Source: a virus
Lineage: Duplodnaviria > Caudoviricetes
Reading direction: 5' to 3' (one strand)
Length of the DNA: 38,876 bases
IMG/VR virus record: IMGVR_UViG_3300046010_003086
Location: 1-38,876 of that record
Under the pieces are notes generated by a model. It was not told where the DNA came from and did no database searches. It saw only the letters and a program-made list of their open reading frames with translations. A program made the translations under genes and the position numbers. Positions 1 to 38,876 of the stretch are shown one piece after another (position 1 is the first letter of the stretch; each line of letters opens with the position of its first letter).

Positions 1-552
1 AAAGTTCTGAAAATAATTTTGAGAAACTGAATTATCATTTGGGCGTACATAAATAGTTCCTGTTCCTGTTAGAGAACCAGTTCCTACTACATAAAGATGT
101 GTGTATGCGCCAAGTGAAGTAAAACTTATTACCGCAGAACTGCCTGTACCGTTTTGAGTTCCTATTAGTTTCATATTAGCCCTTTATTCCATAAAGCCAC
201 GCTTGGCAGTTTGCCGCCCATACATAACTAGATGCTTCTGTGAACATAGAGATTTTTGTAATAGCCGATGTGTTATTCCAAAATACAGAAAAATGATCCG
301 CGTGAGCATCATTACTTGTAGAACTTACTGCTCTAACTCCGCATAACTTTTTATAGGAAGTATTCGCATAGTCATAAATATCTATGACATTTACGCCAAA
401 CATGCTTTGTGCGCTTCGTGTGCCTAGACCAAAACTGTTATTTGCCGCTTCACGAAATGATGAACCATTGCCTCCAATAGTGTTAAGAAACTGCATTCCG
501 CCATTGTAGTAATTCCCACTTGTTGTGTCGTTGTTGAAAGCGACTTTACAAC
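1..552. repeat. Left copy of imperfect terminal direct repeat (assembly overlap of circularly permuted genome)
   Basis: 1-552 aligns ungapped to 38325-38876 (offset 38324); first 190 nt identical; about 28 substitutions by manual count. Confidence 0.95.
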
Positions 553-733
553 GCGTAGTTCCAGTTCCGTCTGTATCTTTCAGCATAGTGAGCAAACGCA
601 GATGCTTGTATGTAGTGGGTATCGAGGTAAATTCAAGGTTTGCTTGTGTAGATGTATTAGTTTGATAACTAATCAAAACCATGTCATCCGCATTAGCTAG
701 AAAACTAGAAGCGATAGTTCCGAGAATAGGCAT
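176..733 (-). CDS. Tail-tip/receptor-binding-associated protein, paralog 1 (starts MPILGTIASS)
   Basis: ATG at 733 overlaps the upstream TAA (TAATG); shares the LI..FTSIP.TY.HL ... SAIT.I ... LYG pattern with 37512..38021 and 38031..38498; low GC. Confidence 0.6.
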   Translation of the reverse strand: MPILGTIASSFLANADDMVLISYQTNTSTQANLEFTSIPTTYKHLRLLTMLKDTDGTGTTRCKVAFNNDTTSGNYYNGGMQFLNTIGGNGSSFREAANNSFGLGTRSAQSMFGVNVIDIYDYANTSYKKLCGVRAVSSTSNDAHADHFSVFWNNTSAITKISMFTEASSYVWAANCQAWLYGIKG

Positions 734-1476
734 TAGGCGATATCTCCCACTACATACCAAAGATCAGTTCCGGCTTTGATGAGTGTTGCTGAGGAGTATT
801 GCACTCGCAGTTTAGGTGCGGTGGCTGTAGCTCCTGTGCTAGATACTGTAGTAGTACCTGATGTGACCGCCTGGATAGTGACTTGACCTGCACCGATTTG
901 GATGATGTTGATCTGAGTGCCGATTGGATATGCCACAGATGCATTTGTCGGGATTGAATATGTCTGTGCAGATGCGTTAGATGCTGTGACAAGTTTGTCT
1001 TTGTCAGCTAACACGAAGGTATAGGTAGTACCTGTCTGTGCGTTGAAGGCTAGCGTAGATGATGCAAACTCTTTGGTAGATGATCCATCTCCAACGACAA
1101 TTTTGTCGTTTGTGCCATCCCATGCAATGCGACCCTCTGCGCTATTTGTAGTAGTTGAGAGAGTCAGGGTAGGTGTGGTGAGTGTTTTGTTAGTCAAAGT
1201 CTGTGCTGTAGATACATCCACAGTCGTAGCAGTATCGATTGCGATAGTGCCTGATGTGCTGATAGTGCCACCGGATAGACCTGTGCCAGCCGTGATAGAT
1301 GTGACTGTACCTGCACCCTGATAGCTCAGAGATGTCCAGGCAGTCGATCCTGTACCTATCTTGAACTTGCCTGTGTCTGACTCATATCCAAACTCGCCGG
1401 AGGCAAGTGTCGGATTGGCCGATGTCCATTGTGAGGCTGTACCCCTTCGGATTTGTATCTGTGTGACGACTGCCAT
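733..1476 (-). CDS. Tail fibre protein with Mtd-N-like N-terminal domain
   Basis: N-terminus IQIRRGTASQWTSANPTLASGEFGYESDTGKFKIG; QTLTNKT repeats; C-terminal domain paralogous to 1730..2770. Confidence 0.75.
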   Translation of the reverse strand: MAVVTQIQIRRGTASQWTSANPTLASGEFGYESDTGKFKIGTGSTAWTSLSYQGAGTVTSITAGTGLSGGTISTSGTIAIDTATTVDVSTAQTLTNKTLTTPTLTLSTTTNSAEGRIAWDGTNDKIVVGDGSSTKEFASSTLAFNAQTGTTYTFVLADKDKLVTASNASAQTYSIPTNASVAYPIGTQINIIQIGAGQVTIQAVTSGTTTVSSTGATATAPKLRVQYSSATLIKAGTDLWYVVGDIA

Positions 1477-1733
1477 TAGGGAGTACCTCCAGTGACGACT
1501 TGTGTAGCGGTGGTATCGGGAAACCCTCCGCTATATGGAGCTATGCTATCAAAAGAGCCACCATCCATATCGGTGAGTAGTGTGGCTGTTGATACTGCAG
1601 CCCATTGAGAGCCATCCCATACCATCAGACCTGTAGATGTGTTGAAGTAGAGATCACCTGTGCGAAGCGTAGGAGTTGATATTGCTGTCGCGCTCGCAGG
1701 GACATTTGTAGGTGTTAGAGCTAGGCGACTCAT
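1476..1733 (-). CDS. Small tail-fibre-associated protein
   Basis: GDLYFNTSTG..VWDGSQW fibre motif; coupled to both neighbours. Confidence 0.6.
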   Translation of the reverse strand: MSRLALTPTNVPASATAISTPTLRTGDLYFNTSTGLMVWDGSQWAAVSTATLLTDMDGGSFDSIAPYSGGFPDTTATQVVTGGTP

Positions 1734-2770
1734 GAGATATCACCCATGATGAGCCAGTTATCTGTAGATGTTTGTACTGCAGTCAGGGTGCTGTACTGCG
1801 CTCTAGCCTTCGGAGATGCGGCTGTAGCACCTGTAGATACAACAGTCACACCTGAGCCACCGGATACTGTCACCTGTCCAGCACCTAGTTGAGCCATGTT
1901 GATCTGCGCTCCGACAGGATATGCCACAGAGCTGTTCGGTGGGATAGTCACAGCGATAGCAGCAGCGTTGGTCAGCGTGGTCAGTTTCCCGTTGTCAGCT
2001 AGGACAGTTGTATAGGTCGTTCCTGTCTGAGCGTTGATGCCTAGATTTATGAGTGGGGATGTCAATGTTTTATTGGTCAGAGTCTCAGTACCTGTGAGGG
2101 TAGCTACTCCTGTCAGGGTGTTGCTCGCCGCACTAATCGTTTTATTGGTCAGAGTCTGCGCTGTATTGAGATCGACTGTTGTAGCTGTATCTATAGATAG
2201 GGTGACTGATCCAGATGAGCCACCTCCACTCAAGCCTGTACCGGCTACGACTGCGCTGATATCTCCTGACTCAGGGATATTGGTAGTCACGAGCACACGA
2301 GTATCTGTGATGTTAGCTGTGGTGAGCGCGGTAGCACCTGCAGCCACAGCGACAGTCGCTAGTGAGATGCTGTTAGCAGGAGTCGCAGGAGCTACAGGGC
2401 TACCTGCAGGAGTACCTGCTACTACCTGTAGTACCACATTGTTGAGAGAACCTGTGTAGTACGCATCGTTCACAGTCATGCATACTCGATCTATACGAGG
2501 ATTCGTAGGGTCAGCCGTAGTCACACCGAGCACTACTGTGTCATCGTTATATCCGACATATGTACCCATATTCGCCTGTGTCGTACCAACGATGGCTGCC
2601 CATCCTGATGCTACGCGTACTGACATACCGGCAGGGCTGTTCTGTGTGACAGCTAGCGAGGTGTCTTTGATGATACCTGTAGTCGCCCATAGTGCCTGAG
2701 TCGTCAGGCGGTCATTTTCTGCAGGATGTGATCCGTTTTGTAGCCACGAAGGGGGTGTTCTGAGTGTCAT
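1730..2770 (-). CDS. Minor tail / baseplate-fibre protein
   Basis: Follows Dit; ADPTNPRIDRV and SLATVAVAAG baseplate-type N-terminus; TLTNKT repeats; C-terminus shared with 733..1476. Confidence 0.75.
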   Translation of the reverse strand: MTLRTPPSWLQNGSHPAENDRLTTQALWATTGIIKDTSLAVTQNSPAGMSVRVASGWAAIVGTTQANMGTYVGYNDDTVVLGVTTADPTNPRIDRVCMTVNDAYYTGSLNNVVLQVVAGTPAGSPVAPATPANSISLATVAVAAGATALTTANITDTRVLVTTNIPESGDISAVVAGTGLSGGGSSGSVTLSIDTATTVDLNTAQTLTNKTISAASNTLTGVATLTGTETLTNKTLTSPLINLGINAQTGTTYTTVLADNGKLTTLTNAAAIAVTIPPNSSVAYPVGAQINMAQLGAGQVTVSGGSGVTVVSTGATAASPKARAQYSTLTAVQTSTDNWLIMGDIS

Positions 2771-2778
2771 CTATGCTC

Positions 2779-3642
2779 CTAGATATACGCTGACTGCCAG
2801 GTCACAACAGCCCCTGTCACACCCACTACTGTACTACCTGCGTTGCCTGTCAGGTAGAAAGAGTTATTGCCTGGCTGTGCGGAGAACCACTCTCCAGATG
2901 TCAGTAGGTTGCGAGCAGGGTTGCCGTTCAAAGTGATGAGCTTGTTGTATAGGTCAATGACGAGATAGTCGGTGTTGGTGATACTGCAGGTGAAGTTCAG
3001 CTCCTTACCCTCTGTGTCATTTCCGAGTATCGGGTTATCTATCGGCCCATTGAGTGTGATGGTCGGATAGGTATCAGTCCATCCGTTGTTAGTGATAGTG
3101 GTGACGATTTCTACGCTACCTCCACCATATTCGAGGTTGTACACGCGGTCATAAGTACGACCCCCAGGAGGTGTATAGGCGAGCGTAGCTGTTTGGATAT
3201 TGCTGTCATAGTAGCGAGGGTCAGGGCAGAAGAAGTTCACCTGCCCCACGATGTATCCATATGTGTAGTTAGGATCGAGAGTGACCTGCATACCTCTCAC
3301 GCGAGCGTTGATGACCTGCTCACCCTCAGCGTTTGAGAGTAGAAAGTAGAGAGGTGTAGTGCCTGATGTCTGAGGCAGTAGGGCTCTCTGTAATGTGTTG
3401 AAGTTAGCCTGAGCTGATGCTCCAGGTGAGCCCGTGACCTGAAAGGTGATGCTGATATTTCGACCAGCTAGGAAGTCGCGACCTGTGAACATACCATCGG
3501 CATATCCTCGGTTGTCATCCTGATTGCGGATACCTGGCAGACCCTCTAGACCATCCACAGCGAGTATCTGATATGGCGATCCTGTACCGCCGAACACCTG
3601 ATTGTTGAAAGAAAACGAATAGTTGGCTATGACCTGTGGCAT
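2779..3642 (-). CDS. Distal tail protein (Dit)
   Basis: Immediately downstream of tape measure; FFCPDPRYY, NNG..TYPTITLNGP and PGNN motifs. Confidence 0.75.
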   Translation of the reverse strand: MPQVIANYSFSFNNQVFGGTGSPYQILAVDGLEGLPGIRNQDDNRGYADGMFTGRDFLAGRNISITFQVTGSPGASAQANFNTLQRALLPQTSGTTPLYFLLSNAEGEQVINARVRGMQVTLDPNYTYGYIVGQVNFFCPDPRYYDSNIQTATLAYTPPGGRTYDRVYNLEYGGGSVEIVTTITNNGWTDTYPTITLNGPIDNPILGNDTEGKELNFTCSITNTDYLVIDLYNKLITLNGNPARNLLTSGEWFSAQPGNNSFYLTGNAGSTVVGVTGAVVTWQSAYI

Positions 3643-6600
3643 CAGATTTCTCCATACTTTGCGCGCCTGTTGGCTATGACTGTCGCGGAACTAGGTATTG
3701 TCACAGTTCGTGATGCTATGGAGGCAGCCCCGATAGCTCCACTTTCCCTAGAGGCAAGAGCAGTAGGTGAGGTAGGCACGATGACATTTCCAAATCTGAT
3801 AGCTGAGACTGTGCTCGTGCTCACGAGCTGAGTATCTACTGCGGTTGCGGTGAAGTTTTGAGTGATATTTGTGGTCGTACCGCCCTTCGATCCTGAACCC
3901 CCACTCTGACCAAATGGTGTGCCTGTATATGGGATAGGTGTATAGACCGGTGCGGAAGCGAGCGCGGCAGCAGCAGCCTGAGCAGCCTGTAGAGCAGCCA
4001 TAGCAGCAGCGACCTCGGCTAGTTTGGCTTTGAGATCATCTAGTTTCTTCTGTGTGCTCTTGTTGATCTCATCTATCGCCTTCTCATAGGATTTCTGAGC
4101 ATCCTCTAGAGCCTTCTGCAGGGTCTTTTGAGCCTCAGCTAGACCCTCATTGAGTCGTTTGTGAGCCTCAGCACGAGCCTTCGCTAGTGTTTTCTCAGCC
4201 TCTGCGAGCGCAGCATCAAGTGTGGCTTGAGCCTCAGCGATGGATTCCTGCATCGCAGTCATAGCCTCAGTCATACGAGCATCACGCTCTGCTTTAGCCT
4301 CAGTCATCGCTGCCTGATATGCAGCCTGAGCATCAGCTAGACCCTCTTGCATCTGTCGATCTACCTCAGTCAGAGACTGTCTGAGATCAGTAGCGACCTG
4401 GGTATATGCCTCCATGAGCTCCGATGTAGCTAACTTGCCACCCTCGTTCATGGTCTTGGCGAGCGTATCTAGTCCATGCTCGCTGACATTTTCTACCTGT
4501 CCATATAGAAGCTGTAGTTCTTTGGTCGCATCCGGTGATGCAGCCTTGAGAGCCTCAGCGATTTTGTTGCCAGCCTCAGGCCCGTTCTTGACTACCTGCT
4601 CGATGAAGGTCTGGCTATAGCCCATACCTGCGAGCGCAGCAGCGTTAGCCTGTAGCTCTTTGGCTGCCGCTAGTTTGTTCTTGAGATCACTCAGTAGGGC
4701 ATCGGCAGACTTACCACCTGCCATAGCCTCACCGAGATTGAATCCTGTTTTGGATGCGAACGCGGAGCGTAGTCGATCCATAGATTGCTGGATGATTCCT
4801 GCCTGTTTCTCCGCAGCCTTTTGTGTCAGCTCAGCTCGTTTGCTGTTTGCAGACTCTTGGATATCACGCAGTTTGTTTTGTAGGGCTTTCTCTAGGTCAG
4901 CCACTTTGTCGTTGTACTGTTTGGCTATCTGTATCTGTTGAGATGCAAAACGCTTCTTCGCCTCAGCCTCAGCCTTGCGATAGCTCTCTCTAGCATCCGC
5001 CCTCTGCTCCTCGGCGCGCTCCTCAGCATCAGCGATGGACTCTGCATACTGTTTGTTGAGATCAGCTACAGTCTCGTTATATCTCTCATGAGCCTCAGCC
5101 ATGCGCTCATTACGAGTCTCAAGTGCCTCTTGAGCCTTTTCTTGAGCATCAGCGATGACCTCATTCATATCTTTGTAGATGTCCTCGACATCTTTCTTGT
5201 AATCCTTGAGTTTGTCTAGGCGTTTCTGTTCCTCTTTGGCTGCCTTTTCTAGAGCCTTTGCATCCACAGTCGCTGTAGTAGTGGTCTTGCCACCCTTCTT
5301 AGTGGTATCCACATCCTTCTCGGCTTTGGCTTTCGCTTTGCCCACATTGTCTAGAGTCTTGATGAGGCTGTTTGCTTTGGCTGCTGCCTTATCTGCAAAG
5401 TCGCTGACTCCATCTAGACCTTTGTTGAGTAGATCGAGTCCACTCTTTGCATACTTGCCTACGCCTGGGAGTTTTGATAGCGCAGTCAGTACACCCTTGA
5501 GTGGAGTCATCAGGAACTTGAGGACAGCCTCACCCACCTTGCCTACCATCGGGATGATAGATGCGAAGGCGGTCAGACCAGCCTTGCCTACCGAGATGAT
5601 GACATTGCGGAAGGTTTCGCTGTTCTTCCATAGTTTGACTAGACCTGCAGCGAGCAGACCTACTGCGATGACTATCAGACCGATAGGGTTCATCTTTTGA
5701 GCAAGATTGAGAAGTTTCTGAGCTATCTCAGCGCGCTTCACAGCGAGTGTATAGACACCCCACGCTACTGATCCGATACCGACTGCAATAGCGAACGCTT
5801 TGATCTCATCCTGATTGTTTTTGAAGAAGTTGCCTAGTTTTTGTAGCAGAGGTATGCCCACCTTGAGTACAGCTAGTAGTCCCTGGAACGCTGGCATGAG
5901 AGCATCTCCGAGCGCGACCTTCGCATCTTCCATCTTCGCCTGTAGCGTTTTCATGGTGTTCGCTGTGCCATCGGCAGTACGCGCATAGTCACCCTGAGCT
6001 AGGGCTGTGTCTTTCATGATGAGCGCATATGCCGCCTGAGCCTTAGCCGCAGGAGTCAGCGCATCAGATGTGGACTTGATGAGTCCGAGAGACAACGCCT
6101 CAGTCTTGAGTCGAGCCTCGTTCATCGCTACACCGAACTTCTTGAGTGGCTCTGTCTCACCGGATAGACCTGATCTCAGAGCTGTGATTGCATCATCTAT
6201 CGAGGTGTTGTTGAAAGATGCCATGTCGGATGCGAGCTGTACGAGAGACATGGACATATCCTGTGCCTGTCCCTGTCCTAGCCCGAATGCCTGGAACAAG
6301 TTGCCGTATGTACCTGCAGCCTCTAGAGCAGCCTGATTGCTGATACCCATACTGTCTGCTGCAGTTTTACCCCACGCCTCTACTGCTGCTGCGCCATCTC
6401 CAAAGACCACGCGTACCTTTGATAGTGACTCTGCCATGTTTGAGGCAGCCATAACTGTGTCTTTGGCGAATGCGGCTATCTGTGTACCTGCAAAAGCAAC
6501 ACCAAGAGTCGAGGCTACATTTTTGAGTTTGCTAGAGAAGTTGCTCATGCCGGTACTAGCGACCTTCACATTGTCATCTACTCCTTTGATAGCCGCCTGT

Positions 6601-6674
6601 GCCTGAGCAAGACCCTGTTTGAGGCTAGTGACATCAGCCTGTATCTGTACGAGAATCGGAGGTATTGCTGTCAT
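3642..6674 (-). CDS. Tape measure protein
   Basis: About 1010 aa, Ala/Lys/Glu-rich helical; LASDMASFNN..ALRSGLSGETEPLKKFG and NPIGLIVIAVGLL motifs; likely start MTAIPP at 6674. Confidence 0.93.
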   Translation of the reverse strand: MTAIPPILVQIQADVTSLKQGLAQAQAAIKGVDDNVKVASTGMSNFSSKLKNVASTLGVAFAGTQIAAFAKDTVMAASNMAESLSKVRVVFGDGAAAVEAWGKTAADSMGISNQAALEAAGTYGNLFQAFGLGQGQAQDMSMSLVQLASDMASFNNTSIDDAITALRSGLSGETEPLKKFGVAMNEARLKTEALSLGLIKSTSDALTPAAKAQAAYALIMKDTALAQGDYARTADGTANTMKTLQAKMEDAKVALGDALMPAFQGLLAVLKVGIPLLQKLGNFFKNNQDEIKAFAIAVGIGSVAWGVYTLAVKRAEIAQKLLNLAQKMNPIGLIVIAVGLLAAGLVKLWKNSETFRNVIISVGKAGLTAFASIIPMVGKVGEAVLKFLMTPLKGVLTALSKLPGVGKYAKSGLDLLNKGLDGVSDFADKAAAKANSLIKTLDNVGKAKAKAEKDVDTTKKGGKTTTTATVDAKALEKAAKEEQKRLDKLKDYKKDVEDIYKDMNEVIADAQEKAQEALETRNERMAEAHERYNETVADLNKQYAESIADAEERAEEQRADARESYRKAEAEAKKRFASQQIQIAKQYNDKVADLEKALQNKLRDIQESANSKRAELTQKAAEKQAGIIQQSMDRLRSAFASKTGFNLGEAMAGGKSADALLSDLKNKLAAAKELQANAAALAGMGYSQTFIEQVVKNGPEAGNKIAEALKAASPDATKELQLLYGQVENVSEHGLDTLAKTMNEGGKLATSELMEAYTQVATDLRQSLTEVDRQMQEGLADAQAAYQAAMTEAKAERDARMTEAMTAMQESIAEAQATLDAALAEAEKTLAKARAEAHKRLNEGLAEAQKTLQKALEDAQKSYEKAIDEINKSTQKKLDDLKAKLAEVAAAMAALQAAQAAAAALASAPVYTPIPYTGTPFGQSGGSGSKGGTTTNITQNFTATAVDTQLVSTSTVSAIRFGNVIVPTSPTALASRESGAIGAASIASRTVTIPSSATVIANRRAKYGEI

Positions 6675-6675
6675 A

Positions 6676-7080
6676 TCAACCCCTGATCCGCGATACAAGC
6701 GCGCTAGTGAATACTCTGTTCAAAGTGCCGTTAGCTGAGAGATTTCTCGCTGCTGGCCCAAGATAAGGATATTTTACGCCTGGCTTCCATCTTGGGTGTC
6801 CTAGTTCCACAGCTCGTGCATAGACCATAGTGGCAGATACGACTACTGAGTAGCTATCGCCAAATCCTTTGATAGGCATGGAGGTAGTGATACTTCTGCG
6901 CAGATTACCTGTGCGCACATTTGGACCAGGGCGACCTGATGCGTTTTGTTTAGCTTGTCGCTCTACAGCTAGACCTGTGATCTGTATAGCCTGAGCTACA
7001 GCCTGGTCAATCTGCTCCGCTTTTCTCTGTATGCCTGAGATGACCTCAGATAGGTTAGGTATCGTCACTCGTGCGGTCAC
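6676..7080 (-). CDS. HK97 gp10-like tail completion protein
   Basis: VRTGNLRRSI, YARAVELG and PYLGPA motifs. Confidence 0.8.
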   Translation of the reverse strand: MTARVTIPNLSEVISGIQRKAEQIDQAVAQAIQITGLAVERQAKQNASGRPGPNVRTGNLRRSITTSMPIKGFGDSYSVVVSATMVYARAVELGHPRWKPGVKYPYLGPAARNLSANGTLNRVFTSALVSRIRG

Positions 7081-7307
7081 GATCTCTCCATCCTCTCTGC
7101 CTTCACCTCATCTACTACTGCGGCTATAGCCCAAAGCCAATCCGCCGTATTAGCCGGTAGATCATCTACCTGGTCAGGTGTCCATCCGAACCTGTCGGCT
7201 GCGATGTAGTACACCCACTCCTCATCGGGATAGTCAAACGCCTCGTGGCGTTGTCCACCCTGAATCAGCCATTTGAGCCGTTCGAGTCGGCGGTAGTCGC
7301 TTTTGGG
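7077..7307 (-). CDS. -1 frameshift extension of tail assembly chaperone (G-T-like)
   Basis: In-frame heptamer C CCA AAA at 7307-7301; -1 frame reads SDYRRLERLKW...RFGWTPDQVDDLP...RMERS* to TGA at 7077, overlapping the next GTG. Confidence 0.85.
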   Translation of the reverse strand, partial: PKSDYRRLERLKWLIQGGQRHEAFDYPDEEWVYYIAADRFGWTPDQVDDLPANTADWLWAIAAVVDEVKAERMERS

Positions 7308-7627
7308 TCTTTTTCAGTCTCATCAGTCTTGGCTAGAGATGGGAACAGAACTTCCTGTGCCTCTTTTGTCATTTCTACGAGTACATCGTAGTCAGCCATA
7401 TCTAGCTCATCTAGTGTGTCTAGTTTGACTGATGGGATGACGAGATCGAACGACCAGTCCTCGACCAACATGGCGATGAGTGAGTCCGATAGAGCCATCG
7501 CTTTTGACAAGTCTCCACCATCTACCTCTGATGCTCTCAGTACGCGCTTACGATCCTTGACCTTGAGGGTCTTTGGGTCTTTGAGAGTAGCTGTAGCACC
7601 CGATGGGAGTTTGATCTGCTTTGACAT
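7265..7627 (-). CDS. Tail assembly chaperone (lambda G-like)
   Basis: Downstream of major tail protein; SD GGAGG; slippery site near its 3' end. Confidence 0.85.
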   Translation of the reverse strand: MSKQIKLPSGATATLKDPKTLKVKDRKRVLRASEVDGGDLSKAMALSDSLIAMLVEDWSFDLVIPSVKLDTLDELDMADYDVLVEMTKEAQEVLFPSLAKTDETEKDPKATTADSNGSNG

Positions 7628-7666
7628 TTTGCCTCCTTAGAAAATATGCCTTCGCGCATCATAACT

Positions 7667-7730
7667 GAAAAGGAACAGGAGCGTGGGATAGTGGGGAAGG
7701 CGTACCACTATCGACCAACGCTCCTGTTCT
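7667..7730 (-). terminator. Long hairpin / probable intrinsic terminator after major tail gene
   Basis: gaacaggagcgt (7673-7684) pairs with acgctcctgttc (7718-7729); inner gatagtgg/ccactatc; followed by CTTTT on the minus strand. Confidence 0.7.
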
Positions 7731-7737
7731 GGAACTA

Positions 7738-8724
7738 CTAGGCGTATGTGCCTGATGCTTTGGCGTTCTTTAGCACCCACTTGATAGGAGCGAAACCACC
7801 TGTTGATCCTGCATCTGTGGTGTTGCCCTGTCCGTTGAGATCGATTGTGACCTGTACATAGTCCTCGCCACGCTCGATAACTGCTGCGGTATATGCGCCC
7901 TTAGTGATGGTCGCTTGTACCTGTAGCTCGTTTGCGCCTGTGCCATATGCCCAGTTGAGCACGATAGCTGGCTGAGTGTTGTTGAGGAAGCGTGTGAGTT
8001 CTGTGTCGTTCTCCATGATGAAGGTGATTTTGCCTGTGACCTCTAGAGGGCCGAGGAATACCTGATATGGATTCTGTGTGCTAGCGATGCCATATACAGG
8101 AGTGACATTGCGCTTCATGTCAATGTTTCCAGTCATAGCGTTGCTGACTGCGCTACCGCCGATAGATACAGTACCGCGCCATACCGGTGTAGGTAGGATG
8201 GTAGAGAAAGTCGGTGAGGTTGATGTCTCTGTGCTAGATGCCCATCCTGTCGCCTTTGAGTCGTACTCCAACATTCCATCTGCGTTGAAGCGGAGGGAGA
8301 AGTCTGAGAACTGGCATCCTGGATATGAGCGATTGCCTGCAGCATAGAAATCTGTGAGTGTGTAGCTGATTGGCTGGTCATCTGCTGCTGCTGTGAGGCT
8401 GTTCTTGAGCGAGATGGTATGTGTATATGGTGCAGATACACCTGCAGTAGCCACGCTACCTAGCAGACCTGCGATGGAGTATCCGATGGTGTCTGCAAAT
8501 ACAGCTCCACCGAAGTCCACAGTCGATCTTGTGCGACCCTGGATGTAGTTGTAGTTCACAACATTTGAGCCACGAAGCCCTGTGTCGTATAGCGGATCAA
8601 CGATATCTACAGGCTTCAAGCTGTCTTTAGCGACAGGGATGAAGTCAGTAGGTGCTACAACCGTACCTTTTGTCACTTCTTTGGCGATACCGAGGTACGA
8701 GCGTACCGATTGTTGTACGGACAT
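7738..8724 (-). CDS. Major tail tube protein
   Basis: 328 aa; N-terminal YLGIAKE..GT..PTDFIP; located between tail terminator and chaperone. Confidence 0.85.
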   Translation of the reverse strand: MSVQQSVRSYLGIAKEVTKGTVVAPTDFIPVAKDSLKPVDIVDPLYDTGLRGSNVVNYNYIQGRTRSTVDFGGAVFADTIGYSIAGLLGSVATAGVSAPYTHTISLKNSLTAAADDQPISYTLTDFYAAGNRSYPGCQFSDFSLRFNADGMLEYDSKATGWASSTETSTSPTFSTILPTPVWRGTVSIGGSAVSNAMTGNIDMKRNVTPVYGIASTQNPYQVFLGPLEVTGKITFIMENDTELTRFLNNTQPAIVLNWAYGTGANELQVQATITKGAYTAAVIERGEDYVQVTIDLNGQGNTTDAGSTGGFAPIKWVLKNAKASGTYA

Positions 8725-8725
8725 T

Positions 8726-8920
8726 TCACTCTCCTGCTTTCTGGTCTGTCGAGGCAGACGGTTTGATTGGTGCTGTTGGTACTACTTTGGGTGCTGAACC
8801 TGCAGGTGCGCAGTCAGGATGTGCAAATCCTTCGGGCGCATCAAACTCATCACCTGGCTTGACTGTGACCCCAATAGCAGGGAACACTCGTTCATCTGTG
8901 CCGTTATATTTCAGTCTCAT
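8726..8920 (-). CDS. Small virion-associated hypothetical protein
   Basis: SD AAGGAG; fills the gap in the tail operon. Confidence 0.65.
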   Translation of the reverse strand: MRLKYNGTDERVFPAIGVTVKPGDEFDAPEGFAHPDCAPAGSAPKVVPTAPIKPSASTDQKAGE

Positions 8921-8928
8921 GGTGCTCC

Positions 8929-9417
8929 TTATGCTTGGATCATCTCAGTCACATCGAATTCTAACTCAGCGTATGTCTCTGTTGCGCCCTCATTGCTAGT
9001 CGCAGGTTCTCCATACCGAGCTCTGATGATGGGCTCTGCACCCTGCCACACGAGGTTGCCTGTGGTGTCGCCGAAGTTATGGTCAGACCGAAGCCTCTCT
9101 TTGATGTTGTCCACGAGGGTATCAAAATCTGTCATCGCGCTCTCGGCGTTTGTATGCATAGAGTGTGTGTAGAGCTGTATGACGACTGAGTAGTCCACAC
9201 GCTTCCATCCGCTATGCGCTCCGCCGATGGCTAGGCGAGTCTCGTTCTCCGCCGCGATAAAGATGACGGCAGCAGATCGAGTCATCTGCCCAGGCTGTGC
9301 GTTCACCTGATAGTTGATGCGCTTCGGGAAAGATGTGAACACCTGATTGAGGGTAGGTATAGGTGGATTTGATATGAAAGATGAGAGGGTAGCTCGTACC
9401 CCTGTGCGCCCTGCCAT
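8929..9417 (-). CDS. Tail terminator / head-tail joining protein
   Basis: Size, position before major tail gene, alternating beta pattern. Confidence 0.6.
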   Translation of the reverse strand: MAGRTGVRATLSSFISNPPIPTLNQVFTSFPKRINYQVNAQPGQMTRSAAVIFIAAENETRLAIGGAHSGWKRVDYSVVIQLYTHSMHTNAESAMTDFDTLVDNIKERLRSDHNFGDTTGNLVWQGAEPIIRARYGEPATSNEGATETYAELEFDVTEMIQA

Positions 9418-10304
9418 TACCTGATCCTGCGGTACTTGTTCACCATGTCAAGGGCTAGAGCTATCTCACCTGAGTATCGAGCGTTGTTCCCGATATTGAC
9501 CGTAGGCTGAGTAGTCAGATTCATCGTCATGCTGTTGTCACCGCGCACTTTCAGGAAGGCTGTGGTGATGAGGATGCAAGCCTCCTTGATGGCGTTCGGC
9601 ATATTTCCGATAGCGACCCCTGCTGCATGGCTGTAGGCGAGCGCGCTTGTCAGAGGCACAGTCGTAGAGCCATTGGTATATGTACTAGCGACTGTGATGC
9701 GCTCGCTTTTCGATCCATCGTAGATGCGGTATGGCTGACCGGCGATGATGCCTGTGCCATCGGCGACTGTCAGAGAGGTAGCCCCTGCGGTAGCCGTAGC
9801 GATGGTGGTGTTCACGAAGCCTGAGACATAGGTGTACTCGGTGAAGAGCTGTTGGCGTGGGCTATAGCCAAAGCCGAAGCCCAACGGCCCCTGCGAGCTG
9901 TAGTTCAGGCCGAGATTTGAGAGAGGAATGATGAGCTGTTGAGCCTCGAACCACGCTGTAGAGCAGTCGGGTAGGGCTACTAGGTTGTTTGGGTCTGTAC
10001 CATACTGAAAACTAGAGAGCGAGATGATAGGTGAGTTGTTGGGATGTAGAGCTACGAAGCCCTGCCCATTGACCCTGACTCGCTGTGTTTCTGTGTACTG
10101 ATCTGCCACGAGAGACTGATTTAGGTACTCGTTCATATATGAGGATGCTCGTAGGATCACATTTGCGAGCTCGGCATCCTGCGCCGCCTGATTGCCTCCG
10201 ACTACGAGGTTGTTGTAGTCAATAGAGGTAGGGGCATCTTTGTACTCCTGGACTGTGAGGTAGGGATACTCTTGAATCGTATCGGGCGTGATACCTACTG
10301 CCAT
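9417..10304 (-). CDS. Head-tail adaptor with inserted beta domain
   Basis: YLTVQEYK, ILRASSYMNEYL, MPNAIKEAC, LDMVNKYRR adaptor pattern, interrupted by an AGATSLTVADGTG...SHAAG insertion. Confidence 0.7.
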   Translation of the reverse strand: MAVGITPDTIQEYPYLTVQEYKDAPTSIDYNNLVVGGNQAAQDAELANVILRASSYMNEYLNQSLVADQYTETQRVRVNGQGFVALHPNNSPIISLSSFQYGTDPNNLVALPDCSTAWFEAQQLIIPLSNLGLNYSSQGPLGFGFGYSPRQQLFTEYTYVSGFVNTTIATATAGATSLTVADGTGIIAGQPYRIYDGSKSERITVASTYTNGSTTVPLTSALAYSHAAGVAIGNMPNAIKEACILITTAFLKVRGDNSMTMNLTTQPTVNIGNNARYSGEIALALDMVNKYRRIR

Positions 10305-10306
10305 GA

Positions 10307-10582
10307 CTACTCCCCATCTCTAGCTATATCTGTCGCCTCATGTCCACAGCGACCACACTTGCGAAACCACCCATCAAAGCCACAGGCTGTACAGGTGAAG
10401 CCTCGCTGCATATCGCCCTGCGAGATTGGATTGAGAGATGCCTCGAAGAAGCCCTCTCGCTTCATCGCCTCGCCATGTGCTCGACTTTCTACATTGTAAA
10501 TACCCCCACGATCTGGGTTGTATTTCACTCCGCCAATGACTGTCTCTTTCACGCCTTTATCTGGAGCTACATATCTTGGCAT
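10307..10582 (-). CDS. Small zinc-finger protein
   Basis: CTACG..CGRCG; SD GGAGG. Confidence 0.7.
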   Translation of the reverse strand: MPRYVAPDKGVKETVIGGVKYNPDRGGIYNVESRAHGEAMKREGFFEASLNPISQGDMQRGFTCTACGFDGWFRKCGRCGHEATDIARDGE

Positions 10583-10591
10583 TTTGCCTCC

Positions 10592-10649
10592 TATAACTGA
10601 TGGAGAGTGCGGCTATTACACCGCACCCTCCTCGCCTTATTCAGTTGTA
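10592..10649 (-). promoter_or_regulatory. Long stem-loop directly after capsid stop codon
   Basis: Outer aactga/tcagtt and inner ggagagtgcgg/ccgcaccctcc arms; no U-tract. Confidence 0.55.
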
Positions 10650-12314
10650 CTACGCGGAGATGATTCCTGATACTGCGCCGTTCCATGCTGGAGCTGTGCA
10701 GAAGAAAGTACCTCGGAAGTAGGTTGAGAAGTCATAGCTGAACTGAGTCACAGGCCATTGGATGCCCATGTAGTCCTGAACCATGAAGTTTGCCCATACA
10801 TCGCTCACTTCGGTATCTGGGATAGGAAGTGTGAAGGATAGGACAGGAGCAACGCCCTGATTTAGCCACGGATGAACCATGAGATCGACAGCCTTACCAG
10901 TGACTTCGTTCTGGATACCAGTCACGATAGAACCATAGGTGATTCCATCCTTACCTGGCTCTTGAATAGTCAAGCGGTAGTTAGCTGTAGAGCCACTCTT
11001 GATTGCATCTGAGAGTTGCTTACGGTCATTGCCGTTGAGTAGCACCATGTCAGGATCAGCCTTGACATTCTGGTATAGCTGTGCGAACACAGTCTGGAAC
11101 TCTGCACCTGGATTAGAGGTGGAGAAGGTGCTGTTGATGGCGTTGTTGAAGCCTGAGTTAGCTCCGAGAACAGTTGGGAGGATGCCGTCATATCCTGTTG
11201 CATATGCAGAAGTATCTGCAGATGCGCGAGATGCTGCTGCACCTGTTGTGGTGAACGCAGCGTTGTTGCCGGTCAGACCTGCTGCACCTGCACCTTGGAT
11301 GGTGAATGTGCCTGTTCCGCGAAGTGTTCCCTGATACTTGAGGTTCGCTGCGCCTGTGGCTGTACCAACATAGATGTTGTAGCCAAGAGCACCTGCGACT
11401 GCGGTGCTAACTGTGACAGTTAGTACATCGCCTGATGCTACTGCGGTGCTTGCCTCTGTACCGAGGATGGACTCGCCAAAGCCGTTGCCTGAAACACCAG
11501 CATCTGCGGTGACATTTACATAGTAAGTGGCAGCAGCGAGAGCTGTTTGTGATCCTGATGCAACAGGTGATGCGAGTGTGAAGGTAGGTGCTGATAGTGC
11601 GCCTGAGTAGCCTGATGCAGTACCACGAGCCATGAGCATCATGCGTTCTTCCATCAACATCGTTGCATATAGCGTGGATGTAGATGAGAGCTGACGAAGG
11701 TCTTGGTATCCCAAGCCTGAGAAGTTAGCATCGAACGAAACGCTGTCGGATAGTGAGTAGCTGTTGTATGGCAACACTAGGTCGTCAGCAGCATATGAGA
11801 TAACTGGGCCGCGCTCGTAGTTGATAGAACCAAAAGTAGCGGTTGAAGTTTCTGTGATACCAGGCCATAGGTTTCCGACTCCGCCTGTACCTGTACCTGT
11901 GTATCCGAGGATTCTCTTGACACGGTGAGATGTACCGACACCCTTCTTACGAGGGATGCGGTTGCGAAGTGGGGTTGGGCGTGGTGTGAGCAGTTTTGCA
12001 GGTGCTTCTAGATCGAAGGCTGCGAAAGATGTGCTCAATGGAGATGTAAGGGTGATGTCCTTCTGGATATCCTGCATCGCCATGCGTTGTGCTGCGAGTG
12101 CATTTTGAAGTCCAGCTACTGCATCAGGAGCGAGGCTCTTGTTTGCAACAAGCGATTCCATCGCTGATGTTGCATCTACAGGTGCTTGTCCTGGTACAGA
12201 TGAGGCATTACCCAATGACTTGTTGAGAGCACCGAGGTACTCATCGTGGCGTTGCGCTGCCTCTACCGGTGATACATCACCGAAGAGATCAGTTGCGCGA
12301 GGCATTTCAGCCAT
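10650..12314 (-). CDS. Major capsid protein with internal beta-rich insertion
   Basis: 554 aa directly after protease/scaffold; DLEAPAKLLTPRPTPLRNRIPR; VHPWL; insertion with TYYVNVTA...GYNIYVGT. Confidence 0.85.
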   Translation of the reverse strand: MAEMPRATDLFGDVSPVEAAQRHDEYLGALNKSLGNASSVPGQAPVDATSAMESLVANKSLAPDAVAGLQNALAAQRMAMQDIQKDITLTSPLSTSFAAFDLEAPAKLLTPRPTPLRNRIPRKKGVGTSHRVKRILGYTGTGTGGVGNLWPGITETSTATFGSINYERGPVISYAADDLVLPYNSYSLSDSVSFDANFSGLGYQDLRQLSSTSTLYATMLMEERMMLMARGTASGYSGALSAPTFTLASPVASGSQTALAAATYYVNVTADAGVSGNGFGESILGTEASTAVASGDVLTVTVSTAVAGALGYNIYVGTATGAANLKYQGTLRGTGTFTIQGAGAAGLTGNNAAFTTTGAAASRASADTSAYATGYDGILPTVLGANSGFNNAINSTFSTSNPGAEFQTVFAQLYQNVKADPDMVLLNGNDRKQLSDAIKSGSTANYRLTIQEPGKDGITYGSIVTGIQNEVTGKAVDLMVHPWLNQGVAPVLSFTLPIPDTEVSDVWANFMVQDYMGIQWPVTQFSYDFSTYFRGTFFCTAPAWNGAVSGIISA

Positions 12315-12340
12315 TGCGTGTTCCTTTCGTTGTTTGGGTT

Positions 12341-14410
12341 TTACTTGTTGAGGGTGTCATGCTCTGCTGCATATTTCTCAGCTAGAACGCGATATCCCTT
12401 TGCAAGTGTTGGGTCAGTTGTTGCCTTTGCTTTCGCGTTATACATAGCAGCCTTCACTAGAAGGTCACTAGAGGTTTCAGCCACAGGTTTCGCTGTGCGC
12501 TTTGGGCCTCCTGCTGCCGCGAGAGATTTAGCCGTAGCTAACTCAGTTTCCAAACTCATCGCACGACTCTCCGCTGCCTCTTTTGCAGACATGAGTGCCT
12601 CGATCTCCGTTCTGATGGACTGTGTTGCGCTCTTTATCGCTTCTTCAACGATGGCTTCTACATCTGCAGATTTAGGCTCATCTGCAGAAACTTCATCTTC
12701 TACCTTTTCTTCATCATCAGGCTCAGCACTCTTAGGTGTCTGGTCTGGTGAGTACATCTCTGCGGTAGTCACATGAGATGGCTTTGCGACATTTGCGAAG
12801 TCGTTGGTCTGGGTGAGTCCATGATCTGTACCTGGCTGATTGCATCCGCACTCTAGGCACTTAGATACATCTGCAGACTTCTCTGCTTCTTCTTCCTCAT
12901 CCTCATCGATTTCAATCTCTACGCTCTTGAGGTATTTATCCCAACACTTCTTGGCGAATGCATCAGACTTACCTGCCTCTTTGCATCGCTTCATGAATGA
13001 CTCTTTTGTCTCATCCTTCTTAGGGGTGAACTTGTCCATGTCATCATCTTCGTGTTGCGCTTTTGTCTCCTCAGCATCATCTTTCTTCGCTGCGAGCTCA
13101 ATGTCCTCGGTTAGTTCCACTTCTCCCTCTGCTTTCTCCCCTTCGTACCATGCAAAGAGGTGGTGTACTGCCTGTAGTAGATGAGCGATGGACATCTGTT
13201 CATCATGTCCCTCGCCGAGTTCCTCTGCCTCGATAGCGATGAGCTGTGCTAACGCCTGTCGAGCAGAGTCGTATGTTTTCTGGTCAAACTTGAGGAGGTC
13301 AGTACCTCGATACGCTTTGGATAGCTCAACGATTTCGTTAGCTAGTGCTGTCATGGCATCCTCCTCAGAGATGTGCGATAAGTCTAAAGTATTCGCGGTC
13401 TTTTTCGTTTTGCGTTTGTACTTGCCCCCACGCTTCTTGTACTCGCGCACCACCCAGGCATTTGCTACAGCCGATGGATATACATCGAACTTCTCTTTTG
13501 CCTCACGCTTGACTCGGTTATAGAGCTCCATATCTGCAGGTTCTGATCCCTCGCCACCCTCGTTGATGCTCTCATAGTCAGGCTTCTCATCAGCCTTCTC
13601 TATGAGCTCCTCGACCTGGATTACAGAGTCCTCTCCTGCCGCAGACTTGGCTAGGACTAGCTGACAGTTCGGATTGGCAGGTCTATCCACTAGGGATACC
13701 TCGACAATCTGACCATCTACGATGCGCCCATTAGCAGCCACTTTGTCTCGTGTCACGCGTGGATTTTTGATACCGATAGAGAAACCTTTGAGTACGCCTG
13801 TCTCGACCTTTTTGACTGATACAGGATCAACGACTAGGGCTGTGATGTAGTGACCATCGCGCTTGAGTTCATACTCTTTGGCTACACCTGCAGCGATATT
13901 GCTGTGCTGCTCGCGGATGTTGCCACCGGACTTGAACCATGCTGGCATGGCTCGATCCAGCCATTCGCCATCGCATATCTGTTGGTCTATATCTACTGAG
14001 TCATCTGTTGCCTTGCCATAGACAGTCAGAGTGCCGTCAGAGTTTCTATCCGCCTTCTCGATACCGAAGTACGAGGTAGTCAGATTGCTCATAGTGGACT
14101 TCTCCTTGCTTTCTTGTGATCTGATGATGCCTCTAGCCCATGACCATCCTGCATCGCCACCCCATAGTAGCCATGCGATGTATCCTGCCGAGTCTTTTCC
14201 CCAACCCTCGCCCTTCTTATCTACCTCATGACGAGCGAAGTAGCTGTTCATCCGCTTGATGGTGTCATAGCTGATAGATGCGCCGTTGGATAAATCTCTA
14301 GCCCTCGCGACCCCTACAGCCGTACCTCCGCGCCCATGTTTTTCTCTGAGCTCTAGACCACGCTTCGCATTACTGCGTACCGCCTGTGGAGGAACGAAAC
14401 CATCAGCCAT
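12341..14410 (-). CDS. Multidomain prohead protease/scaffold
   Basis: HK97-type protease motifs NIREQH, LKGFSIG and EVSLVDRPANP; acidic coiled C-terminus; extra N-terminal and internal domains. Confidence 0.85.
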   Translation of the reverse strand: MADGFVPPQAVRSNAKRGLELREKHGRGGTAVGVARARDLSNGASISYDTIKRMNSYFARHEVDKKGEGWGKDSAGYIAWLLWGGDAGWSWARGIIRSQESKEKSTMSNLTTSYFGIEKADRNSDGTLTVYGKATDDSVDIDQQICDGEWLDRAMPAWFKSGGNIREQHSNIAAGVAKEYELKRDGHYITALVVDPVSVKKVETGVLKGFSIGIKNPRVTRDKVAANGRIVDGQIVEVSLVDRPANPNCQLVLAKSAAGEDSVIQVEELIEKADEKPDYESINEGGEGSEPADMELYNRVKREAKEKFDVYPSAVANAWVVREYKKRGGKYKRKTKKTANTLDLSHISEEDAMTALANEIVELSKAYRGTDLLKFDQKTYDSARQALAQLIAIEAEELGEGHDEQMSIAHLLQAVHHLFAWYEGEKAEGEVELTEDIELAAKKDDAEETKAQHEDDDMDKFTPKKDETKESFMKRCKEAGKSDAFAKKCWDKYLKSVEIEIDEDEEEEAEKSADVSKCLECGCNQPGTDHGLTQTNDFANVAKPSHVTTAEMYSPDQTPKSAEPDDEEKVEDEVSADEPKSADVEAIVEEAIKSATQSIRTEIEALMSAKEAAESRAMSLETELATAKSLAAAGGPKRTAKPVAETSSDLLVKAAMYNAKAKATTDPTLAKGYRVLAEKYAAEHDTLNK

Positions 14411-15336
14411 TAGTCCACCCGTTCGATCTGTACTGCATAGGGATTGATATGTCTAACTCTAACAGGTTCGTGATTTTGTGATGGCATAGATGACATCTGT
14501 ATGACCTGACCACCGGTGTAGTTCGGTGCATCAAAGTCAGGGATGACAGGTAGTAGTGCGCATCTGCAGTTCGGATGTGCCGGTGGCTGTGTATGACCGG
14601 ATGGGAAAGGTGCGCCGATACCTACAGTCTGTCCATCATTCTGTGCGCAGATAGGACATGGATCAAAAGTAGTCCACTCCATCTCAGCTAGACCTGCCTC
14701 GCTATATCGAGCGACTGTCGCTGCCGATACTGCTCTGTTTGACTCGGTGATAGCAATCATGAGGGCTCGCATAGGACTCGCTATGGTCTGCGAGATGAGT
14801 TTGGCTGCCTGTTTAGGTGATAGACCGAGCTCGATAGCCTCGCCGATAGCGTTGCCGATATCTCGTAGCTCTGTGTTTGTCAGCTCCTTGAGTGTGATGC
14901 CCTGTGCCTCTAGGAGTCTGCGGAATGCTCGTGTGGGCTTGAGTATGAGTGCCGATATCTGATCTCCTGGCTGCCATGATGCCCAGTCAATCGCTACTTC
15001 TATATCCGCCTTGACGATATCTGCGCTCTTTGACTCTCTACGCTCTGCATCTCTAATGAGCTCCTGAGCAGCGAGATCACCTAGTAGGTATCCAGTAGCC
15101 CAGACTCTGAGCAGCACCATCTTGAGTGCCTCTAGATTTACTCTGACATTTATGATTGCCCATGCGCGAGCGCGAGCGCGACTCTGTGCGAGATTACCTG
15201 TACGAGGTGGCTGTGTAGCTAGGTATGCCTCATAGATGGTCGTACTACTGATGCTCTGCCTGAGAGCAGCGCGTATCTTGACCGCATTTCTAGCTGATAT
15301 CCGAGCCTCAGCCTCCATAGCTCGCGCCCAGGTCAT
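14410..15336 (-). CDS. MuF / SPP1 gp7-like minor head protein
   Basis: IAITESNRA, W...PCPIC..NDG and PPAHPNCRC motifs; follows portal. Confidence 0.9.
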   Translation of the reverse strand: MTWARAMEAEARISARNAVKIRAALRQSISSTTIYEAYLATQPPRTGNLAQSRARARAWAIINVRVNLEALKMVLLRVWATGYLLGDLAAQELIRDAERRESKSADIVKADIEVAIDWASWQPGDQISALILKPTRAFRRLLEAQGITLKELTNTELRDIGNAIGEAIELGLSPKQAAKLISQTIASPMRALMIAITESNRAVSAATVARYSEAGLAEMEWTTFDPCPICAQNDGQTVGIGAPFPSGHTQPPAHPNCRCALLPVIPDFDAPNYTGGQVIQMSSMPSQNHEPVRVRHINPYAVQIERVD

Positions 15337-17192
15337 GCTAGATACGCTTTGGCTAGGGCTCTAGCCGTATCGAAGTCTCCTTCTACTGCGCACTTGTTGA
15401 GAGCATCAGCCACGATAGGGTCTAGGGCTTTGAACTCGAATAGTCGGGCTCTTCTGCCCTTTGATGCCCACTTCATGAACGCTTTGACCTCAGTACGAGT
15501 CTCCTCGCCAATCTCATCATCGTCAGTCGGGACTGCCTCTCGCTCAGGTGTCTCATCGGCTGTATCAGGAGTAGTGGGTGTGGTCGGTGTGGCATCTGTA
15601 CCTTCTAGTGTCGGAGCTGAAACGACCTCTTTGGCGTTGATGATGCCATCTGGAGAGAACAGGAAGATGTCTGCGCCGGTCACGAGCATAGGCATATCGG
15701 CCTGTGGAGTATCCAGGAGTGGAAGTCCTAGCTCTGATCTGCGCTCGTTGATGGTCTTACCTGCAGATGTGACCTCTATCTGAGCCTTGCGAGCACTTGA
15801 CTCGTTATCCATGCGCTTCGAGGTCATCAGTTTGAACTCTAGTTCGCGTGGCATACCGAGGTATGTGTAGCTGAGGTTAGTGACCATCTTGCTGATCCAG
15901 TTAGCGAGAGGCTGGATACCGAGAGCCTCGGCTGTTTCAGCTCTGCCCTCCTCGAATCCTGCTCCGCCTAGACCGCCTTTAGGGGCGAAGCCAATCTCGG
16001 CTGGCTGGACACCGAAGTGACCGCAGATCGAGGTGATGAGGTAGTCATCTAGTGTGTCTTTGAACTTCTCGCCATAGCCTTCATTGACTACAGGAGCTAG
16101 ACCTTTGGGTAGTAGGCGAGCGCGCTTGCGCTGCTCTGTCTGACCGGCTAGATCGTCATTGAGGATGTTCTCGTAGGCGCGTAGGAGATCAGGATTGTTG
16201 CCCCAGTCCTCGTCTGTAGTGAACATGAGCTCAGGGAGGACACCATCGGTGTACTCAGCTCGTAGCCATTGCTGTCTGCGTAGGTAGATATCAGCTAGAG
16301 GTAGGGCTCGTTCTACAGGAGAGAAGCCATAGACAGAGATAGACCGGCGATTGCGCACCATATATGCGAGATCGTCTGCGGTGAACTCGCCGTCTGCCTT
16401 TGGGTCATCATCGTTAGCTGAAAACTCTGAGCGTGGGAAGCCATAAAGTATCTGTTGATATGCCGCGTTAGGTGGCAGAGGTCGCATACCTCGGTCATCT
16501 ATGAGTGGCTTGATAGTCGAGCCGTCTAGTATCTGGAAGCCGTAGAGGTCGCCACCGACTGATGGCTGTGGATAGACAGCCCATGCATCTATGACTAGGA
16601 CTTCCTCGGCTGCAATCATGAGCCAGTCTGTCCAGGTCAGTCCATTAGCTCGATCTGGGTTCTCCCAGAAGGATCGGACTCTGTTGATTTCCTCGGTAAA
16701 CTTGTCACGCGCCTGAGCCATAGCTCGCACATGGTCGCCACCGATTTCTGCCACGATTTTCTCGGATGCATCCTGACCGAGCACGATGTCCCACTCAAGT
16801 CCGGTCAGTTTGGACTTAGTGACCTCGATGCATCGGCGGAGGATATCTATCTGATCTGCAGCAGCGCGTAGAGTCTTGAAAGGTACAAGGCGTGTTTCCG
16901 TGATGTTGATGTTCTGCGCTACTTGGTACTCGTAGCGGCGTGGCATAGGTCTGCCAGTTTCAGGGTCTATCGGGTTGATAGCTCCTGGGATGATAGGCAG
17001 ACCAGGGCCGAAGGGGACATTAGCTGAAAACGGAGCGCGTGGCAGAGCCACACTATTGCCATATGTCTGTTGCATGGCAAGTCCACCTTGTCTCATCTCC
17101 TGCTCAGTCATAGTGACTGATCCTGCAGGAAGGCGAGGTGCTTTCTCTATATCACCTACGAGTGCTCTGGCGATACGGTCACGCAGACCCAT
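15333..17192 (-). CDS. Portal protein
   Basis: YGFSPVE, ICGHFGVQPAEIG and TINERRSELGLP motifs. Confidence 0.92.
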   Translation of the reverse strand: MGLRDRIARALVGDIEKAPRLPAGSVTMTEQEMRQGGLAMQQTYGNSVALPRAPFSANVPFGPGLPIIPGAINPIDPETGRPMPRRYEYQVAQNINITETRLVPFKTLRAAADQIDILRRCIEVTKSKLTGLEWDIVLGQDASEKIVAEIGGDHVRAMAQARDKFTEEINRVRSFWENPDRANGLTWTDWLMIAAEEVLVIDAWAVYPQPSVGGDLYGFQILDGSTIKPLIDDRGMRPLPPNAAYQQILYGFPRSEFSANDDDPKADGEFTADDLAYMVRNRRSISVYGFSPVERALPLADIYLRRQQWLRAEYTDGVLPELMFTTDEDWGNNPDLLRAYENILNDDLAGQTEQRKRARLLPKGLAPVVNEGYGEKFKDTLDDYLITSICGHFGVQPAEIGFAPKGGLGGAGFEEGRAETAEALGIQPLANWISKMVTNLSYTYLGMPRELEFKLMTSKRMDNESSARKAQIEVTSAGKTINERRSELGLPLLDTPQADMPMLVTGADIFLFSPDGIINAKEVVSAPTLEGTDATPTTPTTPDTADETPEREAVPTDDDEIGEETRTEVKAFMKWASKGRRARLFEFKALDPIVADALNKCAVEGDFDTARALAKAYLA

Positions 17193-17213
17193 GTGTATCT
17201 CCTTCTCTTGCTA

Positions 17214-18710
17214 CTACGCGTGGACTACTACTCGATATTGATTTGATGTAGGAGCTACAGAGAACAACAGCGTGATAGCCGTTGTGGATGTGTGCTGTAC
17301 ATCGCAGATGACCTCGGCATATGGGCTGCTGTTGTCATACACGCTGACTATAACATCCTTCGTGTTGAGATTATGGCTGATGGTGTAGGAGGTATTCGTG
17401 CCATCTCCGACATTTGCTGCGTACTTGCGTACTGCGATAGTGGTATCTAGCTCGAAGCCTGATGCGCCTACTGATAGACCACCTGATGCTACGACTACGC
17501 CTGTGAAGTTTGTGCCTGTGAGCAGTACACCATCAGATGCTGTGTATGTACCTGCACCTGAGAACTGTTGGAATACGACAGGATCAGTACCGACTGTATT
17601 GACCTCATCTACGCTGACCCATCCTGTGTTAGCGAGTGTCGATCCTGCATCTACGAAGGTGAAATCACCACCGGACATTTCTGCAGCAGTATCAAAGTCT
17701 GTAGCACGAGTCAGTACCCAGGGGGTAGAGCCATCTCCTACTGTGGTCAGTACATAGATACCATTCTGCGCCTGTGAGGTCTGTAGTCTGACCAAAATAC
17801 GAGCGTTGAGTGCAGGTGATACGCCATCTGTAGTGAAGGCAGCGTTCGCTCCTGCATTTGTCAGAGTAGCTCCGACACCTGATGTGCCATTGCTGTATGT
17901 CGCGTTGAGGTTCGCAGTAGTAGCCGCATATGAGGCAGCGTGGATGTGCAGACCCTCAGCTACGCCATCTACATAGCCCTTTGTGGCTGCATCAGTAGAT
18001 GCTGTAGGTGTCGCGAGGTTGGTGATTTTGTAGTTGTTGAGATTGAGATCGGCAGTAGGTGTAGCGAGCGCATTGAGGTTGATAGCGGAGTGCGCTGTGT
18101 TGTCATGTACCGGTGTGCCGTGTGTGTGGTCATTGCGAGCGACAGATGTACCTGTGCCGTTTGCAGATGAGCCGCCGAATGTTGTTTCTGCGGTGACATT
18201 GCCGAAGGATGGCATCGCGTGAGCGTGGTCATCACGAGCAGGAGCTGTGCCTGTACCTACTGCACCTGCACCACCGATAGCGAGTGCTGTTGGTGTGGTG
18301 TTGGTCAGAGATGGTGTGCCGTGAGTGTGGTCAGATCGAGAGTATGTCGTAGCAGAGCCACTACCGCTAGTAGCACCATAGGTGGTCTGAGCTGTGACTG
18401 AGCCAAAGTTGGAAACCTGTAGCCATGCTGATCCTGTGTCAAAGTACATGATCTGTTGGTCGGTAGCGAAGAACAAACGACCTGCTGTTCCTGCTGCAGG
18501 GATGTTTGCATATAGACCTGAGATGACCTCAGACTCATTGAGTACAGATACCCATGCTGTGCCATCGTAGTAGTAAATCTCTCCATCGCCTGTGTTGAAA
18601 TAAATCTGACCGGCGACAGGGCTACTAGGTGCGGATGCGAGATTCTGAATCACCGCATTGGATAGCTCGTTCTTGTTTAGGTCGATTCCGACTAGAAACT
18701 TGCGTGACAT
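17214..18710 (-). CDS. Fibre-like virion protein
   Basis: GQIYFNT..YYDGTAW; three RxDHxH repeats; KITNLATPT..DAATKGYVD; QNGIYV..WVLTRATD; C-terminal ISHNLNTKDV domain. Confidence 0.75.
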   Translation of the reverse strand: MSRKFLVGIDLNKNELSNAVIQNLASAPSSPVAGQIYFNTGDGEIYYYDGTAWVSVLNESEVISGLYANIPAAGTAGRLFFATDQQIMYFDTGSAWLQVSNFGSVTAQTTYGATSGSGSATTYSRSDHTHGTPSLTNTTPTALAIGGAGAVGTGTAPARDDHAHAMPSFGNVTAETTFGGSSANGTGTSVARNDHTHGTPVHDNTAHSAINLNALATPTADLNLNNYKITNLATPTASTDAATKGYVDGVAEGLHIHAASYAATTANLNATYSNGTSGVGATLTNAGANAAFTTDGVSPALNARILVRLQTSQAQNGIYVLTTVGDGSTPWVLTRATDFDTAAEMSGGDFTFVDAGSTLANTGWVSVDEVNTVGTDPVVFQQFSGAGTYTASDGVLLTGTNFTGVVVASGGLSVGASGFELDTTIAVRKYAANVGDGTNTSYTISHNLNTKDVIVSVYDNSSPYAEVICDVQHTSTTAITLLFSVAPTSNQYRVVVHA

Positions 18711-18720
18711 ATTTTCTCCT

Positions 18721-19002
18721 CTAGATCACATATGCAACGCCGCTAAACGCTGCCGTGAAGGTAATCACCATCTGATTGACAGTAGGATAACTGAAAGTGC
18801 CTTCGCATTGTGTCCCTGCCGAGTCAAGTACGACTGCGGTGGGATTGCCTCCGAGGTTATGGTTGATAGTCCATACCGCCGAGGGTGTGTTCTGCGTGTG
18901 GGTGTAGAAAATCTGAGCAGATGCGGCTACTCCCTGTGGCCCAGGTGCTGTGATTTCTACGATTGCGTTCGTAGGTTTGATGATAACTACATCGTCAGCC
19001 AT
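18721..19002 (-). CDS. Small fibre-associated protein
   Basis: PGPQG then WTINHNLG motif, similar to the C-terminus of 17214..18710. Confidence 0.65.
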   Translation of the reverse strand: MADDVVIIKPTNAIVEITAPGPQGVAASAQIFYTHTQNTPSAVWTINHNLGGNPTAVVLDSAGTQCEGTFSYPTVNQMVITFTAAFSGVAYVI

Positions 19003-19559
19003 TACCGAGTCACCTCCGCAGATACTTCTGCCTGTCCCTGAGCTAGTCGGGTGACGATGCCACTCGATGTGATTTCGAGATCGTAGTAGTACATCCCTGG
19101 GTCTATTCCTCGTGTCTGTGTAGCTGTTGCGTGTGTGTCCACCTGACCTGCTGCGCCTGTGATGGTGATGCCGTTTCCGCCTGTGGCTAGAGAGAGCACC
19201 GCATCAGGAGATGATGGTAGAGAGCGTAGTTGAAGTGCAGCCGTAGCACCTGTCAGATTGACCGCCGATGTAGCGAGTCCTCCTGAGATGTATGTGCCTG
19301 TAGCTCCGTTTGTGATGGTGAAAGATGAGGCTGTTGCTGTAGCGATGGTGACATTTTGTAGGTTGTAGATAGGTGGGATGACTCCATCTATGGATACTGT
19401 CTGTCCAGGAGTGAAGCCGTTGTCTGCCGTGACAGTCACAGTAGTGCCATTACCTGAGATGTTTGTAATCTCGGCTGGCTGTTTGTAGATGAAGGTCGCG
19501 TACCAATCTGCACCCTGGTCTATCGCATACTCGCCGGTGAAGTTGAAACTGACAGCCAT
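19002..19559 (-). CDS. BppU-like structural protein with inserted beta domain
   Basis: IDQGADW..VNLTGATA..Q.R...YDLEI..VTRL..G..EVTR pattern. Confidence 0.6.
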   Translation of the reverse strand: MAVSFNFTGEYAIDQGADWYATFIYKQPAEITNISGNGTTVTVTADNGFTPGQTVSIDGVIPPIYNLQNVTIATATASSFTITNGATGTYISGGLATSAVNLTGATAALQLRSLPSSPDAVLSLATGGNGITITGAAGQVDTHATATQTRGIDPGMYYYDLEITSSGIVTRLAQGQAEVSAEVTR

Positions 19560-20948
19560 CTATAGTCCTCCGGTCTTGAGCGTAGCCACGATGATAGCAG
19601 TTCCACACTTCATGCAGAGATGCATTGACTTTGGATTAGGCATCCCACAGCTAGGGCAGACATTTGCTAGAGAGTTGAAGTAGTTGCTGATGGATGATGT
19701 ACCGAGCAGATCAGAGAACGCTTGCACCATCGCATCTAGTCTGTCAGGAGATGTCGGGTCTGCCGGTGTCCATGTAGTCATCTGATCCTCTAATTTGTGG
19801 AAGATACCGACATGGTGGATACGACCCTGCTCATACATAGCAGCGACAGGCTCTGCTCTGAGTTTCTTACCCACATGAGCTCGTATCTCTCGTATAGGCA
19901 GTACAGGTCTGACCTGTTTGAGGACTGCGCTGACCATATCTCCGCCCTGATTGACCTCGACTAGCAGCGAGTCAGCCTTGTACTCGTCAAAGAGAGCTAC
20001 AGCCTTTGTAGCCCAGTCTAGAGGTGAGCCGCGCATAGAGTGGTCAGCTATGAGATATCCATGACCGGATGTATCGCATCCAGCTACGACTATGCCAGTC
20101 TCATCAGAGCTAGCGGTATTGGTGACTGCAGGGTCTATAGATACGACTATGCGTGAGAGATGAGGCCGTTCCTCGACTCTGCATCGCTCTATGAGCCCTC
20201 TAGTCCAGAGAGCACCCTCGACATCCTCCAGGATTTCCCCATATAGCTCCTGCCTACCTAGTCTGGTCTCGTTATATCGAGCCTGTAGCTCGGCGAGCGC
20301 GATAGAGCTGAGGTTGGCTGCATTGTCAAAGGTCGAGCCTCTAGTCACATAGGTAGTAGATCGAGATACGAGATCGCGTATGAGCTGTGTAGGTCTAGGC
20401 GTAGTAGTGACCACTACACGCGGATTCTCGCCTAGTCGGAGGCCGAACTGGAGTTGATCCCAGGTGTCCTCGTACTCCCAGGCTGCTAGCTCGTCACACC
20501 ATGCGCCATGATGCTGTGGGCCACGCAGGGTATCTGGCTCCTCGGCAGAAAAGCCCTTTATCATTGAGCCGTTTGGCAGGTTTATCTTTGTTCGTGATCT
20601 GTTGTACTCCTGCTCTGAGTAGAGCCCATAGCGTTTGAGCACAGAGAGCACACCTGACTCACCCTCGAAGCAGGTATCTCGGACATCTGCGTGAGTCCTA
20701 GCTACTACTGCCCATCTCGTGTTCGGGCGTGTTATCGCCTCGTACACTATCCACTCCGCCCCTGTCCTCGTCTTGCCCCATCCGCGCCCCGACAGAATCA
20801 TCCACACTTGCCACATCGTCTCCGGTGGTAGCTGATTCGATCTCGCCTGTATCTCCTGCCATTGGACTCTCGACTGAGCTATCTGCAGAGTTTTGTCTGA
20901 GTAGCTCGGCAAGGTCGCGTACTGCTCTGTCAATGCTCTCGCCTCCAT
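19560..20948 (-). CDS. terL: Terminase large subunit
   Basis: Walker A SGRGWGKT, LRGPQ, Walker B AWCDE, VVTTTP, nuclease SIDPA and DRLDA; start uncertain. Confidence 0.96.
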   Translation of the reverse strand: MEARALTEQYATLPSYSDKTLQIAQSRVQWQEIQARSNQLPPETMWQVWMILSGRGWGKTRTGAEWIVYEAITRPNTRWAVVARTHADVRDTCFEGESGVLSVLKRYGLYSEQEYNRSRTKINLPNGSMIKGFSAEEPDTLRGPQHHGAWCDELAAWEYEDTWDQLQFGLRLGENPRVVVTTTPRPTQLIRDLVSRSTTYVTRGSTFDNAANLSSIALAELQARYNETRLGRQELYGEILEDVEGALWTRGLIERCRVEERPHLSRIVVSIDPAVTNTASSDETGIVVAGCDTSGHGYLIADHSMRGSPLDWATKAVALFDEYKADSLLVEVNQGGDMVSAVLKQVRPVLPIREIRAHVGKKLRAEPVAAMYEQGRIHHVGIFHKLEDQMTTWTPADPTSPDRLDAMVQAFSDLLGTSSISNYFNSLANVCPSCGMPNPKSMHLCMKCGTAIIVATLKTGGL

Positions 20949-21306
20949 CCCATACGGTCACATCCTGAGCGATTTTGACCGGCATATCTAGTCCCATGAG
21001 TTTCGCTCTACGCTCCATGATCCTCAGTACAGTCGCTATAGCTGAGTTGTCACCCTTCATCGCGTTGGGCCACGCGGCGAGCTGTAGTCGATCTAGTCGA
21101 TCTATCTCTGCCTGTCGTAGCTCCTCGGCTGGCTGTTGCAGCACACGCTTGAGGGCTCGTTTGTAGGCTAGATATGCGCCTGAGTGGTCTGCATATCCAA
21201 CCTGTTCAGCTATACGCTGCCATGTGAGTCCAGCCCTGCGTAGTTCGAGGACTTTGAGCTCTCGGTCTAGCTGTTCTGGCTCTGGTACTGCATTGTGAGT
21301 CGGCAT
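20698..21306 (-). CDS. terS: Terminase small subunit
   Basis: HTH LELRRAGLTWQRIAEQVGY; ERRAKLMGLD; directly upstream of terL. Confidence 0.8.
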   Translation of the reverse strand: MPTHNAVPEPEQLDRELKVLELRRAGLTWQRIAEQVGYADHSGAYLAYKRALKRVLQQPAEELRQAEIDRLDRLQLAAWPNAMKGDNSAIATVLRIMERRAKLMGLDMPVKIAQDVTVWDGGESIDRAVRDLAELLRQNSADSSVESPMAGDTGEIESATTGDDVASVDDSVGARMGQDEDRGGVDSVRGDNTPEHEMGSSS

Positions 21307-21313
21307 GGTGGGA

Positions 21314-22111
21314 TTACACCTCGCTCACGATGGTATCGAGCCCTGAGATCGGATTTGCACCGTCTTGGTCTAGCAGGGAGCTAGATGCATCGCTGTCAAT
21401 GCTTCCAGGGCGTATTCCGCGATACATACGAGCCCCATACTCGTCTATCGCAGAAAAGGGGAGGATAGGTACTGTGAGCCTATCCAAAACTGTCTCGTGC
21501 AGAGGATACAAGTATCTGAGCTGAAAGCCAGGCAAACACTCCGCGCCTATGCGCTTGAGGAACGATGTAGATGTCTCTGTGCCGGTCTTGCCATAGCGAG
21601 CCTTGATACTGCCCTTCCCTGCGTTAGGGCTAAAGCCTGGCTCTAGGACTATTTTGGCTACGACCTCTCCATCAGGCATACGCCACATAGAGTTGTTCTG
21701 TTTGATGCCTATCAGCTTGAAGCCTGATGCTCGGTAGATAGTCCCATCCCCACATTGAGTCCCATCTGCGTAGCTGAGTATCCACTCCACATGAGGAGCG
21801 TGTTTGCGTATCAGGCGCATGGCTATAGATAGGGCTCTGCTCTCGCTGTTCTTAGGCAGCAGATCAGAGAATGCGAGTCTGTTCAGCTCCATGAAGCCGT
21901 TCCAGGGGGTGTCTTTGACTAGCCCGATGGTCTTGTTTTTGTCTATGGATGGGCCGAACTGCATACAGCCCTCTAGTCTCCCCTTGAGAAAGACTCCGAG
22001 ATGTAGCTGAGATCGAGGATCGACTTTGCCTGAGTAGTGATGCTTGCGCACGAATGCCATAGCATCGCTAGAGGCTATCGGCTCAACCCTGAGCTCTTTG
22101 GCTGATGGCAT
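21314..22111 (-). CDS. mom: Mom-family (GNAT-fold) DNA adenine modification protein
   Basis: HHYSGK, ELNRL, KNSESR, LSYAD and GTIYRASGF motifs; SD AGGAG. Confidence 0.85.
   Translation of the reverse strand: MPSAKELRVEPIASSDAMAFVRKHHYSGKVDPRSQLHLGVFLKGRLEGCMQFGPSIDKNKTIGLVKDTPWNGFMELNRLAFSDLLPKNSESRALSIAMRLIRKHAPHVEWILSYADGTQCGDGTIYRASGFKLIGIKQNNSMWRMPDGEVVAKIVLEPGFSPNAGKGSIKARYGKTGTETSTSFLKRIGAECLPGFQLRYLYPLHETVLDRLTVPILPFSAIDEYGARMYRGIRPGSIDSDASSSLLDQDGANPISGLDTIVSEV
21339..21411 (-). tRNA. Non-canonical tRNA-Gly(CCC)-like element inside the mom 3' end
   Basis: Acceptor GCCCTGG/TCAGGGC; D arm GCAT-TGACAGCG-ATGC; anticodon arm TCTAG-CTCCCTG-CTAGA; variable CCAA; T arm GACGG-TGCAAAT-CCG(A)TC; discriminator T; 73 nt. 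Confidence 0.75.
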
Positions 22112-22697
22112 CTAGCCACTCCTGACATATCGCCCATAGTGCATTGCCGTTGCTGTTTTTGTTGTCTGAGTCTGTGAAATCGTGAGCCTGTTTTGACTGT
22201 TTGATGGCGTGGCTGATGAGCTCTGCCTGTACTAGGGTCATCGTGAAGGTCATCTGGGTGGCATCATCGCGCTCGCCTGTAGGCACATCTGCGAAGGCAT
22301 CCTCTAGAGATCGTACCTCTGCGACTGCAGCCTCGAAGCCGATGTCTGCGATATCCCATCCCTCATCCTGTAGCTCCATGAGTTGTTGGGCGAGGACTAC
22401 CTCATCCCACTCTGCGAGCTCTGCGGAGCGATTGTCTGCGAGCGCGTAGGCTTTCGCTGTATCGCTATCCCACTCATCCGGTACTCGCACTATCACTATC
22501 TCTGTCCATCCGATGCTCTTGGCAGCCTCTATTGTCCCATTACCTGCTAGGACTGTACTGCCCTGTACGACTATCGGCTTACGCTGACCGAAGCGGCGCA
22601 GACTATTAGCGATAGCCCTGAGATTGACCTCAGAGTGTTTGCGAGCGTTTGATGGATCGAGTGTGAGCGAGCTGATGGGTACGGTCATCGTATCCAT
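22083..22697 (-). CDS. ParB/Srx-domain protein paired with Mom
   Basis: DPSNARKH, SLRRFGQRKPIVV, LAGNG, ALADNR; C-terminal NSNGNAL domain; SD GAGGAGG before ATG 22697. Confidence 0.88.
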   Translation of the reverse strand: MDTMTVPISSLTLDPSNARKHSEVNLRAIANSLRRFGQRKPIVVQGSTVLAGNGTIEAAKSIGWTEIVIVRVPDEWDSDTAKAYALADNRSAELAEWDEVVLAQQLMELQDEGWDIADIGFEAAVAEVRSLEDAFADVPTGERDDATQMTFTMTLVQAELISHAIKQSKQAHDFTDSDNKNSNGNALWAICQEWLDAISQRAQG

Positions 22698-22707
22698 GTG
22701 CGCCTCC

Positions 22708-22842
22708 TCAGAACTCAAGCCAGATATAGAACGGGCCGATATCTATGCCGAGTGAATATCTATCTATGTGGAAGCCTAAACCAAAACACCGCGCAACGCC
22801 AATGATGAGCCAGCTACTGCCGATGCGTATCTCTCTAGTCAT
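22708..22842 (-). CDS. Small beta-rich hypothetical protein (44 aa, not in ORF track)
   Basis: MTREIRIGSSWLIIGVARCFGLGFHIDRYSLGIDIGPFYIWLEF fills the gap between neighbours. Confidence 0.6.
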   Translation of the reverse strand: MTREIRIGSSWLIIGVARCFGLGFHIDRYSLGIDIGPFYIWLEF

Positions 22843-23035
22843 CAGGGAAAGCGTTGCCCTTTTGTATCAGATTGAGTCGGGCATCTAGGAGATCATCTAT
22901 GGAGCTCTGTAGCATCTCGCGCTTTCTCCAGTTCATGCGATTGCCATACTCATCAGTTTTGAGCATGGCGTATGTATGCCGGATAGCCTCGTCTATATCG
23001 GCTACCGAGATGTCCTCTGTGATGACTACGCTCAT
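22835..23035 (-). CDS. Hypothetical protein
   Basis: 66 aa; TATGAT lies 6 nt upstream of the ATG (possible leaderless start). Confidence 0.7.
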   Translation of the reverse strand: MSVVITEDISVADIDEAIRHTYAMLKTDEYGNRMNWRKREMLQSSIDDLLDARLNLIQKGNAFPDD

Positions 23036-23050
23036 GCGCAGATCATAGAA

Positions 23051-23209
23051 CTACTTACGCGGTTTGCGCTTGAGCTCCTCCTCTAGCTCCTCCCGATGGA
23101 GGTCTAGCAGGTTCTCTATTTTGAAGGCTAGGTTCTCGTATCCGCGAGCGCGTATGCGCTCTGCGACTGTCTGTAGGATGACTGCTATCTGTGGATCGTC
23201 ACTTATCAC
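23051..23209 (-). CDS. Hypothetical protein (52 aa, not in ORF track)
   Basis: SD GAGGAG + GTG; MISDDPQIAVILQTVAERIRARG...KRKPRK fills the gap. Confidence 0.6.
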   Translation of the reverse strand: MISDDPQIAVILQTVAERIRARGYENLAFKIENLLDLHREELEEELKRKPRK

Positions 23210-23378
23210 TCGGTACTCCTCTGAGAAAGTCTAGGAGTTGCTCCACGATGACCACATCTCGACCATCTATGTGATGATGGTAGTCACCGGCAAATGCCTC
23301 TATTTCCCTGATGATGTTGTTCCGAGTCTGATGCTCTAGAGCTCTCATCATGGTCTGTAATGTTTCAAGGTCTGCCAT
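23199..23378 (-). CDS. Hypothetical protein
   Basis: SD AGGAG before MADLETLQ. Confidence 0.65.
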   Translation of the reverse strand: MADLETLQTMMRALEHQTRNNIIREIEAFAGDYHHHIDGRDVVIVEQLLDFLRGVPSDK

Positions 23379-23556
23379 GTTTCTCCTGTCGCTTCGCCTG
23401 AAAGCGCGCCACATCCTCGCGTCTGTAGTACACCTTGCGACCTAGTTTGGACACATATGTGAGCTGTTTCCGATGCTGTATCTGCCTCAGATTGTTGAGC
23501 GTGATACCTAGTAGCTCGGCGACCTCTACTGAGGTCATCAGAGATTCATCTACCAT
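23365..23556 (-). CDS. HTH_17 / excisionase-like DNA-binding protein
   Basis: LMTSVEVAELLGIT...KLGRKVYYRREDV. Confidence 0.8.
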   Translation of the reverse strand: MVDESLMTSVEVAELLGITLNNLRQIQHRKQLTYVSKLGRKVYYRREDVARFQAKRQEKHGRP

Positions 23557-23930
23557 CCTGGGTCATACGCATCAGGCTGACTAGCAGGGGGTCTTGTCGA
23601 TCCCTTTTGTAGTCGCGGCACTAGCGCAACCTCGCTCGCTGTAATCTCTAAAGCGGTTTTTTCTGATCCATCTCTGCCCTGAAATGTCGATTGTTTGACA
23701 CTACCGAGCACGAGTACCTCGTCACCCTTTTTGATGGTGTCAGCTACAGCCTCAGCCTTTGCGCCGAACAGAGCTACTCTGAACCACATCGTCTCGCCAT
23801 CTACCCACTCCCCACCTTTTCTGCTGCGTGGTGTGTAGGCGATGCTGAATGTCGCAAGCGGTAGTTGATCCTTTGTGACGAATTTGATCTCAGGGTCGCT
23901 ACCGACTCTGCCCTTGACTTTGATCTCCAT
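23550..23930 (-). CDS. ssb: Single-stranded DNA-binding protein
   Basis: GRVGSDPE, ETMWFRV, KKGDEVLV.G and acidic-aromatic tail DPGW. Confidence 0.93.
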   Translation of the reverse strand: MEIKVKGRVGSDPEIKFVTKDQLPLATFSIAYTPRSRKGGEWVDGETMWFRVALFGAKAEAVADTIKKGDEVLVLGSVKQSTFQGRDGSEKTALEITASEVALVPRLQKGSTRPPASQPDAYDPGW

Positions 23931-23933
23931 ATA

Positions 23934-24266
23934 TCACTCACCTTCCATGAGAACGCTGACTCTACCATCATCTTGTAACAGTACGACTGATCCATCTGGT
24001 CTAGAGAACGGCACTTGAGATGGCTCTTGCCATGACCCGACCATCCACCCTTTCTGAGTCGCATAGTCAGGGTTGTTGTGGATGCTAGTCGTTTTGAGGT
24101 TGTGGCAGCCGTGATGTACTCGTATGAGATTGCTAGCTGTGTCTTTCCCACCTCTAGAACGCAGTTTTCTGTGATGCAGAGCCATAGATGGGAGTGCCGG
24201 TAGTCCACAGACTTCACAGTACCCACCTGCCCTCTCCTCGACTATCGCCACTATCTTCTTGTCCAA
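23934..24266 (-). CDS. HNH endonuclease
   Basis: CEVCG..HHRKLRSRGG..NL..HHGCH. Confidence 0.88.
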   Translation of the reverse strand: MDKKIVAIVEERAGGYCEVCGLPALPSMALHHRKLRSRGGKDTASNLIRVHHGCHNLKTTSIHNNPDYATQKGWMVGSWQEPSQVPFSRPDGSVVLLQDDGRVSVLMEGE

Positions 24267-24269
24267 TAC

Positions 24270-24356
24270 CTAGTCCTCGTCATCATCCTCATAGATTTCA
24301 TCATCGTCTAGATGTGGGATAGGTCGCTCGATATGGATGGGGATGATTGTGCTCAT
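24270..24356 (-). CDS. Tiny acidic peptide (28 aa, not in ORF track)
   Basis: MSTIIPIHIERPIPHLDDDEIYEDDDED; ATG overlaps upstream TGA; fills the gap. Confidence 0.5.
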   Translation of the reverse strand: MSTIIPIHIERPIPHLDDDEIYEDDDED

Positions 24357-24796
24357 CAGTACCAGCCTCCTCTGCCGTTTTTGTCTGCTCTAGATAGCCA
24401 GGAGTGTAACGCTTTGCATGGAGTTTGGTATCTGTGCTTGATATAGCCGAGCCCCCACTCGATCTGCGGATGTGGGTGGGCTAGGAAGTCAGCTATCTGA
24501 GCCTTCGTGTTATGACTCATGTGCCTCTGAGGGATGCCATAGTCATGTGAGGGTGACTTTGCCGTGTGATTCCACGCTGACTCTTTGCCCCACAGGGTAG
24601 CTAGACATTTGAACTGCCTGTCTGCCCCAGGGAACTCTTTGGCTACTAGGTGCTTTGCGTACACCTTTGGAGGCATCTGTGAGATTACAAACTGCTTCTT
24701 TTGAGCAGGAGTCATCACAGGTGCGTGTGAGTGTGCAGGGATAACGAGCCCAACCCCCAGGAGGGCGACTACGAGTGCTCGTCTGATGAGGCTTAT
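24356..24796 (-). CDS. Secreted lytic transglycosylase-like (SLT/lysozyme-fold) protein; probable ATA start
   Basis: WGKESAWN, YGIPQ, QIEWGLGYIKHRY.TPC.A, GWY; in-frame signal peptide upstream of the track start 24718. Confidence 0.78.
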   Translation of the reverse strand: MSLIRRALVVALLGVGLVIPAHSHAPVMTPAQKKQFVISQMPPKVYAKHLVAKEFPGADRQFKCLATLWGKESAWNHTAKSPSHDYGIPQRHMSHNTKAQIADFLAHPHPQIEWGLGYIKHRYQTPCKALHSWLSRADKNGRGGWY

Positions 24797-24798
24797 GG

Positions 24799-24891
24799 CT
24801 AGCCCCTAGCCTCCAATGCCTTACATACTTGGCAGGTGGCATCACCATATTTCCATGTGCCACAGGTACATCTAGTTATCATCTTGTCCAT
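24799..24891 (-). CDS. Tiny Cys-rich peptide (30 aa, not in ORF track)
   Basis: MDKMITRCTCGTWKYGDATCQVCKALEARG; purine-rich SD AAGGGG. Confidence 0.55.
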   Translation of the reverse strand: MDKMITRCTCGTWKYGDATCQVCKALEARG

Positions 24892-24903
24892 CTCTTACCC
24901 CTT

Positions 24904-25140
24904 TCAGGTTGGTATTTGGACTCTGCCAAGTCTATCTGATGGTCGTAGCTCAGGTGCTTCGAACATTTTGCCGTGACCTTTGCCGTTTGGCTCTACGAGG
25001 ACTATCTCGCGCCAATACTTGCAAGTGCCATAGTCCCTGAACGAGTCGTAGGCTCGGACTGCATCTACAGCCGATGTGTATTTCTGACTGAACGAGATAG
25101 AGCCATCCTCAGTCACCTGCACTAGAAACTCGTACTTCAT
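24904..25140 (-). CDS. Hypothetical protein
   Basis: MKYEFLVQV start in ATGA overlap with SD GGAGG. Confidence 0.65.
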   Translation of the reverse strand: MKYEFLVQVTEDGSISFSQKYTSAVDAVRAYDSFRDYGTCKYWREIVLVEPNGKGHGKMFEAPELRPSDRLGRVQIPT

Positions 25141-25331
25141 CTGCCTTCCTCCACTATCTGATCTATCCACTTACTGCATGAGCCATATCCGAGCGCGTTG
25201 CCATACTCAGTCCCCACATAGCACACATCGCGTGTCACATATGAGAACAGAAGTCCGAGCAGGATTGAGGGGATGATGACGAGCACTATCCATCCTCTGC
25301 GTGTCAGTTTTGTTCTAGTTGCCATCTCCAT
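25137..25331 (-). CDS. Small membrane protein
   Basis: KLTRRG followed by one hydrophobic helix. Confidence 0.7.
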   Translation of the reverse strand: MEMATRTKLTRRGWIVLVIIPSILLGLLFSYVTRDVCYVGTEYGNALGYGSCSKWIDQIVEEGR

Positions 25332-25485
25332 TTGCCGCCTTCCTTCTAAAGTACTCAGTTGATGCGCACCACTCGCACTCTGCGAGTAGCTCTCCCTGTG
25401 TATCTAGTCCGATTATGAGTCTGTTCGCGAACCCACCGGATGTGCCACACCACGCGCAGATAGGCTCTTTCGCCCCAACACTCAT
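25315..25485 (-). CDS. Small zinc-finger protein (56 aa, not in ORF track)
   Basis: MSVGAKEPICAWCG...ECEWC; ATGA overlap with upstream gene. Confidence 0.65.
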   Translation of the reverse strand: MSVGAKEPICAWCGTSGGFANRLIIGLDTQGELLAECEWCASTEYFRRKAANGDGN

Positions 25486-25709
25486 GGCATCTGACAGTCA
25501 CAGGGCAGTACCTCATATGACTCGCTATCGCTGATGATTTGCGTTCCTGATCCGCGACACATACTGCATGGTGGCGGTGGCAAGTGTGGCTGTAATGCTT
25601 TGGCGAAGTCGAGGTGCATCTCTGCCTGTTCTTTCAAGTCTGCTCTACCTATGCACTCTCGTGCATTCTCCATGTGCCACTCATATACCTCTCGTACAGT
25701 CAGACTCAT
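25482..25709 (-). CDS. Hypothetical protein with CxxCxGxG / CxC zinc motif
   Basis: CSMCRGSG...PCDC; ATGA overlaps. Confidence 0.7.
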   Translation of the reverse strand: MSLTVREVYEWHMENARECIGRADLKEQAEMHLDFAKALQPHLPPPPCSMCRGSGTQIISDSESYEVLPCDCQMP

Positions 25710-25957
25710 GACAGCATCTCCCTCATCATGTCATTCAGTTCATCGTAGCTCAGGCGTGTGCCAAGCCATTTGAAACCATCAGGAGTACGACCATCCTCTA
25801 GAGATAGCCATCTGATGTACTCCCGATATGGCTCTCTGCCTTTGTACATACGCATGAACTCACAGGCTGCCTTGTACATCGGATACTCGTTGTTGATCCA
25901 TAACGCACAGTTCCAGGTGGCTCTGTTCTTCCATCCCTCATATGTCTGTGTACTCAT
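25706..25957 (-). CDS. Conserved phage hypothetical protein
   Basis: YEGWKNRATWNCALWINNE motif; ATGA overlaps. Confidence 0.7.
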   Translation of the reverse strand: MSTQTYEGWKNRATWNCALWINNEYPMYKAACEFMRMYKGREPYREYIRWLSLEDGRTPDGFKWLGTRLSYDELNDMMREMLS

Positions 25958-26244
25958 GATGCCCTCACTTTCAGATATACATCGCTATCTCCTAGAGGTG
26001 AGCCTAGAAACGAGTCGATTTCGCGATAACACTCGCGACATCCAACATATCCATCACAGCCTTTGGCAGTTGCGCCACAGCATGATGTCAGTCCTAGATA
26101 GTTCTGACCTTTTGTGTCATATGGATAGTCACATTTGACTATCAGGTCGCCGTATTCGGTGATGCCTACCATGTCAGATACGACATCTCTTGGTGCGAGT
26201 ACATACTCGCCATTCTCTAGATATACGCGCACTCTGCGAGCCAT
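25954..26244 (-). CDS. Cys-rich hypothetical protein
   Basis: Probable start MARRVRV; TSCCGA..GCRECY. Confidence 0.65.
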   Translation of the reverse strand: MARRVRVYLENGEYVLAPRDVVSDMVGITEYGDLIVKCDYPYDTKGQNYLGLTSCCGATAKGCDGYVGCRECYREIDSFLGSPLGDSDVYLKVRAS

Positions 26245-26246
26245 GA

Positions 26247-26846
26247 CTATGCACCTACCTGTACAGGTAGATATCCGCGCATATCCTCTAGCATCGCTGA
26301 TGCAGATATCCATGCGTGGTCGCGGAAGTCCCACACTTCTGCGTTGCTGTGTTTGCTAGTGATATACACGAGTGCTTGTGCGATGGATGGTGGCGTTGCT
26401 GTTGCCATACTCTGACCTGAAAGTCTGTATGTGTCATGTGTATCTACATGAGTGAGTGGGTCGTTGCCATTTGGCACTCGAAAGATGATGTTTTTCTTGG
26501 CGCGCTTGTCGAGGTCTGCTACCTCCATGAGGTATGCAAGTGCCATCTCATCGTTGAAGCGTAGTTCGAAGGTCGCTGTGCCATCTTTTTCGCCACCTAC
26601 ATGATGTGTCTTGATAGTTTCTGTTGCATACTGCGCCATCCACATACCTGAGTTCTTTGATGCCTCAGCGCACCATGCTACGAGCGCATCTTCCTCTGCA
26701 CGATTGTCTAGATATAACCATGTGCTACCACCATCGCCTCGATCCTCTGCAGTACCGATGCGCTTGCCATCCTTGTACACAGTAGCTGTCCATGCCACGC
26801 CATCGTGTGTATTGAGAGTCTTGATGTTTTTGAGTTCGTACTTCAT
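26247..26846 (-). CDS. Hypothetical protein, first gene of accessory operon
   Basis: SD GGAGG before MKYELKNIK; downstream of promoter at 26891-26919. Confidence 0.7.
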   Translation of the reverse strand: MKYELKNIKTLNTHDGVAWTATVYKDGKRIGTAEDRGDGGSTWLYLDNRAEEDALVAWCAEASKNSGMWMAQYATETIKTHHVGGEKDGTATFELRFNDEMALAYLMEVADLDKRAKKNIIFRVPNGNDPLTHVDTHDTYRLSGQSMATATPPSIAQALVYITSKHSNAEVWDFRDHAWISASAMLEDMRGYLPVQVGA

Positions 26847-26890
26847 ATCTGCCTCCATGTAGGTGGGGGACTGTTCCCCCTGCAGACAAG

Positions 26891-26919
26891 AAGGTACGCC
26901 TACCCCCTACCAATTACAA
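26891..26919 (-). promoter_or_regulatory. Sigma70/HrdB-like promoter
   Basis: TTGTAA-17 nt-TACCTT, followed by hairpin ggggga-ctgt-tccccc (26865-26880). Confidence 0.6.
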
Positions 26920-26925
26920 GTACCC

Positions 26926-27312
26926 CTAGAGAAGTGTCGGAGTCGGTGTCCATAGGGTGATATCCACGCCTATGCGCTCGCCATAGTCCTTCCGAGCTAT
27001 CAGGGATGTGACCTGAGAGTCATCCCTGTAGGCGATGGCGGTGAGCCCATCCAGGACAGCCCTGACGAGTTTGTCGAGGTCAGGCGCGACTGTGGGGTGA
27101 GATCGGGTCACAGTCCGAGGTTTAGGCATCACAAATGACATCTCAATACTTATTGCGCCCTCACGCGGTAGAGCCCCTGCCTGTCGAGCTCCTAAGGCGA
27201 TAGCTGACCGCCACGCGGCGAGCGCAGAGCCCTGCGTGTGGATGATGTAGCCGTTGATGACCTTCATAGACCCCTGGGGTATGGGTCTGCCATCAACGAA
27301 AAATGAGATCAC
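26926..27312 (-). CDS. rusA: RusA-like Holliday junction resolvase
   Basis: G.PIPQGS and PDLDKLVRAVLDGLT...DDSQV. Confidence 0.92.
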   Translation of the reverse strand: MISFFVDGRPIPQGSMKVINGYIIHTQGSALAAWRSAIALGARQAGALPREGAISIEMSFVMPKPRTVTRSHPTVAPDLDKLVRAVLDGLTAIAYRDDSQVTSLIARKDYGERIGVDITLWTPTPTLL

Positions 27313-27494
27313 ACTCGGAGTGTAACTGCTCCATTCACAATCTCAAGATGATCTCGACCTGTCTCGTCTATGACATAGAAGTCATATGTGCCTATCCGGT
27401 CAGGGCCGAATGTGCTCTTGACTGTATAGGTGTGTTTGTTGATGACCACTTGGTCGCCAAATGACACCTCACCTGGACTGACTATCCGTTCCAT
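27309..27494 (-). CDS. Hypothetical protein
   Basis: SD GAGGAGG; GTGA overlap with rusA. Confidence 0.7.
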   Translation of the reverse strand: MERIVSPGEVSFGDQVVINKHTYTVKSTFGPDRIGTYDFYVIDETGRDHLEIVNGAVTLRV

Positions 27495-27541
27495 GACACC
27501 TCCTCGTGGTGTAATGATTACAGATAGGATAACACTCTTTC

Positions 27542-28333
27542 TCAGGTTGAGCGTGAGCGTTTGTGTACTAGGTCACGCAGTTGTTCGGGCATCGGTACAG
27601 CCCTGCGCCTCGCCTCATCTAGCTCCTGAAAATACTGAGCAGTCTCCTGCTCCTCGATCTGTCTGCGCCTCTGTTTCTCAGCCTTCTCCTGCGCCTCTTT
27701 CTCCTCTTTTGAGAGCTCTCTCGGAGGTAGTGGCTCATCGTTCCACCGGTGGGCATTGAGCCATGTGGCTGCGTGGGCTGTATAACTCGGATGTCGATTC
27801 GGATCATCTGCGTACTTCTGCGCCCCCTGACATATCTCCTCGGCTGTAGCTACCTGCAGGGCTTTCACAAACGCTTTGAGTGCAGCCTGTTTTGCCACCT
27901 TTCTCGGATAGATAGACCAAAACACATCGAAGTGGTGTTTCAATGATGGTTCTAAAGGATGGTTCTTAGGGCGTGATTGTCGCCCCGTAGATGTCGTCAT
28001 TGTCGCCCCGTCAGCGACATCGGTACGCCCCGTCATACTGTCGCCTCGTAATCTGTTGATATTTATCTGATACAGATGTGGTCTGCGATCCTCGCGACAT
28101 CCTGCCGAGCCCCCTGAGTGTTTGAACATCCTGATATAGCCGAGCTCGCAGAGGGTATTCACAGCCCTCTGCACAGTTCGGATCGAGATAGATGCCTTGC
28201 TAGCGATGGTCGCCTGTGCCGGATAGGACTGCGTACCCTCATCGTTTGCGTGATCCGCTATCACTAGCAAGACCATCTTCTCTGTCGTAGGTAGGTCGGT
28301 GCGCCACACCTCTGCCATCAGTCTGATGCTCAC
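27542..28333 (-). CDS. Replication initiator (HTH_36, lambda O/DnaD-like)
   Basis: EKMVLLVIADHAND.G.SYP...IA; FDVFWSIYPRKVAK..A; ATWLN..RW.D; GTGA overlap with whiB. Confidence 0.85.
   Translation of the reverse strand: MSIRLMAEVWRTDLPTTEKMVLLVIADHANDEGTQSYPAQATIASKASISIRTVQRAVNTLCELGYIRMFKHSGGSAGCREDRRPHLYQININRLRGDSMTGRTDVADGATMTTSTGRQSRPKNHPLEPSLKHHFDVFWSIYPRKVAKQAALKAFVKALQVATAEEICQGAQKYADDPNRHPSYTAHAATWLNAHRWNDEPLPPRELSKEEKEAQEKAEKQRRRQIEEQETAQYFQELDEARRRAVPMPEQLRDLVHKRSRST
27945..28049. repeat. Iteron-like repeats, probable replication origin
   Basis: tgtcgccccgt at 27978 and 28001, gtacgccccgt at 28023, tgtcgcctcgt at 28039; gatggttct twice at 27945 and 27958. Confidence 0.65.
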
Positions 28334-28659
28334 ATACACTCCAATATCTGCCTGTATGTGATGCCATACAGAGCTAGTTCTCCCACCGCCCTAGCTCGTT
28401 GATTCGGATACTTTCTAGGGTCACGCATTGATACACGCTCCATGCTCGTCATGCCACCCCACACGCCATAGTCCTCGTTCTCCATCGCGTATGCCAGGCA
28501 TGATGCCCAGATAGGACAGCGAGCGCAGACCGAGCGCAGCGCGTTGATGTACTCGTACTGCAGGATCGAGCGTTGTTCCTCGACTGTGTAGAACAGGTCT
28601 GTGTAGATACTGCCCTTGCACTCAGCCTGATCCCAATCTACTTCGCCATACTTGGGCAT
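28330..28659 (-). CDS. whiB: WhiB-family transcription factor
   Basis: W...AEC..DLFY...CARCP...C...YGVWGG. Confidence 0.93.
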   Translation of the reverse strand: MPKYGEVDWDQAECKGSIYTDLFYTVEEQRSILQYEYINALRSVCARCPIWASCLAYAMENEDYGVWGGMTSMERVSMRDPRKYPNQRARAVGELALYGITYRQILECM

Positions 28660-29306
28660 CCAGACACCCCCGTTGGATCAAAGTAGGGGCAGTAGTCCTT
28701 ACAGAATCCAACGAACTTCTCAGGTGCAGGGGGTTCTGCATCTGTACTCACTATCTCTTTGATATCTCTGAGCCACTCAAGTGCCTCTAGTGCAGTCAGC
28801 TCGCTATATGGCTCTTGCACCACCTTGATATCGGTCATCTTGCCGTCACGAGGGATACCCACGAGCGCGACCTCTTTGACCTCATAGCCGTTCTTGGACA
28901 GGAGATACCCATAGGTATGTATCTGCCACAGTTTCTGTCTGTCGTTGAGATATCTCAGCCCTGACTTTGTAGTCGTCTTGAAGTCCACTACGAGTCCGAG
29001 GTCTTTGATGAACAGGTCGCAATGACCGCGCAGACCATCATGCTCAATCTCTATCTCTATGAGGTAGTTATCGCCGAAGGGGTCTTGGCGTGACATCACT
29101 TTCTCCATACCTGCGTGGATAAAAGTACCCAGGATAGCTCCGAGTGATTCTGTCTCATTGAGTTTGGGCGTTTGCTTTAGCTCGTGCCATACACGCCTAC
29201 GACATCCGCCTAAACTGCTCGGCCCGATATCTACCTGCAGACTACGATCTCTCGTAGCATCGTAGCCCTGCAGAGATTTCACAACAGTTCCCTGTAAATC
29301 AATCAT
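28638..29306 (-). CDS. PD-(D/E)XK (Cas4/RecB-like) exonuclease
   Basis: GPSSLGGCRR, GHCD, VVDFKT, Q..TY and C-terminal C..YCPY...C. Confidence 0.88.
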   Translation of the reverse strand: MIDLQGTVVKSLQGYDATRDRSLQVDIGPSSLGGCRRRVWHELKQTPKLNETESLGAILGTFIHAGMEKVMSRQDPFGDNYLIEIEIEHDGLRGHCDLFIKDLGLVVDFKTTTKSGLRYLNDRQKLWQIHTYGYLLSKNGYEVKEVALVGIPRDGKMTDIKVVQEPYSELTALEALEWLRDIKEIVSTDAEPPAPEKFVGFCKDYCPYFDPTGVSGCPSMAK

Positions 29307-29463
29307 TCTTTGCCTCCGGTAGTCCATTTTGTGCCACTATCGCGCATATCATCTGAACACGCAGAGATGCGGCATACCAATCTGACGATATCTCTTTGCC
29401 CTCAGAGAGGTCTATAGACCTAATCTCCTCGGCTATTTTTGCTCGTAGCTCTGCCTCACTCAT
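29299..29463 (-). CDS. Hypothetical protein (54 aa, not in ORF track)
   Basis: MSEAELRAKIAEEIRSIDL...; ATGA overlap; fills the gap. Confidence 0.6.
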   Translation of the reverse strand: MSEAELRAKIAEEIRSIDLSEGKEISSDWYAASLRVQMICAIVAQNGLPEAKND

Positions 29464-29828
29464 GACACATCCATACTCGCTCGCACAGATGCACTCATAG
29501 ATTGAGCGATTTTCACCTGTGTCTGCAGTCTGTTCACATTCGCTCTAGAGGCTTTCACTTTTGCCTCCTCAGTAGCGATGGTCATGTGTTTCTCAGCGTT
29601 CGCCACAAGTGCGATGTCCTCGCGCTCGCCTACTGTGTAGTTCCTACCTGTAGGGGATGAGCGACCTGCTAGTTCTAGTCGAGATTTGGCTAGACCTATC
29701 TCATAGTCAGCGACAGCCGTGTGATACGACATCTCACATGACACAAGTTCCTGATGCGCCACATCTACCTCTTTGGATAGTTGATACAGACGACTCTCAA
29801 TCTGCTGCGGTGTCACTACCTGTGTCAT
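29460..29828 (-). CDS. Coiled-coil protein in recombination module
   Basis: Helical 122 aa; SD AGGAGG. Confidence 0.7.
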   Translation of the reverse strand: MTQVVTPQQIESRLYQLSKEVDVAHQELVSCEMSYHTAVADYEIGLAKSRLELAGRSSPTGRNYTVGEREDIALVANAEKHMTIATEEAKVKASRANVNRLQTQVKIAQSMSASVRASMDVS

Positions 29829-30081
29829 CAGTAGCCTCCTCTTTGACTAGGCGGATGCCCTGCGTTTTCTGTTTCTCCTGGGCGATGATGAGTTTTGTCG
29901 CATCGGCTGTGAGATCGAAAGGGTCAGCTACTAACTGAAACCCTGTCTTTTCTAACGCCTCACCTAGAGTCTCAGGGAAAGTCTCTAGAGCCTCAGCTAC
30001 CACTCGGATAGCCTGTGCATTCTGTATCACCGCTATCACAAACCCCTGACTAGGTTTGAACTTGTTTTGTTTATCACTCAC
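29797..30081 (-). CDS. Hypothetical protein
   Basis: GTG start in GTGA overlap (MSDKQNKF). Confidence 0.6.
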   Translation of the reverse strand: MSDKQNKFKPSQGFVIAVIQNAQAIRVVAEALETFPETLGEALEKTGFQLVADPFDLTADATKLIIAQEKQKTQGIRLVKEEATDDTGSDTAAD

Positions 30082-30389
30082 AACAACATTCCCTCCTCTG
30101 TACATCGCCATACGATGCACTCGTTTCCGTGTTTGTTTTTCCGTGTAGTGCCGGTGTCTATGATGTGTCCATCCTCGACTAGACCGCCACGAGTAGGTCT
30201 GACTGTATTTCCATCTATACCTAGAGCATCTTGTATCTCATCATCAGTCGCACCATGTAGTCCACGATTGACGATGTAGTCATACACTCTGCGCCGTTTT
30301 GTTCCTGATCTCGGCAGAGCCTTCTCTGCTGCGAGTATCGAGGTGCGTTGTGCATTACTCGCTATGCGTACCTTGTTGCGGTCTATCAC
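30078..30389 (-). CDS. Winged-helix DNA-binding protein
   Basis: GATDDEIQDALG....TVRP.R..LV..G.I.DTG..R...G....VW. Confidence 0.75.
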   Translation of the reverse strand: MIDRNKVRIASNAQRTSILAAEKALPRSGTKRRRVYDYIVNRGLHGATDDEIQDALGIDGNTVRPTRGGLVEDGHIIDTGTTRKNKHGNECIVWRCTEEGMLL

Positions 30390-30955
30390 AGTTGCACGAG
30401 CCTCTTGTTGATGGCATCTAGCAGAGTCACTCCATCCACTCGTACTTCTAGGATGCTCTCGTTCTCTTTATAGATAGCCTTGAGGTCATCTTTGGTAGGG
30501 ATGTGTGCGATAGTCGGGATGAGGATTGCAGCCTTCGCTATTTCTTCAGGCGTTGGTACTTTGACTGCGAGCGCAGGTTTTGTATCTGCACTCTTAGCGC
30601 GCTCTACTTTTTCCATCTCATTACGAGTAGGGCGTGTTGGCTTCTTGCTGTTTGGATCGACACCGAGATATCCAGCCATGCTGAGTGCGCGACCTGCAGC
30701 CGAGGTAGAACAGTTCTCTAGAGCTGAGTACTTGTTCACAGAGCTAGAGCCCACCATCTCCTCGGCATAGTCCACAGCCTTGAGGATGTCGCCGTAGTAC
30801 ACCGATGCCTTCACGATGTACTGCAGAGGTCGGAGTGTCTGAGGATCGCGCACGATGTCCACGATCTCTGTGATGATGCGGAGGTCAGCGTGGTCTGAGT
30901 GAGCTCGCTGTAATCTTTCCGCGACTGTCTCATACGCGTTCAAGTCAAACGCCAT
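30386..30955 (-). CDS. Single-strand annealing protein (Rad52/Sak-like, putative)
   Basis: YETVAERL and ALENCSTSAAGRAL; heads the operon containing the exonuclease. Confidence 0.7.
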   Translation of the reverse strand: MAFDLNAYETVAERLQRAHSDHADLRIITEIVDIVRDPQTLRPLQYIVKASVYYGDILKAVDYAEEMVGSSSVNKYSALENCSTSAAGRALSMAGYLGVDPNSKKPTRPTRNEMEKVERAKSADTKPALAVKVPTPEEIAKAAILIPTIAHIPTKDDLKAIYKENESILEVRVDGVTLLDAINKRLVQL

Positions 30956-31004
30956 GATGTGCCTTCTTTCTGTAGGGGGCGCAACGCGCCCAGGGTCGGG
31001 TCAG

Positions 31005-31033
31005 ACTTTAGGGGCTACCACCGACATATGGAA
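31005..31033 (-). promoter_or_regulatory. Putative promoter of recombination/replication operon
   Basis: TTCCAT-17 nt-TAAAGT, then hairpin gggcgc-aac-gcgccc (30977-30991) and SD-like GAAGG. Confidence 0.5.
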
Positions 31034-31089
31034 GTACCGCCACGCCCTAGATGTAATGAGTGGCATACTCAGGGGTCAGGGGGTGGGCT

Positions 31090-31287
31090 ATGTCAGCCAG
31101 AGTACATATGAGTCTGTTCAACCTAATCGTTGAGGTGGAGTCGGACTTCAAATATCCAGATCAGATGCAAGACATGAGCAATCGAGCTATGGCTCTATTC
31201 ATGGGTGCTATTGAGTTCTGCAAAGCAAACAATCTAGATATCCGCACAGATGATGTGGATGACTTTATAGATGAGGATGAGGACTAA
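31090..31287 (+). CDS. Small acidic-tailed hypothetical protein on the opposite strand
   Basis: MSARVHMSLF...DFIDEDED occupies otherwise non-coding space. Confidence 0.65.
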   Translation: MSARVHMSLFNLIVEVESDFKYPDQMQDMSNRAMALFMGAIEFCKANNLDIRTDDVDDFIDEDED

Positions 31288-31424
31288 TGTGCCTCTCCTG
31301 TGGGGACTGCCGTAGAGAGCATCCCTACTCTGTAGATGACTCCATAGACTCGTTCGAGGCTACCAATCTACTGATGAGCCAGTCCACCACCGGTACAGCC
31401 ACAGCGTTGCCGAGCTGTTTGTAG
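31287..31424 (+). CDS. Possible tiny Cys-motif peptide (MCLSCGDC..H)
   Basis: TAATG coupling to the previous gene; 3' part overlaps the methylase antisense. Confidence 0.35.
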   Translation: MCLSCGDCRREHPYSVDDSIDSFEATNLLMSQSTTGTATALPSCL

Positions 31425-32104
31425 CGATGGCTATCAGCCTGTCCCTCAGTCCATCCATCAGGGAAGCCCTGTAGTCGCTCACACTCTGTAGGTGTCAGTC
31501 GTCTGACAGTAGATGTGAAGAGTGTCTGAAAGTTAGAAGTACGCAGCGAGAACGAGGTATCGGATACCAACGGCCCCTTACCGCCCCCAGGTTTGCCCTC
31601 TCGATCCTGCATCACCATAGGTTGATCCATATACACCACTCCCATCTTGTCCATATCTGTACCTGATCTCAGAGTCTGCGCTGTATCGCTAGTCGTCTGG
31701 TTATAGGTATCAAATGTCTGAGCTACGAATAACTGAGCATGATGGCTCTGTACTGATGGCTGATGAGCCTGTAGTGCTAGGGCTGTATCTGTAGGTGTAG
31801 CTGAGAAAGTGTCAGCCTTTGCATCCTCTCGTATCGAGTAGGCGACTGTCTCATCCTCACCCTCCTGATAGACCATCGGCATATTGTTCCCACCTGTTCC
31901 CATACGCGCCTGTAGCGTGTTGATTTTGTCATCCTGGATGCGTATGTCATCCACGCGATTGCCATAGAAAACGATGACAGTAGCTCGTGTCTCGTGTGCG
32001 TTATCAAATACATTCAAGGTAGGTACTACCCCCCCCATCGCCCATGACTCGTTATCCTCAACAGTCTGAGCCCGTCTAGTCTTGACTGCCCACAGTAGGT
32101 TCAT
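31325..32104 (-). CDS. C5-cytosine methyltransferase, C-terminal part (TRD-like repeats + motifs IX-X)
   Basis: RRLTPTECERLQGFPDGWT and RYKQLGNAVAVPVV. Confidence 0.88.
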   Translation of the reverse strand: MNLLWAVKTRRAQTVEDNESWAMGGVVPTLNVFDNAHETRATVIVFYGNRVDDIRIQDDKINTLQARMGTGGNNMPMVYQEGEDETVAYSIREDAKADTFSATPTDTALALQAHQPSVQSHHAQLFVAQTFDTYNQTTSDTAQTLRSGTDMDKMGVVYMDQPMVMQDREGKPGGGKGPLVSDTSFSLRTSNFQTLFTSTVRRLTPTECERLQGFPDGWTEGQADSHRYKQLGNAVAVPVVDWLISRLVASNESMESSTE

Positions 32105-32927
32105 CTATCAACACCATCTGCATCCTGCCCTTATCGGGCATCCGTTGTTCGTTCGAGGTGGCTGTCAGAGCCTGTGCCGTTGTTGATCCATCCCACCATG
32201 TCATCGTGTCATGCGCTCGCGATGCATTGAGCGATGGGCTTACTTCTCCGGTGGGGAAATCGTAGAGCTCGAAGTTTCCAGCCCTGCTACCTGCTCCAAC
32301 GCTGTCTGTAGCTGAGTCGGTAGGGTCTTGCCCCTTCTTCCTGCTCGGCGGAGTATCCCCTGCGCTGCCTTCGGCGAGATCGAGTACTTCTGCAGGTGTT
32401 CTCCAGTCGTCTCCAAGACATCCGACAATGAAGATTCTGCGCCGTCTTTGGGGGACTCCGAAGTATTGAGCATCAAGCACACGCCACGCGATGCTATACC
32501 CCCTTTCAGCCAACGCCCCGATGACGACTCCCATATCCCTTCCTCCACTAGATGTGAGCAGACCAGGGACATTTTCAAGGATGAAATACCGCGCCTTCGT
32601 TTCATCAAGGAGTCTGCAGATTTCCCAGAAAAGTCCAGACCTAGCTCCTGCGAGCCCTGCTCGTTTCCCTGCCACAGACAAGTCTTGGCATGGAAATCCT
32701 CCAACGATGACTCCGTGTTGCGGAGTAAATCCTGCGCTAATGAGTTGCTCACCTGATACCTCCTGGATATCGCCTAGTATCTGACTGTTTGGGAACTGTT
32801 TGCGCAGTACACCCTGCGCGTGTTTGTCTATCTCTACTGATGCTACGACTTTGACCCCATTACGCTCTAGAACTAGATCAAAGCCTCCGATACCTGCGAA
32901 CAGGGATACTGCAGTCATCTGTGTCAT
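32076..32927 (-). CDS. dcm: C5-cytosine methyltransferase, N-terminal catalytic part (motifs I-VIII)
   Basis: SLFAGIGG, GGFPCQD, ENV and PQRRRR. Confidence 0.93.
   Translation of the reverse strand: MTQMTAVSLFAGIGGFDLVLERNGVKVVASVEIDKHAQGVLRKQFPNSQILGDIQEVSGEQLISAGFTPQHGVIVGGFPCQDLSVAGKRAGLAGARSGLFWEICRLLDETKARYFILENVPGLLTSSGGRDMGVVIGALAERGYSIAWRVLDAQYFGVPQRRRRIFIVGCLGDDWRTPAEVLDLAEGSAGDTPPSRKKGQDPTDSATDSVGAGSRAGNFELYDFPTGEVSPSLNASRAHDTMTWWDGSTTAQALTATSNEQRMPDKGRMQMVLIDEPTVGSQD
32240..32752 (-). CDS. Nested alternative-frame methyltransferase subunit (EcoHK31I beta-like, putative)
   Basis: 170-codon same-strand ORF inside dcm; SSLSDVLE...KYSISPKAAQGILRRA.RRGK.LP..L..AL; SD CAGGAGG upstream of GTG. 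Confidence 0.6.
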   Translation of the reverse strand: MSNSLAQDLLRNTESSLEDFHAKTCLWQGNEQGSQELGLDFSGKSADSLMKRRRGISSLKMSLVCSHLVEEGIWESSSGRWLKGGIASRGVCLMLNTSESPKDGAESSLSDVLETTGEHLQKYSISPKAAQGILRRAGRRGKTLPTQLQTALEQVAGLETSSSTISPPEK

Positions 32928-32950
32928 AACGCCTCCTCCGATGACCTAAC

Positions 32951-33985
32951 CTAGTCCAGCCAGACCTTATATCCAGCCGTGACACGCCCCTTCTCAGGGT
33001 CTATGAAATGTAGTCGCTGTGATGGAGTAGCTGATGCTGCGAGCATGACTCCTGCGTATCTGTTATCGCTCTCTGTCGATCCTGTTTGATATACAGCTCC
33101 ATGTCCGTTAGCCATCGGCCACTCAGCGTGTGTGTGATAGTGACCGACATAGACATCGCGGAACTCCCAGGGTAGAGCCCCTGATCTCCATCTATTCATA
33201 TGTTGGACTATAGCCGCAGGGCTCGCGTACCCATTTCGACCTATCTCATCGCCATGTATCAGTACAGCTCGGTAGTTGCCTATCTCGACCTTCTGCCAGT
33301 CCTCTGGACACTCCTGCCATGTCAGGCGTTTCTCACCCTGTAGGAGTTGTCGGGCTAGCTCGTAGCACATCCGGTCAAAGTTGTCTGATCTCGGCACATT
33401 GTCGCGCTTCGATCCGATGCGCCCATGATTGCCCCACTCAGGTACGACTGTCACCCTCTCATAGTGGGCGAGCGCATACCGCACTACATCCACACAGAGT
33501 CTAGATACAGTCACATACTGCTCGAATAAGGTGGCATCTATCTCGAATGCCTGGGTAGGGAAGTTGAATAGTCCCTCGACCATATCTCCGCCAAAGAGGA
33601 TCACACACTCTTTCACAGGATGGTCAGCTCTCTGTATCTCGGTAATGCGTACAGCTCGCTCGGCAAACTGTAGGACTCTGCGATTCATCACCTGAGAGTC
33701 ATAGCTCGTGGTGCGCTTTGCCCCCTGCCAGTCGGTCATATGCCACAGGGCTACCTCGACTCTCGCCTTGCGTTTATCCACCGGCGGAGGGGTCACATTT
33801 TTGACAGGCCCATAGGTCAGCATCGCATCATAGGCAGCCTGATGGGTCGCCTCTACTAGGTCGTCTGTCTTTGTTTTCGCCTTGAGTAGCTGTTTCTGCA
33901 GTCGGAAGATAACAGATCGTAGCTCTCTCACATCAGAGGACTCGATACCCTCTGGGAGACTGTTGAGTTTGTCCTCTAGGCTCAT
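32951..33985 (-). CDS. Calcineurin-like metallophosphoesterase with N-terminal coiled coil
   Basis: TDWQ, GGDMVEG, GNHG, HGD and GHYH motifs. Confidence 0.88.
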   Translation of the reverse strand: MSLEDKLNSLPEGIESSDVRELRSVIFRLQKQLLKAKTKTDDLVEATHQAAYDAMLTYGPVKNVTPPPVDKRKARVEVALWHMTDWQGAKRTTSYDSQVMNRRVLQFAERAVRITEIQRADHPVKECVILFGGDMVEGLFNFPTQAFEIDATLFEQYVTVSRLCVDVVRYALAHYERVTVVPEWGNHGRIGSKRDNVPRSDNFDRMCYELARQLLQGEKRLTWQECPEDWQKVEIGNYRAVLIHGDEIGRNGYASPAAIVQHMNRWRSGALPWEFRDVYVGHYHTHAEWPMANGHGAVYQTGSTESDNRYAGVMLAASATPSQRLHFIDPEKGRVTAGYKVWLD

Positions 33986-34227
33986 TGTGTAGCTATCTCA
34001 TATCCATGCTGTGTGTAGCCCTGTTTATCTAGCCAGGAGTCCTCATGGTCAGGAGATCGAAACAGCCGGACAGTTTTCAGAGCATCCATCATCAGAGCGA
34101 CCTGATATGGGGGGACGGGGTCTATCTCTAGTAGAGCTCCCCAGATTTTGCCTATCTTTTCAAAGTTATCTACTGCATCGCCATACTCATCCTGCCGAGA
34201 TGCGAGGATGTTCTCTATTTTGGACAT
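33982..34227 (-). CDS. DUF6378-like protein (putative nucleotide metabolism)
   Basis: RQDEYGD...NF..I...W...VALMM..LK..R...HEDSW.D..GY. Confidence 0.75.
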   Translation of the reverse strand: MSKIENILASRQDEYGDAVDNFEKIGKIWGALLEIDPVPPYQVALMMDALKTVRLFRSPDHEDSWLDKQGYTQHGYEIATQ

Positions 34228-34451
34228 TTGCACTCGCCCTTGCGATGGGCTCTCAGGGCATCGTTGGAGGTCTTATGTCCCTCCTGCCTGAGTGCCTTCA
34301 CTATCAGGCTGAGTGGTATCTGTTTCTCCCACGCCTTATCTAGTGCTTTCTGATCCTCTTTAGATAGCGAGCTATACAGAGCCATATATGGACAGCCTGT
34401 TGATCTGCGAGCGCGACTTGCCATCGCATCTAGTGTGTCACCTAACGCCAT
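34215..34451 (-). CDS. Small Cys/His protein
   Basis: SD GGAGG; GC...HRKGECKC. Confidence 0.7.
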   Translation of the reverse strand: MALGDTLDAMASRARRSTGCPYMALYSSLSKEDQKALDKAWEKQIPLSLIVKALRQEGHKTSNDALRAHRKGECKCPK

Positions 34452-34505
34452 ATCCCACCTCCGCGCATACCCTAACACAGACTCTCAAGTAGTCCTTTAT
34501 AGATA

Positions 34506-34563
34506 CCGATAGGGGTCAGGTGCGTGTCTGACCCCCTCGGCGTTTCCCAATGGAGGTAGGGAA
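34506..34563 (-). terminator. Tandem hairpins after lysis genes
   Basis: ggggtcag/ctgacccc (34512-34535) and ttccc/gggaa (34544-34563); weak U-tract. Confidence 0.5.
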
Positions 34564-34565
34564 GT

Positions 34566-34808
34566 CTATGCCTTTTTCTTGCGTGATTTCTTTGCAAGTT
34601 TGTCGAGCTCTACATCTACTACATCAGCGATGCGCCCGAATACAGGATCAGTTTTGTCAATGCCGCGAATAGCAGGCCCAACGATGGCTGCTGCTGTTGC
34701 TAAACCGAGAGCCTTGATATCAGTCACTCCTGCGAGATATAGGCTCGTTGCTGTTAGTACGAAGTGGCGGAGTGCTGACTTGAGTGCTTGTAAGTGTTGC
34801 GGTTTCAT
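34566..34808 (-). CDS. Putative holin
   Basis: Two hydrophobic segments and basic C-terminus; directly after endolysin. Confidence 0.65.
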   Translation of the reverse strand: MKPQHLQALKSALRHFVLTATSLYLAGVTDIKALGLATAAAIVGPAIRGIDKTDPVFGRIADVVDVELDKLAKKSRKKKA

Positions 34809-34815
34809 ATTTCTC

Positions 34816-35271
34816 CTAGTTAGGTCGAGCTACAGCCATGACTAGAGAGTAGGCGCGCTTCTTTCGATATACACCATCTCCATTTGACTGTGAGCCTCTT
34901 TTGTCTGCGGCTGTATTGCCCTCGATACACCACAGGTTCTTCTTTCCATCATTTTTGACCACGATGCCTACATGATCTGGCTGTGCATCGTCATCAAACT
35001 GAAAGAACGCGATATCCCCTGGCTGTGCCTGACCAATAGGGATGAGTCTGCCCTTCTTAGAAAACCACTTGAGCCCTGCATCGCATGATGCAAAACCCTT
35101 CTTAGTAGAGGCTGCTACTGATGCTGACTGTCCCACCTGCGTGAAACACCACGATACGAACATCGCGCACCAGGGATTGTTGTTGAGCCCATACCACTTG
35201 CCATACTTTGTGTCGTTATTTGCGCCCTCTTGGTATCCGAGTTCGCCTCTAGCTACAGATACGATATCCAT
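34816..35271 (-). CDS. Endolysin, CHAP domain only
   Basis: PWCAMFVSWC, HVGIV and IEGNT. Confidence 0.92.
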   Translation of the reverse strand: MDIVSVARGELGYQEGANNDTKYGKWYGLNNNPWCAMFVSWCFTQVGQSASVAASTKKGFASCDAGLKWFSKKGRLIPIGQAQPGDIAFFQFDDDAQPDHVGIVVKNDGKKNLWCIEGNTAADKRGSQSNGDGVYRKKRAYSLVMAVARPN

Positions 35272-35273
35272 GC

Positions 35274-35501
35274 CTACCTCTTTGTCCGTTTGGCTACGAG
35301 TAGAGCATATATCTCATCTACTCGACTCTCTAGTTTGTCTATCTTCTTCTCGATCTCAACGACTCGATCCTTCATAGATGAGCCACTATTCGGCTTGAGT
35401 TCCACGAGATAGTGCTTCACAAGAAACCGCACCGCTATAGCTAGTGAGCCTGTGATGGATGTGAAGGCAAGTATCAACCCTGCCCAGTCGTTCGCTGTCA
35501 T
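35274..35501 (-). CDS. Membrane protein in lysis cassette
   Basis: N-terminal TM, ELKPNSGSSMKD, coiled coil. Confidence 0.7.
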   Translation of the reverse strand: MTANDWAGLILAFTSITGSLAIAVRFLVKHYLVELKPNSGSSMKDRVVEIEKKIDKLESRVDEIYALLVAKRTKR

Positions 35502-35518
35502 GTGTCAGATGATAACAG

Positions 35519-36145
35519 TTACGCAATGATGGCTACGCCGTTGAGGATGATTTTGGATGTGGCATCTAGGACTGTAGGCGAGTTGTGATCTACGATATCT
35601 GATCCGCCGTTAGATGTAGGCGACCATAGATACATATTGGATGAGCCCTGCGCTAGTAATCCGAAGATGGTGTAGGTGTTGCCGTTGTCTGTGATATATC
35701 CAGGAGCTACAACATCGTGTGCAAAGGTAGGGAAACCTGCAGGAAGGGTGAAGTAAATCTGACCAGTCCCCCAGTTGGTGACAGTCGTACCGAGTATCTC
35801 TGCATAGGCTGTCAGCATCTTGCCCACGCGCTCGCCCTCTACTGTCACAGGTGTGCCAGTGTAGGTGATGTTGTTGTTCACAGTTTTCAGCACAGGATTG
35901 GTAGTGATGATGGTCGGAGACAGGTTGTTGTCAGCTATCTCTATGAACGCTGTGCCATTCCAGTATTTGAGCAGGTCAGCATCGGTGTCGTAGTACATAT
36001 CGCCCACGCGTGGATTTGTAGGTGTGCTCGTATCAAAGTCCACATTGGGAGCTGTAAGTCTCTGCGCTGTTTCTAGCTTGCGCAGTCTCTGATCTAGGTC
36101 AGACATAATCATGCGCAGATCGAAGGGCTGATTGATATATGCCAT
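35519..36145 (-). CDS. Minor tail protein
   Basis: LDQRLRKLE coil, GDMYYDTD..KYWNG, C-terminal FTLPAGF beta domain. Confidence 0.7.
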   Translation of the reverse strand: MAYINQPFDLRMIMSDLDQRLRKLETAQRLTAPNVDFDTSTPTNPRVGDMYYDTDADLLKYWNGTAFIEIADNNLSPTIITTNPVLKTVNNNITYTGTPVTVEGERVGKMLTAYAEILGTTVTNWGTGQIYFTLPAGFPTFAHDVVAPGYITDNGNTYTIFGLLAQGSSNMYLWSPTSNGGSDIVDHNSPTVLDATSKIILNGVAIIA

Positions 36146-36151
36146 GAGTCC

Positions 36152-37249
36152 TCAGTTCGTAGTCGTAGTCAGGGTCAGGGTCACGCGCTCTGGCCCATCC
36201 TCACCTGGCTGTACTGATAGTCCGACTATGCGGTAGATAGCATCTAGTGTCCCAGGGAATCGCTCATCTTGGATGACGAGTCGAGCATCATCACCTATCT
36301 GATAGTCACCTAGCTGAGGTGTGGCATATGCCGGTACTACTATCTTGATGGTCGTAGGCGGATAGGCGACTGCGAGTACCTGACCGGTAGCGAGCTCCTG
36401 TAGGTAGGTCGCATCTGTGACATCTGAGTAGTTAGCCTGTTCCTCTAGCAACGGCCACCCATCGGCCAAGAGGGTCGTATCCTGCGCAGTCTCTATCAGC
36501 TTGCCCTCGTTCGATCCTGCGCCGAGCGCATAGACAGTATTGGCTGCTATAGCTCCATCTTCTGGGTACTCATACTCCACGATGTTCCCTGCAGGGAACT
36601 CGAATACGAGAGCCTCTGGGTCAGTCGGATCATAGACAGTACCTGTGCGCGGATAGCCGAGGATTAGAGTCTTGAGTGGCTCGTTTGTGATGGGGTCATA
36701 GGACACCTGGATGTTGAAATCAAAGCCATCCTCACCTCTAGAGAGGTCTTGGATAGCGTTATAGACACCCTTGAGCTCGTAGTCGTAGTAGGTACGAGAG
36801 AGCAGTACGCCCGATGTTTCTGTCCCTACGATGACTCCGATATCGCCCTCCGGTGGAGTCTGCGCGGTATTCATGATGGTACGAGCTATGACTAGCTGGT
36901 CTATGTTGGTGAAATCTATAGTGGTGGTGATGCGCCTACGCTCGAAGTAGGACTCGAACTCTCTAGCCATGAGATTGAGTGTCTGATCCGCGCTGTTATA
37001 TGTACGCCCCCAGATGACTCCGCCCCATATCAGGATGCCGTTTCGATCTACATACAGACCGGTACGACCAGGGATAGTCGAGGCATTGACATTGAACTCG
37101 GCAGTAGCCATGCCTGAGAGCAGTAGATGACCCTGTAGTGCTCCAGCCTGATTGAGCTGTTGCGTGAACGAGACTCCTGTGAGAGGTAGCTCCGCGAGGA
37201 TGTCATTGGTCAGTAGATCGGCAAAGAGATACCGATAGGTAGTAGTCAT
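36152..37249 (-). CDS. Baseplate hub / Tal-like minor tail protein
   Basis: ILAELPL..VSF..LN..G, IWGGVIW, GFDF, ANTVYALG and YQIGD motifs. Confidence 0.8.
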   Translation of the reverse strand: MTTTYRYLFADLLTNDILAELPLTGVSFTQQLNQAGALQGHLLLSGMATAEFNVNASTIPGRTGLYVDRNGILIWGGVIWGRTYNSADQTLNLMAREFESYFERRRITTTIDFTNIDQLVIARTIMNTAQTPPEGDIGVIVGTETSGVLLSRTYYDYELKGVYNAIQDLSRGEDGFDFNIQVSYDPITNEPLKTLILGYPRTGTVYDPTDPEALVFEFPAGNIVEYEYPEDGAIAANTVYALGAGSNEGKLIETAQDTTLLADGWPLLEEQANYSDVTDATYLQELATGQVLAVAYPPTTIKIVVPAYATPQLGDYQIGDDARLVIQDERFPGTLDAIYRIVGLSVQPGEDGPERVTLTLTTTTN

Positions 37250-37264
37250 TGCCGACCTTCCTAA

Positions 37265-37501
37265 CTATGCGCTAGCTATAGCGTTGGCTTCTTCTTCGGT
37301 CAAACCTAATGCGGTCAGTTTAGCAAGAGCAGATGCTTTGGCTTCGGCTTTGGCTTCTATTTCTGCTTGGAACTTAGCCCAACGCTCAGCACTTTCTATT
37401 GCCATGCGTTCTCTATCTGCGATTTCTTCTTCCGTCAAAGGCTCAATGGTGATTTCGCCCGTTTCGCAGTTCATAATCTGCTTAGTCAGTACCTCGGTCA
37501 T
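37265..37501 (-). CDS. Small tail-fibre chaperone-like protein
   Basis: NCETGE...LTEEEI...KLTALGLTEEE; SD AAGG. Confidence 0.65.
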   Translation of the reverse strand: MTEVLTKQIMNCETGEITIEPLTEEEIADRERMAIESAERWAKFQAEIEAKAEAKASALAKLTALGLTEEEANAIASA

Positions 37502-37511
37502 TTTTTTCCTT

Positions 37512-38021
37512 TCATAGTCCGTAGAGGGAGAAAGTTGATCCTGCGTAGATAGCGTTGGAAGCACCTAGTTCTGGAAATAACTCAATCCTATTTATAGCTG
37601 CGGTGTTATTCCATTTGGCGTGTTGTGACCAATAGTAGGAAGTTGTAGCCGAACCACTATCTGAAAAGTTCAATGCCATTGGCAGTTTCGCTAGGTTAGT
37701 TTGCGCATAGTTTGGAATCATGAGTATCGAGTTGCCATATTCGCCACTCACGGAAGTATCAGTAGTAGCACCTGGGCCGACATATCCTGGCGTGTCTGTT
37801 CCAGGCGCACTACTCGTAGTCGCTATCAAACGGAGACTTCCATAGTTTGTATTGCTTGATGTATCGGTATTGAACCGCGCATATAACACTTCAATGCTCG
37901 CACCTGTGCGGTTAGTGCGCGCATAGAGAAACAACATCAAGTTTTGATAGGTGCTTGGGATAGAGCTAAAAACGACTGTGGACTGATTTGATCCAAGTGT
38001 TTGTGTTTGTATTAGTTTCAT
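37512..38021 (-). CDS. Tail-tip-associated protein, paralog 3
   Basis: MKLIQTQTL..VFSSIPSTY..L ... AAINRI ... FSLYGL. Confidence 0.65.
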   Translation of the reverse strand: MKLIQTQTLGSNQSTVVFSSIPSTYQNLMLFLYARTNRTGASIEVLYARFNTDTSSNTNYGSLRLIATTSSAPGTDTPGYVGPGATTDTSVSGEYGNSILMIPNYAQTNLAKLPMALNFSDSGSATTSYYWSQHAKWNNTAAINRIELFPELGASNAIYAGSTFSLYGL

Positions 38022-38030
38022 AGTAGCACC

Positions 38031-38498
38031 TCAGAATCCGTACACCGAAATAGTAGTTGTCGTTGTGAAATTGAAAGTGCTATAAATATAAAGTGAGGTG
38101 ATAGCAGATGTAATGTCCAAATAACCACCACCATAAAGAATTTCTTGATTTCCAGTTCTATTACCTGAATTGATTTGCGCGTTTTTCTTTTTATCACCGC
38201 GATAATCAAAGAAAAACATTTCAAAATCCCATTCGTTTAGACTGCCGACTTTCCAACCCACAGCCTGTAGAGCGTTAGCAAGACCACCCTCAGCAGTAGT
38301 TCCTTGACCTACTGAAGCGGAAGCAAAGTTCTGAAAATAATTTTGAGAAACTGAATTATCATTTGGGCGTACATAAATAGTTCCTGTTCCTGTTAGAGAA
38401 CCAGTTCCTACTACATAAAGATGTGTGTATGCGCCAAGTGAAGTAAAACTTATTACCGCAGAACTGCCTGTACCGTTTTGAGTTCCTATTAGTTTCAT
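38031..38498 (-). CDS. Tail-tip-associated protein, paralog 2
   Basis: MKLIGTQ..ISFTS..YTHL ... SAITSL ... ISVYGF; its 5' part is also at 1..174. Confidence 0.65.
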   Translation of the reverse strand: MKLIGTQNGTGSSAVISFTSLGAYTHLYVVGTGSLTGTGTIYVRPNDNSVSQNYFQNFASASVGQGTTAEGGLANALQAVGWKVGSLNEWDFEMFFFDYRGDKKKNAQINSGNRTGNQEILYGGGYLDITSAITSLYIYSTFNFTTTTTISVYGF

Positions 38499-38876
38499 AT
38501 TAGCCCTTTATTCCGTAAAGCCACGCTTGGCAGTTTGCCGCCCATACATAACTAGACGCTTCTGTGAACATAGAGATTTTTGTAATAGCCGATGTGTTAT
38601 TCCAAAATACAGAAAAATGATCCGCGTGAGCATCATTACTTGTAGAACTTACTGCCCTGACTCCGCATAACTTTTTATAGGAAGTATTCGCGTAGTCATA
38701 AATATCTATGACATTTACGCCAAACATGCTTTGTGCGCTTCGTGTGCCTAGACCAAAACTATTGTTTGCCGCTTCGCGGAATGAAGAACCATTTGAACCA
38801 ACTACATTTAGAAATTGAAATCCGCCGTTATAGTAGTTTCCGCTTGTTGTGTCGTTGTTGAAAGCGACTTTACAAC
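38325..38876. repeat. Right copy of imperfect terminal direct repeat; contains the 3' part of a variant allele of the 176..733 gene
   Basis: Begins aaagttctgaaaataattttgag and ends cgactttacaac, as at 1 and 552. Confidence 0.95.

Follow-up and report, generated by a model that had tools for sequence, protein, structure and literature searches.

A 73-nt tRNA-Gly-like RNA element with the anticodon CCC is written through the 3' end of a mom gene (21339-21411, minus strand) in a 38,876-nt stretch of viral DNA (Duplodnaviria; Caudoviricetes), positions 1 to 38,876 of IMG/VR record IMGVR_UViG_3300046010_003086 and hereafter called the window. The element was delimited by folding, ARAGORN and covariance models and belongs to the long class of its family. 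Mu Mom is reported to move glycine from Gly-tRNAGly to adenine N6 (Silva et al., Nat Commun 2026, PMC13219725), a report to which the original prediction had pointed, and the best reading of the element would therefore be a phage-encoded, ribosome-avoiding glycyl carrier for Mom. Stated in full, a conserved tRNA-Gly-derived RNA gene inside mom is likely excised, glycylated by host GlyRS, and used as Mom's own, probably ribosome-avoiding donor (probability roughly 0.65).

The mom gene (21314-22111, minus strand) encodes 265 amino acids and matches PF25680 with 169.6 bits (cut-off 27.1; E = 8.9e-50) as well as phrog_1384. Its Mom domain spans residues 6-220 (21452-22096), and the element occupies codons 234-258, past that domain, within a tail of residues 230-265, and ends 22 nt short of the stop codon. 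Equivalents of R111 and S124, reported to be essential for catalysis in Mu Mom (Silva et al., PMC13219725), are conserved in the window protein and form invariant columns in the alignment with Mu Mom; the window enzyme thus looks active. Directly upstream of mom is a ParB-like gene (22083-22718, minus strand; phrog_620, 2e-34; weak PF02195 match), a neighbour also found in Psychrobacter phage Y8A and, by translation only, in locus L138. A ParB-domain gene is reported to precede mom in Dehalococcoides islands too (PMC3146451). Downstream, an ORF at 20698-21306 (minus strand) starts 7 nt past the mom stop codon, and the terminase large subunit gene (PF03237, PF17289) lies at 19560-20948 on the same strand. 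The downstream ORF stands in the small-terminase position and its counterpart in Psychrobacter phage Y8A is annotated as a terminase small subunit; it has no Pfam match and its PHROG family is labelled only 'Rnase E', so that the name terS originally given to it is upheld by position and not by protein family. When 20900-23300 was scanned for promoters and terminators, no promoter-like site emerged and the minus strand gave no match of either kind. In a comparison with four metatranscriptome runs, contigs 90-99% alike were seen to span the element and to have the G30:C40/UCC variant; as contigs of RNA libraries they establish neither transcription nor RNA ends nor strand, and do not count as evidence here.

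The minimum free energy fold of 21339-21411 (minus strand) is a four-arm cloverleaf (-29.9 kcal/mol, z = -4.08) whose energy was equalled by one of 200 shuffled sequences. The 5' strand of the acceptor stem (positions 1-7, with G1 and C2; 21405-21411) pairs with 21340-21346, and is followed by a D arm (positions 10-25; 21387-21402) with a GCAT/ATGC stem and the loop TGACAGCG, which has no GG. The anticodon arm (positions 27-43; 21369-21385) presents CCC at 21376-21378, and the T arm (positions 48-65; 21347-21364) has an A bulging out at 21349 and the loop UGCAAAU. The acceptor stem closes with its 3' strand, which together with the discriminator U73 (21339) occupies 21339-21346, after which the DNA continues with CGA and not CCA. 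Departures from an ordinary tRNA comprise A8, the D loop lacking GG, U37, G-U-G-C replacing G-U-U-C, the unpaired A that bulges from the T stem on its 3' side (CCG-A-TC), U73, and CGA replacing CCA; U33 is present. The window copy carries the full bacterial tRNA-Gly identity set (G1:C72, C2:G71, C35, C36, U73). The original prediction had read these letters exactly, had drawn the cloverleaf that proved to be the minimum free energy fold, and had named each of these oddities as well as the GlyRS identity elements, which are near-invariant in relatives.

Using default settings, ARAGORN called zero tRNA genes in the 38.9-kb window, and an Rfam search of 20800-22000 (E <= 10) returned no tRNA match and only a chance snoRNA-like match; the window copy does not reach the RF00005 gathering score (29 bits). 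At 90% of the ARAGORN thresholds (-ps90), tRNA-Gly(ccc) was called at 21338-21411 (minus strand) as the sole call in the window, which agrees with the assignment made earlier from the letters. The element scores 79.9 bits against covariance model R1, which has the window copy in its seed. Model R2, an independent model of short-class relatives containing no long-class sequence, matches nothing else in the window than the element (28.7 bits, E = 2.4e-4) and recovered 15 short-class loci that R1 alone had missed. The RF00005 threshold is passed by four of 18 long-class elements (32-47 bits), compared with 62-76 bits for host tRNAs of four prophage-carrying genomes and 62-73 bits for host tRNA-Gly controls. 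Across 161 mom loci, default ARAGORN called a tRNA in 14 (13 tRNA-Gly, one with anticodon undetermined).

The large alignments were gathered by structure-aware searches and therefore lean towards structure; in the largest, of 58 distinct long-class sequences, a standard pair fills 98.2% of cells, both sides have changed at 19 of 21 pairs, and the covariation score is 0.765 versus 0.09-0.15 with partners slid and 0.195 after shuffling. Covarying pairs are found throughout the D stem (4/4), anticodon stem (5/5) and T stem (5/5), and the covariation picture was alike in an earlier set of 25 sequences. A comparison free of structure-based selection was made with 10 close relatives whose Mom proteins are 95-100% identical. 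There, the mom body varies at 87 of 700 sites (65 at third codon positions) and the element at four of 73, none of them a third codon position. The four comprise the two members of the compensatory pair 30:40 (A30:U40 to G30:C40), anticodon base 34 (CCC to UCC), and one T-loop base, and all are amino-acid-changing; base 34 switches among C, U and A in close relatives. A cloverleaf that is conserved and covaries beside mom homologues, with a nearly invariant NCC anticodon, U73 and T-stem bulge, is what the original prediction led one to expect, and by this comparative evidence the RNA family is real and widespread and not a product of chance.

The core of a canonical decoding tRNA comprises U8, G18-G19, U33 and T54-Psi55-C56. 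Among the 58 long-class sequences, decoding-tRNA bases are eroded, with U8 in 19, U33 in 35 and U55 in 16 (G55 in 42), and base 34 is variable (42 U, eight A, seven C, one G). The published determinants of bacterial GlyRS (G1:C72, C2:G71, C35, C36, U73; PMC10464925) are retained, the first four in 58/58 and U73 in 57/58, and the bulged A of the T stem is also present in 57/58. Of the long-class elements 35 of 58 encode CCA, as do 52 of the 56 short-class ones (87/114 overall). The short class is 64-68 nt long and has a replacement loop where the D arm would be, with the acceptor, anticodon-like and T arms kept. On a quick, unrooted Mom tree, the long and short labels cost 17 and 14 changes, at least six of them forced by well-supported branches, and the forms therefore appear to have switched or been exchanged several times.

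Linkage between the element and mom is tight in both directions. IMG/VR contains about 1200 Mom-bearing stretches and about 370 that carry the RNA motif. Of 161 sources selected by mom, 151 have the element at the mom end, and among 80 loci chosen by the RNA motif alone, Mom is adjacent in 75, just upstream of the element in 55 and just downstream in 20, where the element sits at the 5' end of mom. Pfam and HMM searches detected Mom in two loci in which tblastn alone had overlooked it. In three motif-chosen loci whose flanks are complete, Mom is absent from the nearest 0.8-1.5 kb 5' of the element (808 nt in one of them) and from 1.5 kb on its 3' side, and there the element adjoins a C5 DNA methylase or glycosyltransferase gene. 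Conversely, the element is missing from four Mom loci whose flanks are intact, and no copy was found within about 1.2 kb of the distant Mom loci JD024, SWEP2, PMBT69, pAEv1818 and TCUEAP3, or in Mu over about 0.3 kb upstream and about 0.1 kb downstream of mom, where the genome record ends (best R1 score 5.6 bits). The element is antisense to mom in three loci, L138 among them, and lies past the mom stop codon in 11 of 114 unique cases; some copies are intergenic, and some are located 225-358 nt, in one locus about 670 nt, downstream of that stop. Tandem duplicates occur in two loci and in the cultured Psychrobacter phage vB_PmaS_Y8A, both of whose copies are unannotated. The antisense, intergenic and tandem copies argue for a free-standing RNA that would act in trans.

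In 101 of 114 unique cases the element is within the mom ORF, which reads through it in 92 and has a stop codon inside it in nine. Reading frames were assigned by a frame-walking script. Entropy at the three codon positions is 0.83/0.87/0.97 in the element and 0.69/0.55/1.58 in the mom sequence just upstream, and no single frame prevails across the 3' half of short-class elements, where all three are in use (22, 17 and 15 cases). The window Mom tail is predicted to be disordered (pLDDT < 50). The original prediction took this tail for mere read-through of the RNA gene, and the lack of codon periodicity, the use of three frames, the stops before or inside the element, the antisense copies and the disorder largely support it; as far as these patterns go, the encoded peptide shows no coding constraint and would be incidental. 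The entry frame into the element is nevertheless kept (41/47 long-class and 48/54 short-class cases), and in 60 of 81 cases the next long ORF has a candidate start from which the mom stop codon is only -10 to +20 nt away. It thus seems important, and under selection, that ribosomes translate across the element, even if the peptide is irrelevant.

Under the glycyl-carrier reading, the element would be co-transcribed with parB-mom-terS, because no promoter-like or terminator-like site lies nearby in the window, and would be freed by RNase P and 3' trimming. The host CCA-adding enzyme would add CCA and GlyRS would glycylate the product, which may bind EF-Tu and the ribosome poorly, given the T-stem bulge and the lost core bases. 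The charged element would then be preferred, or at least used, by the window's Mom clade and would deliver glycine for DNA adenine modification, and the main reason to keep the reading frame over it would be to bring ribosomes to the start of the next gene. We infer the functional core of this scheme, namely that the RNA is processed, that GlyRS charges it, that EF-Tu and the ribosome exclude it, and that Mom uses it. Extended beyond the window, it is on balance probable that a large phage and prophage Mom clade carries its own non-ribosomal glycyl-carrier RNA, in which the needs of GlyRS and Mom are kept (G1:C72, C2:G71, C35, C36, U73-CCA) and those of EF-Tu and the ribosome are shed, up to the whole D arm in some lineages. 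Such an RNA would be written through the end of mom, or its start in other lineages, and would be independent of the host translational tRNA pool.

Several observations count against a carrier. CCA is not encoded in the window copy, cutting at the 5' end of the element would remove the stop codon from the mom mRNA, and no element lies near mom in Mu or in five more distant Mom phages in culture. The three motif-chosen loci lacking Mom and the four Mom loci lacking the element weigh the same way. All three E. coli tRNAGly isoacceptors are reported to serve Mu Mom, with Gly-tRNAAla failing, and a private donor is therefore no chemical necessity (PMC13219725). GlyRS is reported to require the arms and the whole L shape (PMC10464925), so forms without an elbow or D arm may charge poorly. 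The kept entry frame and stop/start abutment would also suit a role in cis.

In that alternative the element acts on the mom mRNA, either as an RNase P or RNase Z processing site that separates or destabilises the mom and terS messages, or as a substrate mimic letting Mom or GlyRS tune mom/terS translation, with no glycine carried in either variant. The usual position within the mom ORF fits a cis element, as do the frame and abutment and the window element's lack of a promoter-like or terminator-like site of its own. The two variants together are nonetheless unlikely, as antisense, intergenic, far-downstream or tandem copies are unable to act in the same cis way, a quarter of the motif-chosen loci (20/80) have the element at the mom 5' end, and a processing signal would need neither invariant C35, C36 and U73 nor the CCA that most copies encode. 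A tRNA-like RNA acting in trans might also have another job, as a decoy for host tRNA-cutting defences or as an uncharged RNA that serves Mom or ParB as cofactor or scaffold; the free-standing RNA genes of some genomes and the three loci without Mom nearby would be accommodated by this. It is rather improbable, given that the near-exclusive tie to an enzyme that consumes Gly-tRNAGly is better explained by glycyl transfer (PMC13219725). Conservation, moreover, falls on the GlyRS determinants and not on the anticodon-loop shape recognised by anticodon nucleases, with U33 and base 34 varying.

An ordinary translational tRNA-Gly that merely overlaps mom has a small likelihood. Phages often carry tRNAs, the window copy has U33, and some long-class relatives (4/18) exceed the Rfam tRNA threshold. 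Set against this are the failure of the window copy in Rfam and default ARAGORN, its A8, GG-less D loop, G55 and bulged T stem, the switching of base 34 among C, U and A in close relatives, the existence of D-arm-less forms, and the element's status as the phage's sole tRNA-like gene, sited beside mom. GGG, the only codon that CCC reads well, is the rarest glycine codon in the phage (74/718), and with no other tRNA in the window a codon-supplement role was rejected. Integration into a tRNA gene, part of which the phage then carries, is common, and the element could be what is left of an attachment site within a tRNA-Gly gene of the host; this origin, or a chance fold, is very improbable and is refuted as far as sequence comparison allows. 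Compensatory changes run through almost all pairs (19/21), the cloverleaf is complete and not a 3' part alone, and no integrase was found among the 34 ORFs scanned. Of eight prophage loci checked, four have the element between mom and a terminase gene, not at a junction, and in four prophage-carrying genomes the host has canonical tRNA-Gly genes unlike the element.

The glycyl-carrier reading has a close functional parallel in staphylococci, where the non-proteogenic tRNAGly NP1-NP3 of S. aureus and S. epidermidis are reported as glycine donors for FmhB, FemA and FemB (PMC7826273). Both are extra tRNAGly charged by GlyRS (reported there, predicted here) that would serve an aminoacyl-tRNA-dependent transferase and not the ribosome, and both have lost the T-loop TTC along with other decoding marks; the staphylococcal genes do have TGC or TGT in its place, as the original prediction stated for GUGC, and the window copy has TGC. 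Unlike them, the element is viral, its acceptor would be DNA adenine and not peptidoglycan, and its gene lies inside the ORF of the enzyme; it also differs in its A8, and the family in its conserved T-stem bulged A, variable position 33 and partly D-arm-less members. Since the staphylococcal lineage is reported from staphylococci only (PMC7826273) and the hosts here belong to other phyla, the element is treated as a convergent analogue and not as a member.

A nearer relative is the conserved 76-bp tRNA-Gly-like 'pseudo-tRNA' described in a mom homologue of Dehalococcoides ssrA genomic islands, for which no function is proposed (McMurdie et al. 2011, PMC3146451). Like the element it is a tRNA-Gly-like cloverleaf (anticodon 'DCC' there) embedded in a Mom homologue, with a ParB-domain gene in front. 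It differs in lying within the first 150 bp of mom, in integrative islands of one genus, while the element is at the mom 3' end in a lake phage and has more than 100 relatives in many phyla. Judged by its description, the pseudo-tRNA is probably of the same family. Mu Mom and the window Mom have PF25680 and the R111/S124 equivalents in common, and their chemistry is predicted to be alike; Mu, unlike the window phage, has no such RNA near mom and draws on host tRNAs. Ordinary phage tRNAs and bacterial tRNA-Gly share the cloverleaf, a glycine anticodon and the GlyRS determinants with the element, and are told apart from the window copy by their recognition as tRNAs (62-73 bits for host tRNA-Gly). 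Mitochondrial tRNAs without a D arm exist, and the short class resembles them in this respect; its members are bacterial or viral, linked to mom and retain Gly identity elements, and the window copy has a D arm.

No claim of a phage-encoded glycyl donor of Mom was found in openly licensed PMC and bioRxiv literature, and the main text of Silva et al. (PMC13219725) contains no mention of 'tRNA-like', 'pseudo-tRNA', 'Dehalococcoides' or 'encoded tRNA'. Use of Gly-tRNAGly by Mom was established only in 2023-2026 and was then read as a phage scavenging host tRNA. The cultured Psychrobacter phage vB_PmaS_Y8A offers material for bench tests, and chargeable minimal tRNAs that avoid the ribosome would be useful engineering parts. 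If the carrier reading is true, the long-standing annotation of a pseudo-tRNA inside mom would be explained, and annotators would be warned that an RNA gene has been translated into the C-terminal tails of such Mom proteins. The family would also be a natural experiment separating the tRNA needs of GlyRS and Mom from those of translation only, including D-arm-less bacterial tRNAs, and, beside the tRNAGly of staphylococcal cell-wall synthesis, a second non-proteogenic case that arose by convergence. That many Mom genes bring a rebuilt tRNAGly would give independent, genome-wide comparative support to the tRNA-dependent mechanism. No earlier cofactor of aminoacyl-tRNA type would then be dedicated to a DNA modification, and among non-proteinogenic tRNAs the element would be the first from a virus, and a new way for a virus to supply the enzyme that disguises its DNA.

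Re-reading the minus strand at 21339-21411 returned exactly the sequence originally noted, and folding the element alone gave a four-arm cloverleaf as the minimum free energy structure (-29.9 kcal/mol, z = -4.08), with 1 of 200 shuffles folding as well. The element in the window was missed by ARAGORN at default settings and by an Rfam search; at 90% thresholds, the relaxed run proposed with the original prediction, ARAGORN calls it tRNA-Gly(ccc), the sole call in the window. As a virus record the window is complete, and sequencing runs of DNA from lake and freshwater metagenomes contain it.

The element occupies codons 234-258 of a mom ORF (21314-22111, minus strand, 265 residues; Pfam Mom PF25680 at residues 6-220, 169.6 bits) that retains residues R111 and S124 of Mu Mom; it lies past the Mom domain, with 22 nt from its end to the stop codon. 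The stretch immediately before the element (21412-21500, roughly residues 205-232 of Mom) encodes a C-terminal motif conserved in this Mom clade, LTVP.LPFS.I...GA.MY[RK]G, that is absent from Mu Mom. The genes run in the order ParB-like, mom, an ORF in the place of a small terminase, TerL. A ParB-like gene precedes mom in the window (22083-22718), in L138 (L numbers denote fetched relative loci with their own coordinates), in Psychrobacter phage Y8A and in Dehalococcoides islands, and ParB and Mom may be a functional pair. The sole match of the ORF at the small-terminase position (20698-21306) is phrog_645, whose label 'Rnase E' is probably a misnomer for that position, and the large terminase (19560-20948) carries a C-terminal zinc-ribbon motif (PF13240, residues 431-451). 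Two adjacent ORFs at 31325-32927 both match DNA methyltransferase PHROGs, so the phage may stack several DNA modifications.

A first IMG/VR search with the Mom protein yielded 20 loci; four of these (Mom about 59-63% identical) have a tRNA-Gly(tcc) called by default ARAGORN at the extreme end of mom. An alignment query then supplied 80 viral relatives (the best of 582) and 67 bacterial or archaeal genome-contig loci from many phyla. Across all 161 loci default ARAGORN found a tRNA in 14 (13 tRNA-Gly and one with an odd anticodon loop). A covariance model built from 25 elements (R1) gave 138 matches in 136 of the 161 sources, every one at the 3' end of mom and all except three on its strand. 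A second model, built from 64-68-nt elements (R2), recovered 15 further loci and also matches the window's element. In total, an element near mom, as predicted, is present in 151 of 161 sources, which are non-independent and hold 114 distinct element sequences. Four of the ten sources lacking it have intact flanks (L134, L136, L141, L147); the remaining six are contig-end cuts or Mom fragments. No element lies near the more distant Mom genes of Mu, JD024, SWEP2, PMBT69, pAEv1818 and TCUEAP3. One locus, L011, has tandem mom paralogues (1501-2208 and about 2220-2990), with the element only in the second (2899-2971).

The linkage was also examined in reverse, by scanning IMG/VR, blind to mom, with a pattern of 29 bases that covers the T arm and acceptor end. 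In the 80 pattern-picked loci with flanks (another 40, with 300-nt flanks only, were left out of the counts), a Mom gene ends at the element in 55 and starts at it in 20. In those 20 (L175, L183, L188 and 17 others of L163-L242) the motif overlaps the first codons of mom, and Mom is more distant (25-49% identity to the queries). No Mom was found in five loci, two of which are cut less than 240 nt from the element (L184, L219). The others have none within 1.5 kb on either side (L170, L239) or within 808 nt upstream and 1.5 kb downstream (L223). In L239 (1476-1529 region) the element is flanked by a C5 DNA methylase and TerL; in L170 it is downstream of a glycosyltransferase-like ORF.

The proposed covariation was borne out: among 58 distinct sequences of the long class (the four-arm form, as in the window), model-aligned, 98.2% of cells hold standard pairs and 19 of 21 pairs show two-sided changes. 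The covariation score, 0.765, drops to 0.09-0.15 when partners are offset by 1-3 columns and to 0.195 on shuffling, and 0 of 500 shuffles attained the observed value. Because this alignment is biased towards structure, a structure-blind test was added, using 10 close relatives picked on protein identity alone. In the mom body 87 of 700 sites vary, and 65 of these are third codon positions; in the element 4 of 73 vary, none at a third position. These four comprise a compensatory change of pair A30:U40 to G30:C40, a C-to-U change at anticodon base 34, and a single base of the T loop, and all four alter the amino acid (in L004, SSSLL to SGFLP). Selection of this kind, at the nucleotide level and blind to codons, is what marks out an RNA gene, and by our own estimate the element is almost certainly a real mom-linked RNA gene derived from tRNA-Gly.

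Bacterial GlyRS determinants are G1:C72, C2:G71, C35, C36 and U73 (PMC10464925, available text). The first four are present in 58 of 58 long-class sequences, and U73 and the T-stem bulged A, whose conservation had been anticipated, in 57 each. Position 8 is U in 19 and A in 38, position 55 is G in 42 and U in 16, U33 occurs in 35, and base 34 is U in 42, A in 8, C in 7 and G in 1. An encoded CCA follows 35 of the 58 long and 52 of the 56 short elements; the window's copy lacks one. Rfam's tRNA threshold is reached by just 4 of 18 long-class elements. Host tRNA-Gly and tRNA-Thr genes, taken from four prophage-carrying genomes, have scores of 62-76 bits, and default ARAGORN calls them.

The short class (64-68 nt; e.g. 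L016:1017-1083) has an acceptor stem, an anticodon-like NCC hairpin, a bulged T arm and U73-CCA, and no D arm. Tandem pairs occur at L085:2292-2357 and 2362-2426, at L148:1499-1564 and 1574-1639, and in Psychrobacter phage vB_PmaS_Y8A (OQ059336.1; L162:3162-3226 and 3234-3299). This phage, the sole cultured close relative, has both copies inside a 165-nt mom-terS gap; its record annotates neither and labels Mom 'hypothetical protein'. It is a ready system for bench work. In Bacteroidota-associated loci (L138:2197-2267 and L144:2167-2236, both minus strand, and L139) the element is inverted and converges on mom, overlapping its last codons, with the mom stop falling midway in the element in L138 and L144. 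Inverted elements must have their own promoter.

In the 114 distinct cases, mom reads through the element in 92, stops inside it in 9 and stops before it in 11; in 2 the element is antisense. Across the three codon positions entropy is flat within the element (0.83/0.87/0.97) and strongly periodic just upstream (0.69/0.55/1.58), every frame is used to read the short-class 3' half (22, 17 and 15 cases), and AlphaFold2, run with a shallow 6-row alignment, models the Mom domain with good confidence and residues 230-265 at pLDDT below 50. On these grounds the encoded peptide is incidental, in agreement with the original view of the Mom tail as mere read-through. An incidental peptide leaves unaccounted for why the frame of entry is kept across many linker lengths (41 of 47 long, 48 of 54 short). 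In 60 of 81 read-through cases, a figure somewhat inflated by choosing the nearest start each time, the distance between the mom stop and a possible start codon of the following long ORF falls between -10 and +20 nt, peaking at -4 and -1; the corresponding junction in the window is 21306-21316. Since the stop so often overlaps or abuts that start, translational coupling across the RNA gene is a likely reason.

An attachment site was rejected, as no integrase was found among 34 ORFs and the cloverleaf is complete and unlike host tRNA-Gly; of 8 prophage loci examined, 4 have a terminase gene after the element. An ordinary tRNA-Gly supplementing codon supply is very improbable, given that GGG is the rarest glycine codon (74 of 718), that the phage has no other tRNA and that base 34 drifts. 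A cis-acting element of the mom mRNA would fit its embedding in mom and the maintained frame, but antisense, intergenic, distant, tandem and 5'-end copies exist and the anticodon bases are invariant, which makes this role unlikely.

We favor the element as Mom's glycyl carrier, with a probability of roughly 0.65; within the reach of sequence comparison, the idea of a dedicated, ribosome-excluded donor finds support. In the available text of Silva et al. (PMC13219725), Mu Mom moves glycine from Gly-tRNAGly onto adenine N6, accepting all three host isoacceptors and not Gly-tRNAAla, and is suggested to read mostly the acceptor end. Because the promoter scan found no promoter-like site nearby, the element would be co-transcribed with parB-mom-terS. 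It would then be excised, receive CCA and be glycylated by host GlyRS, and Mom would take the glycine. Avoidance of EF-Tu and the ribosome would stem from its deformed elbow, the bulge in the T stem and the variable U33.

In Dehalococcoides ssrA islands, McMurdie et al. (2011) found the mom homologue to contain a conserved tRNA-Gly-like 'pseudo-tRNA' of 76 bp, adjoining a ParB-domain gene and assigned no function in the available text (PMC3146451). It goes unmentioned in that of Silva et al. (PMC13219725), and no paper linking the two was found in CC-licensed PMC and bioRxiv texts, without supplements. Staphylococcal non-proteogenic tRNAGly, which serves the Fem transferases and has the TGC T loop in common with the element, is the nearest analogue (PMC7826273, available text). 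A dedicated non-proteogenic tRNA serving an aminoacyl-tRNA-dependent transferase is an already known kind; new here would be one that is viral, has DNA as its target and is written within the enzyme's own gene.
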